Source: an uncultured Desulfobacter sp.
Lineage (GTDB): Bacteria; Desulfobacterota; Desulfobacteria; Desulfobacterales; Desulfobacteraceae
Direction: 5' to 3'
Assembly: GCA_963665095.1 (NCBI GenBank)
Contig: OY762069.1
Location: 4,672,001 to 4,736,000, forward strand
DNA length: 64,000 nt
The stretch's first letter is position 1. The number at the start of each line of letters is the position of its first letter. Shown one piece after another: positions 1 to 64,000 of this stretch. The notes under the pieces were generated by a model, which did not search any database, was not told where the DNA came from, and saw nothing but the letters and a program-made list of their open reading frames with translations. The position numbers and the translations under genes are program-made.

Positions 1-582
1 ACAAGCCCCCTTGACACCGAGGATCTCATCGACGCCCAGACCCTCATCGGCACCATTGCCGGACCCGGGTCACGGCCTGAAGAGATGGCGCATCTTATTT
101 TCGGCCCGGGCCAGACGCCTGAACTATCTTCTGATCCCATTGTCGTGGAAACCGCAGACACACTGGCCCGTGTCTATGCTTTGGGTGTTAATATCATGCT
201 GGCCTGCACCCAGGGTAAAAAAGGACTTGTCACAGGTGATCTTTTTGCCAGGGCCTCCCGGGAAGCAAGGGAACTGGCGCTGGCCATGGGAGCCTCTCCA
301 GATACATTTACTGCAGGATACATTCCCTGGACCCTCACCTTTACGACCCTTGCAACGGAGGGTCCCATAAAAGAACTTGGTGAAAAACTTGGAGCTGCCG
401 TTAAAAAAGGAAAAAACCCGGCCAGAATTCTTGATAAACTTTCGGACTCGTGGCGTCAGTCAGGTAAAACTATTCAAATCATAAATGATCTTGAATCAGC
501 CCTTGCCTGTGGAAGACAGAGGGAAGTTGAACTGTCCCTGCTCCGGGAGGTCAGGGAACTAATCCTTCCCGAAAACCCCTGA
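1..582 (+). CDS. 5'-partial CDS; C-terminus loosely resembles the glycerol-3-phosphate dehydrogenase C-terminal domain
   Basis: Frame is open from base 1 (TSPLDTEDLIDAQTLIGTIAGPG...) through the 85..582 ORF; helical C-terminal region; family call is weak. Confidence 0.5.
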   Translation, partial: TSPLDTEDLIDAQTLIGTIAGPGSRPEEMAHLIFGPGQTPELSSDPIVVETADTLARVYALGVNIMLACTQGKKGLVTGDLFARASREARELALAMGASPDTFTAGYIPWTLTFTTLATEGPIKELGEKLGAAVKKGKNPARILDKLSDSWRQSGKTIQIINDLESALACGRQREVELSLLREVRELILPENP

Positions 583-897
583 ACCTCCTGCAGTGCTTTT
601 TTTTATTCTTCCTGCTTTATTCACTTCATCACTAAACTATTCCCACCACAATCACACTCATGATTCCGCAGAAGCATTTTTAAGCTATCCGGAAAAACAG
701 ATTTTCAAGTGAACCCGCCACACTTCTGCTGATATCAGCCACGTTTTCCTATTTGTGAATGGACACGGTTAGCAATATTTATTATATGCTTCCAGGTTTA
801 GTATTGGAGAGTTAAACTTTTAAAGGCGCTGAAACCCGGCGCCTCTCTGCAGTGGCAGTTTAAAACGCCATCCAGTGGATCAGGGTAAGGATATTGA

Positions 898-1431
898 ATG
901 CACACTGTCTATATTGACGCCTCTTCTGCCATTCTGCTGTATAAGGCAGGACTTTTTATTTCCTGCACCCGGTGTTTTTCCATGGTTATGGAAAATGAGG
1001 TTTACAAAGAGGTCCGGGTACCGGATCACCCGGGTGCTGATTTTTTTTTATCCATGGTTCAAAAAAAAAGTGTAAAGGTATGCCAATTAGATCCTGGCCA
1101 CCGGGACCAAATCACCCTGCCCGAAAACCTGGATCCCGGGGAACGAAAAACCCTGGTGCTTTATTTCCAGAATGTCCGCCCCAATAACCCCTCGTTTATT
1201 ATTGTGGACGATGCCAAATGTGCAAAGTTCTGTATGAGCCGGAAAGTACCATTTATCAATGCCCTGCTGGTTCCCAAAATTTTATGGTTTGCCGGACGTC
1301 TGGATAAAACCGTCTATCTTGAAAAAACAGACTCTATTATTCAAACAGGACGGTATTCAAAGACTGTTATCGAAAAAGCCAAAGGACTGTCCCGCACTGA
1401 TCTGGACATGTTTATACCCTATGAAAAATGA
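898..1431 (+). CDS. PIN-like (DUF3368-type) nucleic-acid-binding protein
   Basis: N-terminal VYIDASS, central LDPGE and IIVDD motifs match the PIN acidic residue pattern. Confidence 0.7.
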   Translation: MHTVYIDASSAILLYKAGLFISCTRCFSMVMENEVYKEVRVPDHPGADFFLSMVQKKSVKVCQLDPGHRDQITLPENLDPGERKTLVLYFQNVRPNNPSFIIVDDAKCAKFCMSRKVPFINALLVPKILWFAGRLDKTVYLEKTDSIIQTGRYSKTVIEKAKGLSRTDLDMFIPYEK

Positions 1432-1921
1432 ATTGAATTGTAACATATCCTGCAAGGATCCAGCGGCCTGGAAAATAAAGGCCACGGCGTTTGCCATCAG
1501 AACCCATAACCATTTGTGGGGAAAAAATAATGAAGATCCCCTGGTATTTTTATATCGCCAGGGAATCTCCCATGAGTTCTCAAGGCAGATGTACCTTGGA
1601 TGGAATAAGTATGGTCAACACCGGCCCTGTCAGGCATGGGGGTTGTCAGGCAAGGAGTCATTTTCACTTCCCCCCGGGATTGTGTTTCCATATATTATCG
1701 AAAAAAACATCCTTGGGATTTACATCATCTCCATGGAAAATCCTGAAACAGTTCATACAATTCCCGGCAGTTTTAAAGATCCCCTTGTTTTGGGAGAACC
1801 TGATAAAGAGGCCAGATATACTGACAGTATTATGGAAGGTTTGAATATCTTCCAGGATCATTCAGACAAATTATGCGTGCATATTACGCTTCCGTCACAG
1901 TACGCCGGCCACCGGGGTTGA
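1421..1921 (+). CDS. Hypothetical protein, weakly like the central region of primase-associated proteins
   Basis: ATG at 1421 overlaps the PIN gene end; motifs LGWN...WGL...LPPGIVFPY. Confidence 0.55.
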   Translation: MKNELNCNISCKDPAAWKIKATAFAIRTHNHLWGKNNEDPLVFLYRQGISHEFSRQMYLGWNKYGQHRPCQAWGLSGKESFSLPPGIVFPYIIEKNILGIYIISMENPETVHTIPGSFKDPLVLGEPDKEARYTDSIMEGLNIFQDHSDKLCVHITLPSQYAGHRG

Positions 1922-1944
1922 CCTTATTTTTTAAAAGCGTATAC

Positions 1945-3063
1945 ATGAATCTTATGAAAAATGATTTAAATACAGACCCTTTTCCCATAGTATCGGGCGC
2001 GGTTCAAGTACAGCCCGTGCATACTTCTCCGGTATCTGAATTCGGAACATATTTTCAGCTTTTTTTTCTGGCAGCCGCCGGATGGATGGCTGTTGTTTAT
2101 GGTAAAACAGAAGCCTTTACAACGTTCAGCATTATCTTTTCCTCCATTATTCTGGAGGCGTTTCCATTTATGCTTTTAGGCGCTTTGCTCGGCGGATGTG
2201 TGGAAGTCTTTTTATCAAGGGAGCAGCTGGTCCGAATCCTGCCTGAAAGCCCTGTACTTTCCATTGTCATGGCCGCATTCATGGGTATCTGTTTTCCTGT
2301 GTGTGAATGTGCCATTGTCCCGGTTGTTAGAAAATTTCTTCAAAAAGGGATGCCGTTAGGTGCGGCTGTGGCCTTTCTTTTAGGCGGTCCCATTGTCAAT
2401 CCTCTGGTTTTTTCGTCTACGCTTGTGGCCTATTCACTGTCCTGGGATGTGCCGTTTTTGCGTACATTTATCGGTGCTTTTATTGCCATTGGTATTGGCA
2501 TGTTTGTTCACATGTCAGTTCCTGAAAATCAGGGTGTTGTGCCAGGCAGCGCAGATCACCACGGATGCAGCCATGGCGGCTCCTGCAGCTGCGTACACAG
2601 TCATGAAAATTATTCCGGCCAGCCGTTTTTTAAAAAAATAACCGCAGCCCTGTCCCATGCAGCCCTTGATTTTTATGATATTGGTAAATTTCTTGTTATA
2701 GGTGCATTTATTGCGGCATTTTTACAGACCATTATTTCCCGGCAGGCCTTTTTTTCCATGGCTTCAGGCGCTGTTACGTCCATTGGGCTGATGATGATTC
2801 TGGCGGTGGTGTTAAACCTGTGCAGTGAGGCTGATGCGTTTATTGCCGCCTCGTTAGCACCCATTGGTGTCCCCTTTTCCGCCCAGATGGCATTCATGGT
2901 TTTAGGTCCCATGCTGGATATCAAACTGATTATCATGTATCTGGGCGTATTCACCAAAAAAATGATCATCATCCTTATCGCTTCGACCCTTATTTTTGTA
3001 TTTTTTGCCATGCTATTCATGCATTTTGCCTTAAGCACATATTCACAGGGGGCCGTTCTATGA
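1945..3063 (+). CDS. Permease (ArsP_1/DUF318 family), probable metal transporter subunit
   Basis: Multiple TM helices, FPVCECAIVP and LCSEADAF motifs, His/Cys-rich loop DHHGCSHGGSCSCVHSH. Confidence 0.85.
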   Translation: MNLMKNDLNTDPFPIVSGAVQVQPVHTSPVSEFGTYFQLFFLAAAGWMAVVYGKTEAFTTFSIIFSSIILEAFPFMLLGALLGGCVEVFLSREQLVRILPESPVLSIVMAAFMGICFPVCECAIVPVVRKFLQKGMPLGAAVAFLLGGPIVNPLVFSSTLVAYSLSWDVPFLRTFIGAFIAIGIGMFVHMSVPENQGVVPGSADHHGCSHGGSCSCVHSHENYSGQPFFKKITAALSHAALDFYDIGKFLVIGAFIAAFLQTIISRQAFFSMASGAVTSIGLMMILAVVLNLCSEADAFIAASLAPIGVPFSAQMAFMVLGPMLDIKLIIMYLGVFTKKMIIILIASTLIFVFFAMLFMHFALSTYSQGAVL

Positions 3064-3815
3064 AAAAATACCTGCCCCTGTTTGTATTTTTTGTCTGGAT
3101 GGCTGCACTGGTCTTGCTGCTTCTGGATAATAATTTCCAGCTTTTTCTGAAACCCTCGTTTAAAGGTCTGGTGGCAGCCAGCCTGGTGATCAGTTTTCTA
3201 TTATTTGTCGGGCTGGCCTGCCATATTATTCAATCCAATAATGCTACAGATCATAAATATTCATGGCTTAATGGTATTATTCTCCTTATTCCTGTTCTGT
3301 TCATGTTTTTTGGCGGGCAGAATACCCTGGGTGAGTATGCCATGCAAAAACGCTCTTTAGCCGCTTCTGTGGTCCGGGAAAAGAGTCCGGCAGCGGAAAA
3401 ATCGCCTGTGAAAAAAGAAATATCTTTAAAAATTGTAACGCCGGAAAGAGAGGAAAAAAATAAAAACGCTGACTCAAATAAAGATATTTCCATCTCTACT
3501 CTGGTCCGGGAATTTGACCGGTTTGACGGAAGACAGGTCAGTATCCAGGGGCTTTATGCCACAACCGTTTCAGGTCACGATGAGTTGTCAGCCGTATTCA
3601 GGTACCTGGTCACCTGCTGCGTGGCTGATGCCCAGCCGGTTGGTGTTTTTGTCAGCAGTGATATTGGTTCACATATAAAAAACAATCAATGGGTCAGGGC
3701 TGCAGGCCAGGTGGAATTAAGGAACATGGATGGATTTGATGTTATTTTTATGGATGCCAAGATCCTTCAACCAATTGAACAGCCGGATAAAAAAGCGGTT
3801 TATCTGTACTATTAA
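3060..3815 (+). CDS. TIGR03943/DUF1980 family permease partner
   Basis: Three N-terminal TM segments, RYLVTCCVADA motif, 4-bp overlap with the permease gene. Confidence 0.85.
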   Translation: MKKYLPLFVFFVWMAALVLLLLDNNFQLFLKPSFKGLVAASLVISFLLFVGLACHIIQSNNATDHKYSWLNGIILLIPVLFMFFGGQNTLGEYAMQKRSLAASVVREKSPAAEKSPVKKEISLKIVTPEREEKNKNADSNKDISISTLVREFDRFDGRQVSIQGLYATTVSGHDELSAVFRYLVTCCVADAQPVGVFVSSDIGSHIKNNQWVRAAGQVELRNMDGFDVIFMDAKILQPIEQPDKKAVYLYY

Positions 3816-3832
3816 AAGTGATCTGACGCCAT

Positions 3833-4912
3833 TTAGTCGTCTTTAAACAGCGTGGTTTGGTTTCGTCCGTTATTTTTTGACTGATATAAGGCATCATCAG
3901 CCCTGGCAATCCAGTCCGTTATACTTCCGGTGATATCCTCTCCTGATATTTGCACCATACCAAAAGATATGGTGATGTTAAGTTTTTTTCTCGGAATAAG
4001 GTTCCCCTCCCTGTTAACAACCGGAAAGTTATGTCCCTGGATTGTCTTTCTGATACGTTCAACAGCCTCCATTCCCTCTTCGGCATCTGTATCATCAAAT
4101 ATCATTAAGAATTCTTCGCCACCATACCGTCCGGCCAGGTCAAATCCCTGTCTCATGGAATGGGATATGATATTGCCCACTTCCTTTAAAACAAGATCCC
4201 CCTGAATATGGCCGTAATCGTCATTCACAGATTTAAAAAAATCAATATCTCCCATGGCAAGCACAGCTGACCTGTGGGGTTTTCGTTTTAATCGCAAAAG
4301 TATTCTTTCAAGCTCTTCTTTTATCTTGCCTGAATTATACAATCCGGTCAGGTCGTCATATTCAGCTTTGCGTTCAAACCGGGTTTTCATGATGATCGTG
4401 GATAACAGGTTACACATAATTTCCATGGCTGAAATTTCATAGTCTTTGATACCACTTTCTTTTCCTAAAAAATCACCACCCACCAGGTAAGTTCCCCCAA
4501 AATCCTCGGAAAAATTCACATACCCCATAATATCGCACCCCATACCTTTTACATTTATCTGGGATGTTTTTTTATTCATGAATGCATGAACTTCATTGAC
4601 ATACCGTTTATCCCTGGCATCCGTAAAAACCCGGATTTTTCGGCCTTCCTGCAGATCCATTCTCATTGAAGCCGGATCCATCACCTTGACCACTTCAAGG
4701 ATCAGGCGGTCATTGATCACATTAGATACCCTGTAGAGAACACTGATATTGAATAATAATGTTTCTGATATAATCTCAAGGGGATAATCAAAACAGATAT
4801 CTTTATCTGAATACCTTTTTTGGGAGAGGTCATGATCCATGGCATTTAAATATGCGGTTAATTTTCCAAGGGCGTTTAATATCTGCCCTGCATCGGACGC
4901 CTGTTTTTTCAT
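3833..4912 (-). CDS. Diguanylate cyclase (GGDEF domain)
   Basis: DDLTGLYN, DIDFFKSVNDDYGH and RYGGEEF motifs; purine-rich RBS before the ATG at 4912. Confidence 0.9.
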   Translation of the reverse strand: MKKQASDAGQILNALGKLTAYLNAMDHDLSQKRYSDKDICFDYPLEIISETLLFNISVLYRVSNVINDRLILEVVKVMDPASMRMDLQEGRKIRVFTDARDKRYVNEVHAFMNKKTSQINVKGMGCDIMGYVNFSEDFGGTYLVGGDFLGKESGIKDYEISAMEIMCNLLSTIIMKTRFERKAEYDDLTGLYNSGKIKEELERILLRLKRKPHRSAVLAMGDIDFFKSVNDDYGHIQGDLVLKEVGNIISHSMRQGFDLAGRYGGEEFLMIFDDTDAEEGMEAVERIRKTIQGHNFPVVNREGNLIPRKKLNITISFGMVQISGEDITGSITDWIARADDALYQSKNNGRNQTTLFKDD

Positions 4913-4952
4913 GATATCCCCCTTTGCCAGAGTCTGCCGCATTTTATATAAT

Positions 4953-5121
4953 TAGTGTTTGAACGCAAAGTCACCCACCTAAGGCGTTACTGCACAAAGC
5001 TGCCAAATCATATAATCGGGCCTCACCTACTGGAGTATGCTCCGGTTGAAGCTTTGCTTGCGCCTTGCATATAGGTAAATTTGCGTCCAAACACCAAACA
5101 CGGGGGTTTAGTTTAGGCACT
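4953..5121. repeat. MITE-like palindromic repeat, copy A
   Basis: Ends GTGTTTGAACGCAAA...TTTGCGTCCAAACAC; reverse-complement similar to 29149-29291 over about 140 bp. Confidence 0.85.
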
Positions 5122-5382
5122 GATTAATAATGTTCCCCGTGAAACATTTTATATACAGATGAAGAACTTCATTTAGTTAAGTACCATTTTTCTTTCACAG
5201 CTTGCAATCTCAGCTGGTAAAATTTTAATAAAAAATAGAGGCCCAACAATGGAAATATCTCTGCTTAAGGTGTTTTAATCGTTAAGCAGATTAAATTTTT
5301 CTAAATATTTACTTTTATCACTTCTGTAAAATCTGATATTCTGGTATTTTCATTTTAACCAACCATCATTAGGAGTTTTGGC

Positions 5383-6582
5383 GTGGAACAAGACAATATT
5401 ATCCGGTTTGCATCCCGGATGGAGCAATTGCCCCCTTATCTTTTCGGTATGATCAACAAAATGAAAATGGAAAAGCGTCGCAACGGAGATGATGTGATTG
5501 ACCTTGGCATGGGAAATCCCATGGATCCGACACCTGACGCAGTTATTGAAAAACTGGTGGAAGTTGCTAAAGATCCAAAGTCACACAGATATCCGGAAAG
5601 TTCAGGGCTTCCCCATCTGAAAAAAGAAATTGCCAAATATTACGACCGCCATTACAACATCCATCTGGATGCGGAAAAAGAGACCTATTTCACCATTGGG
5701 TCCAAAGAGGGGATTTCCCACCTCTGCCTGGCTATCATGGGTTCCGGGGACTCTGTTCTGGTGCCGGCTCCGGCATTTCCCATTCATATTTATGCAGCGG
5801 TAATTGCAGGTGCCAATGTCATGCGGATTCCCATAGAGCCTGAAACAGGATTTCTGGACCGTATCATTAATATATGTGAATCCTGTTATCCCAGTCCCAG
5901 AGTTTTGATGCTCAACTATCCGCATAATCCCACAGGGGTTGTTACGGATAAAAATTTTTTTAAAGAGATCGTCAAGCTGGCAAAACGGTTTAAATTCATG
6001 GTTATTAATGATTTTGCCTATGGCAAAATCACCTATGACGGATATGTGGCCCCAAGTTTTCTGGAAGTGGAGGGGGCAAAGGATGTGGGGGTTGAGTTCG
6101 GCTCCTTTTCCAAATCCTATAACATGGCGGGCTGGCGCATCGGGTATTGTGTAGGAAATGAAAAAATTGTCAGCGCCCTTGGTAAAATCAAAGGCTATTT
6201 TGATTATGGTATTTTCTCAGCCATTCAGGTGGCTGGAATTATTGCCCTGCGGGATTGTGATGAGACCATTCCTGATTTGGCAAAAATTTATGAAAACCGG
6301 AGGGATGTCCTCTGTTCAGGCCTTGAACGTATTGGCTGGAACATAGATAAACCCAAAGCCGGCATGTTTGTCTGGGCCAAAATTCCAGAACCCTTTAATA
6401 AAATGGGGTCCATGGAATTTGCCATCCAGCTGATGAACAAAGGAAATGTGGCTGTGGCACCGGGTACCGGATTTTCTGAGGAAGGGGAAGGTTTCCTACG
6501 GCTGGCCCTGGTTGAAAACGAAGAGCGCCTGCGCCAGGCTGTCCGGCAAATGAAAAAAGCCATGGATCAGATGGAGGTTTAG
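5383..6582 (+). CDS. PLP-dependent class I/II aminotransferase (AlaC / LL-DAP aminotransferase-like)
   Basis: DLGMGNP, NYPHNPTG and SFSKSYNMAGWRIG (PLP lysine) motifs. Confidence 0.9.
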   Translation: MEQDNIIRFASRMEQLPPYLFGMINKMKMEKRRNGDDVIDLGMGNPMDPTPDAVIEKLVEVAKDPKSHRYPESSGLPHLKKEIAKYYDRHYNIHLDAEKETYFTIGSKEGISHLCLAIMGSGDSVLVPAPAFPIHIYAAVIAGANVMRIPIEPETGFLDRIINICESCYPSPRVLMLNYPHNPTGVVTDKNFFKEIVKLAKRFKFMVINDFAYGKITYDGYVAPSFLEVEGAKDVGVEFGSFSKSYNMAGWRIGYCVGNEKIVSALGKIKGYFDYGIFSAIQVAGIIALRDCDETIPDLAKIYENRRDVLCSGLERIGWNIDKPKAGMFVWAKIPEPFNKMGSMEFAIQLMNKGNVAVAPGTGFSEEGEGFLRLALVENEERLRQAVRQMKKAMDQMEV

Positions 6583-7640
6583 CCCTTTTTAAAAAATGAT
6601 ATCACCCAGTTGATAAAGCCGTTTTTTTTATCTTTATCCGGGTGGGTAATGACAGAATTTTTTATCTGTATTTTCTTTTGACCGGCCGGTTCTTTTTCAG
6701 ACCGGCCGGTATTATTCTGGTCTGTCCCGGTATTGGGAAATATGGACCCGGCTTTTGCTTTCAGGACACTTGATATTTCTTCAAGTAACGCTTCCTGTAC
6801 GCCAGGTTCAGATAATTTTGACTCGCCATTTTTTCCAAAATATGTGTCTGAAAATTCAGGAATAGTACCATCCCCACTGGCCCCAATTCCGCATTTACCG
6901 GCAATGGCATAGGCGAACTGAACCTGAGCGGCGCAGGATCTATATTCAGGCTCTGCCAGATGGGGTATGTGACAGAAAGCCACAGCCTGGATAACTTTAT
7001 CCGGCAGATTCCATGTTTCCAGAACCCTGGCCCCCACAAGACTGGCTGTGGTGCCAAATTTATCTTTTTCAATTTCAGCAGTGGCACAATTCATTTGCCT
7101 GGCTTTTGATACGCATTTTCTGAATTCATCGGGGAAATGGATGGCAAACAACAATTTTCCCAGCCCTTGAAGCATCCCTGCCATATACAGATCTCCCGGT
7201 ACGGTGTCAAACCCCAAAGCTGGGTGCCCCAGTCGCTTTACTGCCGCAGCACAGGCCCAGGAAAAAGCCCAGAAATCATTATAACTGCAACCTTCCATGC
7301 CTGGAAACGTTGGCAGGCTTTTCTGAAAGAACTCCAGACAGACTGCGTTCACTGTCTCTTTCAGTCCGATACGCATGATTGCAGATCTTAAAGAGACGAT
7401 TTTTTCCACGCCGCAGTAATAGGGAGAATTAGCCAGCTGCAGAATCCTGGTAAACATACCTGGATCAGCTTCCACCAGATGGGCGAATTCTGGAATATCA
7501 ATTTTTTTTTCCGGCAGACGGACCATTTTTAAAATATGACGGACATTTTCAGGGATTGCGGGAATATCTGATCTTGATGTCAGTATATCCTGAGCAATAC
7601 TCATGGCAACGGTTTTTTCGCCGACCAAAGGATCATTCAT
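6579..7640 (-). CDS. HDOD domain protein
   Basis: IPAIP...DPGMFTRILQLANSPYY...AIMRIG; degenerate HD motif (AGMLQGLGK). Confidence 0.85.
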   Translation of the reverse strand: MNDPLVGEKTVAMSIAQDILTSRSDIPAIPENVRHILKMVRLPEKKIDIPEFAHLVEADPGMFTRILQLANSPYYCGVEKIVSLRSAIMRIGLKETVNAVCLEFFQKSLPTFPGMEGCSYNDFWAFSWACAAAVKRLGHPALGFDTVPGDLYMAGMLQGLGKLLFAIHFPDEFRKCVSKARQMNCATAEIEKDKFGTTASLVGARVLETWNLPDKVIQAVAFCHIPHLAEPEYRSCAAQVQFAYAIAGKCGIGASGDGTIPEFSDTYFGKNGESKLSEPGVQEALLEEISSVLKAKAGSIFPNTGTDQNNTGRSEKEPAGQKKIQIKNSVITHPDKDKKNGFINWVISFFKKG

Positions 7641-7840
7641 GACAATGCCTTTAACGATGAATATGACATTATTTTATCTGAATAATCTTTATTTTGTATA
7701 TCTCACAGGTGATTTCGTCAAATGATAATTTTTCACGCGCGTATGATATAATCTTATTAAAAATACCTTTACAGCCTTGAAATAAAATAATTTTTCAATT
7801 AGATAGGTATTCTTCAATTTTTTTAAAAAAGGATTCTTCC

Positions 7841-8995
7841 ATGAGTTTATCACAGAAGCCTGAAACCTCATTTTTCAGGCGCGGGCTGACATTTACTCTA
7901 AAAAAACTGCCTTTTGCGGTTTTCATTTTACTTATTGCAGTGATTCTTTCCTTTATGATGGAAAAAATATCCCTTCATAAGGCTGAATTAAAAAAAGCTC
8001 AGGCAGAACAGATCAAAGAACCACCGGCCCTTGCCAATGTTATTACCATGGCAGTTTTTCCCGGACGGGTGGCTGAAGAGATAAGTCTGCCGGGTGTGGC
8101 AAAACCATGGATTTCGCTGACGGTTTCTGCAGAAGTCGGGGGCAAGGTGGTAAAAAAACTTGTGAGTGAAGGCCAGTACGTCAATAAAGGAGATGTGATT
8201 GCATTTATTGACAGCCGGGATTACGAATACAATTATTCGTCTGCACTTGCCTCCTATGAAACCGCAAAAACAGATGCAGACAGGTTTAAGGCGCTGTCAA
8301 AAAAACAATTCATCACCCAGGCCCAGCTTGATGATGCCCAGACCCGGGTTAAAACGACCCTTTCCGCCATGGAACAGGCTAAACTGAACTTGGAGCGCTG
8401 TACCATCCGGTGTCCCATGAAAGGAATTGCTGACCGGGTACATATAGAGGTAGGCAACTTTCTGGGCAAAGGCGATCCCGTGGCTGATATTCTGGAACTG
8501 GACCGGTTGAAAATTGAGGTGGGCATCCCTGAATCAGATGTATCTGCCGTGCGAAAGCTGAAAACCTTTGATTTAAGTTTTGATGCCCTGAACGGGAAAA
8601 CCGTCACAGGCACCTACCACTATCTATATAAAACAACATCTTCCATGGCGCGATTATACAATCTTGAAATCGCAGTGGATAATCCGGGTCTCCAGATTCT
8701 TCCGGATATGTTTGCCCGCGTGTCCATTATAAAAAATCAGACGGATAACGGCCTGGCCGTTCCTATCTATTCCCTTATTACCAAAAATAAAAAAACAGGA
8801 ATTTATATTGAAAACAACGGCCAGGTGTCATTCAGGTATGTGACAACGGGATTTCAGGATGGATGGAGTATCCTGGTTACCCAGGGGCTTGAACCCAGAG
8901 AAAACGTGGTGGTGGTCGGTCACCGGATGGTGGAGGATAAGGATAAGGTTAATGTGATTCGGACCGTAAAAACCATAGAGGAACTGTCCAGATGA
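7841..8995 (+). CDS. RND efflux periplasmic adaptor subunit
   Basis: N-terminal TM, lipoyl-like VSAEVGGKV...EGQYVNKGD, ILPDMFARV. Confidence 0.92.
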   Translation: MSLSQKPETSFFRRGLTFTLKKLPFAVFILLIAVILSFMMEKISLHKAELKKAQAEQIKEPPALANVITMAVFPGRVAEEISLPGVAKPWISLTVSAEVGGKVVKKLVSEGQYVNKGDVIAFIDSRDYEYNYSSALASYETAKTDADRFKALSKKQFITQAQLDDAQTRVKTTLSAMEQAKLNLERCTIRCPMKGIADRVHIEVGNFLGKGDPVADILELDRLKIEVGIPESDVSAVRKLKTFDLSFDALNGKTVTGTYHYLYKTTSSMARLYNLEIAVDNPGLQILPDMFARVSIIKNQTDNGLAVPIYSLITKNKKTGIYIENNGQVSFRYVTTGFQDGWSILVTQGLEPRENVVVVGHRMVEDKDKVNVIRTVKTIEELSR

Positions 8996-11900
8996 TCGTC
9001 TCTGATACTGCTGTCAAAAACAGAATCTCTGTGATGGTTCTGATCCTTATTATCATTGTTACAGGGCTTTACACCTATATATCCCTGCCCAGGGAAAGCT
9101 CTCCGGATATCACCATCCCCTATGTGTTTGTTCAGACCAATTACAGAGGTGTGTCTGCCGCTGATATTGAAACCGCTATTACCATAAAAATAGAAAAAAA
9201 ACTCAAAGGCCTTGATAAGGTAAAAAATATATCTTCCGTCTCGTCCCAGGGCTTATCCCAGATCAATATTGAATTTCTGCCCGGTACAGATATTGATGAG
9301 GTATTAACCAGGGTTAAAGACAAGGTGGATGAAGCTAAAAATGATCTGCCCACAGACCTTGAAAACGATCCGTCTGTATTTGAGGTGAACTTTTCAGATA
9401 TGCCCATTGTGGTCTATTCCCTGGCGGGTGAGGCAGGTCCCAGACTGCTGAAAAAAATAGCTGATGACCTTAAGGATGACATTGAGGCAATTCCCGGGGT
9501 TCTTGAGGTGGATGTCACTGGTGGCCAGGAGCGTGAAATCCGTATAGAAGTGGATACGGATAAACTGGCGTATTACAGGATACCCATTACCAGTCTTCAA
9601 AGTGCGGTGGTTACGGAAAATCAGAATACATCCGGGGGCGCTATCACGCTTGGAGACGGCAGATACCAGCTTAAAGTGCCTGGTGAGTTTGATACCCCGG
9701 AGGAAATTCTTTCCCTGGTGGTGGCCACACACAACGGCCGACCCATTTATCTCAAAGATGTGGCAAAAGTGCTGGACGGGGTTAAGGATGAGATATCAAA
9801 ATCCCGTCTGGACGGGATAAACGCCATCAATCTTTCAGTGAAAAAACGGGCGGGTGAGAATGTTATTAAAATATCAGACAGAATAGATGATGTTGTCAGC
9901 AAAGCCAGTGCCACCTTTCCCAAAGGCACCACCATCACCAAGCTCATGAACAATTCAAAGGAGATCCGGGCCATGGTGGCGGACCTGGAAAACAATATCA
10001 TCTCTGGACTGATCCTTGTTGTTGTTGTGCTGTTTGCCGCCCTGGGAATCAGAAATGCATTTCTTGTGGGCCTTGCCATCCCATTTTCCATGTTTCTCTC
10101 ATTCACTGTGCTTTATGCCCTGGATATCACCTTGAATATGGTGGTGCTTTTTTCCCTGACTCTGGCCCTTGGCATGCTGGTGGACAACGCCATTGTCATC
10201 ATTGAAAATGTTTACAGATTCATGCAGCAGGGGATGCCAAGAATTGATGCGGCCATGAAAGCAACATCGGAAGTGGCATGGCCCGTGATCGGGTCAACTC
10301 TGACCACCCTTGCCGCCTTTTTCCCCATGATTTTCTGGCCCGGTATCATGGGTGAATTCATGAGTTTTCTGCCCATCACCCTGATCGTGACCTTAAGTTC
10401 CTCTCTGTTTGTGGCTCTGGTGATTAATCCTGCCATGTGCGCCTTTTTCATGCGGGTCAAAGCAGACAACAAAATTACGGCGTCAGGTCAGGGCCAGGAT
10501 ATTGAATCATCATGTGAAAAGCCCATAGAGATTAAAGGCATAATACTTAAAACCTATGAAAAAATTTTAACCGGTTCACTGAACCATAAGGTCTTTGTAC
10601 TTATTACCTCCTTTGGACTACTTATATTCCTGTGGCAGATCTGGATGCTGCGCATCGGCATAGAAAAGCCGTTGGAATTTTTCCCGGCCATTGACCCAAG
10701 ATCTGCCTATGTAAATATTGATACGCCAGAAGGAGCTGATCTGGATTATATCGACCATGTTGTCATGGAGGTGGAAAAAGCTGTTGCAGGGCGATCTGAT
10801 GCCCCTTACCAAAAGGCATTAGCCCTGCAGGATCATGAACGTGCCGACGGAACAAAATTTTTAGCACCTTCTGATATCAATAACATTGAACACATCTATA
10901 CCCGGGCGGTTCAAAACGCAGGAGCATCCATTTTTGATTCCAACCTGCCCAATCACATCGGGATTCAGTTTATTGATTTTGAAGACAGGAAAAGTACGGT
11001 TAAGGCGGATCTGGAAAAAATCCGGCAGCGGGTGGCACATATCCCGGGCGTTAAAATAACTGTGGATGAATTAAAAGAAGGTCCACCCACAGGACCGCCC
11101 ATTAATATTGAAATTTCAGGCGACAGTTTTTCCGTATTAAGCCGGATTTCAGAACAGATTAAAAAAATTGTGGAACAGGTGCCCCATGTCAAGGATATCC
11201 GGGATAATTACCAGGGAGGTCTTCCCAGTATTCAGGTGATCATAGACCGGCAGCGGGCAGCGCTTTTCGGGCTGACCACCTCCGCAATCGGAACAGCCCT
11301 TAAAATCGCTTATAACGGCCTGGATGTCTCCACCTATTATGAGGGAGATGAAGATTATGATATCACAGTGACCCTGGCAGAATCTGACCGCAGGGTCACA
11401 GATATTCTGCATAAGCTGATGATTCCGTCTCCCATGGGACAGATGGTGCCTTTAACCACCCTTGCACGAATCGAATATAAAGGGACCCTCGGGGATATTG
11501 TCCGAAAAAACCACGAGCGGGTGGTAACGGTACAGGCCAATGTGGATGAAACCAGAATAACCGGCAGTGTGGCCCGGATGCAGGTCATGGAGCTGATGAA
11601 AAACATGAACCTTCCGGCAGGGTACAGTTATAAGTTCACCGGGGAAGATGAAGAACAGCAGCAGGCCCAGCAATTTTTATCCAAAGCCTTTATAATTGCC
11701 CTGTTTTTGATTTTCTTAATTCTTGTCACCATGTTTAATTCCGTAATTCAGCCGGTAATTATTCTGACATCCGTAATATTATCTCTTGGCGGTGCCTTCT
11801 GGGGACTTTTTGTAATCAAGTCTCCTTTTGGTGTGATTATGACAGGGGTAGGCATTATTTCCCTGGCCGGGGTGGTGGTCAACAATGCCATTGTACTGAT

Positions 11901-12270
11901 TGACTACACAAATAAACTGCGCAGGGCAGGTTTTGAATTGAGACAGGCAGTGATTGCTGCCGGGGCCACCCGTCTTCGTCCTGTCATTTTAACGGCTTTT
12001 ACAACGATATTAGGACTTTTACCCATGGTGACAGGGGTATCCTATGATTTCCATGTCATGGCTGTTTCCTGGACATCAGAATCCAGTCAATACTGGCGAT
12101 CCATGGCCATTGTTGTGATTTTTGGACTGATGATTGCCACAGTCCTGACCTTAGTAGTGGTACCAAGCCTTTTTACATTGATTGAAGAGACAAAGAAAAA
12201 ATTTATTTTTTATATTTCTTTTTTACATGAAAAAAATCCCATACGGCCCAGGGGATTAGAACAGCGCTGA
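8992..12270 (+). CDS. RND efflux permease (AcrB/AcrD/AcrF family)
   Basis: 1092 aa, GMLVDNAIVIIEN and RLRPVILTAFTT motifs. Confidence 0.95.
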   Translation: MIVSDTAVKNRISVMVLILIIIVTGLYTYISLPRESSPDITIPYVFVQTNYRGVSAADIETAITIKIEKKLKGLDKVKNISSVSSQGLSQINIEFLPGTDIDEVLTRVKDKVDEAKNDLPTDLENDPSVFEVNFSDMPIVVYSLAGEAGPRLLKKIADDLKDDIEAIPGVLEVDVTGGQEREIRIEVDTDKLAYYRIPITSLQSAVVTENQNTSGGAITLGDGRYQLKVPGEFDTPEEILSLVVATHNGRPIYLKDVAKVLDGVKDEISKSRLDGINAINLSVKKRAGENVIKISDRIDDVVSKASATFPKGTTITKLMNNSKEIRAMVADLENNIISGLILVVVVLFAALGIRNAFLVGLAIPFSMFLSFTVLYALDITLNMVVLFSLTLALGMLVDNAIVIIENVYRFMQQGMPRIDAAMKATSEVAWPVIGSTLTTLAAFFPMIFWPGIMGEFMSFLPITLIVTLSSSLFVALVINPAMCAFFMRVKADNKITASGQGQDIESSCEKPIEIKGIILKTYEKILTGSLNHKVFVLITSFGLLIFLWQIWMLRIGIEKPLEFFPAIDPRSAYVNIDTPEGADLDYIDHVVMEVEKAVAGRSDAPYQKALALQDHERADGTKFLAPSDINNIEHIYTRAVQNAGASIFDSNLPNHIGIQFIDFEDRKSTVKADLEKIRQRVAHIPGVKITVDELKEGPPTGPPINIEISGDSFSVLSRISEQIKKIVEQVPHVKDIRDNYQGGLPSIQVIIDRQRAALFGLTTSAIGTALKIAYNGLDVSTYYEGDEDYDITVTLAESDRRVTDILHKLMIPSPMGQMVPLTTLARIEYKGTLGDIVRKNHERVVTVQANVDETRITGSVARMQVMELMKNMNLPAGYSYKFTGEDEEQQQAQQFLSKAFIIALFLIFLILVTMFNSVIQPVIILTSVILSLGGAFWGLFVIKSPFGVIMTGVGIISLAGVVVNNAIVLIDYTNKLRRAGFELRQAVIAAGATRLRPVILTAFTTILGLLPMVTGVSYDFHVMAVSWTSESSQYWRSMAIVVIFGLMIATVLTLVVVPSLFTLIEETKKKFIFYISFLHEKNPIRPRGLEQR

Positions 12271-12427
12271 GAACCTGATTGAACAGCGCATGTTCAGCCA
12301 TATCAGGATCTGAAGTCAACCATCCGTCCCAAAAGCACCAGAGACCAAAAAATAAAAGCAGAAACGTAAATACATAAGGGCTCATTTTAGGAGGTTTTGG
12401 TGTTTTACCCGTATCATTATCTGCCAT
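12203..12427 (-). CDS. Small two-TM membrane protein
   Basis: AGGAG RBS before ATG 12427; two hydrophobic segments (GLWCFWDGW...). Confidence 0.7.
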   Translation of the reverse strand: MADNDTGKTPKPPKMSPYVFTFLLLFFGLWCFWDGWLTSDPDMAEHALFNQVLSAVLIPWAVWDFFHVKKKYKK

Positions 12428-12627
12428 CTGTTTCGTTTCTCCTTTTTTTGAAATCAAATTATCATCAACGGTGAAAGTATTATTAAATATATATAAAAAA
12501 ATAATAACAATAATAATGACAGTCTAAATGTTTATAACATAGATAACCAAATGATTTTTAATAATAAAATATACCTTTTTGTGCTGAAAAATCCTCTTAA
12601 AAAATATTAATAAAACGTCTATTTTAG

Positions 12628-12660
12628 CCAGATCTGTTTTCAGGTTAAAAACAGATCTGG
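12628..12660 (-). terminator. Probable terminator hairpin after the RdgC-like pair
   Basis: Inverted repeat CCAGATCTGTTTT / AAAACAGATCTGG just downstream of the 12678 stop. Confidence 0.55.
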
Positions 12661-12677
12661 TTTTCAACATATTCTGA

Positions 12678-13208
12678 TCATGCATGTATCCAGGTCTTAA
12701 TATCCTGAAAATCTGAAGTATTCCAATTATCTGCAATTCTTTTTTCTATATATTTTAAAAACAGGGTGTCAATAACTTTCATAACTTTCATGATTAAAAA
12801 GGTTTTTTCCAGTATCAGACCCTCTATTTCATCCTCTGATGATGAAGTATCTATGGTCGGGGTTTTTAAACCGGTGATATTAAAACTCTCCCCTTTGATG
12901 GAGAACTTGTACTCTTCCTCTCCAATTTTACACAAAAGGTTCATATCTGTGACCCAGGCGCCTTTTTTAAGGGCTGTGGTGCCTTCCTCCAGGCCTGCCT
13001 GATCCCCTTTTATGGTGATCTTTTCCTTTGATTTATCACCCAGATTGTTTTCCAGGCTGATGGAATTTCCAATTTCCAGATTCACCACATCCTTTGATCC
13101 TGAAAGGGCGGTAATATCCTGTCCGGTTGCAATGAGATACCAGATCCATGTGAGAAACTCATTACCAAGAAACCCGTATTTATTATAAGCGGTGGCAATA
13201 TCCAGCAT
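12678..13208 (-). CDS. RdgC-related protein (second gene of the pair)
   Basis: FLGNEFLTWIWY motif; directly follows the RdgC-like gene with a 2-bp gap. Confidence 0.65.
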   Translation of the reverse strand: MLDIATAYNKYGFLGNEFLTWIWYLIATGQDITALSGSKDVVNLEIGNSISLENNLGDKSKEKITIKGDQAGLEEGTTALKKGAWVTDMNLLCKIGEEEYKFSIKGESFNITGLKTPTIDTSSSEDEIEGLILEKTFLIMKVMKVIDTLFLKYIEKRIADNWNTSDFQDIKTWIHA

Positions 13209-13210
13209 GA

Positions 13211-13828
13211 TTAATTTCCTTTTATCTTCAAGGGCGCCAGGGCAAGTACCCGGTCCTTTTTGTTGTCTGTAAAACTGCCAAGCTTTTCCACTAAGGTATA
13301 GGGAAATATCCTGATGGGCCTGTGGTTAAAAGATTTGTAAAAAAGCGTTTCAAACAGCTCATTGGCCGCTTTCTGGGTGGAGAATAAAATAAGATGTTTA
13401 TCTTCATAATCCCATAACACGTCATAAATATTGGGAATAAACGGCGTTTTATGCAGCAGTATATCTACGACCATCTCTTTGATTTCCGCTTTTTCGTTTT
13501 TAGAAATAAAGCTGCGGCCGCTCTCTTTTTTCTTTTTCTCCGTTTCAATGGCCATATGTTTTTGAATAAGTTTGGCCGGAATGGATTTTTTATCAATGCG
13601 CAGGGAAAAGGCAAAATAGGTGCCGAATGTAAATGACGCAGAATCGAAATCCGGGGTATACGGGGTTTCAAGCGGGGTCCATCCAACAGATATTTCTTCA
13701 TATTCACTTTCAATTTCAGGGATGGCGTTTTCCTTAAGGCCCTGCAGAACACCTTCAGCAGTACCTTCCTGAAATTCGCCGTCAATGTAATACCGGCTGA
13801 TGGAATGGGTGGAGGATATCAATCCCAT
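13211..13828 (-). CDS. Recombination-associated RdgC-like protein (N-terminal part)
   Basis: SVGW...FSLRIDKKSIPAKLI...ISKNEKAEIKEMVVDILL pattern of the RdgC N-terminus; AGGAG RBS. Confidence 0.7.
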   Translation of the reverse strand: MGLISSTHSISRYYIDGEFQEGTAEGVLQGLKENAIPEIESEYEEISVGWTPLETPYTPDFDSASFTFGTYFAFSLRIDKKSIPAKLIQKHMAIETEKKKKESGRSFISKNEKAEIKEMVVDILLHKTPFIPNIYDVLWDYEDKHLILFSTQKAANELFETLFYKSFNHRPIRIFPYTLVEKLGSFTDNKKDRVLALAPLKIKGN

Positions 13829-13965
13829 AAAAATACTCCTTAATTTCATGTTAAACGGCTGTATGAGCCTTAGATTGGGTTCAAACAGCCGTTCTCAGTG
13901 TTAATTTTCTTTGAACATCAGGTAATGATGACCAAGAAAAACTAATGTAATAAATAAATCAAATA

Positions 13966-16077
13966 TTAATCAAGAAAATTCATCTTATATTTTTTCCAGA
14001 TATCAAGGGCAATGCATAATGGTTTTATCATGGGAACTGTATAAGTATGCAGTTTTCTGTCTGCCATAAACGTTCTGCACCGGTCCACATATTCTGAAAA
14101 ACCCCTGGGGGAAATAATCAGCGGTTTGGTCAGTTCCTGTTTAAGTTCCACCAGGCGTTCAGGCAGGTATTCGCTTAACAGGGGCACCTGCAGATAGATA
14201 GCTGCCATGATTACATCTGTGTTGGGATCTTTGTCCACAATGCGTATGGCTTCTAACAGCCGGTCATCCCGGCAGTTTCCAAAAAGATCAATGGGGTTGC
14301 TGCCCACGTTGCTTAATATATTATTTTTGACTGCCAGCTGGCCCTGGGTCAGATCTTTTTCAATAAGGGCCTGTATTCCAGCTTTGGTTTCAGGAGAAAA
14401 TTCAGCCAGGGTCATACCCTCTTCAGTCACCTGATCAGCCAGAAGAATACCGGCACCGCCGCCTACACTGACCACCGCAATCCGGTTCCCATGGGTCTGG
14501 GGCTGGCTGGTGAGAATGGATAATACATTGACTATAATTTTAGGATCTTCGGTGAGTTCTTCCACCAGATAAAACCCTGCCTGGTCACAGCAGGCCTTGA
14601 ATGCATCATGGGAACCGGCAAGAGACGCTGTGTGGGACAGTGCTGCCTGGGCCCCGCCCCCCATACCTCCTTTTATAATCATTACCGGTTTCTTTTTGGC
14701 TACCTCTTTTCCCACCTGAAGCAGTTTCAGGCCGTCAGCCACACCCTCCAGATAGATGGCAATGATTTTAATTCTATCGTCATCGCCCATATGGGAGAGG
14801 ATTTCAGGCACACCGCAGGTGGCGGCATTGCCGATGGAGACCCATTTTCCCAGGAACTGCCGGTCTGCTCCCAGCATTTCCAGCAGTTCAAGCCCAATGC
14901 CGCCGCTCTGGGAGATAACCCCCACACAATTGGAAGGGGTGACGGGAACCGACCGCTGTACCGGGATATAATTGGTGTTCAACCCTGAAAAATTATCAAT
15001 CACGCCCATACAGTTGGGCCCGATAAAGGCTACCTGGTAGGTTTCACTGATATGGATAAGCCGTTCTTCCAGATCTTTACGACCCATTTCAGCAAATCCG
15101 TCACTGAATATAATGGCGCCTTTGCCGCCTAATTTGCAGAACTGTTCAAATATATCCACTGTCTTTTCAGAACTTACGGCAAATACACAGACATCCGGCA
15201 CTTCAGGCAGCTCATCAAGGCTCTGGTAACAGGTGAGCCCGTGGATACTTTTCAATTTAGGGTGGACCGGATAGAGTTTTTTGATATTCATGCAGTTTTT
15301 AAGAATAACCCCGCCCTGGGTTCCGGGCCTGGATGCCCCGATAACTGCTACGGATTCGGCATTGAAAATAGCATCTACGCTTTTGCGTTTCCAGGGGCTG
15401 ATCTCTTTAAAGCTGGGGGATGTAAACTGCGGATCCTTGATAAGACGGGTATCCACAACTGCATATCCTTTGTCATAGACAATGACCGGATTCAGATCCA
15501 GTTCGCATATTTCCGGGTTTTCCGCCATTAGTTTTGACACTTGAATGGTCAAAGCGATAATGGCCTCCCGGTCATAGGACTGCCCCCGGAAACCATCAAG
15601 AACGACACCTGCCCGGGTATGTTCCAGCATCCGTTCCACATCCTTTCGTGTGAGTATGCCGATCCCGGGAGCGGCATCGGAAAACAGCTCCACAAAAATA
15701 CCGCCGATACCCACCATGGTGATAGGCCCGAATCCGGGATCCTGCCTGGCACCCACAAGAAGCTCAAAGCCTTTTTCCGCCATTTTCTGGACCAGAAGGC
15801 CCTCTTTCTCTTCCTTTGAAAAGCCACCCATTATTTTTTTGATGGATTGTACGGCAGATGCGACCTGATCCTTGTTTTTCAGGTTTAAGAGTACGGCGCC
15901 CTGATCGGATTTATGGATGATTTTATTTGATACGGCTTTGACAACCACTGGATATCCCATATCATCAGCGGTATTCAGGGCATCTTCCAGCGTATAGACC
16001 ACTCGTCCCTGGACCTGGATATTATATTGAGATAGGATGTTTGCGCTCTGTTCGAAGTCCAACTGATATTTATCCAC
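13966..16077 (-). CDS. ADP-forming acyl-CoA ligase, beta-alpha fusion (ATP-grasp + CoA-binding)
   Basis: GYPVVVK...HKSDQG, ELDLNP, then AVIGAS, GPNCMG, SQSGG and SHTASLAG (phospho-His). Confidence 0.9.
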   Translation of the reverse strand: MDKYQLDFEQSANILSQYNIQVQGRVVYTLEDALNTADDMGYPVVVKAVSNKIIHKSDQGAVLLNLKNKDQVASAVQSIKKIMGGFSKEEKEGLLVQKMAEKGFELLVGARQDPGFGPITMVGIGGIFVELFSDAAPGIGILTRKDVERMLEHTRAGVVLDGFRGQSYDREAIIALTIQVSKLMAENPEICELDLNPVIVYDKGYAVVDTRLIKDPQFTSPSFKEISPWKRKSVDAIFNAESVAVIGASRPGTQGGVILKNCMNIKKLYPVHPKLKSIHGLTCYQSLDELPEVPDVCVFAVSSEKTVDIFEQFCKLGGKGAIIFSDGFAEMGRKDLEERLIHISETYQVAFIGPNCMGVIDNFSGLNTNYIPVQRSVPVTPSNCVGVISQSGGIGLELLEMLGADRQFLGKWVSIGNAATCGVPEILSHMGDDDRIKIIAIYLEGVADGLKLLQVGKEVAKKKPVMIIKGGMGGGAQAALSHTASLAGSHDAFKACCDQAGFYLVEELTEDPKIIVNVLSILTSQPQTHGNRIAVVSVGGGAGILLADQVTEEGMTLAEFSPETKAGIQALIEKDLTQGQLAVKNNILSNVGSNPIDLFGNCRDDRLLEAIRIVDKDPNTDVIMAAIYLQVPLLSEYLPERLVELKQELTKPLIISPRGFSEYVDRCRTFMADRKLHTYTVPMIKPLCIALDIWKKYKMNFLD

Positions 16078-16107
16078 AGCAGTGTATCCTCCTTGTCAGG
16101 TTAACTT

Positions 16108-16180
16108 GTGTTTGAACGGCTCGAAGAGGAGCGCATGCTCCTCTTCGAGCCGTCCAAACCCCGAGGGGTAGTCCGAACAT
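16108..16180. repeat. Palindromic repeat with GTGTTTGAAC end (copy D)
   Basis: GTTTGAACGGCTCGAAGAGGAGC-GCAT-GCTCCTCTTCGAGCCGTCCAAAC near-perfect hairpin. Confidence 0.75.
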
Positions 16181-16197
16181 AGGGTTCAGTTTTATAG

Positions 16198-17199
16198 TTA
16201 ATTTTCTTGATACAGCTCTTCTTTAAGCATACAACAGGCAATTTTATAATGGGGAAATCCCTTTTCATCATAGGAAAGATTCCCCGGCTGAATCAGTTTA
16301 TTCATTATACAACCTTCGGGAATCTGCAAAGAGAAAAAATCAGTTTCGTTGATTTTAGGCCTGGGTACCAGGGTGTTGTCGATTATTTCATAGGAATGAA
16401 AGGGAAAGTCCTCACACAGGGGACACTGATATACCCGGCCGTTGGGGAAAATAAAGTAATTATCCGCGACATTGGCGGCACACTCGAAGGTGTCATCATG
16501 GGTGAGAAACACTTTGGGATAGGTAACAATAATGCCCTGCTGCGCAATTTTTTCAGCGGTGTCAGGAATTGTCCGGGTCCAGACCGATTTTGATACCTGA
16601 TGCCGGGCATTGGTATCTTCTGATTCCCCCCTGACGCCGACAACCTGAATAAAAAACCGGGAGATGCCAAGATGCTCCACCAGATCGGGCAGCATCTGCA
16701 CTTCGTGGATATTTTTTTCAGATACTGTATAGATCATGGAGCAGGAAAAACCTTTTTCAACTGCCCGTCTGATCCCGGACTGCACCGCATCAAAACAACC
16801 CTCTCCCCGGATGGCGTCATTTGTTTCACGGGTGGCGCCATCCAGTGAAAAGGATATAAAATCTACCTGATCCGGAGTGATCTTATCCAGTATATTGTGA
16901 AAAAGAAAACCGTTTGTATCAATGGTAATGGATTTAAACCCCATTGATTTGGCCATTGCAACGGCTTTATCCAGATCCGGGTGTAGGGTGGGTTCTCCCC
17001 CAAGAAAGATCAGATTTGTGGTTTCTGCTTTGTCTGAAAATATATTTAGCCAGTCCTGGATCGTATCTAAAGACAAGGTATTACTGCCGTGCTGTTCCCT
17101 GTTGATATAACAGTGGGCACAGTGAAGATTGCAGCGGGTCAATATATGAAAAAATAAATTGGCACTCTGCCTGGAAAATGCAACGGTCTGTTTTTTCAT
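16198..17199 (-). CDS. Radical SAM protein
   Basis: CNLHCAHC (CxxxCxxC), LGGEPTL, IDTNG, SLDG; Cys-rich SPASM-like C-terminus. Confidence 0.9.
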   Translation of the reverse strand: MKKQTVAFSRQSANLFFHILTRCNLHCAHCYINREQHGSNTLSLDTIQDWLNIFSDKAETTNLIFLGGEPTLHPDLDKAVAMAKSMGFKSITIDTNGFLFHNILDKITPDQVDFISFSLDGATRETNDAIRGEGCFDAVQSGIRRAVEKGFSCSMIYTVSEKNIHEVQMLPDLVEHLGISRFFIQVVGVRGESEDTNARHQVSKSVWTRTIPDTAEKIAQQGIIVTYPKVFLTHDDTFECAANVADNYFIFPNGRVYQCPLCEDFPFHSYEIIDNTLVPRPKINETDFFSLQIPEGCIMNKLIQPGNLSYDEKGFPHYKIACCMLKEELYQEN

Positions 17200-17200
17200 T

Positions 17201-18652
17201 TTATCCCATGCACTGCTTGGTGAAATTGGGATCAAAGGGGACCGGATAGGTGCCGTCAAAACAGGCCTTGCAGAAGTTTGCTTCAGGATCTTTTACGCCA
17301 GACGCCTCAAGCATCCCCTCAATGGAGAGATAGTGCAGGGAATCCAGCTCCAGAAATTCCGTGAGTTCATCAATGGGTTTCTGGGCGGCTATCAACTCCC
17401 CTTTGGATGAAAAATCAATGCCGTAGTAACACGGGAATTTATGGGGGGGGCAGGAGATACGCATATGTATTTTTTTGGCGCCAAGTTCCCGCAACGCCTT
17501 GACACGGGTTTTTGCGGTGGTGCCCCGGATGATGGAATCTTCAATGATAATGATATCTTTGCCTTTGATCAGTTCGCGTACGGGATTCAGTTTTACCCTT
17601 ACAGCAAAATCTCGCATGGACTGGGTGGGCTGGATAAAACTTCTACCCACATAATGGTTGCGTATCATACCCATTTCAAAGGGGATACCTGATTCAGCCG
17701 CGTAACCGATGGCGGCATAATTGCCTGAGTCGGGAAACGGCATGACCAGGTCTGCATCCACGTGGGATTCCTGGGCCAGGCGTTTTCCATGGGCTTTTCT
17801 CATTTCATAGACGTTTTTACCATCTATGGTGGAGTCAGGTCTGGCAAAATAGATATATTCAAAAATGCACAACGATTTACGGGTGGTTGCTTTGGGGTGT
17901 TTAATACTCTTGATACCGTCCTCATTGATGATGACAATTTCACCGGGATCCAGCTCCCGGATAAATTCCGCCTGGATCAGGTCAAAGGCACAGGTTTCCG
18001 ATGCCAGCACATAATGACCGTTGAGTTTTCCAAGGGCCAGGGGTCTGAACCCGTTGGGGTCTTTCATGCCGATGATTTCACCTTTACAGGTGAGCAGAAT
18101 CATGGAATAGGCCCCTTCCACCCTGGATGCGGCTTTGATAACAGCGGATTCATAGTCGCCTTTTACCAGGTTCTTGATAAACAGGTGCAGGAATACTTCG
18201 GAGTCCATGGTGGTCTGGAAGATGGAACCCTGCTCTTCAAGTTCCTCTCTGATAATATGGGCGTTCACCAGGTTGCCGTTATGTGCCAGGGCATAGGATC
18301 TGTGTCGGTGGTTGACCACAAAGGGCTGGGCATTGGCAAGAACCGAATCTCCGGTGGTGGAGTAGCGAACGTGACCGATGGCAGACCCGCCTTCAATACG
18401 TTCAAGATCATCCATATTAAAAATTTCAGGAACAAGACCCATGCCTTTATGGGAAAAGATATTGTTGTTATCTCCGCGGTTCACGGAGATGCCGGCACTT
18501 TCCTGACCTCTGTGCTGCAGGGCATAAAGACCAAAATAGGTGATTTTAGCCGCTTCCGGATGTTTATAAAGACCAAAGACACCACATTCATCTTTGGGGC
18601 GTTCACTTGGTGTAAAAATGGGGCATGTACAATCTGGGTGGATGGTATCCAT
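17201..18652 (-). CDS. purF: Amidophosphoribosyltransferase
   Basis: ECGVFG, LQHRGQESAG, GHVRYSTTG, IEDSIIRGTT PRPP loop. Confidence 0.97.
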   Translation of the reverse strand: MDTIHPDCTCPIFTPSERPKDECGVFGLYKHPEAAKITYFGLYALQHRGQESAGISVNRGDNNNIFSHKGMGLVPEIFNMDDLERIEGGSAIGHVRYSTTGDSVLANAQPFVVNHRHRSYALAHNGNLVNAHIIREELEEQGSIFQTTMDSEVFLHLFIKNLVKGDYESAVIKAASRVEGAYSMILLTCKGEIIGMKDPNGFRPLALGKLNGHYVLASETCAFDLIQAEFIRELDPGEIVIINEDGIKSIKHPKATTRKSLCIFEYIYFARPDSTIDGKNVYEMRKAHGKRLAQESHVDADLVMPFPDSGNYAAIGYAAESGIPFEMGMIRNHYVGRSFIQPTQSMRDFAVRVKLNPVRELIKGKDIIIIEDSIIRGTTAKTRVKALRELGAKKIHMRISCPPHKFPCYYGIDFSSKGELIAAQKPIDELTEFLELDSLHYLSIEGMLEASGVKDPEANFCKACFDGTYPVPFDPNFTKQCMG

Positions 18653-18670
18653 GTTTGGTTCTTCCAATCT

Positions 18671-21600
18671 TTAATTCTCTTGATGATAATGCTGCAATGG
18701 TTTCACCGTCAGATTTTTCTTTTTCATGGCCTGAATAGCCAGGCTGATGGCCCTTGCCCCGTCTGTGGTGGTGGCATAGGGTATTTTATATTTAATGGCC
18801 GCCCTGCGGATTTCATACCCGTCTCTCTGGGTCTGGCTGGAGGCACCGGTGTTTAGAATGAGTTGAATTTCGCCGTTTTTCACCGCATCTACCACATGGG
18901 GGCGGCCGGCAGAGACCTTTTTTACAAACTTAGATGGAATCCCGTGTTCTCCCAGGAACTGAACGGTTCCCCGGGTGGCCATGATGGTAAATCCCATGTC
19001 ATGGAATCTCTGGGCCACGGGCAGACCTGCTTTTTTATCCTTATCCTGAACCGAGATAAAAACGGTTCCCTCTTTGGGAAGCTTCTGGCCGGCACCAAAC
19101 TGGGACTTGGCCACAGCTGCACCTAAATCCTCGTCAATCCCCATGACCTCCCCTGTGGATTTCATTTCAGGACCCAAAACCGGATCCACCTTGGCAAACC
19201 GGTCAAAGGGCATCACCGCTTCCTTAACACAGTAATAGGAGGGAATTACCTCTTTGGTCACGCCCAGTTCCTTTAAGGTTTTACCCAGCATTACCTTGGT
19301 GGCAAGCTTGGCCAGCGGCACACCGATTGCCTTGGATACAAAGGGTATGGTTCTGGATGCCCGGGGATTAACCTCAATGATGTATACCGTGTCATTCATG
19401 ATGCCGAACTGGATGTTCATCAGGCCCTTGACATTAAGTTCCTTGGCAATGGCTTTGGCTGCATCCGCCATCTCTTTAATATGGTGTTCGTCAATGGAAT
19501 AGGGTGGCAGCACACAGGCAGAATCACCGGAATGGATGCCAGCCTCCTCAATATGCTCCATCATGCCGCCGATAATGGTGTCCTCACCGTCGGAAATGGC
19601 ATCCACATCCAGCTCAAAGGCTTCCTCCAGGAACTTGTCAATGAGTACCGGTTTGTCCGGAGAGGCCTGTACAGCCAGTTCAAAAAAGGATTCAAGATCT
19701 TTTTCATCATAAACAATTTTCATGGCCCGGCCGCCCAATACAAAGGAGGGGCGAACCATGACAGGATATCCAATATCCCTGGCAACAGTCACTGCTTCTT
19801 CATAGGAATGGGCAATACCGTTGTCGGGCTGGCGCAGGCCCAGTTTTTTAAGCATTTCAGCAAACAGATCCCGGTCCTCGGCCCGGTCAATGCTTTCAGG
19901 GCTGGTACCGATGATGGGAACCCCTGCCTTTTGAAGATCTGTGGCAAGGTTTAAAGGCGTCTGACCCCCGAACTGGACAATCACACCAAAGGGTTTTTCC
20001 TTTTCAACGATGTGCAGTACATCTTCCCGGGTCAGCGGTTCAAAATAGAGCTTGTCCGAGGTGTCATAGTCTGTGGAGACCGTTTCCGGGTTGGAGTTGA
20101 CCATGATGGATTCCACCCCCTCTTCCCTTAGGGCAAAGGAGGCATGGACACAGCAGTAGTCAAACTCAATGCCCTGGCCGATGCGGTTGGGACCGCCGCC
20201 CAGGATGATCACTTTTTTCCTGTCTGAGACCCTGGCTTCACACTCTGTTTCGTAAGTGGAGTAATAATAAGGGGTTTTGGCTCTGAATTCTGCCGCACAG
20301 GTGTCCACCAGTTTGTAAACAGGCACAATACCTAAGTCTTTTCGTTTCTGTTCAATCTGCTTGTCTGTATACCCTCCGGACAGATAGGCCAGCTGTTTGT
20401 CCGAGAACCCGTATTTTTTGGCCTTTTCAAACAGATCCCTTGGCAGGTTCATGCCGGCCAGCTTCAACTGTTTTTCCAGATCCACAATCTGTTTCATCTG
20501 GTACAGAAACCAGGGATCAATGTCTGTCAATTCATGGATCATGGTGATGGGCATACCGTGTTCAATGGCATACTTCAGGTAAAAAATGCGCTGGGAGTTA
20601 GGCGTGGACAGCTTGTATTCCAGGTCGTTTCCCGCCACAGAGCCTGGTTCCGGGTCTTTGCCATCCCCGCCAAAACCTGCCCGGCCGATCTCCAGGGAGC
20701 GCAAGCCCTTTTGCAAGGCCTCTTTAAAGGTTCTGCCGATGGACATGGTCTCCCCAACAGATTTCATGGCCGTGGTGAGAATATCGTCGGTCTCAGGGAA
20801 TTTTTCAAAGGTCCAGCGCGGAATTTTGATCACGCAGTAATCAATGGAGGGTTCAAAACAGGCCATGGTTTCGCCGGTGATATCGTTGGGGATCTCATCC
20901 AGGGTGTAGCCCACGGCCAGTTTGGCTGCAATTTTGGCAATGGGAAACCCTGTGGCTTTTGAGGCCAGGGCCGAAGATCTGGAGACCCTTGGGTTCATCT
21001 CCACCACTATAATATCCCCGTTATCCGGATTTACGGCAAACTGGACATTGGAACCGCCGGTGTCCACGCCGATCTCTCTCATGATGGCAATGGATGCATC
21101 CCGAAGATTCTGGTACTCTTTGTCGGACAGGGTCTGGGCCGGGGCCACGGTGATGGAGTCGCCCGTATGAACACCCATGGCGTCAATATTTTCAATGGAG
21201 CAGATGATCACCACGTTGTCGGCATGATCCCGCATCACCTCAAGCTCATACTCTTTCCAGCCAAGAACGGATTCTTCCAGCATCACCTGGGTGATCAGGG
21301 AGGCATCAAGACCTGCCTTGGCAAGGTTGTTCAGCTCTTCCATATTATAGGCCACACCGCCGCCGGTACCGCCCAAGGTAAAGCTTGGCCGCACAATAAT
21401 GGGAAATCCGATGCGCTGGGCCACCTCTTCCACTTCAATCATATTGGTGGCAAAACCGGATTTGGGAATCCGCAGGCCGATTTTGTTCATGGCATCCCGG
21501 AACAGTTCCCGGTCTTCGGCCTTGTTGATGGCATCAATGGAGGCCCCGATGAGCTCAATGTTGTACTTTTCAAAAATTCCTGTTTTGGCGGCATCAATGG

Positions 21601-21895
21601 TGGTGTTCAACGCGGTCTGGCCGCCAAGTGTGGGCAGCACTGCATCAGGCCGTTCAATTTCAATAACCTTGCACAGGGTTTCAGCACTCACCGGCTCAAT
21701 ATACACGCGGTCGGCTGTTTCAGGGTCTGTCATGATGGTGGCAGGGTTGGAGTTGATTAAAACAACTTCAAACCCCTCTTCCTTCAGGGCTTTACAGGCC
21801 TGGGTCCCGGAGTAGTCAAATTCGCAGGCCTGGCTGATGATGATGGGCCCTGCCCCGATAATAAGAATTTTATGGATGTCGTTACGCTTTGGCAT
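18671..21895 (-). CDS. carB: Carbamoyl-phosphate synthase large subunit
   Basis: [30 protein letters not shown], two ATP-grasp halves, MGS domain. Confidence 0.98.
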
Positions 21896-23024
21896 TTTCC
21901 ATCACTTTTGCAAACTGGTTAAAAAGATAGGCCGCATCATGGGGACCCGGGGAGGCTTCAGGGTGGTACTGGACGGCAAAGGCCCGGATAGAGTCATTCT
22001 TCAATCCTTCCAGGGAGTCTTCATTCAGGTTGATGTGGGTCAGATGGCAGTTTTCTTTGCTCAAGGTGTTCAGATCCACGGCAAACCCATGGTTCTGGGA
22101 GGTAATTTCAACCTTTCCGGTATCTAAGTTTTTAACCGGCTGGTTCCCGCCCCGGTGGCCGAATTTAATTTTCATGGTCTTTCCGCCCATGGCCAGACCT
22201 AAAAGCTGCATGCCAAGGCAGATGCCGAAAATGGGAAATTGTCCGAGAAGCTTGCGGATGGTTTCCACGGCGTAACTTAAGGGCTCGGGATCACCAGGAC
22301 CGTTTGACAGAAATACCCCGTCCGGATTTAACTTTTTGATGACTTCGGCATCTGTGTTAGCCGGCACCACCAGCACCTCACAGCCGTTTTTTTCAAGATT
22401 GCGGATAATATTGTATTTAATGCCGAAATCAAGGGCCACCACAGAGTGTTTTTTACCTTTGTGTCGCCAGATAAACGGTTTTTCAAGGCTTTCTATATTC
22501 ACATAATCCGGCTGGTTATATTTCCAGAAATAGGGTTTTTTAGTGGAGACATAGCCCACCAAATCGGAACCTTCCATGGAAGGAAGCTGTCTGGCCCTTT
22601 GCACAAGCGAAGCAGGATCCAGATCCGAGGTGGAGATCATGGCCCGCATGGCGCCATTGTTGCGGATGTGCCGTGTCAACGCCCGGGTGTCCAGGTCTTC
22701 AATACCCAGGACGTGGGATTTTATCAGATAATCGGCAAGGGTGCCTTTGGACCGGAAATTACTCGGAAATTCCTGGTATTCTTTGACAATAAAGGCTGCC
22801 ACATGAACCCGGTCAGATTCAACATCTTCAGGGCAGACCCCGTAATTGCCGATGAGCGGATAGGTCATGGTGACCATCTGGCCGTAATAGGACGGGTCCG
22901 TCAGGATCTCCTGGTATCCGGTCATACTGGTGTTGAACACCACTTCCCCCTGGGCTTCGCCCGGCCCTGTAAAGCTTGTGCAGGGAAATGTCCTGCCGTC
23001 TTCCAGGGCTAGTAATGCTTTCAT
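21882..23024 (-). CDS. carA: Carbamoyl-phosphate synthase small subunit
   Basis: [38 protein letters not shown]. Confidence 0.98.
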
Positions 23025-23309
23025 ATGGATTAATACCTGTCCCTTAAATTTTTATGGTAAAAAAGCGTTGTGCCAAATATTTGGAACCTGTTTAAATATC
23101 ATGAAAATGCCTGGATTATCAAGCCCGCATTACAGGGGAAACAGGGTCTTGGCACGCAAAGATTCTTAACAGTCTTTAAATTCCGCTTTGCTGAAGAAAA
23201 AGAAACAGGGTTGAAAAGCGCGCATCGTTCTTATATGTCTATATATTATTTCATAAAAGTCATGTAGTTCAACCCATAACCGTTCAATTTTCGATATGGA
23301 TTGTCATCA

Positions 23310-25712
23310 ATGAAATCAGCAGCAAAGGTTCTTGTTCAGATTTGTATAGTACTCCTGCTAGGAATCACGCCTGGATATGCCTCCCAGGATAAGGCCCGCG
23401 CCCTCAAGGTTATTTCCGAATTCAGTCATGCCGGGGGCCGCATCGGCACCTATCACGCCCTGCTTGTGGGGATCAATGACTACAAAGACCCGGAAATCCC
23501 TGATCTTGAGACCCCTGTGAGCGACGTCAATGAGATGGCATCCCTGCTGGAGAAAAAGTACGGGTTCCAGGTGAGCCGGCTCATCAACAGCAAGGCCTCA
23601 AAAGATGGTATTTATAATGCTTTAAGACACCTTGTGGGCACGGCAAAAAAAGAAGATTCCGTGCTGATTTATTATGCCGGGCACGGAGGGCACGACAAGC
23701 TTGTCGGCGGGGGATACTGGGTACCCTGGGATGCCAGGCATAGTAATACGGGATCCTATTTTGATAATGTACTGACCCAAAAACTGATTGCCGGCATGAA
23801 GGCCCGGCACGTACTTCTTATTTCCGACTCCTGTTATTCCGGCACCCTGTTCGGCAAGGCAAGGGCCCTTCCCCCGGACATCACGGACAAATACTACCTG
23901 TCGCTTTTCAACGAAAAAAGCCGGTGGGGCATGACCTCGGGCAATTTCACCCCGGTGGCGGACGGCGGTACCGACGGCCACAGCGTATTTGCCTACCAGC
24001 TGATCAAGGCGTTAAGGAAAAACAGCAGCCCCTACCTGTCTACCCAGCAATTGTACACAGGATTTGCCCATATTGTGGCCAACAACTCGGAACAGAGCCC
24101 CATGTGCCGCCCCATAAAAAACACCGGGGACCAGGGCGGTGAATTTATTTTTATCATGGCCGGGGGGCCTGGTCCTGACCCGGCTGCCCCGGCACCCCCG
24201 GCCGGACAGAAACAGGCCTGGCTGTCAGTGGAGGCCAACGTGGCCAATGCCGATGTCCTGGTGGACGGGCAGTCTGTGGGCAAAACACCCTTAAGGGATT
24301 ACGAGCTTGTCCCGGGTGATCACAGGATTACAGTGGTAAGCCGGGGCTACGACAATTATGAAAGAAACTATACCTTTCGTTCCAGCCGGTCCAGGGACGT
24401 CAACGTGGTGCTGGTCAAAGCCTTGCCGGTTAAAGGCAGTCTCGCTGTTGATACCGTGCCCGAGGATGCGGTCGTTAAAATCATGAACATCCGGGAAAAA
24501 TACCAGAGGGGAATAGAACTTGCTCCGGGCAAATACCATGTGCAGGTTCTTGCGCCTGGCTATGATACCCGAGACCTGTGGGCAGAAGTGGGCCGGGGCG
24601 AGGATAAAATCATCACCGTGCATCTGGAAAAGGCGGAAGAAAAACAGCCTGTTCCCCAAAAGCCCACAGCGTCATCCGGCAGTACCGCACCTGCCCAAAA
24701 GCCGGAAACGTCATCCGGCAGTGCCGCACCGTCTTCCGGGTCATTCAGCAGCCAGCTGGACGACCTTGCGGCCAGAAAAGCCAAATGGGAAGCCTGGCAG
24801 TCCCACATGGAAGCGGATTATAATAAACTCAAAGCCCTGGAAAACGACAACACCATCCCGGTAAAGCAGCGCAAACAGTTTTTTAAGGCCTTTTTGTCCA
24901 CCTATGGGGCGGATAATGTTTACAGCAGCCGGGATGAGGCCCTTCGCAAGGCCGCAACCTCGGCTATGGAACTGATGGACATATTGGGCAAGCCGTTTGT
25001 GGAGCCGGTAACCGGCATGGAATTCGTGTGGGTGCCGGGCGGCTGCTATCAGATGGGCGATACCTTCGGGGATGGGGAAGACAATGAAAAGCCGGTGCAT
25101 GAGGTGTGCATAGACGGCTTCTGGATGGGCAAATACGAGGTAACCCAGGCTCAGTACCGGACAGTGACGGGTCAGAACCCGTCCGAATTCAAAGGGGATC
25201 GAAATCCTGTGGAGCAGGTCAGCTGGGATGATGCTAAATCCTTTATATCCAAACTGAACCGTCAGACAGGTAAAACTTTTGCATTACCCACGGAAGCCCA
25301 GTGGGAATATGCCGCCAGAAGCGGAGGAAAGAAAGAGAAATATGCCGGGGGCGGCAATGTGGACCAGGTGGCCTGGTATAAAGGCAACAGTGGAGGGAAA
25401 ACCCATCAGGTCGGCACAAAAATTCCCAATGGCCTGGGCATATATGACATGAGCGGTAATGTCTATGAGTGGTGCGAAGATGTGTATGACCAAGGCGGAT
25501 ATAATAAACATTCAAAGAATAATCCTTTAATTACGTCCGGTTCATCCTACCGCGTGATCCGTGGTGGCAGTTGGGGCAATTACCCTAGGAACGTGCGGGC
25601 GGCCGGCCGGAGCAGGTATTCGGCTGATTTCCGCCTCAGCTTCATGGGGTTCCGCGGCAGCTACGTAGGGTTCCGCCTCTGCCTTGTCCCTGAGTCCGGC
25701 AGGAAACAGTAA
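23310..25712 (+). CDS. Predicted exported caspase (peptidase C14)-PEGA-FGE-sulfatase/C-type-lectin protein; probable DGR target
   Basis: Signal-peptide-like N-terminus; ALLVGINDY, YYAGHG and SDSCYSG (His/Cys dyad); PEGA-like VDGQSVGKTPL; FGE motifs GKYEVTQAQY, LPTEAQWEYAARSG, NGLGIYDMSGNVYEW, RVIRGGSW. Confidence 0.9.
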   Translation: MKSAAKVLVQICIVLLLGITPGYASQDKARALKVISEFSHAGGRIGTYHALLVGINDYKDPEIPDLETPVSDVNEMASLLEKKYGFQVSRLINSKASKDGIYNALRHLVGTAKKEDSVLIYYAGHGGHDKLVGGGYWVPWDARHSNTGSYFDNVLTQKLIAGMKARHVLLISDSCYSGTLFGKARALPPDITDKYYLSLFNEKSRWGMTSGNFTPVADGGTDGHSVFAYQLIKALRKNSSPYLSTQQLYTGFAHIVANNSEQSPMCRPIKNTGDQGGEFIFIMAGGPGPDPAAPAPPAGQKQAWLSVEANVANADVLVDGQSVGKTPLRDYELVPGDHRITVVSRGYDNYERNYTFRSSRSRDVNVVLVKALPVKGSLAVDTVPEDAVVKIMNIREKYQRGIELAPGKYHVQVLAPGYDTRDLWAEVGRGEDKIITVHLEKAEEKQPVPQKPTASSGSTAPAQKPETSSGSAAPSSGSFSSQLDDLAARKAKWEAWQSHMEADYNKLKALENDNTIPVKQRKQFFKAFLSTYGADNVYSSRDEALRKAATSAMELMDILGKPFVEPVTGMEFVWVPGGCYQMGDTFGDGEDNEKPVHEVCIDGFWMGKYEVTQAQYRTVTGQNPSEFKGDRNPVEQVSWDDAKSFISKLNRQTGKTFALPTEAQWEYAARSGGKKEKYAGGGNVDQVAWYKGNSGGKTHQVGTKIPNGLGIYDMSGNVYEWCEDVYDQGGYNKHSKNNPLITSGSSYRVIRGGSWGNYPRNVRAAGRSRYSADFRLSFMGFRGSYVGFRLCLVPESGRKQ
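24655..24732 (+). repeat. Two tandem 39-bp repeats encoding a Pro/Ser-rich linker
   Basis: CCCAAAAGCCCACAGCGTCATCCGGCAGTACCGCACCTG followed by CCCAAAAGCCGGAAACGTCATCCGGCAGTGCCGCACCGT. Confidence 0.85.
25545..25712 (+). other. Putative DGR variable region (VR) and 3' IMH-like tail
   Basis: Codons at usual Asn template positions are NNC/NNT (TAC, ATC, GGC-AAT-TAC, AAC, GGC, AGC, TAT, TTC, CTC-AGC-TTC, GGC-AGC-TAC) between invariant scaffold codons. Confidence 0.7.
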
Positions 25713-25729
25713 CAGCCGCGAAGCGACAG

Positions 25730-25805
25730 GGGCCTATGATCCGGCAGGGGCGCATGGCCACGAAGGCGGCAGCCGTGGCCATGCCGCCTGCCGGATCATA
25801 GGCCC
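25730..25805. other. Long GC-rich hairpin/cruciform after the VR (DGR target-recognition-like)
   Basis: 19-bp perfect outer stem (25730-48/25787-805) and 11-bp inner stem (25752-62/25774-84); no U-tract. Confidence 0.75.
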
Positions 25806-25816
25806 TGGGAGGGTGG

Positions 25817-25897
25817 TGGGGTCACATCTTGATCAGTGATTTAATAACTCTGTTTCATACTCAACCCCGACTAATCACTAATCAAGATGTGACCCCA
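25817..25897. repeat. REP-like inverted repeat (TGGGGTCA family)
   Basis: 25-bp arms TGGGGTCACATCTTGATCAGTGATT / AATCACTAATCAAGATGTGACCCCA, one mismatch. Confidence 0.8.
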
Positions 25898-26046
25898 GAT
25901 TCCTCGAATGCCTTTTTTCCTTTGATCCTGTATATAGAAAAATCACGGTCAATAGTCGCGACTTCATTTATCCCCATTTTTTCAGCGAGCAGGATAAGGC
26001 ATGAATCTGCAAAATCCATTGGTAGATCTCGATACTTTTTAGTCAA
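25882..26046 (-). pseudogene. C-terminal fragment of a VapC/PIN toxin
   Basis: Manual translation LTKKYRDLPMDFADSCLILLAEKMGINEVATIDRDFSIYRIKGKKAF; N-terminal half missing; 3' end runs into the REP-like repeat. Confidence 0.8.
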
Positions 26047-26169
26047 CCAATCGGAGGGCAAAATTACGTGTATCCATTGGGTTCCCGATTCCTATCAATT
26101 CAAAATTTGATTTTGCCTGCCGGTTCAGGGTAATATTCCGGAGCAAAAAATAATTCGAAAGGCCAAGAC

Positions 26170-29067
26170 ATGACCCAAGACCCTTTAGACCTGTCAATTG
26201 ACCGCTCTTTTACTGACTTAAGCCAGTCACTCAGGCAGACGTTATCCTGTCGTGTTGAAGATTTTTTAAACGCCGCAGGTATAGAAGGCCTCAGCGGACT
26301 GCCGGTAAATTCTGAAGAATTTTTAAAGGTGATGCTGTTCAGCCCTTTTGTTGCCGAGCACATCACTGCCTCCCCGTCAATCGTTGACCGCCTTGGAAAC
26401 AGCGGTGATCTCGAAAAGAGGTACAATCCGGCCACCTTGAAGGATAAACTGGATCTCTTTGCAAAGGAAATCAGGGATATTGCCGGGGTAAAATCGTGTA
26501 TGCTTGAATTCAAAATTTATGAAGTCATACGCATTGCCTGGCGGGATCTCACCGGTGCGGCACCCTTGGCAGAAACCATGGCGGATCTGTCCAATCTGGC
26601 CTGTGCCTGCATAAGCTTTGGATTTCAACGGTTATACCCGGTTCTGACGGAAAAATGGGGAACGCCTTGTGACCATCTGGGAAACGCCCAGAATATTGTG
26701 GTGCTGGGCATGGGAAAACTCGGCGCAGGCGAGCTCAATTTTTCTTCGGACATTGACCTTATTTTTGTTTATCCAAAGGAAGGTCACACCACCGGCGACA
26801 GATCCATATCCAATGATGAGTTCTTCACAAAATTGTGCCGGGAATTTATCAAGCTGTTTTCAACGAGCAACGGGGCCCATTTTTACCGTGTGGATACCCG
26901 CCTGCGACCCTTTGGGGAGAGTGGGCCCCTGGTCATGGATGCGTCGGCCTTTGAGCACTATTACCAGTCCCAGGGCCGGGAGTGGGAGCGATATGCCATG
27001 ATCAAGGCGGCGCCGGTGGCAGGTGACCTGCCCGCCGGCCGGGATATTCTTGACTCCCTGCACCCCTTTGTTTTCCGCAGATATCTGGATTACGGGTCCT
27101 TTGATTCATTCAGGGATATGAAACAGCGTATTGCCCTTCAGGTGAAAAGCGCAAAGCTGAAAAATAATATTAAAATAGGTGCCGGCGGCATCCGGGAGAT
27201 TGAGTTTTTCGGCCAGCTGTTCCAGCTCATCCGGGGCGGGGTGGAACCGGCCCTGCGGGCCAGGCCCGTTCTGACAGTTCTGGATCTGCTGGTGGAAAAG
27301 GGGTGTATCGACGCAAAGGTATGCGAAGAACTTAAACAGGCATATTATTTCCTGCGCCGTGTGGAAAACCGCCTTCAGGAATACCAGGACCGCCAGACCC
27401 ATGACATCCCTGAAGATCCGGTGCAAAGGAAGATCCTTGCTCTGTCCATGGGATATACCAACGAACCGGCATTTTATGCTGAACTTTCCAGGGTTCAGGG
27501 CATTGTACATAAACATTTTTCAAGGCTTCTGGTGGCTCAGGATGAGGAGGAGACGGATAAAAGCGGCCAGGATCTGAAACAAATCTGGACCAGCATTACG
27601 GATCCCCAGTTTCATATTCAGGATATGTCCATTTCCGGGTTTAATGATCCGGACCAGGTGGTGCGCATCCTTAAGACACTTGCCACCCATCCGCACACAC
27701 GCCAGCTCTCCCAGGCCGGCCGCAATAAACTGGCCCGCCTGGTACCCCTTCTGATTAAAAAGGCAGGCCAGCACCCGGATGCCGATGCCGTCATCGCGCG
27801 TCTGTCTGATCTGGTGGCCACCATTGAGCGTCGCACCTGTTATCTTTCTTTACTCATTGAAAACAAAGGGGCGTTGGATACCCTGATTATTCTGGCCCGT
27901 AAAAGTCCCTGGATTATTACCTTTTTAAGTCAGCATCCTGTGCTTTTAGATGAACTTATGCACCCTGCAACACTCTATTCACCTCCCAAGCGGGAGATGC
28001 TTGAAAAGGAGATGGAGACAAGGATGGCCCGGGTATCTGGTGAAGACCTGGAATATCTGCTGGAAGAGCTTAACATCTTCCGTCAGATCAATACCCTTCG
28101 GGTGGCGGCGGCCGATGTATCAGGCAACTATCCGCTGATGAAGGTGAGCGATCATCTCACCTGGATCGCTGAAACAGTTATGGGCCAGATCCTCTCTTCA
28201 TCCTGGCAGATCGTGACCGAAAAATACGGCAGACCCCCGGGTATTGCCGAATCAGGCTTTAAGGGGTGCGGTTTTGCCGCCATCGCCTATGGCAAGGTCG
28301 GGGGCCTGGAGATGGGGTATAAGTCGGATCTCGACCTGGTGTTTCTTTTTGATGCAGAATCCGGGTACACCACCGGGACGGACCGGTCCATTGATACGGC
28401 CAGATTTTATTCCAACCTTGGCCAGCGCATCATCCATGCCCTGACCATGCATACCGCAGCCGGTACACTTTATGGTGCGGACATGCGGCTTCGACCCGGA
28501 GGGGAGTCCGGCACCATTGTGTCCCATATTGAATCCTATGAAGAGTATCTTAAAAACAATGCATGGACCTTTGAGCACCAGGCCCTGATCCGGGCCCGGC
28601 CTGTGGCCGGAGATCCCTTACTGTTCAGGCGGTTTGACACCATCCGTAAAAAAATTCTGACCCTTAAAAGGGATGCGCAGACCTTAAAAACCGAAGTGGG
28701 GGAAATGCGGGAGAAAATGCGGGCTCAGCGGTTAAAGTACGAACCCGGACTATTTAATCTGAAGCAGGGCCGGGGAGGCATTGTGGATATTGAATTTTTT
28801 GTTCAGTATATGGTGCTGCGCCATGCTGCCGACCATCCCGATGTTGTGGAATGGACGGATAATATCCGGCTGCTGGAGGCCTTAAGCGTGGACTCCCTGA
28901 TATCCGGCGAAGACAGCGGTGCACTTCAGAGCGCCTATGTGACCATGAGAAAGGCCATACACCGCCTGACCCTTCAGGAGCTTCCCGCCATTGTGACAGA
29001 AGACCAGTTTCGCGATGCAGCCGCCGATGTGGCCCGGATTTACGATGGGGCATTGGGTTCTGATTAA
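26170..29067 (+). CDS. glnE: Glutamine synthetase adenylyltransferase/deadenylase
   Basis: Two nucleotidyltransferase halves: MGKLGAGELNFSSDIDL and YGKVGGLEMGYKSDLDL; GGIREIEF / GGIVDIEF. Confidence 0.96.
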   Translation: MTQDPLDLSIDRSFTDLSQSLRQTLSCRVEDFLNAAGIEGLSGLPVNSEEFLKVMLFSPFVAEHITASPSIVDRLGNSGDLEKRYNPATLKDKLDLFAKEIRDIAGVKSCMLEFKIYEVIRIAWRDLTGAAPLAETMADLSNLACACISFGFQRLYPVLTEKWGTPCDHLGNAQNIVVLGMGKLGAGELNFSSDIDLIFVYPKEGHTTGDRSISNDEFFTKLCREFIKLFSTSNGAHFYRVDTRLRPFGESGPLVMDASAFEHYYQSQGREWERYAMIKAAPVAGDLPAGRDILDSLHPFVFRRYLDYGSFDSFRDMKQRIALQVKSAKLKNNIKIGAGGIREIEFFGQLFQLIRGGVEPALRARPVLTVLDLLVEKGCIDAKVCEELKQAYYFLRRVENRLQEYQDRQTHDIPEDPVQRKILALSMGYTNEPAFYAELSRVQGIVHKHFSRLLVAQDEEETDKSGQDLKQIWTSITDPQFHIQDMSISGFNDPDQVVRILKTLATHPHTRQLSQAGRNKLARLVPLLIKKAGQHPDADAVIARLSDLVATIERRTCYLSLLIENKGALDTLIILARKSPWIITFLSQHPVLLDELMHPATLYSPPKREMLEKEMETRMARVSGEDLEYLLEELNIFRQINTLRVAAADVSGNYPLMKVSDHLTWIAETVMGQILSSSWQIVTEKYGRPPGIAESGFKGCGFAAIAYGKVGGLEMGYKSDLDLVFLFDAESGYTTGTDRSIDTARFYSNLGQRIIHALTMHTAAGTLYGADMRLRPGGESGTIVSHIESYEEYLKNNAWTFEHQALIRARPVAGDPLLFRRFDTIRKKILTLKRDAQTLKTEVGEMREKMRAQRLKYEPGLFNLKQGRGGIVDIEFFVQYMVLRHAADHPDVVEWTDNIRLLEALSVDSLISGEDSGALQSAYVTMRKAIHRLTLQELPAIVTEDQFRDAAADVARIYDGALGSD

Positions 29068-29095
29068 CTCGGTTCTGGTCAGGCAGCCGGGTAAT

Positions 29096-29291
29096 GTGCC
29101 GGAAGAAACACCACGTGTTTGGTGTTTGAACGAAAACCCAGTGTTTGGGTGTTTGAACGCAAAGTTGCCCAGATGCAAGGCGCAAGCAAAGCTGCAACCT
29201 CAAGCGTACTTCAGTACGTGAGACCCGATTATATGTTTTGGCAGCTTTGTGCAGCAACGCCGCAGGTGGGTGACTTTTCGTTCAAACACTA
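29096..29291. repeat. MITE-like palindromic repeat, copy B, preceded by two ~26-bp units
   Basis: GTGTTTGAACGCAAAGTTGCCCA...TGGGTGACTTTTCGTTCAAACAC-TA; inverted relative to copy A. Confidence 0.85.
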
Positions 29292-29315
29292 TTTACGCTT
29301 AACCGGGGAGGAGAG

Positions 29316-30008
29316 ATGGAAGTAAAGACAGTTCTACAGGAAGCTGTAAGCAGACGCCAGAAAGCGTTATCTGAATTTGATGGGAAAAAGATACTGGCAG
29401 CGTATGGTATTCCCGTGTCACGGGAATACCTTGTTTCAACAGCAGATGAAGCGGTTCAAATGGCTGTAAAAATTGGTTTTCCCGTGGTTTTGAAAGCCTG
29501 TTCCCACCAGATTGCCCATAAAACCGAAGGGGGGCTGGTGGAAGTGTCTCTGGGCAGTGAAAGGGAGGTCATAGAAGCTTTTCAACGGATTATAAAGAAA
29601 ACGGATATTCCCATGGACGGTATTCTGGTCCAGGAGATGGTGTCAGGACAGCGTGAACTCATGATCGGCCTGATCCGTGATCCCCAGTTCGGCCCCTGTG
29701 TCATGGCGGGTTTTGGCGGGATCATGACGGAAATCATTCAGGACACCTGTTTCAGAATGGCCCCTGTGGACGATTTGGAAACTGCCGATATGCTGTCTGA
29801 ACTTAAGTTCAAAGATATTCTGGGGCCTTTCCGGGGGCAGGCGCCTGCAGATGTACAGGCCATAGGCCGGGCCATTACAGCGGTGGGCAACATCGGCCTG
29901 GAGAACGAGGCCATTGACGAAATTGACATCAACCCCCTGATCATCCGCCCGGATGGAAGCTTTGCTGCTGTGGATGCACTGATTGTTGTAAAAGGAGATG
30001 CCCAATGA
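29316..30008 (+). CDS. ADP-forming acyl-CoA ligase beta subunit (ATP-grasp)
   Basis: IGFPVVLK...HKTEGG, RDPQFGP, EIDINPL. Confidence 0.9.
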   Translation: MEVKTVLQEAVSRRQKALSEFDGKKILAAYGIPVSREYLVSTADEAVQMAVKIGFPVVLKACSHQIAHKTEGGLVEVSLGSEREVIEAFQRIIKKTDIPMDGILVQEMVSGQRELMIGLIRDPQFGPCVMAGFGGIMTEIIQDTCFRMAPVDDLETADMLSELKFKDILGPFRGQAPADVQAIGRAITAVGNIGLENEAIDEIDINPLIIRPDGSFAAVDALIVVKGDAQ

Positions 30009-31465
30009 TTACTGATATCCGTGAAAGCCCTTTATATGGAATTGCCAATCCTGAAAGTATCGCGTTTTTCGGCGCATCCAATAATTTTTCGTCCATGGGA
30101 ACCAAAATTTTCCGTTCTATACGGAGGCTTGGCTTTACAGGGAACCTTTTTCCGGTTCATCCCACCGAAGCGGTTGTCCAGGGGATTAAGGCATATAAAG
30201 ATGTGATGGGTCTGCCGGCAATACCGGATCTTGCCGTATTTGTGCTGCCCACCCGGCTGATCTGTGATGTGATGGAGGCCTGCGGAAAAATGGGTATCCG
30301 TCATGCGGTTGTGGTGACAGCCGGGTTTCGGGAGGTGGGCGGCCAGGGGCCTGAACTTGAAGAAAAGCTCAAGAAAATTGCCCGGACATACGGCATCCGG
30401 TTTCTGGGCCCCAACTGCCTGGGGGTGGTTAATACGCATCAAAAACTGAATACCACGGTTTTTCAGGTGGAAGGCAGTCCCGGCTCTATGGGACTGGCCT
30501 CCCAGAGCGGCAGCCTGGTTACCCAGATGTTTAGTTTTCTGGCGGAACTTAAAATGGGTTTTTCCACGGCGTTTTCCATTGGAAACGGGGCTGACGTCGA
30601 CCTGGTGGACTGCCTGGAATATTTGGGTGCATGCCCTGATACCAAGGTGATTGCCATGTATGTGGAAGGCATTGACCAGGGAAGGCGGTTTGTTGAGGCG
30701 GCCCGTGCGATTTCCCTTAAAAAACCCATTGTGGCGCTCTATGTGGGCGGCAGCGAAGCGGGCAGAAAAGCGACCTTTTCACACACCGGCACCCTGGCCG
30801 GGCCGGACAGACTGTATGACGGCATTTTCCGCCAGAGTGGCGTGATTCGGGCCCGCTCCATAACCGAGCTGTTTGATTTCTGCCGTATCCTGGCTGTTAT
30901 GCCCCTTCCCAAAGGCCGGCGCATGGCCATCCAGACCCATTCGGGCGGTCCCGGGGCTGCGGCCGCAGACGCCTGCAGCAGGCAAGGCCTTGATCTGCCG
31001 CCGTTTCCGCCGGAAACCAAGTCGGCGCTGGCCGAATATGTACCCCATACCGCCAGCATCAATAATCCGGTGGACATGACCTATTTTAAAAACCGGACCG
31101 ATTTTTTTATCTCCATCCCGGAAATACTGCTTAAAAGCGAAGTTGTGGATATGCTTATGGTGTATTACCTGGTACCGGATGAGTTGCTGGAAGAGTCAAT
31201 GGGAGATATCGGCACCTCAAAACAGGATGCGGGGGATGAAAATGCCCTGGATGATTATGTGGGCATGATGGCAGATATGCTCCGTCAACACAAAAAACCC
31301 TTTGCAGGTTTTACCTTTCGGAATCTGAGGGAAAAATTTCCCCAGACCCTCATGGCCCACGGAATCCCTGTCTTTGCAGGCCCGGAAAACGCGGTGCGGG
31401 CCATGAAGGCCATGGTCACATACGCAGAGCTGAAAGAGAAAATTTCCCGGCAGGAAGAACTATAA
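30005..31465 (+). CDS. ADP-forming acyl-CoA ligase alpha subunit (CoA-binding)
   Basis: AFFGAS, GPNCLG, SQSGS, SHTGTLAG, NNPVD; ATGA overlap with the beta gene. Confidence 0.9.
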   Translation: MITDIRESPLYGIANPESIAFFGASNNFSSMGTKIFRSIRRLGFTGNLFPVHPTEAVVQGIKAYKDVMGLPAIPDLAVFVLPTRLICDVMEACGKMGIRHAVVVTAGFREVGGQGPELEEKLKKIARTYGIRFLGPNCLGVVNTHQKLNTTVFQVEGSPGSMGLASQSGSLVTQMFSFLAELKMGFSTAFSIGNGADVDLVDCLEYLGACPDTKVIAMYVEGIDQGRRFVEAARAISLKKPIVALYVGGSEAGRKATFSHTGTLAGPDRLYDGIFRQSGVIRARSITELFDFCRILAVMPLPKGRRMAIQTHSGGPGAAAADACSRQGLDLPPFPPETKSALAEYVPHTASINNPVDMTYFKNRTDFFISIPEILLKSEVVDMLMVYYLVPDELLEESMGDIGTSKQDAGDENALDDYVGMMADMLRQHKKPFAGFTFRNLREKFPQTLMAHGIPVFAGPENAVRAMKAMVTYAELKEKISRQEEL

Positions 31466-31483
31466 TTTCAGGTAAAATGGTCT

Positions 31484-31585
31484 TCAGGAAATCAGAAACA
31501 GGCCGAGCTGCGGCCTTTCGGTGATGATAAAGACACAAAGCAGCAGCACCCGCATGAATGTGATGGTGGTCCGGAAAATTTCACC
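31484..31585 (-). repeat. Degenerate duplicate of the dctM 3' end
   Basis: 83 of 102 nt identical (manual alignment) to 32342-32443; encodes GEIFRTTITFMRVLLLCVFIITERPQLGLFLIS* versus AEIYRATIPFMLVLLLSVLIITYWPQLSLFLIS*. Confidence 0.85.
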
Positions 31586-31611
31586 TGAAAAATACGGTTG
31601 ATCACCCTTTA

Positions 31612-32246
31612 GCCCTGAAGCTTTTGTCAGATGCCGGGGCCCGGGTTGACGGCAACCGGGTGACGGTTCCCCGCCATGTGATCCAGAATGCCCTTGCCTT
31701 AGCACCCAAGGGCTTTGTGATGTATAACCGGGACGGGCAACCTGCAATGGACCTGACAGGAAATAACAGCTATTTCGGGACCTCCACCGCCAGCCCCAAC
31801 CAGCGTCATGCCTGGAACATAAGCGAAAACCCACCCGTCTGGAAGATATTGAATGGGGAGCCAGGGTAGCAGATGCCCTGCATAATATAGATTTTCTAAT
31901 GCCCCTGGGCAGTGCCCAGGATGTACCGGCAGCCTCGGGGGATCTGTTTGAGTTTGAAACGGTTGTCCGGAATACAGTGAAACCGATTTTTTTCTGCGGT
32001 TATTCCAGCAAAAGGATCGAGTATATTATTGAGATGGCAAAGGAGGTGGCCGGAGGCGGCCAACAGCAATTTTTTTTCAAAGATTCCTACAATGCATGGG
32101 TAAAGAACGGAAAAACCACCCTTGAAGAGCGGGCAGATAAAAGAGTGGCGGATATTCTAAGCGGACACGTTTCCCCGTCACTGCCGGAAAAGGTTCTTGC
32201 CAGGCTCAAGGTGATAAGGGAAAAAGGAGTTGAAGATATCGGTTAG
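31612..32246 (+). pseudogene. Trimethylamine methyltransferase (MttB superfamily) remnant
   Basis: LLSDAGARVDGNRV...ALALAPKGF, frameshift near 31815, TRLEDI...ADALHNIDF...RNTVKP, then a jump to the C-terminal SYNAWVKNGKTTLEERA; 5'-truncated and internally deleted. Confidence 0.85.
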
Positions 32247-32341
32247 CAGGTATTTTTTAAAGGGAACGGTGTCTGGCCGGGAATGCAGCGTGTGAACGGC
32301 CATACAGCCCCTGACCTGTATCATCGGCTTCGGCATAGAGC

Positions 32342-33622
32342 TCATGAAATCAAAAACAGGCTGAGCTGCGGCCAGTAGGTAATGATGAGAACAGAGAGCA
32401 GCAGCACCAGCATAAACGGGATGGTGGCCCGGTAAATTTCAGCAATGGGTTTGTCAAACCGGTAACCGGCAATGAACAGGTTCATGCCCACCGGCGGGGT
32501 GAAATATCCGATCTGCATGTTGGCCAGAAAAATAATGCCCAGATGAACCGGATGTACCCCGTATTCCAGGGCCACGGGCAGCATAAGCGGCACCATGATG
32601 ATAATGGCGGAAAAGATGTCGAGCATGGCACCCAGGATCAGCAGAAAAATATTGAGAAGAATGAGAAACACCAGCTTGCTTGACACAAAAGCCTGGCAGA
32701 ATTTAAACAGTTTCATGGGGGCCTCGGCATCAATCAGGTAATTGGTCAGTGCCAGGGAGACCCCTAAAATCAGCAGGATCCCACCCACCATGACCATGGA
32801 TTCCCTGATGATGCCGGGAAGTTTGAATATAGGGATTTCCCGGTAAATCAGCACTTCCACCACCAGCACATACATGGCTGTGACAGCGGCGGCTTCAGAT
32901 ACGGCAAAATATCCTGAATAGATGCCGAAAAATACAAACAGAGGCAGGGGCACTTCCCAGATGGCGTCTCTTAATGCCTTTAAACAATTTTCAAGGGAAA
33001 ATTTTGTCAGAGGCATGGGGTTGCCCCGGTTGGCCCACATACTCCAGGCTGACAGCATGATGATCATAAGAATGGCAGGAAAAATACCTGCCAGAAACAG
33101 GTCTTCAATGGATACCTGGTTCCCGCTGGTCATCTGCTGGGCAATAATGCCGTAAAGAATCAGGGGCAAAGAAGGGGGCAGCAAAAGCCCCAGACTCCCT
33201 GATGTGGTGACAAGGCCCAGGCTGAAGCTGTCCTTGTAGCCGGACTGGGTCAGGGCCGGGTACAGCAGCGCCCCCATGGCCACAATGGTCACTCCGGAGG
33301 CCCCTGTAAATGCTGTGAACAGCGCACAGACTACAAAAGCCACAATGGCAAGCCCTCCGGGCATCCATCCTAAAAAGGCCCGGGTCAGGGCCACAAGGCG
33401 GCCGGAGGTGTTACTTTCGGCTAAAATATATCCGGCAAAGGTGAACAGGGGAAGGGCCAGTAGAATCGGGGTGTCTGCAATCCTGTACAGCTCTATGGCC
33501 ACGACGGAAAGATCAATGTCTGACAGGTGAAATCCATACATTGCCGCGGCAATGATCACCGTGAACAACGGCGCGCCCATCAGGGCAAAAAGAATGAGAA
33601 GACCGATAATAGCTAATGTCAT
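32342..33622 (-). CDS. dctM: TRAP transporter large permease
   Basis: LLALPLFTFAG, GSLGLLLPPS, FTPPVGMNLF motifs; about 12 TM. Confidence 0.93.
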   Translation of the reverse strand: MTLAIIGLLILFALMGAPLFTVIIAAAMYGFHLSDIDLSVVAIELYRIADTPILLALPLFTFAGYILAESNTSGRLVALTRAFLGWMPGGLAIVAFVVCALFTAFTGASGVTIVAMGALLYPALTQSGYKDSFSLGLVTTSGSLGLLLPPSLPLILYGIIAQQMTSGNQVSIEDLFLAGIFPAILMIIMLSAWSMWANRGNPMPLTKFSLENCLKALRDAIWEVPLPLFVFFGIYSGYFAVSEAAAVTAMYVLVVEVLIYREIPIFKLPGIIRESMVMVGGILLILGVSLALTNYLIDAEAPMKLFKFCQAFVSSKLVFLILLNIFLLILGAMLDIFSAIIIMVPLMLPVALEYGVHPVHLGIIFLANMQIGYFTPPVGMNLFIAGYRFDKPIAEIYRATIPFMLVLLLSVLIITYWPQLSLFLIS

Positions 33623-33626
33623 ATTT

Positions 33627-34142
33627 TCACTGTTCCAGGGTGCCGGATCCGGGTTTGGACCCTGGGGTGGATTTAGCCAGCCCGATCAGTTGTTCCAGGA
33701 AAAACAGGGTGTATCTGATGGTAATGATGCAAAAGGCGAATGGAATGACTGTTTCACAGATCCAGACAGGTACCGAGAAAAAGGCGGGAAAACCGTCTGC
33801 CTTTTCCATGAGGACAAACCGTGCACTGTGCCAGGTCATAAAACAGCAGGTGACTGCTGTGAAGAGGTAAACTGCCAGACGGTTAAATTTTTTATACCGG
33901 GCAGGCAAATACTTTGACACCAGGTCGATGCTGATATGGTTGTCGCTTCTTGAGGCCACCATGGCACCGATCAGGCCCAGCCAGAGCACAAGGACCCGGA
34001 CCAGGGGATCGGCCCAGACAATGCCGGCGTCAAATCCGTTCCGAAGGACGATCTGGAATACCGCAAGGCAGATCATCACCAGCAGCAGGCTGACCAGCAG
34101 GGCATCTTCAATTTTGTGCAGAATTAAGATCAGACGAGGCAT
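33627..34142 (-). CDS. dctQ: TRAP transporter small permease
   Basis: Four TM; QIVLRN...WADPLVR...HISIDL. Confidence 0.9.
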   Translation of the reverse strand: MPRLILILHKIEDALLVSLLLVMICLAVFQIVLRNGFDAGIVWADPLVRVLVLWLGLIGAMVASRSDNHISIDLVSKYLPARYKKFNRLAVYLFTAVTCCFMTWHSARFVLMEKADGFPAFFSVPVWICETVIPFAFCIITIRYTLFFLEQLIGLAKSTPGSKPGSGTLEQ

Positions 34143-34151
34143 CTGTAAATT

Positions 34152-35171
34152 TTATTCCTGGTTGCTGTGGGTTTTACGGTATTCCTTCAGCAGGGCCTCC
34201 ACCTTGTCAGCAGGTTCTTTTGGCAGGTCACCGGCCTCTATCATTTTCTGTGATGCGTTGGCTGCCGAGACCAGCCACTGGTCCATCTGGTCCTTTGAGG
34301 GCGTGATAAACTCAATGCCCTGTGTTTTTAATGCCTCAACCGCCTTGGCATTGTCTTCGCGATTCTTCTGGTCAAGGGCATTGAGTTCCCGGGTCATGAT
34401 ATCAGCCATAATTTTCTGGTCTTCCGGCGAAATTTTATCTATTGCTTTTTTGTCTATGGCAAGCACCGCATGCAGATATAAGAGCGGGATATTGGTCACA
34501 TATTTGATCTCCGTGTGCCACTGGAGCACAATGGCGCCCACAGGAGATGTCCCCACCGTGTCAATAAGGCCGGACTGCAGTCCGGTGCGCACATCAGCAA
34601 GTGGCAGGGCAATAGGGGAGATGCCAAAACACTTCACGGCATCCACGGTCATCTTGTCATTATCCGGTACCCATATTTTGCGGTCTTTGAGATCGGCCAC
34701 CGATGCAATGGGAGACTTGGACATGATATAGGCAAATCCCCCGCCCATGAGTGTGTAGGTGACAAAGCCTGCATCTTCCAGGCCTTTGATAATATAATCA
34801 TCCATGTGCTGCCGGACATAATCCACCTCTGCCTGGGACTTGAACTGCATGGGCTCGCTGTAAATCTGGTTGCCAGGAAAAAAAGAGGCCATGCTGCCGG
34901 CCATAAGTGCCCCCCCCTGGAGCTGGCCAATGCGTATTTTCCGCAGCACTGCCTTGTCATTTCCCATGACCCCGCCGGGATAAAATTTGAATTTTATCCG
35001 GTTATCTGTGGCTTTGGCCGTCTCTTGGGCCCCTTTCCGCATTAATTGCATCCATGTGGAACCTTCCGGCGAAATGGTGGCAATTTTTATGGTGTGGGCA
35101 TTGGCACCCGTCATAAACAGCCCGATCAGGGCAAATGAAAAAATCTGAAAAATAAAACGTCTGATAAACAT
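34152..35171 (-). CDS. dctP: TRAP substrate-binding protein (TatP type)
   Basis: Signal peptide; IKIATISPEGSTW, FYPGGVMGND...RKIRIGQLQG, GLQSGLID. Confidence 0.9.
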   Translation of the reverse strand: MFIRRFIFQIFSFALIGLFMTGANAHTIKIATISPEGSTWMQLMRKGAQETAKATDNRIKFKFYPGGVMGNDKAVLRKIRIGQLQGGALMAGSMASFFPGNQIYSEPMQFKSQAEVDYVRQHMDDYIIKGLEDAGFVTYTLMGGGFAYIMSKSPIASVADLKDRKIWVPDNDKMTVDAVKCFGISPIALPLADVRTGLQSGLIDTVGTSPVGAIVLQWHTEIKYVTNIPLLYLHAVLAIDKKAIDKISPEDQKIMADIMTRELNALDQKNREDNAKAVEALKTQGIEFITPSKDQMDQWLVSAANASQKMIEAGDLPKEPADKVEALLKEYRKTHSNQE

Positions 35172-35189
35172 GTTTTAAATGGTCTCCGG

Positions 35190-36059
35190 TTAAAAATAAT
35201 CGTCGGCTTCATTCAGCAGTTTTTGCGCCAGCTGCCGGGCATAGGTATTGATCAGCGTGTAGCCGTCAATATCCGGCCTGGCTTCCATCACCTCTGTGAG
35301 AAGACGGTCATGAAGCGGGCGGTCAAACATCATTTTTGCGTAAAGTTGTGCATACGTCACTTTGGCCATTAAGTTTTTCCCCTGGGACAGGGCAATGGCC
35401 TTTTCAAAATAGTGTTTTCCCTGTTCGGGCTTCCCCCCTAAGGCTGGGGGCAGAAACGTGGCCAGCGTGCCAAGGTACATGAAGGCAGCCCCCTCTTTGT
35501 AGGTTTCATCCAGTTCAACCACCCGGAGCATGATGGTTTCGATCCGGGAGATGTCGGCCAGGGCATTAAAATCATCCTTGTAGGCCATGATCCATGAAGC
35601 CCAGGTGGACCCTAAAGTGAACAGAAACGGCAGGGCATCCTTATCCATGCCATTCACCACCGCACTGAACTGCTCAAAGGACTGCTCCTTAAGCCCACAG
35701 GTCTTTTCCCGGGTATGGCAGACAGCGTCCAGGGCATAGGTCATGGCTTTGTCAGCCAGCTTTTTTTTACGCGCGTTATCCGCTACAAAAACATCGGAGT
35801 AAGCCGTATAAAGCCCGGCCCCTGTACAGAGCATATCTGCCGAATCAGGATCCTGGTCAATGAGGCTGTCCACCATGATCAGATAAGAGGGGGCCCCTGC
35901 TTCCACCATGGCAAGATCATTGTTGTTTAAAATGCTTCGGGACAGATGGGTCATCATGTTTGACTTCAAGCCGCATCCCGGGGCAGATAACGTCACGCCC
36001 AAGAGCACCAGGCAGAATAGAATAATTCTGCAGACCCTTTTTTCAAAAACAGGCATCAT
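35190..36059 (-). CDS. TRAP-associated TatT (TPR-like) lipoprotein
   Basis: Lipobox-like APGC; PPALGGKPEQGKHYFEKA motif; first gene of the TRAP operon. Confidence 0.85.
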   Translation of the reverse strand: MMPVFEKRVCRIILFCLVLLGVTLSAPGCGLKSNMMTHLSRSILNNNDLAMVEAGAPSYLIMVDSLIDQDPDSADMLCTGAGLYTAYSDVFVADNARKKKLADKAMTYALDAVCHTREKTCGLKEQSFEQFSAVVNGMDKDALPFLFTLGSTWASWIMAYKDDFNALADISRIETIMLRVVELDETYKEGAAFMYLGTLATFLPPALGGKPEQGKHYFEKAIALSQGKNLMAKVTYAQLYAKMMFDRPLHDRLLTEVMEARPDIDGYTLINTYARQLAQKLLNEADDYF

Positions 36060-36288
36060 TAACCAAAGTTTCCTTTATCTTATTTCAACTGGAAAAGACG
36101 ATGAAAATCAATTTTTAGTCCAGAAATTAGCTTTTTTATCGGCAAAAAGCAACAGGCATGACGTGTGGTGGGACAAGGCAGCGGCATGCCGACTTTAAAC
36201 AAAATAGTATGGGTAAAATTCAAATTATTCATGGTATAGTTATTTCTGTAGGGAAGCCAGCTCAAATGTATTCTTTATTATTTAGAAA

Positions 36289-37773
36289 ATGATTAGTTCC
36301 ATGAAACCAGAAATTATAAAATACAGGTTGTGGATACCGGTACTCCTTTTATTTTTCATTCTGACAGGTGTTGCCGGCGCATCAAATCCAACCGTGCATA
36401 TTATACCGGTGTCCGGTACAGTTGAGCCGGGTATGGCCGCCTATATCAAACGGGTGGTCTCTTCCCTGGCGCAGGACAAGTCCGCCATTCTGGTGTTTGT
36501 CATGGATACATTCGGCGGGCGGGTGGATGCGGCATTTGAAATCGTGGAAACCATCTGTTCCGTTCCCAGGGAGAGAACCATTGCCTTTGTGGAGAAAAAA
36601 GCCATATCTGCCGGTGCCCTGATTGCGCTTTCCGCCGGCACGCTGGTTATGAAGGAGAATACGCTGATCGGGGACTGTGCCCCCATTATCCAGACCAGCG
36701 AGGGCCACAAGGAAGTGGGCGAAAAAACACAGACAGTGCTCCGGGCCCAGTTCCGAACTCTGGCCAAACGCAACAATTATCCGGAAGTCCTGGCAGAAGC
36801 CATGGTAACCAAATCCATGGAGGTGTATAAAATCACCCGGGAAGAAGCGGTTGAGTATATGGATAAAACCTCCTGGCAGGACCTGTCTGAGCAGGAAAAG
36901 AAAAGAGTGACCCGGAAAAGCACCATCGTGGCAGAAGGTGAACTTTTAACCATGGATGATAAAGAGGCGTTTGATCTTGGGTTTTCCCGCCAAAGTGTGA
37001 ATAATATTGATGAGGTTCTTACCGTTTTGGGGTATGCCGAGAGCCCGAAGGTGACGGTTGAAGAGAGCTGGTCCGAAGACTTTGTTCGATGGATTCAGCC
37101 GTTTTTACCCATCCTCATGCTTCTGGGCATTGGCGCGGTGTATACCGAGATAAAAGCACCGGGATTTGGCATCCCCGGTATTGTGGGGGTTGTCTGCCTG
37201 GGGCTGGTGTTCTTTAACCAGTATCTGGTGGGACTTGCCGATTACACGGAAATACTGGTCTTTATCATCGGGTTTCTGCTGCTGGCCATGGAGGTGTTTG
37301 TCCTGCCCGGGTTCGGCATTGCCGGGATCAGTGCCCTGGTGGTGCTGGCAGCAGGGCTTGTACTCTCTTTTCAGAATTTTGTACTGCCGGACCCGGCCCT
37401 GCCATGGGAAGGGGATCTGATGCTGCAAAATTTAGGTATGGTCATGGGCTGCGCTGTGGGTGCCCTGCTGGTCTCTTTGCTCACGATCCGTTTTGTTCTG
37501 CCGGGACTTTCAACCATTGTTAAAGGGCCGTATCTCAGCGCCTCGCTGCAGGATTCCCATGCCGGTTCCAGCGAGGGCGAAGGCATCCGGCCTGGCGATG
37601 AAGGCCTGTCTGTGACAACGCTTCGGCCATCGGGTAAGGCACGCATTAACGGCCGGAAAGTGGATGCCGTGACCCAGGGAGATTTTATAGAGCCGGATAC
37701 TCCGGTCCAGGTAATCCAGGTATCTGCCGGCCGTGTGATTGTCATAAAAATTGTGGAAAAGGGGGATAAATGA
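36289..37773 (+). CDS. Long NfeD (ClpP-like serine protease domain + TM + OB fold)
   Basis: MDTFGGRVD, AISAGALIAL, EIKAPGFGIPG, TTLRPSGKARING. Confidence 0.9.
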   Translation: MISSMKPEIIKYRLWIPVLLLFFILTGVAGASNPTVHIIPVSGTVEPGMAAYIKRVVSSLAQDKSAILVFVMDTFGGRVDAAFEIVETICSVPRERTIAFVEKKAISAGALIALSAGTLVMKENTLIGDCAPIIQTSEGHKEVGEKTQTVLRAQFRTLAKRNNYPEVLAEAMVTKSMEVYKITREEAVEYMDKTSWQDLSEQEKKRVTRKSTIVAEGELLTMDDKEAFDLGFSRQSVNNIDEVLTVLGYAESPKVTVEESWSEDFVRWIQPFLPILMLLGIGAVYTEIKAPGFGIPGIVGVVCLGLVFFNQYLVGLADYTEILVFIIGFLLLAMEVFVLPGFGIAGISALVVLAAGLVLSFQNFVLPDPALPWEGDLMLQNLGMVMGCAVGALLVSLLTIRFVLPGLSTIVKGPYLSASLQDSHAGSSEGEGIRPGDEGLSVTTLRPSGKARINGRKVDAVTQGDFIEPDTPVQVIQVSAGRVIVIKIVEKGDK

Positions 37774-38243
37774 ACGCCTGGGTGCTGCCGCTGATACTGC
37801 AGGTTCTCGCTGTCTTTATTATTGCTGCTGAAGTGGTGCTGCCCTCCATGGGGCTTTTAACTGTTATGGCCCTGGGCCTTGTGGGGTATTCCCTTTATCT
37901 TGTGTTCAACACGTTTACCGCACCGGTATTTTACTGGGTGCTGGCCGCAGATCTGCTGGCGCTGCCCCTGGTGTTTGTCCTGGGGTTTAAACTGCTGGCA
38001 GCCTCCTCACTCTCTTTGAAAAAAGAGCTGTCCGCAAGAGAAGGGGTGGTTTCCCAGTCACCGGATTTGAAAAATTATCTGAACCACACCGGCCGGACCA
38101 TTACCACCCTTCGTCCCTCAGGTATGGCCATGATTGACGGTGTCCGCCTGGATGTGGTCACGGACGGTGAGTATATTGAGGCGGATATTCCTGTAACGGT
38201 TACAAAGGTTGCCGGCAACCAGGTTTTTGTATCACGCCTGTAA
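37770..38243 (+). CDS. Short NfeD-family protein
   Basis: AEVVLPSMG, TTLRPSGMAMIDG...DVVTDGEYI OB fold. Confidence 0.88.
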   Translation: MNAWVLPLILQVLAVFIIAAEVVLPSMGLLTVMALGLVGYSLYLVFNTFTAPVFYWVLAADLLALPLVFVLGFKLLAASSLSLKKELSAREGVVSQSPDLKNYLNHTGRTITTLRPSGMAMIDGVRLDVVTDGEYIEADIPVTVTKVAGNQVFVSRL

Positions 38244-38313
38244 AATATTTAAAAACAAGGCGTCCCATAGCCTTTTACGTTTAAATTCTAACTTTTAACA
38301 AAGGTGGTTCATT

Positions 38314-39294
38314 ATGCAGATCATGTCCATTCTTTCCATTATTATCGGCATTCTTATTCTGGTGCTGGTTTACTTTGCGTTTTCCTACATCGGGTTATGG
38401 ATCCAGGCCCTGGTGTCAGGGGCCAGGGTGGGGCTTTTCAACATTATTTTCATGCGGTTCAGAAAAGTGCCGCCCAAACTAATCGTGGAATCAAAGATCA
38501 TGGCGGTGAAAGCCGGCATTGATATTGCCACAGACGCCCTGGAGTCTCATTTTCTTGCCGGCGGCAATGTCTCCCGGGTGATCCAGGCGCTGATTGCTTC
38601 GGATAAGGCCAACATTGAACTCTCTTTTAACCGGGCTGCGGCCATTGATCTTGCCGGCCGTGACGTGCTGGAAGCAGTCCAGATGTCGGTCAATCCCAAG
38701 GTTATTGAAACCCCTATTGTTGCGGCCATGGCCAAGGACGGGATCCAGTTGAAAGCCATTTCCAGGGTTACGGTCCGGGCCAACATAGACCGCCTGGTGG
38801 GTGGTGCCGGTGAAGAGACCATCCTGGCCCGGGTGGGCGAAGGTATTGTCACCACCATTGGCTCCGCCGTTAGCCACAAGCAGGTGCTGGAAAATCCGGA
38901 CACCATCTCCAAAACCGTTTTGAGCAAAGGTCTGGATGCCGGAACCGCCTATGAAATTCTCTCCATTGATATTGCAGACGTGGATGTGGGCAAAAACATC
39001 GGGGCCGAACTTGAGACCGACCGGGCCGAAGCAGACAAAAAAATCGCCCAGGCCAAGGCTGAGGAAAAGCGGGCCATGGCCTTTGCCCAGGAACAGGAGA
39101 TGAAGGCCCGGGTCCAGGAGATGAAAGCCAAGGTGGTGGAAGCCGAAGCCCAGGTACCCCTGGCCATGGCTGAAGCATTCAGAAGCGGCAATCTCGGGAT
39201 CATGGACTATTATAAAATGCAGAATATCAGTGCGGATACCCGGATGCGGGACACCATTGCCGCACCTGAACAAACCCAGGACATTGAAAAATAA
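38314..39294 (+). CDS. floA: Flotillin-like protein FloA (YqfA/UPF0365)
   Basis: [50 protein letters not shown]. Confidence 0.93.
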
Positions 39295-39306
39295 AGGGGA
39301 AATAAT

Positions 39307-39957
39307 TTGGACTTTGGTGATGTTATTTCTCTGATCGTATTTCTGATATTTATTGTGTCGCCGTTTTTAAAGAGAAAAAAGAAAAAGGCCTCTGGGGCCG
39401 GGCAATCAGGCCGGCGCCGGCCCTCTCTTTTTTCACAACTTGGTGATGCGTTGAAGGACGCCGCCAGAGAGCTGGAAAAGCAGGCGGAACTGGCCCGTAA
39501 AAAAGAGGCCTTGAAACAGGGACATTCCCCCCGGGCGCGGGAAGGCAGGCAGCTTGCCCGGGACGGGGAAAAGGTTCCTGCTCAGACCTTCTGGGATGAC
39601 ATCGATGACAGGGAATCACAGGACCGGAACGATGCGGATTCTCATCACCCTGACAAGGTAACAGTCCAGATTCGTGCCGGGGAAAAAGACCCCGAATCTG
39701 TCAATGAGAAACGTGTTATTAAACCTTTCAAAAAAGAGTCCCATAGGAAAGCTCCCCGGATACCGGATATAAGGGAGACAAAAGGTACATCCCCTTCATC
39801 ATCCGTGAAAGGCGTTATGGGGCCTGCCCGTCCCCGCTTTAATTATAGACGGTTGCCGGCCCAAACCCTTGGGCTTCAAAAGGCCGTGATCTGGTCGGAA
39901 ATCCTGGGAAGACCGGTTGCTCTGAGAGACCAGAACTCCCTGGGCCGGCATTTCTAA
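39307..39957 (+). CDS. YqfB-like membrane-anchored hypothetical protein
   Basis: N-terminal TM and C-terminal LQKAVIWSEILGRPVALR motif typical of the gene following floA. Confidence 0.75.
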   Translation: MDFGDVISLIVFLIFIVSPFLKRKKKKASGAGQSGRRRPSLFSQLGDALKDAARELEKQAELARKKEALKQGHSPRAREGRQLARDGEKVPAQTFWDDIDDRESQDRNDADSHHPDKVTVQIRAGEKDPESVNEKRVIKPFKKESHRKAPRIPDIRETKGTSPSSSVKGVMGPARPRFNYRRLPAQTLGLQKAVIWSEILGRPVALRDQNSLGRHF

Positions 39958-40054
39958 AATACCGGTGGGTTTTCTGATATAAGCTGTTAAATTACTTTTA
40001 TATTCTGTTGTGGGCTGGCCTCAGGCGGTGATAGAACAGGTCAGCCCACGGCTG

Positions 40055-40420
40055 TTATTTTTGTATTTTATCCAGGTTTAAAAACGGCAGTGGAGTGGTG
40101 GTGTTGGGATCCAGTATGATCAAATGGTTGCCGTTTTGGAGCTCTTTGAGAACATTCATGCTTTCAAGTTTCAGGTACCCTTCCAGGCTGACGGCCTCAA
40201 TGATTTTGCGTTTGGCAGCCGCTTCTGCTTCAGCGCGCACAAGAATGGACTTGGCCTCAATGCGGGCCGCTTCCAGCTGGGCATTGGCACCAATGAGCAT
40301 CACTTCTTTTTTCTTGTTTGCCTGGATCAGTTCGGCTTTTTTTTCAGCCTCGGCCTGGGCCTCCTTGCGTTCCTGGTCCACCCTGAATTTTTTCAGCTCT
40401 TCCTTCCCTTGTATCACAAC
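40055..40420 (-). pseudogene. C-terminal fragment of a probable SPFH/prohibitin-family gene
   Basis: EA-rich coiled coil (QERKEAQAEAEKKAE...RAEAEAAAKRKI) and IILDP...PLPFLNL tail; no own start, joined out of frame to the MocR gene end. Confidence 0.55.
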
Positions 40421-41858
40421 CGGGCTGCGGATCCATCTGGTACACCAGCCCGCCAATCTGCCTGATCGCTTCCTCAGTCTGTTCATTCCAGACCCCGCCG
40501 TACCCAATGCGGATATACCGGTGAAAAACGTTTATACTGGAGCAAAGAAAGCCGGGAAGGATTGAAATGCCCAGCTTTCTTGCTTCAAAAAAGAGTGTCC
40601 GGCCATGGCAGCCCTCGGGCAGTTCGATCCAGAGGCTTAAGCCTCCTGAGGGAGAGGTCATCCGTATTGAGGGCGGAAAGTATTTGTAAACAGCTGTTCT
40701 ACAGTACTGACTCTGTTCCCTTAATGTTCGCCTGAGGCGGCGCAGATGGCGCTGGAAGGTGCCCTCTTTCAGATAGCTGGCTATAAGGGCCTGGTTCAAA
40801 GTGGGGGAAATCAGGGAGCGATTCAGTTTCATTCGCTTGATACGGCTTTTAAACCGGCCCGGTATGACCCATCCCACCATCAGGCCCGGTGCCAGAACCT
40901 TTGAAAAGGAGGCGCAATACAGTATATTGTCCCGGGTATCCCACTTTTTTAACGGATTGGGCCGCATTGCCCCAAAGTACAAGTCTCCGCTGACATCATT
41001 ATCAATAATGGGGATCTGCTTTTCCCCCAGCAGAGCGACGATTTTCTGCTTGCGCTCGTCCGGCATGATAAAACCCAGGGGATTCTGGCAGTTTACGTTG
41101 AGCAGGCACGCCGCGATTTTCTGCTGATTTACCAGGGTTTCAAGCCGGTCCGGGTTGATCCCGAGGCCGGGATCCGCGGGGACCTCCAGGGCATACAGCC
41201 CATTGTCGCTGAGCATTCGCCGGATAAAAGGATCAGAAGGCGATTCCAGTGCAATGGTATCTCCGGGATTTGCCACGGCCTTCAGGCTGAGGCTTAAGGC
41301 CTCAGTGCATCCATTCGTAATGATAATATCCTCCATGGACAGGTCCGGGATAAAGGGAAAAAGCAGGTTGGAAATCTGGTGCCTGAGCTGTTCATCCCCC
41401 TGGGGATGGGCATATCCGGCAATCACCTTTGGCACCTGGGTCTTTGAAAAGGATTTGAGATGGGCGTGGAGCCGTTTGACCGGCAGGTGCTCCGGAGCCA
41501 CAGCAATAGACCCCAGTTTTAATATCTCAGGATCGCCCATATCCCGGGTGAGGATATATACAAGGTTGTCCAGACTGATTTTTCCCGGCTCCATTTCATG
41601 GCGGATGATTCTTGGGCTCGGTCTGAGCCGCTCCGGGTTGGGCTTGATAAAATACCCTGACCTGTCCCGGGATTCCACCACCCCTCTTTTTTCAAGTTCC
41701 ACATAAGCCTGGATTACCGTTGTCATACTGTAACCGGTGGTCCGGCACAGAGCCCTGAGGGAAGGCAGCTTTTCAGAAATCCGATACCCGCCGTTTTTAA
41801 TCTGCCGCTGAATCTGGTCTGCCAGGTCTTTATAAAAGAATTTTTTTTTATCTGCCAT
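40344..41858 (-). CDS. MocR/GabR-family regulator (GntR HTH + PLP aminotransferase domain)
   Basis: KLPSLRAL...SMTTVIQAYVELEKRG, TNGCTEAL, SFSKVLAPG; aberrant C-terminal tail. Confidence 0.92.
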   Translation of the reverse strand: MADKKKFFYKDLADQIQRQIKNGGYRISEKLPSLRALCRTTGYSMTTVIQAYVELEKRGVVESRDRSGYFIKPNPERLRPSPRIIRHEMEPGKISLDNLVYILTRDMGDPEILKLGSIAVAPEHLPVKRLHAHLKSFSKTQVPKVIAGYAHPQGDEQLRHQISNLLFPFIPDLSMEDIIITNGCTEALSLSLKAVANPGDTIALESPSDPFIRRMLSDNGLYALEVPADPGLGINPDRLETLVNQQKIAACLLNVNCQNPLGFIMPDERKQKIVALLGEKQIPIIDNDVSGDLYFGAMRPNPLKKWDTRDNILYCASFSKVLAPGLMVGWVIPGRFKSRIKRMKLNRSLISPTLNQALIASYLKEGTFQRHLRRLRRTLREQSQYCRTAVYKYFPPSIRMTSPSGGLSLWIELPEGCHGRTLFFEARKLGISILPGFLCSSINVFHRYIRIGYGGVWNEQTEEAIRQIGGLVYQMDPQPGCDTREGRAEKIQGGPGTQGGPGRG

Positions 41859-41968
41859 ATCATCTGCTATTGTTTTTTATTGTATCTTCTGTATCTGTCC
41901 TCTTTTTCTGAATTCAACTATATTATTTTACAGGTAATCCCCAATATTGTTTTGTAAAGGAGGAAACA

Positions 41969-42163
41969 ATGACAAAATACTGTTTTAACATTATGCAGTA
42001 CATGCTGGCCGGTGAAGAGTCAAGACTCGGCTTCCAGGATTACTGGAAAAACGGTTTTCTGGCCCGACACACCAATGCCGGCCGAACCTGCCTGGAAGCG
42101 ACCAAGACGGTGTTTCTGATGACTCTTTATTTTGCTGTTGCCAAAGGAATCACTCTTCTGTAA
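41969..42163 (+). CDS. Small protein divergent from the MocR regulator
   Basis: Strong RBS AAAGGAGG before the ATG; hydrophobic C-terminus; followed by a hairpin. Confidence 0.75.
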   Translation: MTKYCFNIMQYMLAGEESRLGFQDYWKNGFLARHTNAGRTCLEATKTVFLMTLYFAVAKGITLL

Positions 42164-42184
42164 TAGTTTGATTTTTTTGATAAA

Positions 42185-42240
42185 AAAGGTCCGGGTGTCG
42201 TCTGTTACCTGTTCTAAGCTTCAGACATGCCCGGACCTTT
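42185..42240 (+). terminator. Probable terminator between convergent genes
   Basis: AAAGGTCCGGG...CCCGGACCTTT inverted repeat. Confidence 0.6.
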
Positions 42241-42269
42241 ATTTTAACTTCTCCTGTTAAACGTCCAAT

Positions 42270-43427
42270 TTATATCATGTTAAACCGGTTGAGATAGAAG
42301 CTGAAACGCTTTTTTTCCAGGTCCGGATCCATTCCCAGTTCAGCTGCATCGCAGACGTGACTGCCGAATTTGGAACGGGGATTATCCCGCAGCCAGACAA
42401 GCAACCGCTTTTGGATCGTCGGGCTGAAGGGAAGATCAAAATGTTTGTATATTTTTTTCATAGATCCCACGGGATCTCTGCTCAGATCAGTGTGAAACAG
42501 ATCAACGACCTGGTTTGTTTCTAATTTGTCCCGAATCGTTAAGGCCCGCTTAAGTCCCCTGGCCCATAGAGCAGGATACCAATTCGCTATGGCCGGGATA
42601 TTCACCTGTCCGGTAGTGACTTGAGTCCAAAGGGAAACCATGCTGACGCCCGACACCATCGCTTTAAATGGATCCCGGTGGGTAAATACAATTCTGGCAT
42701 CCGGATAGGTCTTCAAAAGGGGTTCCAGGCCAAACAGGTGAATGGGCGCTTTGAGTACCCAGCGTTCATTGGGCAGTTTCCACTGGAAAATCTGTAGCAG
42801 GCGCTTGTGCCAGGCATAGGCCTGGGTCATGTCACAATCCCCCACCCAATTACCGTGACCGAACAGGCTGGAGCCGGCACTCCAACCGACATGGACAAAT
42901 TCATGGGCCATGAGGTTCTGACATTCCGCTGTGCCCAGAGCCATGAAATTAATACCGTTGATCCCCCGCAGTTCAGGTGCCATTGAGAACAACCCTTCCA
43001 TGGCGTCATGCCCTGCCTGGATACGGGGATCAGGTTCACGGGGCATCAGGGGTGGTGGTGGACAGACAGCACCGGAAGATTCAAAATTTCTCAGAAATCG
43101 GGACGACGGGTCCAGTGCCATGAGGGTCTGGGTAATGGTGGTGCCGGTTCTGGGCAGTCCCACGATAAAAACCGGGGCCTTTATCTCTTCCTTCTGAATT
43201 TCAGGATATTTTTTTATTAACCGGGTGACCTGCAGCCGGTTGACAAGTATCTGAGTGATAATCTGCTGAAAATACCCGGCAGTGCCTTCAGCCAGATCCA
43301 GATCATTGTTAAGGGAATTGATCAGTGCCTCAAGGCCCGGTTTAAACGTGTCGCCCCCGAAATCCTCCAGGCCGGATGTCTTAACAGCATTTTCAATAAA
43401 TGGTTGTGATACCAACTTAATCCCCAT
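42270..43427 (-). CDS. Sulfotransferase family protein
   Basis: PVFIVGLPRTGTT PAPS-binding loop, WVLKAPIH, THRDP. Confidence 0.9.
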   Translation of the reverse strand: MGIKLVSQPFIENAVKTSGLEDFGGDTFKPGLEALINSLNNDLDLAEGTAGYFQQIITQILVNRLQVTRLIKKYPEIQKEEIKAPVFIVGLPRTGTTITQTLMALDPSSRFLRNFESSGAVCPPPPLMPREPDPRIQAGHDAMEGLFSMAPELRGINGINFMALGTAECQNLMAHEFVHVGWSAGSSLFGHGNWVGDCDMTQAYAWHKRLLQIFQWKLPNERWVLKAPIHLFGLEPLLKTYPDARIVFTHRDPFKAMVSGVSMVSLWTQVTTGQVNIPAIANWYPALWARGLKRALTIRDKLETNQVVDLFHTDLSRDPVGSMKKIYKHFDLPFSPTIQKRLLVWLRDNPRSKFGSHVCDAAELGMDPDLEKKRFSFYLNRFNMI

Positions 43428-44070
43428 GGGTGTCCTCCTTTTTGATGTTGTTTCTTACCGCCTCAATGCCCCCCAAAGAAAATTCATACACATGAGCGGC
43501 CCATTGTTCATATCTTTCACCCGCCGAATAATCCGGAAACAGCCGGGAAAAAACCGGCCATGCAAAACTGTAGTAGAGCAGTTGTCCGGCAACTGACACC
43601 AGGCAGTCCCGGGCCATGTCATCCGTTGCATTTTCCCCCAGAAGGTCCCGGAACATTTTTAAATGCCGCTTGATTCTGGGCCGGTTGTATATATCCACCA
43701 GGTTTTCGATAAATGGTGAGGGCTGGGTCATCTCGGCAAGAAAAATGGATGTAATATCTGAGGCAAAAGCATTGTTTTTGTAGAGCATGGCGCAGAAATT
43801 TGAAATCATTGACCCGAGTTGCTCCCGGGGTGCTTTTTTGTCCCATTCCTCCTGGTCAAAGCGGTCATATTCAGAGAAGATGGCATCCAGAATTTTGCGG
43901 TACAGTTTTTCTTTGGATCCAAAATAATAATTGACTGCATTAATGTTGGCAGTCCCTGCTAGTTTGCAAATTTCCCTCACCGTGGCGTCGCGATATCCCT
44001 TATCCGCAAATACCTTGATTCCTGCATCGAATAGTTTTTTTTGGGTTTGTTTTGATATTATTTCCGGCAT
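43417..44070 (-). CDS. TetR-family regulator (CerR/DUF1956-like C-terminus)
   Basis: FADKGYRDATVREIC...VNYYFGSKEKLY HTH. Confidence 0.92.
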   Translation of the reverse strand: MPEIISKQTQKKLFDAGIKVFADKGYRDATVREICKLAGTANINAVNYYFGSKEKLYRKILDAIFSEYDRFDQEEWDKKAPREQLGSMISNFCAMLYKNNAFASDITSIFLAEMTQPSPFIENLVDIYNRPRIKRHLKMFRDLLGENATDDMARDCLVSVAGQLLYYSFAWPVFSRLFPDYSAGERYEQWAAHVYEFSLGGIEAVRNNIKKEDTHGD

Positions 44071-44094
44071 ATGAATGATCCTTTTATATATATT

Positions 44095-44130
44095 TTAATA
44101 CGATGGTATTAATTAATACGGTTGTATTAA
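44095..44130. promoter_or_regulatory. Tandem TetR-type operators
   Basis: Two adjacent 18-bp palindromes TTAATAC-N4-GTATTAA, next to a minus-strand TTGACA at 44133-44138. Confidence 0.75.
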
Positions 44131-44240
44131 GGTGTCAAGCCGGGAAATCAAATTATAAATATTTAAAAACATATCAGGTTGGTACGGTACGGAAGATAAA
44201 TAAGATTGACTTTAATTTTGTATCAGACTAATTTTTGATC

Positions 44241-44669
44241 ATGTATTACGAAACCGACATGATTGTCTCTCTGATTTCCCGTATCAAGGAAGATGTCGAC
44301 AGGTTTATTCTATCTGAACTGGCTGCCCGGAATATTCAAGGCCTCAAACCTGTTCACGGGGATCTTTTACTGGCGCTTTTCACCCATGAAAAACCCACGA
44401 TGAAAGATCTGACAACCCTTGTGGGCCGCACGAAATCCACAGTTACCACCTTGGTGGAAAAGCTGGTCCGCCTTGGGTATGTAACCAGGACAAAGGATAC
44501 TGCAGACTCAAGGGTGTTCAGAGTGTCATTGACCCCTGAGGGGTTGGCTCTAAAGCCACATCTGGTTGAGATCAGCCGTCGTCTGGTTGACCAGGTTTAC
44601 AAAGATTTACCCATGGCAGACAGGATTCAGTTGACCCGGGGCCTGAAAAAAATCGTTGAAAACTGGTAA
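44241..44669 (+). CDS. MarR-family regulator
   Basis: PTMKDL...KSTVTTLVEKLVRLGYVTR...DSRVFRVSLTPEG. Confidence 0.9.
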   Translation: MYYETDMIVSLISRIKEDVDRFILSELAARNIQGLKPVHGDLLLALFTHEKPTMKDLTTLVGRTKSTVTTLVEKLVRLGYVTRTKDTADSRVFRVSLTPEGLALKPHLVEISRRLVDQVYKDLPMADRIQLTRGLKKIVENW

Positions 44670-44916
44670 AAAAGTTTTTCAAATAACTTGATACTGGACT
44701 TTGTTTGAGATAGACATTTCGCCCAAAAACAGCCTTATGGTCAAACGGTGAGCCTGTCGTGACCGATTCTTCTATCTGGCTTTTACCTGAGCTTGCGATG
44801 ATAACAAAACGGCGATAACGCCACGAATTATTTAGATCCCCTGAACAGGGTTGGTTTTATACTCACCAGTCAAATTTTCGTTTGATGGTCACTATATGTT
44901 ATTAAAATTTATAGAA

Positions 44917-46260
44917 TTAAAAGGCTCTTGAGGTTTCCTTAATCAGTGGCTTGAGCTGCTCACCGATTTTCAGAACGGCTTCAGGCTCCAGTCCGAGATA
45001 TTTTAGGGATGAAAGAGCTGACAGCCTTTGGATAATTTTAGTGCGATCCTCTTTTTCCTCAGCCTGCCCAGCATCTTCTGCCCCTTCCTGTCCGGCCCCT
45101 TCCGTGTAGGCATCGTCTTTTTTAACAAAAAAGGAAAATCCCAGCTCCCCGGCCAGCTCGTCGGCAAGGCAAATGATAAGCATATTCTGGTCCGCATCTT
45201 CTTCAAAGTCTCTCCAGTGGTGAAATTCGGCCATATGGACAATATGTCTGGAAAAATGCATTTTTTTCAGCAAAACCCCGCCAAAGGTGGTGTGAATTTC
45301 ATGAATGGCAAGCTGCAGATTCCTGTCCGTGACCGCCACATCCGGATACATATCCACAAACGCTTTCATGAGAAGCATTTTGCCGATATCATGCACCAGG
45401 CCGATCAAATAAATAGTATCCAGGTTTTCCAGGCCTTTTTCCTCTGCCAGTCGCTTTGCCAGGGTTGCCACGGCAAAGGAGTGAAGCCACAGCCGGTCCA
45501 TCTCGCTCTTTAGCGCTTCATCATCTGAGTTAAACAGGTTTCTGGCTGCCAGTGCAGAACATACGCCTAGTGTGTGTTTCATTCCCAGCCTGACCAGGGC
45601 GGCTGTCAGGCTTTCCACATCATCCAGGGATTTGTATAACGGTGAGTTGGCAATATTTACCAGCTTGGTGGAGATGATAAGATCTTTTTCCACAATTTTT
45701 GCCAGATCATCAATGGAGGGGTCTGTGCCGGCCACCAGCTCCTCCACTTCCTTTACAATGCTGGGAAATACCGGCAGCACAATTTTGTCTGAATAGAACC
45801 GGTTGATGATCTCTGCCACGCCGGCTGTATGTGACATGCCGTTTTCGTCACTCTTTACGGCATCCTTGAGATCAAAACCCAGTTTCCCTAAACCCTGGAG
45901 CAACTGGGCCTGGCTGACCGGTTTCGTCAGATAGCCATTGCATCCGCGTTTGATGCAGGCATTGATAGTGCCTATATTCATCCGGGCGGTCACCATGAGA
46001 ATTTTAACCTGTTCAGCCTTGGGCACATTGTTATCTGCTTCCTTTTTCCGGATATGCTCAAGAAGTTCCTGGCCGTTCATGCCGGGCATGGAGACATCAA
46101 GGGTAACGATATCAAAAGGGGCGTTCTCTTCTTCTGCTGCCGCCATGGCTGCCAACGCCTCTTTCGCGCTGTTGACAGCCACGCAGGTGCCAATGGGTTT
46201 CATTTTTGACACCAGAATTTTTCTGGAGATGTTTTCGTCATCCACGATGAGGATTTTCAT
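44917..46260 (-). CDS. Response regulator receiver + HDOD domain protein
   Basis: ILIVDDE, TLDVSMPGMNG, YLTKP; then LPVFP...IANSPLY...GLVHDIGK. Confidence 0.92.
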   Translation of the reverse strand: MKILIVDDENISRKILVSKMKPIGTCVAVNSAKEALAAMAAAEEENAPFDIVTLDVSMPGMNGQELLEHIRKKEADNNVPKAEQVKILMVTARMNIGTINACIKRGCNGYLTKPVSQAQLLQGLGKLGFDLKDAVKSDENGMSHTAGVAEIINRFYSDKIVLPVFPSIVKEVEELVAGTDPSIDDLAKIVEKDLIISTKLVNIANSPLYKSLDDVESLTAALVRLGMKHTLGVCSALAARNLFNSDDEALKSEMDRLWLHSFAVATLAKRLAEEKGLENLDTIYLIGLVHDIGKMLLMKAFVDMYPDVAVTDRNLQLAIHEIHTTFGGVLLKKMHFSRHIVHMAEFHHWRDFEEDADQNMLIICLADELAGELGFSFFVKKDDAYTEGAGQEGAEDAGQAEEKEDRTKIIQRLSALSSLKYLGLEPEAVLKIGEQLKPLIKETSRAF

Positions 46261-49200
46261 TGAACCCTCCCTAAACGTTGGTCAATCACAGGAATGTCAT
46301 CCATGACATCCGTACCTTTTTCACTCGGGCCTTCCAGTATCACGGCCTGGGCGGTTTTTCCGTCCACCAGAATTTTTACCGGCCTGTCAAACCGGATATG
46401 TTTCAGATACCGGGTCGTGGTGGTGCAGTTCTGGCATTGGAAATACGCATAATCTATAAAATCAGGACCTCTGTCCTGTACGGTAATATAAGAGATACCC
46501 AGGGAGGTGATGTTCTGGAAAAAATGGGAACCCTGGGACGGGTCTGCCTTGATGCTTTCAATGGTCGTTTCCACCATCACCCCGACATTTGAAATATCGT
46601 TCCATACCACAGGAATACCCAGCCACCGGTCCGCAGACCCCCATCGTCCGGGGCCGATCAGGACATATTTTTTATCGGTATTATTGAACATGGCGTTGAT
46701 TTTATTGATTTCCTTTGCCATTTCAACCGTTTTTTCAGCCTCAAAGGTCTGCGGGTCCACATAAACAATATCGCAGATATCTTTGTATTCACCGTTGCCA
46801 AGGGAGAGGGTGGAGTGGCAGAAGGCCTGTTCTATATCTTCTTTGGTTATTTTTACCCCCAGGTTCTGTTTATACTGTCCCATGGGTCGGATCTGCAGTA
46901 AGGAAAATTCAGGACGGTCGCCGGATCCGGGAAACGGCAGGGTTACAGCAAATTCCACTTCCACGGAGGTGCCCATCCAGCGGGCCCCCATGGCGGTTAC
47001 CTCGCTTAATATCCGGGCCAGGGGAAAGGTTTCGTACTTAAGGATATTGGCAAAGGTAAGGACGGGAAACCCCTTGTCGGAAAACCGGTCCCGGATGCGG
47101 TTGTCCTGCATGTGAAAGGTGGAAGACAAAAACTGCACCGCAGGATGATCCTTGGCATCACAGATGTCAAGTTTTGCCAGACAGGGGTCTTCAGCCCCGC
47201 CGAAAAAGTGTTCAAGGTCAGGAAATTCATCCATTTTAAGCGCGTAAAAATATTTTTGAGAATTTTCCAGAATGTCGTTCACAATGGAAAACTGGGGCAG
47301 AAACTGGGGATATTTCGGGCAGAAACGTAAGGTTTTGCCGCCGTCCATGACAATTTTGCCAAGGCCCAGCGCAATGTAGGAAATGCCTTCTTCCGCTTTC
47401 AGATGGGAGATGGGGTAGAAGTTATAGGACTGGGCCACCCCGGATATGGCAGGGTAGAAGCAGTCTTTATACCGGGAACCAGTCACCTGCTGAAGAACCA
47501 CGGCCATCTCCTCGTCCTCGGTCCGGTGCATGGTGGAACGGGCATAGGATCTCGGGGCTTTAAGATAGGTGGAGGCATACACCAGCTTGACTGCCATGAT
47601 CAGCCGCTCCAGGCGGTTTTCAAAGCTGGGATCTGAATTGGGCAGCATAAAGGTTTTATAAAGCCCTGCAAAGGGCTGATAATGGGCATCTTCAAACAGG
47701 GATGACGACCTGACCGCAATGGGATAATGGACATTTTGAAGATAGGCCTTAAGGTTTATTTTTAACACCCGGGGCAGCTTTGCCGCAAGAAAGTGGGCCA
47801 CCACCTGTTCGTCTTCCAGATCCCCCTCCTGTTCCAGGAGCAGGGCCAGATCATTTTCTTCAATAAAAAGTTTAAAGGCGTCCGTGGCAATGACAAAGGT
47901 CTGGGGGATAGTGATGTCCACATCTGGAAATTTTTTGCTCAGTGAGTGGTCCAGATCCATCTGATGGGACATAAACGCAAGGCCCCTGGCCTTTCCACCC
48001 AGAGACCCGGTTCCGATTTTCATGAAATCAGTATCCAGATCAAATTTTTCCGAATCAAATTCAATGACCAGACCCTGGCTGGATCCTTTGCGCCGGGACC
48101 GGATGCAGTCTGCCAGAAAACGCTTAAGTTCGGAAGGATCAGGGAAATCTTCCACCGTATAGGGTTTCAGGCTTAATGCAAAATCAATTTCACTTCTGGC
48201 CATGAGCCATCTTGAGAAGTCATTGTGCCTGGCATGGTGGATAATGGATTCATCCGGGATGTCCGGAAGCAGTTTTTCCACAGCTCTCAGATTGGAGGCC
48301 CTGGCAATTTCACGGTTATCCGGCATGCGGAATACAAACGCACCAAACCCCAGTGAACTGACGAAAAAAGATTTGATCTGGTCATGAAGGTTGTTTGAAT
48401 TTTTATTGATGAACTGGGCCGGTATGGATGCGGCAATCTCACGGGCATCCTCTTCCGTACTCAGGATCAGGACCGGCAGATCCGGGATTTCCGACTTGAT
48501 CCGGGTTAACAGTTTCTGGCCGGCATGGGAATCCTCCCTGCCGTTTATGGGGTAGCGCATGTCCGTTAATACGCTTAACACATAGGGCCTGTACCGTTCA
48601 AACAGACCCATGGCCTGATCAAAATCATGGGCCACAAGGATTTTCGGCCGACCCCTCATTTTTAAAAGCCGGTGTTCTTCATTGATGGAGTCATCCATCA
48701 CGGACTGGGTCTGTATAACGATCTGCTTATACAGAACAGATAAAAGGGAAGAGTAATGGTAGGGAGAATCCTCCACCACAATGATGACCCGGACCTGGGC
48801 ATTCTGGGTGTCAAAGGCCACATTTTCTTCATCCTCAAAATTTTTTACAATGGCCAGTAAAAGGTCGGCATTCCCGCCCCAGATATAGGTGCGGTCCACA
48901 GCGGTTTCCTGATTTGTGTTGACAAACTGGTTTATATCGCAGGTATTGTGGAGCAACAGATAAAAGGGCAGGTCGCTGTATTTTTCCTTTACCTGTCTGC
49001 CGAATGCATAGACATCCATGCCGTCCAGGCTGGGCATGGCAAGGATCAGGTCAAAGTGTTTTGTTTCAAGCAGGTCAAACGCTTCCAGGGCAGAGGATGC
49101 CCAGGTCAGCTTCGGGGGCTTGGACAGGTTCAGCCCTTTGTATTCATTGATAATGCGATTTGACAGCCTGCCTTCCTCTTCCATAATAAAGGCATCATAC

Positions 49201-49295
49201 GGGCTGGACACCAGGAGGATGTCCGCCACTTTATAGGCCATCAGTTCATGGTAAATTTTTATGGATGGCGCATCAATACTTTCGTCTGTTTTCAT
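46257..49295 (-). CDS. PEP/pyruvate-binding (PPDK N-terminal-like) domain protein with receiver-like N-terminal domains
   Basis: DILLVSSPYDAFIMEEEG, GSLGGKARGLAF, AVRSSSLFED, LLQIRPM, GPGRWGS, SQGSHFFQN. Confidence 0.88.
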   Translation of the reverse strand: MKTDESIDAPSIKIYHELMAYKVADILLVSSPYDAFIMEEEGRLSNRIINEYKGLNLSKPPKLTWASSALEAFDLLETKHFDLILAMPSLDGMDVYAFGRQVKEKYSDLPFYLLLHNTCDINQFVNTNQETAVDRTYIWGGNADLLLAIVKNFEDEENVAFDTQNAQVRVIIVVEDSPYHYSSLLSVLYKQIVIQTQSVMDDSINEEHRLLKMRGRPKILVAHDFDQAMGLFERYRPYVLSVLTDMRYPINGREDSHAGQKLLTRIKSEIPDLPVLILSTEEDAREIAASIPAQFINKNSNNLHDQIKSFFVSSLGFGAFVFRMPDNREIARASNLRAVEKLLPDIPDESIIHHARHNDFSRWLMARSEIDFALSLKPYTVEDFPDPSELKRFLADCIRSRRKGSSQGLVIEFDSEKFDLDTDFMKIGTGSLGGKARGLAFMSHQMDLDHSLSKKFPDVDITIPQTFVIATDAFKLFIEENDLALLLEQEGDLEDEQVVAHFLAAKLPRVLKINLKAYLQNVHYPIAVRSSSLFEDAHYQPFAGLYKTFMLPNSDPSFENRLERLIMAVKLVYASTYLKAPRSYARSTMHRTEDEEMAVVLQQVTGSRYKDCFYPAISGVAQSYNFYPISHLKAEEGISYIALGLGKIVMDGGKTLRFCPKYPQFLPQFSIVNDILENSQKYFYALKMDEFPDLEHFFGGAEDPCLAKLDICDAKDHPAVQFLSSTFHMQDNRIRDRFSDKGFPVLTFANILKYETFPLARILSEVTAMGARWMGTSVEVEFAVTLPFPGSGDRPEFSLLQIRPMGQYKQNLGVKITKEDIEQAFCHSTLSLGNGEYKDICDIVYVDPQTFEAEKTVEMAKEINKINAMFNNTDKKYVLIGPGRWGSADRWLGIPVVWNDISNVGVMVETTIESIKADPSQGSHFFQNITSLGISYITVQDRGPDFIDYAYFQCQNCTTTTRYLKHIRFDRPVKILVDGKTAQAVILEGPSEKGTDVMDDIPVIDQRLGRVQ

Positions 49296-49434
49296 GAATT
49301 AACCCGGAAGTAAGGGGTGAAATTATTTTTAATATACCCGGAATGCCGAACAGGTGTCAAATTTCTGATTCATCATCAACGCACCGGGTTTTGCAATGCC
49401 TTCCCAATTAAGGATGAATTCGCTGGCATGAGAC

Positions 49435-50553
49435 CTACCGCCGTTCCGGCTGTACCCATTTGTATACCCCCCTTGATACCCGTTCCAGTTTACCCTTCCT
49501 TAGAAGACCGGACAGGATATTTCTGACCTTTTGCGGATCCATATCGGATTTTTCAATAACTTCGGCTGCGGTTGTGTGGCGTTTTGTCCGTCGTCTGAAA
49601 AGGGTTTCAATGCCCGCAGCATTTTTGATTGCTGGTAAAACGACGTTAGCCGCGGCCGGTTTGGCGGAAGAAGTTTTCCTGGCGGCACCGGCGGTCCGGG
49701 GTTGTTTTTGGGCGGATCTTGTGGCCTTTGGCCGGCCTCTTTTTGGTTTTCCGGGTTTGGGAGTTGCTTTTTTCAAAGCGTCCGGTCGGCTCTGTGGTGG
49801 CGTTGTCAAACCGTCCATATCAAGATCATTATCAAGATCAATGCCGAACATATCCGACAGATTCCGGGTTTCATCAATGACCCTTGAAGACTTTTTCCGG
49901 GAGCGGCTCAGAAGATCCGTTTTCGTCTCTTTGACGGTTTCGGATATCAGGTCGTTGATTTTCACTTTTCTTAATACAAAAAAGAGGCCGGGGTCCTGGT
50001 CCAGGCGGACACCGATTCCGTAGAGTACAGCCGCCACATGTTTGCACATGACAGCCCTGTCCGGACAGGAGCAGTCCAGGGTAATGTCTTCCGGAGATGG
50101 AAAAAGGCCTTTCTCTTTCCGGGTGAACAGCTCTTCCAGTGCTTTGGGAAATTTGCCGGCCATCAATTGCCTGATGCTCTCCATTTTGCCCTTGCACTGG
50201 TCTTTTATGTACTGCCATTGGTTTTGGGGGATCGGCTTGATGCTGACAGTGATCCGGTAGGGGGTGGCCGCGCTTCCCATAACCAGACCCAGGACCTTGC
50301 CCGGAAGGATCTGAAGGTCCAGAACCGCACCGTGCCGGACATAGCTGCGACCCCGTCCGATCCGATTGACATAATCCGCGTACCGCTCAAGGTTTTTGTT
50401 CCAGGCTTTGCCCCACCATGTTTTTGCAAGGGTTCTGCCCTCAATGACCACGGGCTGAACGCCGGCATTTTTCTTTTTTAAGGCGGCCAGTTTTTTCTCG
50501 GCCTGTGCCCGCCTCTGTGCCACAGTCACGTATTTGGGATAGGGGTAATACAT
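49435..50553 (-). CDS. SWIM zinc-finger protein with C-terminal winged-HTH-like region
   Basis: TWWGKAW, RIGRGRSYVR, CSCPD-x4-CKH motif; basic linker; KLERVSRGVY end. Confidence 0.9.
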   Translation of the reverse strand: MYYPYPKYVTVAQRRAQAEKKLAALKKKNAGVQPVVIEGRTLAKTWWGKAWNKNLERYADYVNRIGRGRSYVRHGAVLDLQILPGKVLGLVMGSAATPYRITVSIKPIPQNQWQYIKDQCKGKMESIRQLMAGKFPKALEELFTRKEKGLFPSPEDITLDCSCPDRAVMCKHVAAVLYGIGVRLDQDPGLFFVLRKVKINDLISETVKETKTDLLSRSRKKSSRVIDETRNLSDMFGIDLDNDLDMDGLTTPPQSRPDALKKATPKPGKPKRGRPKATRSAQKQPRTAGAARKTSSAKPAAANVVLPAIKNAAGIETLFRRRTKRHTTAAEVIEKSDMDPQKVRNILSGLLRKGKLERVSRGVYKWVQPERR

Positions 50554-50669
50554 TATTGGATTCCTTTTACCGTTAAAACGATATCTATTGCCCTTAATTT
50601 GAACGCAACGTTGTTCAGATATAAAATTTTTCTGCAACACAGCCGACGGGCGGCTTTACGTCCGAAGGC

Positions 50670-53369
50670 TTATTCCGGCAAGGTGAGCCGGAACAGGTCG
50701 AGCAGTTGTTTATCATCCATCTCAGTTATCAGGCCTTCGGCCGACGGGGTGACAATCTGGTCGGCCAGGGCCTGTTTTTCACTGATCATAAAATCAATTT
50801 TTTCCTCAATGGTACCCCGGGTGACAAATTTATGTACCAGGACCTTTCGGGTCTGCCCGATGCGAAATGCCCTGTCCGTGGCCTGGTTTTCCACAGCCGG
50901 GTTCCACCATCGGTCAAAATGTACCACATGGTTTGCCCGGGTCAGGTTCAGACCTACGCCGCCGGCCTTTAACGAGAGCACCATGAACGGGCAATAGGCA
51001 TCGTCCTGGAAGGTTTGTATCAGTTTTTTGCGCTTTGCAACAGGCACAGATCCGTGGAGTACCAGCCCGGGATGATGAAAAATGGTTTCAAGAAAAGTCT
51101 GTAAAGGCTGGGTCATCTCTTTGAACTGGGTGAACACCAGAACCCGTTCCCGCTTCTCATAAACGGTTTCACAGATGCTGCCCAGGCGCATGAATTTTCC
51201 GCTGTGGGCCGCCTTGAAATCCCCGGACCCTGTCAGCTGATCCGGGTGGTTGCACAATTGTTTAAACCGGAGAAGAAAGGCGAGTACCAGCCCTTTTCGC
51301 TGGATGCCCGTGGATGTTTCCACGGCCAGTTTCAGATCCCTGACCGATTTTTTATACAGGACCACCTGCTTGGGGCTTAAATCGGCAAATACCTTCATCT
51401 CCACCTTGTCCGGCAGGTCTGTAATTACGGTTTTATCTGTTTTCAGGCGGCGAAGGATGTAGGGGGAGATCATCTGTCTCAGCCTGGCATATCCGTTTGG
51501 ATTGTCTTTCAGGGTTTTTGCAAAACCTGAGAATTCGGTTTTATTGCCCAGGAGACCGGGATTTAAAAAATCAAACAGGGACCACAAATCGGACAGCCGG
51601 TTTTCCACAGGCGTGCCGGTCATGACGATCCGGTGGGCGGCCAACAGGGCTTTTACGGCCCGGGTTTGCTGCGTGCCGGGATTTTTAATGGCCTGGGCCT
51701 CGTCCAGAATCAGGCAGTGCCAGGGATATTTGGCAAGCCAGGCGTATTTTTTTACCAGGGTGTAGCTGGTAATGACCAGGTCCAGTTGGTTCAGGCGGGA
51801 TTTGGTCAGTTTGATCTCTTTGTTTTTTTCTGTTTTACCGGGCTGTGCATCCGGGGAGGTAAATCCGGGGTGGGCCACACAGGTTTTAAGGCCGGGCAGA
51901 AACCGGTTGATCTCCGACTGCCAGTTTGAAATTAGAGAGGCCGGCACCACCAGAAGACTTGCCGGGCGCCTGGCGGTGTCAGAAAGGGTGCTGAGCCAGG
52001 CCAGGATCTGAACGGTTTTTCCAAGCCCCATGTCATCGGCCAGGCAGGCTCCGAATCCGTATGAAGTCAAAAAATTCAGCCAGTTTACCCCCTTTGACTG
52101 GTAGGGCCGTAACTTTGCCTTAAATCCCCTGCCCGGGGCCACCGGATCAACCTGTTCCGGCTGGGTCATCCTTTCCAGTACCGAGGTCAGCCATCTACCG
52201 CTGGAAACGGAGATATCCACCTGGCCTGCAACGCCCCGGCCAAGCATCCGGTCCGGGGCCAGCCGGCCCCGCATGGCCGTTCCCAGGGTCATGCCCGCTT
52301 CTGCCAGGTCTTCAATCCGCTCACAGGCTTTCAGGGCCTGCCTCAGCTTCTCCGGGTCCACAGCCACCCATTTGTTTTTAATAAACGCCAGCCCTTCAGT
52401 TTGTTCCAGGATCTCTTCAACCTCCTGTCTGGACAACTCAAGACCGCCTAATTCAACACTGACGTTAAAATCCAGCAGCGCGTCCAGCCCGGCCATGGCT
52501 GGTTTGTTATCTCCCAGGGAGATGGTCACCCGGGTGGTGGATGCACTTTGTTTCCACCAGTCCGGGATCCGGCACAGCACACCGCAGGCCTCATAAGCCG
52601 GGATCTCCTTTAAAAAGCTGAATGCCTCATTTCCATCCCAGGCCAGGGGGTGGAACAACTCGCCGGATTCGATAAGGTCCGCAACGATCCTGCTTTTCTC
52701 CGCTGCTTTGTATACCGTGGATAAAAGCGTGAGAAGATCCCCATCGTTGTGGGTTTCAATGGCATGCTTCAGGGGCAGGTGTTTGGGCTTTCCATTGGCG
52801 CCCATGCCCGCAGAATATGTGGCCATAAAGGCAAAGGGAAGATCTGAGGTTTTATTTTCCACCAGATGAAAAAATACCCGGCCTGCCGGGTGAAGGTCGG
52901 GATTCTTTTCCCGGAAATAATCACTGACCAAGCCGTTGAACGCTTTAATGTCATGTGAAAATGCTGCATTTAAGCTCTGCCACAGCCCCTCCAGCATGTC
53001 GGCGGTTACGTATTCGGACCCGGCCATCATGGGGCGGGCTGAAAGAAACTCATTGATAAGCCCGGGCGGAACACGGATGATGGCGTCCTGCCGTAAGGTC
53101 TCAAGCTCTGCCGTCTTTAACAGTTCCCGGACAAAACAGCGGGAAAATCGCAGGAAATAGTTCAGGGAGGCTGAGAGCGTCAGGGTAAATTGTTTGAATC
53201 CCAGGTCGTACAGCCAGTTACGCTGAGGGTTTTCAACGCTTCGGGCAATTATCTTAAGGCTCTGTATCAGGTCTGGAGAAACGGTCTCCTTGGTTGTTTC
53301 CCATTCAAGCACCACCCTCTGGTCCGGCATTACCGAGACAACCGGTTTCTCTTTATTCCTGTCCGTCAC
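50670..53369 (-). CDS. SNF2-family helicase/ATPase
   Basis: LRPYQ, ADDMGLGKT, LDEAQ, TGTPVENRL, SLKAGGVGLNLT, QATDRAFRIGQ. Confidence 0.95.
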   Translation of the reverse strand: MTDRNKEKPVVSVMPDQRVVLEWETTKETVSPDLIQSLKIIARSVENPQRNWLYDLGFKQFTLTLSASLNYFLRFSRCFVRELLKTAELETLRQDAIIRVPPGLINEFLSARPMMAGSEYVTADMLEGLWQSLNAAFSHDIKAFNGLVSDYFREKNPDLHPAGRVFFHLVENKTSDLPFAFMATYSAGMGANGKPKHLPLKHAIETHNDGDLLTLLSTVYKAAEKSRIVADLIESGELFHPLAWDGNEAFSFLKEIPAYEACGVLCRIPDWWKQSASTTRVTISLGDNKPAMAGLDALLDFNVSVELGGLELSRQEVEEILEQTEGLAFIKNKWVAVDPEKLRQALKACERIEDLAEAGMTLGTAMRGRLAPDRMLGRGVAGQVDISVSSGRWLTSVLERMTQPEQVDPVAPGRGFKAKLRPYQSKGVNWLNFLTSYGFGACLADDMGLGKTVQILAWLSTLSDTARRPASLLVVPASLISNWQSEINRFLPGLKTCVAHPGFTSPDAQPGKTEKNKEIKLTKSRLNQLDLVITSYTLVKKYAWLAKYPWHCLILDEAQAIKNPGTQQTRAVKALLAAHRIVMTGTPVENRLSDLWSLFDFLNPGLLGNKTEFSGFAKTLKDNPNGYARLRQMISPYILRRLKTDKTVITDLPDKVEMKVFADLSPKQVVLYKKSVRDLKLAVETSTGIQRKGLVLAFLLRFKQLCNHPDQLTGSGDFKAAHSGKFMRLGSICETVYEKRERVLVFTQFKEMTQPLQTFLETIFHHPGLVLHGSVPVAKRKKLIQTFQDDAYCPFMVLSLKAGGVGLNLTRANHVVHFDRWWNPAVENQATDRAFRIGQTRKVLVHKFVTRGTIEEKIDFMISEKQALADQIVTPSAEGLITEMDDKQLLDLFRLTLPE

Positions 53370-53413
53370 TGATATATCTCCGCCATCGTTATTCTCCGGC
53401 GGAGATATATCAG
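53369..53413. promoter_or_regulatory. 16-bp perfect inverted repeat covering the SNF2 gene RBS and start
   Basis: CTGATATATCTCCGCC / GGCGGAGATATATCAG with a 13-nt loop. Confidence 0.6.
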
Positions 53414-53610
53414 ATCCTCATATTAACAACAAGGGATGCCTGCGGCCTTGATTCAACTCTCCGAAATCCCTGAATATCAGCATTTCAGGCGTTGTGGACC
53501 GGGCTTTCCCAGTCCAGCTGTAATTAAAATGCGCGATAAATCTTGACACCGTTGCCATGATTGATTAGTGATTGTTCAAAATTGGGACTCATTAAAGGGA
53601 TTACAAAAAC

Positions 53611-54531
53611 ATGAATGAACACGGAAAGCAGATTAATTTTGCGGGAAAAGTCGTTGTTATCACAGGTGCCGGTGCGGGAATCGGGCGTGAGTATGCCCTT
53701 GAGTTTGCAAAACGGGGGGCGATGGTCGTGGTGAACGACCTGGGCGGGAGCAAGGATGGTACCGGCGCCTCAAACGCCGCAGCCGATACCGTGGTGGAAG
53801 AGATTCAAAATTTGGGCGGCAAAGCCGTGGCCAATTACGATAATGTGGCAACCCCCGAGGGCGGGAAGGCCATTGTTGACACGGCCGTCAATACCTTTGG
53901 CCGTCTTGATGTCCTGGTAAACAACGCCGGCATTTTAAGGGATAAGTCTTTTGTTAAAATGAGCCCTGAGGAGTGGGATGTAGTGGTGGCTGTTCACTTA
54001 AGGGGGGCTTTCTGTGTTACCCAGCCGGCTGTCCAGGTCATGCGGGAGCAAAATTATGGCCGGATCATCTTTACGGCGTCTACCTCAGGTCTGTTCGGCA
54101 ACTTTGGACAGACAAATTACGGGGCTGCCAAACTGGGCCTGGTAGGATTGATGAATGTATTGAAGCTGGAGACCTCAAAGTTTGATATCCATAGCAATGC
54201 CATTGCCCCTACGGCCTATTCCAGAATGACCGAAGGGATTATCCCGCCGGAGATGGAAGACAAGCTCCATGCCAGGTTCAACGTACCCCTGGTGGTTTAC
54301 CTCTCCTCCGAAGAATGCACTGAAAACGGGGCCATCTTTTCCATGGGCGGCGGCTGGTATGGCAAAACCGCCATTGTCTGCTCCCCGGGTGTCTGTCTGG
54401 GTGACGGGGTCCGGGACATTCCGGCCGAAGAAGTCCGGGATAATTTTGAAGGAATCTGCGACCTATCCAATGCTGTTCCATTGAACAACAACTTTGAAGT
54501 GTTTAATTTTATGGGACCGCTGCTCTCTTAA
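53611..54531 (+). CDS. SDR oxidoreductase (hydroxyacyl-CoA dehydrogenase / MFE-2-like)
   Basis: TGAGAGIG, VVVNDLGG, NNAGILRD, GNFGQTNYGAAK. Confidence 0.92.
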   Translation: MNEHGKQINFAGKVVVITGAGAGIGREYALEFAKRGAMVVVNDLGGSKDGTGASNAAADTVVEEIQNLGGKAVANYDNVATPEGGKAIVDTAVNTFGRLDVLVNNAGILRDKSFVKMSPEEWDVVVAVHLRGAFCVTQPAVQVMREQNYGRIIFTASTSGLFGNFGQTNYGAAKLGLVGLMNVLKLETSKFDIHSNAIAPTAYSRMTEGIIPPEMEDKLHARFNVPLVVYLSSEECTENGAIFSMGGGWYGKTAIVCSPGVCLGDGVRDIPAEEVRDNFEGICDLSNAVPLNNNFEVFNFMGPLLS

Positions 54532-54538
54532 ATTTAAT

Positions 54539-54688
54539 TGGGGTCAGAGTAAAATTAAATTTTACTCTGACCCTTTTCATTCGGCCTTTGTGGGTAACCC
54601 CTGATTTAAATTATGGCCAGACCCCAAAAAATATGGCCAGACTCAAAAAACTGTTCGGGGGCCTCTCTTGAGAGCTGTTCAAACACCC
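54539..54688. repeat. Cluster of REP/MITE-like remnants
   Basis: Palindrome GGGTCAGAGTAAAATT-A-AATTTTACTCTGACCC (54541-73), tandem TATGGCCAGAC units (54612-50), GTTCAAACAC end (54677-86). Confidence 0.75.
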
Positions 54689-54696
54689 TTTAATAG

Positions 54697-54867
54697 TTAA
54701 TCCATACCCATGCGTTTTTCCACTTCGCGGATCTGTGCCTGGATTTTTCTTATTTCATCCGGTGTCAGGTCCGGCTTTGTCAGCTGTTTTTGAAGTCCGA
54801 GAAGAATCATCTCTTCCCTGTAATCATTGCAGGTGTAGTTGGCTGTTTTCGGCTTGGATTTAGTCAT
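54697..54867 (-). CDS. Small hypothetical protein
   Basis: Compact ORF (YTCNDYREEMILLGL...) directly downstream of the methyltransferase gene. Confidence 0.65.
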   Translation of the reverse strand: MTKSKPKTANYTCNDYREEMILLGLQKQLTKPDLTPDEIRKIQAQIREVEKRMGMD

Positions 54868-54898
54868 GGCGTATTTCAACTTTCATAGGCAATGCGGA

Positions 54899-56104
54899 TT
54901 AATACAACTGGTACTTTACAAGCTTTCCGTCCAGGCCTCCGATTTCAAGGGGTCTCTTCCAGGAAGGGGCTAAGGGAACATATTTGATATACGAAGGATC
55001 ACCAAAATAAATATAGGCAGCGCAGCTTTTACACCGTTCTTTTAAAAACCCGCCAAGTTCTTTGTAGAACTGCTTCATGTTCTGATCTTTACCCAGGCGG
55101 ATGCCGTAGGGCGGATTGGTGATAATAACGGCGTTTTCCACGGGCGCAAGCGTTCGGAAATCAGCCTGGTCCACAGCCACATCCGAACCAAAATGCAGAC
55201 CCATCAGGTTGGTTTTAGCAGCGTCCACAGACTCTTCGGCAATGTCACTGCCCCGGATCAGGCCGGTCGGCAGGGGGCGGATATCCTTAAGGGCGGCCTC
55301 TTTCACGGCCTCCCACTCTTTGGGATCAAAATCAGGCAGCCGCTGAAACCCAAAGGTCTCCCGGAAGATCTGGGCCGGAATCCGGCTGTAGTGCATCAAC
55401 GCCTCGCAAAGCAGGGTGCCGGAGCCGCACATGGGATCCACCAGGGGCTGGTCCCCCTGCCATTCACTTAGGGCGATGACCGCTGCCGCAACTGTTTCCT
55501 GCATGGGGGCGGCCACCCGGGCTTCCCGGTATCCGCGTTTGTGCAAGGGGCCTAAAGAGGCATCAATGGAAATGGTGGCCCGGTCTTTGTGAACATGGAC
55601 ATTAATCATGACCCAGGGATCGTCCGTATTCACCGACGGCCGCCGGTTGGTCCTGTCCCTGAAATAATCGGCAATGGCGTCCTTGACGCGCAAACCGGCA
55701 AAGTTGGAATGGGTAATGCTGGACTCGGCCACATTGGCGGTGATGGAAAAGGTCTTTTTAGGGCTTAAAAACTCTTCCCACCGGATTTTTCTGGCGCCCT
55801 TGTACAGGTCATCCTTGTCCGAGCAGTCAAACTCAGCCAAAGGAACCAGCACCCGGGACACCAGGCGGGAGAGATAGACAATTTTATAAAAGGTGGCTTT
55901 ATCCGCCGTAAACCAGATCCCTCTGAACACGGTGCGGGTCTGTGCGGCGCCGAGTGCCTGGATCTCTTTTAAGGCCAGTTCCTTGACACTTTCCGCCACC
56001 TGGGCAAAATAACGGGATTCGCGCTCGTAAATATATTCAAGTTTGGCCAGTTTCCTGGTTTTTCCCTGCCCTTTCTGCAAAATGGCTCTTTTGGGTGTGT
56101 TCAC
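54899..56104 (-). CDS. THUMP-domain SAM-dependent RNA methyltransferase (RlmL/YpsC-like)
   Basis: LHKRGYR, APMQETVAAA, DPMCGSGT, TNPPYG. Confidence 0.92.
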   Translation of the reverse strand: MNTPKRAILQKGQGKTRKLAKLEYIYERESRYFAQVAESVKELALKEIQALGAAQTRTVFRGIWFTADKATFYKIVYLSRLVSRVLVPLAEFDCSDKDDLYKGARKIRWEEFLSPKKTFSITANVAESSITHSNFAGLRVKDAIADYFRDRTNRRPSVNTDDPWVMINVHVHKDRATISIDASLGPLHKRGYREARVAAPMQETVAAAVIALSEWQGDQPLVDPMCGSGTLLCEALMHYSRIPAQIFRETFGFQRLPDFDPKEWEAVKEAALKDIRPLPTGLIRGSDIAEESVDAAKTNLMGLHFGSDVAVDQADFRTLAPVENAVIITNPPYGIRLGKDQNMKQFYKELGGFLKERCKSCAAYIYFGDPSYIKYVPLAPSWKRPLEIGGLDGKLVKYQLY

Positions 56105-56203
56105 TTAGCGTTCCTAATCTGTTAATGGATTTAAACTCGGGATCTTATATCAGAATCTTTCCGGTTTTTAAATCTGTTAATCCAGACTGTTTTTCAGGCA
56201 GGG

Positions 56204-56545
56204 TTATAATTTTTGCGCGTAACGCCAGCTGGTGAATGTGGGGATCAGTACGATCACAGGAGCCATGGCCAGAAAAATATCCACGGTGGCCAGCCGTTCC
56301 GGGGCAAGACCCGAAACATACGGCAGAAAAGCCGCCCCAAGCCCGAGAAGAATAAGAGGAATGGACCAGACAATGAGCTGCTTGCCGCCGTACCGGTTTA
56401 TTTTATACCAGTTCTCTTCACTGTCAAAGGATTTGCTGAACCGGATGCCATAAATAAAATTCATGGGAATTTTCCCAAGCACCAAAGGAACGCTGATACC
56501 GATAAATAAAGTGCCGCAAATGAGGTTGGTTGTAGCGGACAGCAT
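56204..56545 (-). CDS. SdpI/YhfL-family membrane protein
   Basis: IPMNFIYGIRF...SEENWYKINRYGG motif; AAGGAGG RBS. Confidence 0.8.
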   Translation of the reverse strand: MLSATTNLICGTLFIGISVPLVLGKIPMNFIYGIRFSKSFDSEENWYKINRYGGKQLIVWSIPLILLGLGAAFLPYVSGLAPERLATVDIFLAMAPVIVLIPTFTSWRYAQKL

Positions 56546-56693
56546 TAGAAATCCTCCTTTTCAAAGACACGTCACACGCCTTGTCATGGTGGACACCCAT
56601 TGAAAAAGCCACCACCCCAATACTAACATATTCTCATCCGCAGAACAGCCCTCAAATTTTCCACGCATGAAAACCGGAATGGTAGCCCGGTGT

Positions 56694-56976
56694 TCGGGTA
56701 ACGCTTCGTTCAAACACCAATTATTATCAATTGGTCATCTATTAAATATTGAAACAAACAAGGTGGATTTATATCCAGGTATCTGATAATGAAAATAATC
56801 GAACCGTAAGGAGAGGTAAGGCAGCCCGGCAGACAAAAAACCTGTATTGCGTATTTAAATTAAGCGCTTCGGATAATAATTCGAGGCGTTTTGGATTTTA
56901 TACCGTGTTTGAAGGCAAAGTCACCCACCTGCGACGTTGCTGCACAAAGCTGCAATCCTCACAACCATGAGGTTGC
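56694..56976. repeat. Partial copies of the MITE-like repeat (end at 56694-56717; half element at 56905-56976)
   Basis: GTGTTTGAAGGCAAAGTCACCCACCTGCGACGTTGCTGCACAAAGCTGC matches copies A/B; isolated TTCGTTCAAACAC end. Confidence 0.75.
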
Positions 56977-57078
56977 GCATGCAGCAGCTGATACGTTTTT
57001 TTGCAAGCGTTTGCTTTTTTATATGGACAAACTTACGTTTGCAGCGTAATATCCAGGTTTTTGAAGTTGAGGTATTTC

Positions 57079-57897
57079 ATGGAAATGGCCGAATGGCAGA
57101 CCTGTTTCGGCCCGGTATCCCGGTGGTCTGAATTTTCTTTTGACAATATGGCGTTATCTGAAGCGACGCTGGCAGGCGGGCCCGCCTACCTGGCAGCCTC
57201 CTGTCCGTCCACCATGGATCTGGCCTGGGATCTTGAGGCCAGACACCTGTTTTTTGACATGTCCTGGGTTGCGGCCATTACACAAACCCGGGGCCGGGGC
57301 CAGGCAAAGCGGCCCTGGCACTCCGCCCCCGGCAGCCTGTATGCCACCATTCGCCTGCCCCTGCGTGCAGCAGATGCAACAGACACCCTTTCCCCGGCCC
57401 TGGCCCTGATTCTTGCAGACGTACTTGCAGATGAAGGTCTTTCCCCCCAAATCAAGTGGCCCAATGATGTGCTGATTGCCGGCAGAAAGGTGGCCGGCAT
57501 TCTGGTGGAACAGCGGCAGGATGTGGTGATGGCCGGTATGGGCATCAATGTCCGGGCAATGCGGGGATCCAGCAACGGTCACAACTTCTGTCATCTGCCG
57601 GCCACAAGCCTTGCCGAGCAGGGAAGCCTTATTACCGCACCGGCCCTGTGGAAAACCCTGACCCTGGAAATAGACCGCAGACTTGAACAGCTGGTTTCCC
57701 GCCCGCGGGATCTGGTCCGGCAGTTGAACTCGTTTCCGGCATTTAAAGATGAATGGGTGACCTGGGAGCAGATCGATGGAAATACCGTACTTGTAAAGGT
57801 TCTGGGGTTTGATCCCCAGGGGGGACTGGCCGTCTCCACACCCCATGGAAACACACAAATCCGCTCCGGGAGGATCTTCCCCCGGACTGTTATATAA
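57079..57897 (+). CDS. birA: Biotin--protein ligase (no HTH)
   Basis: STMD, QTRGRGQ, IKWPNDV, KVAGILVE, GMGINV; adjacent to pyc. Confidence 0.9.
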   Translation: MEMAEWQTCFGPVSRWSEFSFDNMALSEATLAGGPAYLAASCPSTMDLAWDLEARHLFFDMSWVAAITQTRGRGQAKRPWHSAPGSLYATIRLPLRAADATDTLSPALALILADVLADEGLSPQIKWPNDVLIAGRKVAGILVEQRQDVVMAGMGINVRAMRGSSNGHNFCHLPATSLAEQGSLITAPALWKTLTLEIDRRLEQLVSRPRDLVRQLNSFPAFKDEWVTWEQIDGNTVLVKVLGFDPQGGLAVSTPHGNTQIRSGRIFPRTVI

Positions 57898-58032
57898 AGG
57901 ACGGCAGGCCATAGACACTGAAGTCTGTGGTAATGCCGGTAAAAAAATTATAGGCCCCGGTTGGTTTTTCCGGGTTCTTGTTAAGGAAAACATGCACAGG
58001 CTGGCACCAGCAGCCATTGAAGAGGCAAAACA

Positions 58033-61000
58033 ATGAAGACATTTGATGAAGTCAAACAAGAGATCCGCAACAAAAAGATCCTGGTGGCCAACCGGGGCAT
58101 CACGGCCCGCAGGATTATCCGCTCCATCCGGGAGGTGCTCCAGGGCATCCCGGTTCTCACCGTCACCGAGGTGGACAAGACCGCGCCGTTTACCTCCGGG
58201 GCCCAGGAACTTATTTACTTAGGGGAAAACCCCAGAGCCTACCTGAACATCGACAAAGTTCTTAAACTGGCAAAGGAAAACGGTATTGCCGCCATCCACC
58301 CGGGCTGGGGGTTTGCATCAGAGGACTCGTCCTTTCCCGCCAAATGTGAGGATGCCGGCATCCTGTTTGTGGGACCGCCCACGGAACCCATGCGGCTTCT
58401 GGGCAACAAGGTCCGGGTCAGGGAACTCGCCATTAAGCTTGACGTACCTGTGGTACCGGGATCCGAGGATTCCGTGGAGGTGGCTGAAGCCAGAAAAATC
58501 GCCCGGGAGATCGGGCTGCCCGTGATGCTCAAGGCCGAGGGCGGTGGTGGCGGACGGGGCATTTACGAAGTGTATAATATGGATGACCTGGAAACCGCCT
58601 TTTCCAAGGCGTCGGTTCTGGCCCAGGCCTCATTCGGCAACCCCAGAATATACGTGGAAAAGCTGCTCATGGATGTGCGCCACATTGAGATTCAGGTGAT
58701 AGCCGACCGTTACGGAAATGTGTTTGCCTTTGATGAACGTGACTGCACCGTGCAGAGAAACCACCAGAAACTGGTGGAGATCACCCCCTCTCCCTGGCCT
58801 GGCATGACCCGGGAGCTGCGGGACCGCCTCAAGGAGTATGCCAGGAAACTGGTGACCGAAGTGGGGTATTATTCCCTTGCCACAGTGGAATTTCTCGTGG
58901 ACCGTGAAGGCAACCCCTACCTGATTGAGGTTAACACACGGTTACAGGTGGAACACGGTATCACCGAGACCCGGTACGGCATTGACCTGGTGGAAGAACA
59001 GATCGCCATTGCCTTTGGGTCCACCCTGCGGTTCACCGAAGAGAATATGAGGCCCGATGCCCACGTCATCCAGGTACGTCTGAACTGCGAAGACCCCAGA
59101 AACGGCTTTGCCCCCAATGCAGGCCCCATCTCCCGGTATCTCTCCCCGGGCGGTCCCGGCATCCGTATCGACTCCTGTATTGCCGGCGGATATGATTTTC
59201 CGGCCAATTATGATTCTGCCGCCGCCCTTTTAATCGCCTTTGGTGAGTCCTGGGAAAAGAGTCTGGCCGTCATGGGCCGGGCGCTCAAAGAGTATATCAT
59301 CGGCGGGTTGAAGACCACCATTCCCTTTCACCAGAAAATTATTGACCACCCGGTTTTCCAGTCAGGGGATTACACCACCCGGTTTGTGGAGACCACGCCG
59401 GAACTGATGTTATACCGGGACAGCGAGCCCGAAGGCCTGCGTCTAAGCCGTCTGGTGGCTGAAATTTCCGCTTTGGGCTACAACCCCCATGTCCAGCTGT
59501 CTGAATATCGTGGCGTGGCTGATAAACGGGTGGGGCGATTCAAACCGGTACTGCCGAGCAGGAGCCACGGGGCCTTGAAACCGGTCTACCCAAGGAACGA
59601 CCGCCAGGCCCTTCTGGACTTTATCCGGGACTCCGATTATATCCATTTTTCCGACACAACCCCCCGGGACACCACCCAGTCCAACACCGGCAACCGGTTC
59701 CGCCTGGCAGAAGACCGGCTCATCGGGCCCTACCTGGACCAGTGCGGATTTTTCTCCATTGAAAACGGCGGCGGCGCCCATTTTCATGTGGCCATGATGG
59801 CCAACATGACCTACCCGTTCAACGAGGCACGGGTGTGGGACCAGTTTGCACCGTTGACGCCCAAGCAGATCCTGGTGCGCTCCACCAACCTTCTGGGCTA
59901 CAAACCCCAGCCGCGCAACCTCATGCGGCTGACCAGCGAGATGATCTGCGAACACCACGACATTGTGCGCTGCTTTGATTTCTTAAACCATATTGAAAAC
60001 ATGCGCCCCTTTGCTGAAACGGTGATGAACGCCAAGGGCAACGTGTTTGAACCGGCAGTATCGCTCTCCTGGGCCAAAGGTTTTGACGTGGCCCACTACA
60101 TGGGCGTGGTGGACGAAATTGTGGCCCTGGTGGCTGATGTGTCAGGCCTATCCCCTGAAAAGGCCTCTTCCCAGTTTATTCTGGGTCTCAAAGATATGGC
60201 AGGGGTCTGCCCGCCAAGGTTTATCTCGAAACTGGTGGAAAGCCTTAGAAAGGCATATCCGGACCTGATCCTGCACTACCACCGCCACTGCACGGACGGT
60301 CTTTTTGTGCCGTCTGTGGGGGCGGCTGCAAAGGCTGGCGCCCAGATTATCGACACGGCCTTAGGCGCGGCCGTCCGGTGGTACGGCCAGGGCGAAGTGC
60401 TTTCCACGGCCGCCTATTTTGAAGATGAACTCGGCCTTAAAACCAACCTGAACAAGGATGCCATCCGCACCTGCAATTTTGTACTAAAACAGATCATGCC
60501 CTATTACGACCGGTACACCTCGCCCTATTTCCAGGGTGTGGACCATGACGCGGTCCGGCATGCCATGCCCGGCGGGGCCACCTCATCCTCCCAGGAAGGG
60601 GCCATGAAGCAGGGATATATCCGGCTTCTGCCCTACATGCTTAAATTCCTGGAAGGGACCCGGCAGATCATCCGCTATCATGATGTCACCCCGGGCTCCC
60701 AGATCACCTGGAATACAGCCTTTCTGGCCGTGACCAGCGCCTTCAAACGGGGCGGTGAAGATGAAGTGCGGCATCTTCTGTGGGTGCTTGACCAGGTGGT
60801 GACCAGTGGGGACGGCAACCTTCAGGAGTCTCTTAAAGCCGAACGGCTCATGCTCTATAAAGAGAGCAATGATGCCTTCAGGAACCTGCTGCTGGGTAAA
60901 TTCGGCCGGATGCCACTGGGCTTCCCGCCGGACTGGGTTTACGAAAGCGCCTTTGGGGACCAGTGGCAAAATGCCATTGCCTCAAGAACCAGTGTTTCTC

Positions 61001-61716
61001 CTTTGGAAGGACTGCCTGCCGTGGATATTGACACAGAGACCCAAAGCCTGACCGAACAGATCAGCCGCCAGCCCACACCGGACGAGGTGATCATGTACCT
61101 GAATCATCCGGCAGATGCCTTGAAAACCATTATTTTCAGGGAAGAGTTTGGGGACCCCAACAACCTGCCCCTGGATGTCTGGTTTGAAGGGCTTGAAACC
61201 GGGCAGGTGCTTGAGTTCAGGGACGGGGCCGGAAAGCTTCATTCCATGACCATCCTCAAGGTGGGACGGCCGGACGCCACGGGCATGGCAGATGTGCGGT
61301 ACACCCTGAACGGTGAGCTGTTTTTCCATTCAGTCAAGGTGGCCGAATCCACTGGAGCGGGTGCCGATAGTATTGAAATGGCAGACAAAACAGATCCGGG
61401 CCAGGTGGCCTCCCCAAGCCGCGGTGATCTGTGGATTATGTATGTCAAACCCGGTGATGTGGTGAAAAAGGGCGAGGAGCTGTTCAACATCACCATCATG
61501 AAGCAGGAGAAAGCCGTGCTTTCTCCCATGGATGGTGTGGTCTCCCGGGTGCTCAAGGTGGCCGACTTCAAGTATGACAAAAAGATGGTTCCGGTCCAGG
61601 AAGGCGAACTTCTGGTGGAGCTGGCACCCTTAAGTGGTGCCTGCAAGGCCTGCGGGGCACCGGTCAAGGACCCGGATTTCATTTTCTGCCCCAAGTGCGG
61701 CGGGGCGTTTAAATAA
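58033..61716 (+). CDS. pyc: Pyruvate carboxylase
   Basis: Biotin carboxylase (LVANRG, HPGWGFASE, ERDCTVQRNHQK, EVNTRLQVEH), carboxyltransferase (LKDMAG, HYHRH) and biotinyl domain (IMKQE). Confidence 0.93.
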   Translation: MKTFDEVKQEIRNKKILVANRGITARRIIRSIREVLQGIPVLTVTEVDKTAPFTSGAQELIYLGENPRAYLNIDKVLKLAKENGIAAIHPGWGFASEDSSFPAKCEDAGILFVGPPTEPMRLLGNKVRVRELAIKLDVPVVPGSEDSVEVAEARKIAREIGLPVMLKAEGGGGGRGIYEVYNMDDLETAFSKASVLAQASFGNPRIYVEKLLMDVRHIEIQVIADRYGNVFAFDERDCTVQRNHQKLVEITPSPWPGMTRELRDRLKEYARKLVTEVGYYSLATVEFLVDREGNPYLIEVNTRLQVEHGITETRYGIDLVEEQIAIAFGSTLRFTEENMRPDAHVIQVRLNCEDPRNGFAPNAGPISRYLSPGGPGIRIDSCIAGGYDFPANYDSAAALLIAFGESWEKSLAVMGRALKEYIIGGLKTTIPFHQKIIDHPVFQSGDYTTRFVETTPELMLYRDSEPEGLRLSRLVAEISALGYNPHVQLSEYRGVADKRVGRFKPVLPSRSHGALKPVYPRNDRQALLDFIRDSDYIHFSDTTPRDTTQSNTGNRFRLAEDRLIGPYLDQCGFFSIENGGGAHFHVAMMANMTYPFNEARVWDQFAPLTPKQILVRSTNLLGYKPQPRNLMRLTSEMICEHHDIVRCFDFLNHIENMRPFAETVMNAKGNVFEPAVSLSWAKGFDVAHYMGVVDEIVALVADVSGLSPEKASSQFILGLKDMAGVCPPRFISKLVESLRKAYPDLILHYHRHCTDGLFVPSVGAAAKAGAQIIDTALGAAVRWYGQGEVLSTAAYFEDELGLKTNLNKDAIRTCNFVLKQIMPYYDRYTSPYFQGVDHDAVRHAMPGGATSSSQEGAMKQGYIRLLPYMLKFLEGTRQIIRYHDVTPGSQITWNTAFLAVTSAFKRGGEDEVRHLLWVLDQVVTSGDGNLQESLKAERLMLYKESNDAFRNLLLGKFGRMPLGFPPDWVYESAFGDQWQNAIASRTSVSPLEGLPAVDIDTETQSLTEQISRQPTPDEVIMYLNHPADALKTIIFREEFGDPNNLPLDVWFEGLETGQVLEFRDGAGKLHSMTILKVGRPDATGMADVRYTLNGELFFHSVKVAESTGAGADSIEMADKTDPGQVASPSRGDLWIMYVKPGDVVKKGEELFNITIMKQEKAVLSPMDGVVSRVLKVADFKYDKKMVPVQEGELLVELAPLSGACKACGAPVKDPDFIFCPKCGGAFK

Positions 61717-61736
61717 AGAAGACGAATTGGTTGTTT

Positions 61737-61776
61737 CCCCCTGGTTGCGCTATTTCTAAGGCCAGCCAGGGGTTTT
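61737..61776 (+). terminator. Probable terminator after pyc
   Basis: CCCCCTGGTTG...CAGCCAGGGGG followed by a T-rich tract. Confidence 0.6.
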
Positions 61777-61778
61777 GT

Positions 61779-62228
61779 TTAACTTAGTTGTTTTCTGGCC
61801 AGAAGTTTGGCGTCAATCAAGTCCCTGTGACTCAGGTTCAAAAGGTCTGACAGCCTGTGGATAAAATGGTCTTCGTTGGCTTCAAGATGTCCGTCTATCA
61901 GTATAATTCTCCATAGGGCGGTTATCAGATCAAATTTCTCTTTTTCACTGAGGTGGGTGTTTAAAAAACGGGTATACCGGAAAAGCTCCACATGTTCTTT
62001 CCGCTCTTTATCCCTGTCCGCAAGAAGATCCTCTATTTCACGGGGTGACACCCCATAGTTTGTTTCAAGGGTTTGGATCAGGTGATCTTTTTCCCGTTTG
62101 CCGCACCGGCCATCTGCAAAGGCAGCATCAAACAGCAGGACTGTCAGGGCCAGTTCAACGGTGAGGCCGCCCTGTTCCGGTAAAGCGTCATAATCTCCCC
62201 GGATAATTTTTTTAATGTAGTCAAACAT
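61779..62228 (-). CDS. TerB-family protein
   Basis: AAFADG...E, LFRYTRFLN, LWRIILIDGHLEANE...IHRLSDLL. Confidence 0.85.
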   Translation of the reverse strand: MFDYIKKIIRGDYDALPEQGGLTVELALTVLLFDAAFADGRCGKREKDHLIQTLETNYGVSPREIEDLLADRDKERKEHVELFRYTRFLNTHLSEKEKFDLITALWRIILIDGHLEANEDHFIHRLSDLLNLSHRDLIDAKLLARKQLS

Positions 62229-62456
62229 AGGCTGTTGCGGTCCCTGTTATAAACCCTGTGAAAATCAAAATCGCATGCAAAAGGACGGGGTTTCATAAAG
62301 TCAAGCCGGGCAGGCGTCCAGACAGTTCTTTAACAACAGTAAGGCCAGCAATGCAGTGAGTCAAGTCATCATATGACTGTAACAAAATTTTCAATATTTG
62401 AATAAAACAAAAAATATACTGCACCGGGGGCAGAACCTCGAAATATTATTCAATAC

Positions 62457-62640
62457 TTAAAAGTAGTTGCTTGCTACTTTGTCCTCTGGTTTGACATGGA
62501 TCCGGGCCACTTTGCCTGCAGCAGTGGAAACGATGGGATTTTCCATTTTCATGGCTTCAAGGATGAGAAGTTCCTGGCCTTCGGCTACATTTTCCCCCTC
62601 ATTGACATGAATATTTAAAATGGTCCCTGGCAAAGGCACC
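62457..62640 (-). pseudogene. Biotin carboxyl-carrier domain fragment
   Basis: VPLPGTILNIHVNEGENV...LEAMKMENPI; lacks its own N-terminus. Confidence 0.8.
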
Positions 62641-63081
62641 GCCATTCACATTCACCTTTTCCTCAGGGACTTCAAGCGCCTTCATCCAGGCCAGAGGCAC
62701 ACTGGCAAAGGCTTCATTGATTTCAAACCGGTCGATCCGGTCAATGGTCAAACCGGCCCGTTTCAACGCCAGGCGTGTGCCGGGAATAACACCGTCCAGC
62801 ATCTCTTTTGGATGGACCCCCCAGTTGGCATTGGCCACAATGCGAGCCCTTGGCTTTAATCCATACTCTTTTACAAATTCTTCACAGACCAGCAATGACA
62901 GTGATGCTCCGTCACAAAGACCGGAAGAGGCCGCGGCATGGATGAACCCGTTTTCCTTAAAAGGTCGCGGCAGGCTGTTGATTTTTTCAGCTGTGGTCTC
63001 GGGCTTGATATTGGTATCACGATCCAGGATTTTAGTATTCCCGTCTTCATCGGTATACGGGATTGGAATGATCTCTTTTTG
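62636..63081 (-). pseudogene. Thiolase internal/C-terminal fragment
   Basis: KEIIPI...SSGLCDGAS...FEINEAFASV...VNVNGGA, cut just before the GHP motif. Confidence 0.88.
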
Positions 63082-63697
63082 TATTTCTTCAGCATCGGGA
63101 TACATACGCTCACCTAACTTTTCCCACCATCGCTGAATACTTCTGACCGCAAATTGAGCAGTGTCATTATCAGTCCCCACATTAACCCAGCCCAAATTGT
63201 GGGTGATATCGTATGCTCCGTATGGCGTTACTTTTCCCAGTTCCTTGTCGATAAAATCATACGCCTCCACTTCCAACGGATGTTTTGCCTTTTGCCATTC
63301 ACGCCCTTTGTTTGCAAAGTTTCCAACTAGTTCCTTTTTCTTGGCATCCACAGAGATCACAGGGCAACCACGATCTTGAAATTCTTCAGTTGCTGTTGCA
63401 ATATATTCAAACTGAGAATTCCTATCTGGATGCTGGCTCCCCTCAAAACGTTTTTGGTTGCTTTGGAGGCTATATCCTAAATTTTTGAGCAGGGCTCGTA
63501 CGCTTGTTGGCGACACGGGATAGCCCTGATTTTTTAATTCATCAGACAAATTGTATGTGCTTTTACAAGTCCATCGCAACGGTAGCATTGGATCTCCACT
63601 TGAAGCGATTTTTGATTGATTCATATGATAAGGCCTTCATACGAAAGTATGATATGGAATCTCTATAAAGACACTCTATTTATTTACGCGCAATTCC
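63082..63697 (-). mobile_element. Truncated ISAzo13-family insertion sequence (left end + deleted transposase)
   Basis: GDPMLPLRWTCKST, GYSLQSNQKRFEGSQHPDRN, ISVDAKKKELVGNF, TAQFAV...WW; candidate left end GGAATTGCGCGTAAATAA at 63697. Confidence 0.85.
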
Positions 63698-64000
63698 TTA
63701 TCTTGACAAGACACTGCTTTTTGTCCTACTCAGTTTCTACATGCCAGACAATGGTTACGCCGATGAACGGGCTGTTTTGGGTTGCTGGAAAAAAGTGCCG
63801 GCAATACTTTTGGAACGAATAGGAAATCAGGCAACCGGCAGTGTGGAGATATGTGGTAAAAAGAAAATGTATTGATGCTTATGTAATACATTTGATAAGA
63901 TTTATACCATGGAATCAGAAGTCCGTTTAATTGCATATGAAGATGAAATGACACGGGAAATCCGCAGACTTTCCGCACTTGTCCCCCCACCTGTATCTCT

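Follow-up and report, generated by a model that had tools for sequence, protein, structure and literature searches.

What can account for a variable region of DGR type at the end of a gene whose genome holds neither a template nor an RT to rewrite it? The question is raised by the 3' end of an 800-aa gene in the window, by which we mean the whole stretch of 64,000 nucleotides that was analysed, where an initial annotation made from the letters alone had pointed to a peptide with the codon pattern of a DGR variable region (VR; the template repeat is abbreviated TR below). This peptide and its codon pattern are present at 25545-25712, far beyond chance. The reading that we consider probable is that an adenine-biased VR lies here in a genome without TR or RT, that an HRDC-type DGR, whose core 327 kb away no longer has its RT and template, likely once used it as a remote target, and that the target is now likely frozen. 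The genome assembly under study (G000) is a single contig, C1, of 6.9 Mb with a completeness of 97.4%, from which plasmids and phages may be missing; positions prefixed C1 refer to this contig and all others to the window, in which the following features are concerned:

5' leader, 23197..23309, plus strand, common to three paralogous loci of G000 according to blastn of the module against the genome
target gene, 23310..25712, plus strand, an open frame of 800 aa with a signal-peptide-like start (by eye) and caspase/peptidase C14, PEGA and FGE-sulfatase/CLec domains
VR of CLec1 type, 25553..25667, plus strand, with variable positions seen from 25557 to 25667
duplication copy 1, 25629..25649, plus strand, part of an in-frame 21-bp tandem; its first 12 nt match, at 11 of 12, the start of the IMH-like end lying 42 nt further on
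duplication copy 2, 25650..25670, plus strand, differing from copy 1 at 5 positions
IMH-like end, 25668..25700, plus strand, an invariant 3' stretch where the likeness to templates fades
GC-rich hairpin/cruciform, 25730..25805, plus strand, 76 nt, located after the stop codon (-43.4 kcal/mol; z -8.6; equalled by 0 of 200 shuffles)
small inverted-repeat element, 25817..25897, no strand, 81 nt with 25-nt arms, standing where the relative G020 has its HRDC gene

The protein matches PF00656 (1e-19), PF08308 (2e-16) and PF03781 (2e-46) in Pfam, has His125 and Cys175 in its caspase/peptidase C14 domain, and begins at a start (23310) that is matched by an entry in the protein collection. The VR sits at the C-terminus of the CLec-fold domain (PF03781), for which the best match in the PDB is the Treponema DGR protein TvpA (2y3c, E 3e-29) and the structure model reaches a pLDDT of 92; we predict that the product is a peptidase of caspase type that is exported and directed by a variable tip of lectin fold. 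Matches of the leader to the paralogous loci begin at 23197-23202 (blastn), with identities of 86% to the wrecked core target described below (C1:5024466), 80% to an intact paralogue (C1:3227030) and 78% to a broken copy (C1:1142563). The neighbours of the module are genes that we named carA and glnE-like from a reading of their sequences. When the glnE loci of 23 relatives were compared with 1.5 kb on each side, carA was adjacent in three of them and a homologue of the target gene was found in none, so that the module looks inserted at the carA-glnE site. Small repeated elements lie on both sides of the module: the inverted-repeat element at its 3' side, and at its 5' side a 53-nt repeat (window 23152-23204), which has four more copies, two of them near other CLec paralogues. 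A place beside the replication origin, a position favoured according to the available extract of one report (PMC12875486), was considered for the target and dropped: the cumulative GC skew of C1 has its minimum at 4.68 Mb and its maximum at 1.07 Mb, but dnaA is located at 1.34 Mb, so that in G000 the origin may lie well away from dnaA, unless the skew is reversed.

Evidence for the origin of the VR is obtained from the positions at which its alleles differ. The cognate TR of the window was never observed, and the adenine map used is that of sister templates, the real TRs of the relatives G020 and G454, which differ at 8 non-A positions in 97 nt and are the closest of the 24 TR-like sequences compared from fetched loci, the next having 16 such differences. 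Compared with the G020 TR, the window VR differs at 14 of 28 TR adenines and at 10 of 75 other positions (Fisher P 2e-4), and compared with the G454 TR at 17 of 31 adenines and 8 of 66 others; the VR is also poor in adenine, with 13% A vs 26% in the gene body. The conspecific comparison covered 7 of the 16 runs listed, as assembled contigs only, in which rare within-sample variants are invisible. Run X9 differs from the window at 19 VR positions, every one of which is an adenine of the G020 TR (28 adenines in 109 positions; P 9e-15), and 23 of its 2698 contig positions differ outside the VR, vs 19 of 109 inside. Run X13, whose allele rests on contigs of depth 2.1, has 20 differences in the VR, 16 of them at G020-TR adenines (28 adenines in 109; P 1.5e-8) and four at non-adenine positions. 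Both adenine counts are the same when the G454 TR is taken as the reference. The target protein cluster has four members, including P0002, P0003 and P0004; by hand translation, P0003 equals X9 and P0004 equals X13 codon for codon in the VR, which confirms the assembly rather than an independent occurrence, since these proteins may share samples with the two runs. The window VR is unchanged in runs X1, X4 and X6 and in protein P0002, and runs X11 and X14, which cover it partially, show no differences there.

These comparisons confirm, at the level of sequence, the DGR origin that the initial annotation had claimed: the C-terminal region is a real DGR variable region. An alternative that needs no retroelement, in which an exposed binding loop at the protein surface has simply diverged under diversifying selection, could call on P0004, which has 14 amino-acid changes in its CLec domain outside the VR (residues 596-733, vs three in the first 560 residues), perhaps the result of gene conversion with a paralogue. 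Such an explanation is nevertheless refuted by the adenine bias, most clearly by the X9 allele, and has to contend with the homologous hairpin and the HRDC remnant described below; its probability is negligible.

The codon pattern had also been used to predict a template, and over 25553-25655 as many as 28 of the 30 predicted adenines are adenines in the real TR of G020 (hand count). Two of the proposed codons fared less well: the one at 25548-25550, supposed to be variable, is absent from the allele differences and is not an Asn codon in the G020 TR, and the one at 25638-25640, supposed to derive from Asn, is of Ser type in both sister templates. The peptide as quoted contained one GFR, and the 21-bp tandem duplication from which the protein has two was missed. 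Beyond the VR, the IMH-like end matches the G454 TR exactly over 25667-25681 and diverges after that; we infer an IMH role for 25668..25700 from its position.

The template itself had been expected elsewhere in the genome, next to an RT and acting in trans, and on this point the assembly does not bear the expectation out. Short-word blastn of the VR against its own genome, the check that had been proposed, found no template-like copy, and neither adenine-wildcard scans with five VR pieces on both strands nor an Asn-codon scan detected a TR in G000. The G020 RT finds relatives (E 1e-25 or better) in 5 of 25 genomes of the genus, G000 not being among them, and no DGR-type RT was detected in G000, where the RVT_1 matches, 13 in number, resemble RTs of group II introns or fragments of such genes; eight of the 13 were scanned and each had TIGR04416 as its best match, under the full-length cut-off of that model. 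Group II intron RTs were considered as stand-ins and rejected, there being no template for them to copy. The assembly has no bAvd and no intact accessory gene of either kind (Avd or HRDC), its two HRDC-like stubs both being truncated, so that all three parts of a complete, active DGR, namely TR, DGR RT and accessory gene, are lacking from it. Pattern scans of genome, metagenome and viral contig collections also returned nothing, a result of little weight, as the G020 TR fits the pattern yet was not returned. Of the two terms in the label "remote or orphan" that had been given to the region, orphan is thus borne out: a VR with adenine bias against the TRs of relatives is found in a genome assembly without TR, DGR RT or Avd, as in a leftover target.

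The other term, remote, likely holds for an earlier state of the genome, since the remains of a core belonging to the same DGR family are found 327 kb away, and comprise:

wrecked core, C1:5024466-5025090, about 327 kb from the VR, with a remnant target, a hairpin arm and an HRDC stub
HRDC stub, C1:5024797-5025075, found with the G020 HRDC protein, 80% identical over 93 residues and cut after codon 93

At its start the wreck has the leader and opening codons of a gene paralogous to that of the window (86% identity), followed by a frameshift; a deletion joins the caspase region to the last (3') hairpin arm at a short shared word, and a Phd/ParE-like toxin-antitoxin pair comes after the HRDC stub. 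The intact cassette of G020 has the order CLec target, hairpin, HRDC gene, RT, TR and then a Phd/YoeB pair, and it is the RT and TR, located there between the HRDC gene and the toxin-antitoxin pair, that are missing from the wreck. The position of the core is therefore deduced from the HRDC stub, the hairpin arm and the start of the paralogous target, its TR being gone; together with the cassette-free flank of the window, the wreck would make up the anatomy expected of a remote target. The truncated HRDC gene was found on five contigs, in two versions that end alike and have the G020 protein (80%) as their closest full-length relative. One contig of 3,490,251 nt carries P0003, glnE, the truncated HRDC, the frameshifted stub of the core target and the toxin, these being assigned to a single assembly on account of equal length. 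The wreck is thus shared by a strain whose VR allele differs, so that at the core locus it predates the split of that strain.

Other relatives of the target gene are found in the same chromosome. The intact paralogue at G000:C1:3224380-3227030 (L093) shares 80% DNA identity with it over the first 1.4 kb and has a different VR scaffold; this 3.22 Mb paralogue is followed by its own hairpin and then by a truncated HRDC-like gene, with no RT or TR behind, and the locus represents a second, different DGR family, decayed, and a second orphan. Broken or split caspase/CLec genes are located at G000:C1:6447880-6449597, 3451733-3453128 and 1142563-1143138, of which the gene at 6.449 Mb has a 3' end in common with the 3.22 Mb paralogue; the second DGR may once have had this gene as a target, since decayed.

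The hairpin of the window is homologous to the one between VR and HRDC gene in the intact DGR of G020, 21 of the 30 pairs being the same, seven compensatory and two broken; the locus therefore has both an IMH-like invariant end and a hairpin/cruciform, with a putative role in homing. Likeness between the flanks of window and wreck ends a few bases past the hairpin, where the window runs into the inverted-repeat element, which has one other copy (96%) at C1:1677096-1677176. In G020 the HRDC gene starts about 30 nt past the homologous hairpin, just where the window has this element, and the 3.22 Mb paralogue, with its hairpin, truncated HRDC-like gene and missing RT, is an example of decay in place, both of which would suit a window locus that was itself once a core, from which HRDC, RT and TR were deleted behind the hairpin with the element left as a scar. 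Against this, there is no trace of HRDC behind the window hairpin, the HRDC of the matching family is located at 5.025 Mb, and the junction of hairpin and element recurs unchanged in X9 and X13, whose alleles are different; we consider a core at the window locus very unlikely.

If the window gene was instead a remote target of the core now wrecked, the RT would have copied TR RNA with errors at adenines while that core was whole, and the cDNA would have replaced the window VR in trans, guided by the IMH-like end and the hairpin. The three alleles would then likely predate the loss of the core and persist as standing variation shuffled by recombination, which is likely as the simplest reading, with the reservation that the two versions of the truncated HRDC differ at 3 of 97 residues, a divergence similar in depth to the 0.85% in the surroundings of the target, from which the origin of the alleles and the loss of the core cannot be ordered. 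In run X6, the block bearing the VR differs from the window at 1 of 1098 nt, vs 16 of 1993 in the two flanking pieces (P 0.009), a pattern that fits allele transfer and hints that it may have been recent.

The X6 block would equally suit a target whose VR is still, or occasionally, replaced in trans from an intact TR and RT, carried by a mobile element or by strains of the species outside the sample, with new alleles spreading to strains whose core is wrecked; so would the occurrence of three VR alleles among assemblies sharing the wreck, and the hairpin and IMH-like end, which are intact in X9 and X13 and identical to those of the window except for one flank base. However, no TR-like piece was found among four X9 records at 80% likeness, no RT closer than 72% identity to that of G020 among 65 matches, no full-length HRDC that exceeds 80% identity with the stub among 13 matches (the best being that of G020), and no closer TR in 161 genomes of the family or 401 of the order; X1, X4 and X6, moreover, keep the same allele. 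Five loci related to the G020 RT are distant, at 34-39%. Continued rewriting in trans is in our judgement unlikely, and adenine-biased variation between strains is no proof of an active DGR, because it occurs here among assemblies that share the wrecked core.

A likely further trace of former DGR activity is the 21-bp duplication, which adds seven codons, gives the protein its second GFR and is absent from the X9 and X13 alleles and from proteins P0003 and P0004. All five differences between its copies fall on adenines of the G454 TR (10 A in 21), and four of the five on adenines of the G020 TR (P 0.047). The copies differ at template adenines and are therefore read as separately mutagenised versions of one template segment; a DGR likely acted on the window lineage at or after the duplication, which is itself likely a retrohoming footprint. 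Its likely origin is an out-of-register event at the TTCCGC word, which is repeated, by slippage or through a misplaced cDNA junction, with the DGR rewriting one copy at or after that event. Possible routes would be slippage of the DNA with a short 3' cDNA patch added afterwards, the joining of cDNA in the wrong register, or an RT slipping back on the template. The structure model places the first GFR in the fold and gives residues 227-240 a pLDDT <50, and is biased in this respect, as its alignment rows were cut at the first GFR; in a second alignment with full-length tails the first GFR was aligned again. A literature search for a tandem duplication of this form found none among the matches listed, which is a weak negative.

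Related DGRs in other genomes vary in completeness. G454 has an HRDC-RT-TR core with CLec targets on both sides. In G020, a one-base insertion in the VR of the core target (L046:11044-11170) shifts the frame, and a cut-off VR-like copy is present at L051:9273. Locus L043 (G002:C210) is a DGR with four CLec targets around one TR, in which the RT frame, of 242 aa, is short and apparently without its central part, and one target VR has a 6-nt deletion. The near-complete genomes G016 (1 contig) and G024 (6 contigs) have two VR-like matches each, no TR match to the query used and no match to the G020 RT in the genus search. VR-like targets at L039 (G016), L047 (G024) and L048 (G003) match the TRs of G006 or G002 and have no TR match in their own genomes; in G016, two targets lie <1 kb apart where G006 has its cassette.

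Comparison with known systems, based on available extracts of the cited papers, places the window target closest to those of Treponema denticola, which has HRDC-type DGRs, remote targets and "leftover" targets in isolates without RT and TR (PMC4891356). Common to both are a CLec1 VR in an FGE-sulfatase domain, as in TvpA, HRDC instead of Avd, targets distant from the core, and the survival of targets in genomes that lack RT and TR, where they still differ from the TRs of other isolates mainly at adenines (PMC4891356). By analogy, the window target works like a T. denticola leftover target, a class already known (PMC4891356), and is not part of an active DGR here. In contrast with T. denticola, the window target is not a simple lipoprotein but has caspase C14 and PEGA domains and a signal-peptide-like start; no sampled strain of its species keeps a core, and its VR has the 7-codon duplication.

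In the extracts of Wu et al. 2018, Architecture C (HRDC) DGRs are described with category 'b' targets and remote targets >100 kb away, and length differences are reported in 25 of 372 DGRs, 14 of them in frame, with slippage at AAC repeats proposed (PMC5758913). The window resembles Architecture C in VR class, type of accessory gene and distance class (327 kb), and its indel, beside AAC codons, likewise has a length divisible by three; but its DGR is incomplete, and the indel consists of 21 bp copied in tandem, the two halves having mutated separately, a form different from AAC slippage (PMC5758913). In Bordetella phage BPP-1, a hairpin/cruciform after the VR is needed for homing (PMC3240598); a GC-rich inverted repeat behind the VR, kept in structure rather than in sequence, is shared with this system (PMC3240598), whereas the window stem has about 30 pairs instead of 7-10, has no 4-nt GRNA loop, is chromosomal and comes without Avd. 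CLec targets with caspase-like domains also occur in proposed conflict systems as clade 5 sensors (Doré et al. 2024, PMC10907252), with which the window protein shares a CLec tip fused to a caspase-like peptidase domain (PMC10907252); it differs from them, as far as the extract describes them, in that it looks exported and stands alone between carA and glnE, with no adjacent NTPase, vWA or adaptor genes.

In conclusion, the codon pattern alone is enough to recognise a VR and to predict most of its template, including at loci which, according to the extract available, are overlooked by surveys requiring a nearby RT (PMC8144416). Of most value are the comparison of alleles, the wreck common to strains with different alleles and the separate mutation of the two copies, the duplication being a small natural record of a cDNA or an RT slipping register. 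Targets without a matching TR are found in G016 and G024 too, so that gain and loss of the DGR core can be studied in this genus. We also put forward, as a tentative and rather doubtful idea, that a species without DGR machinery may keep a ready-made library of tip alleles, varying its tip by recombination or through a visiting template, and that the duplication may represent out-of-register retrohoming that lengthened the loop by seven residues; if this is true, DGRs could change the length of a binding loop as well as its sequence.
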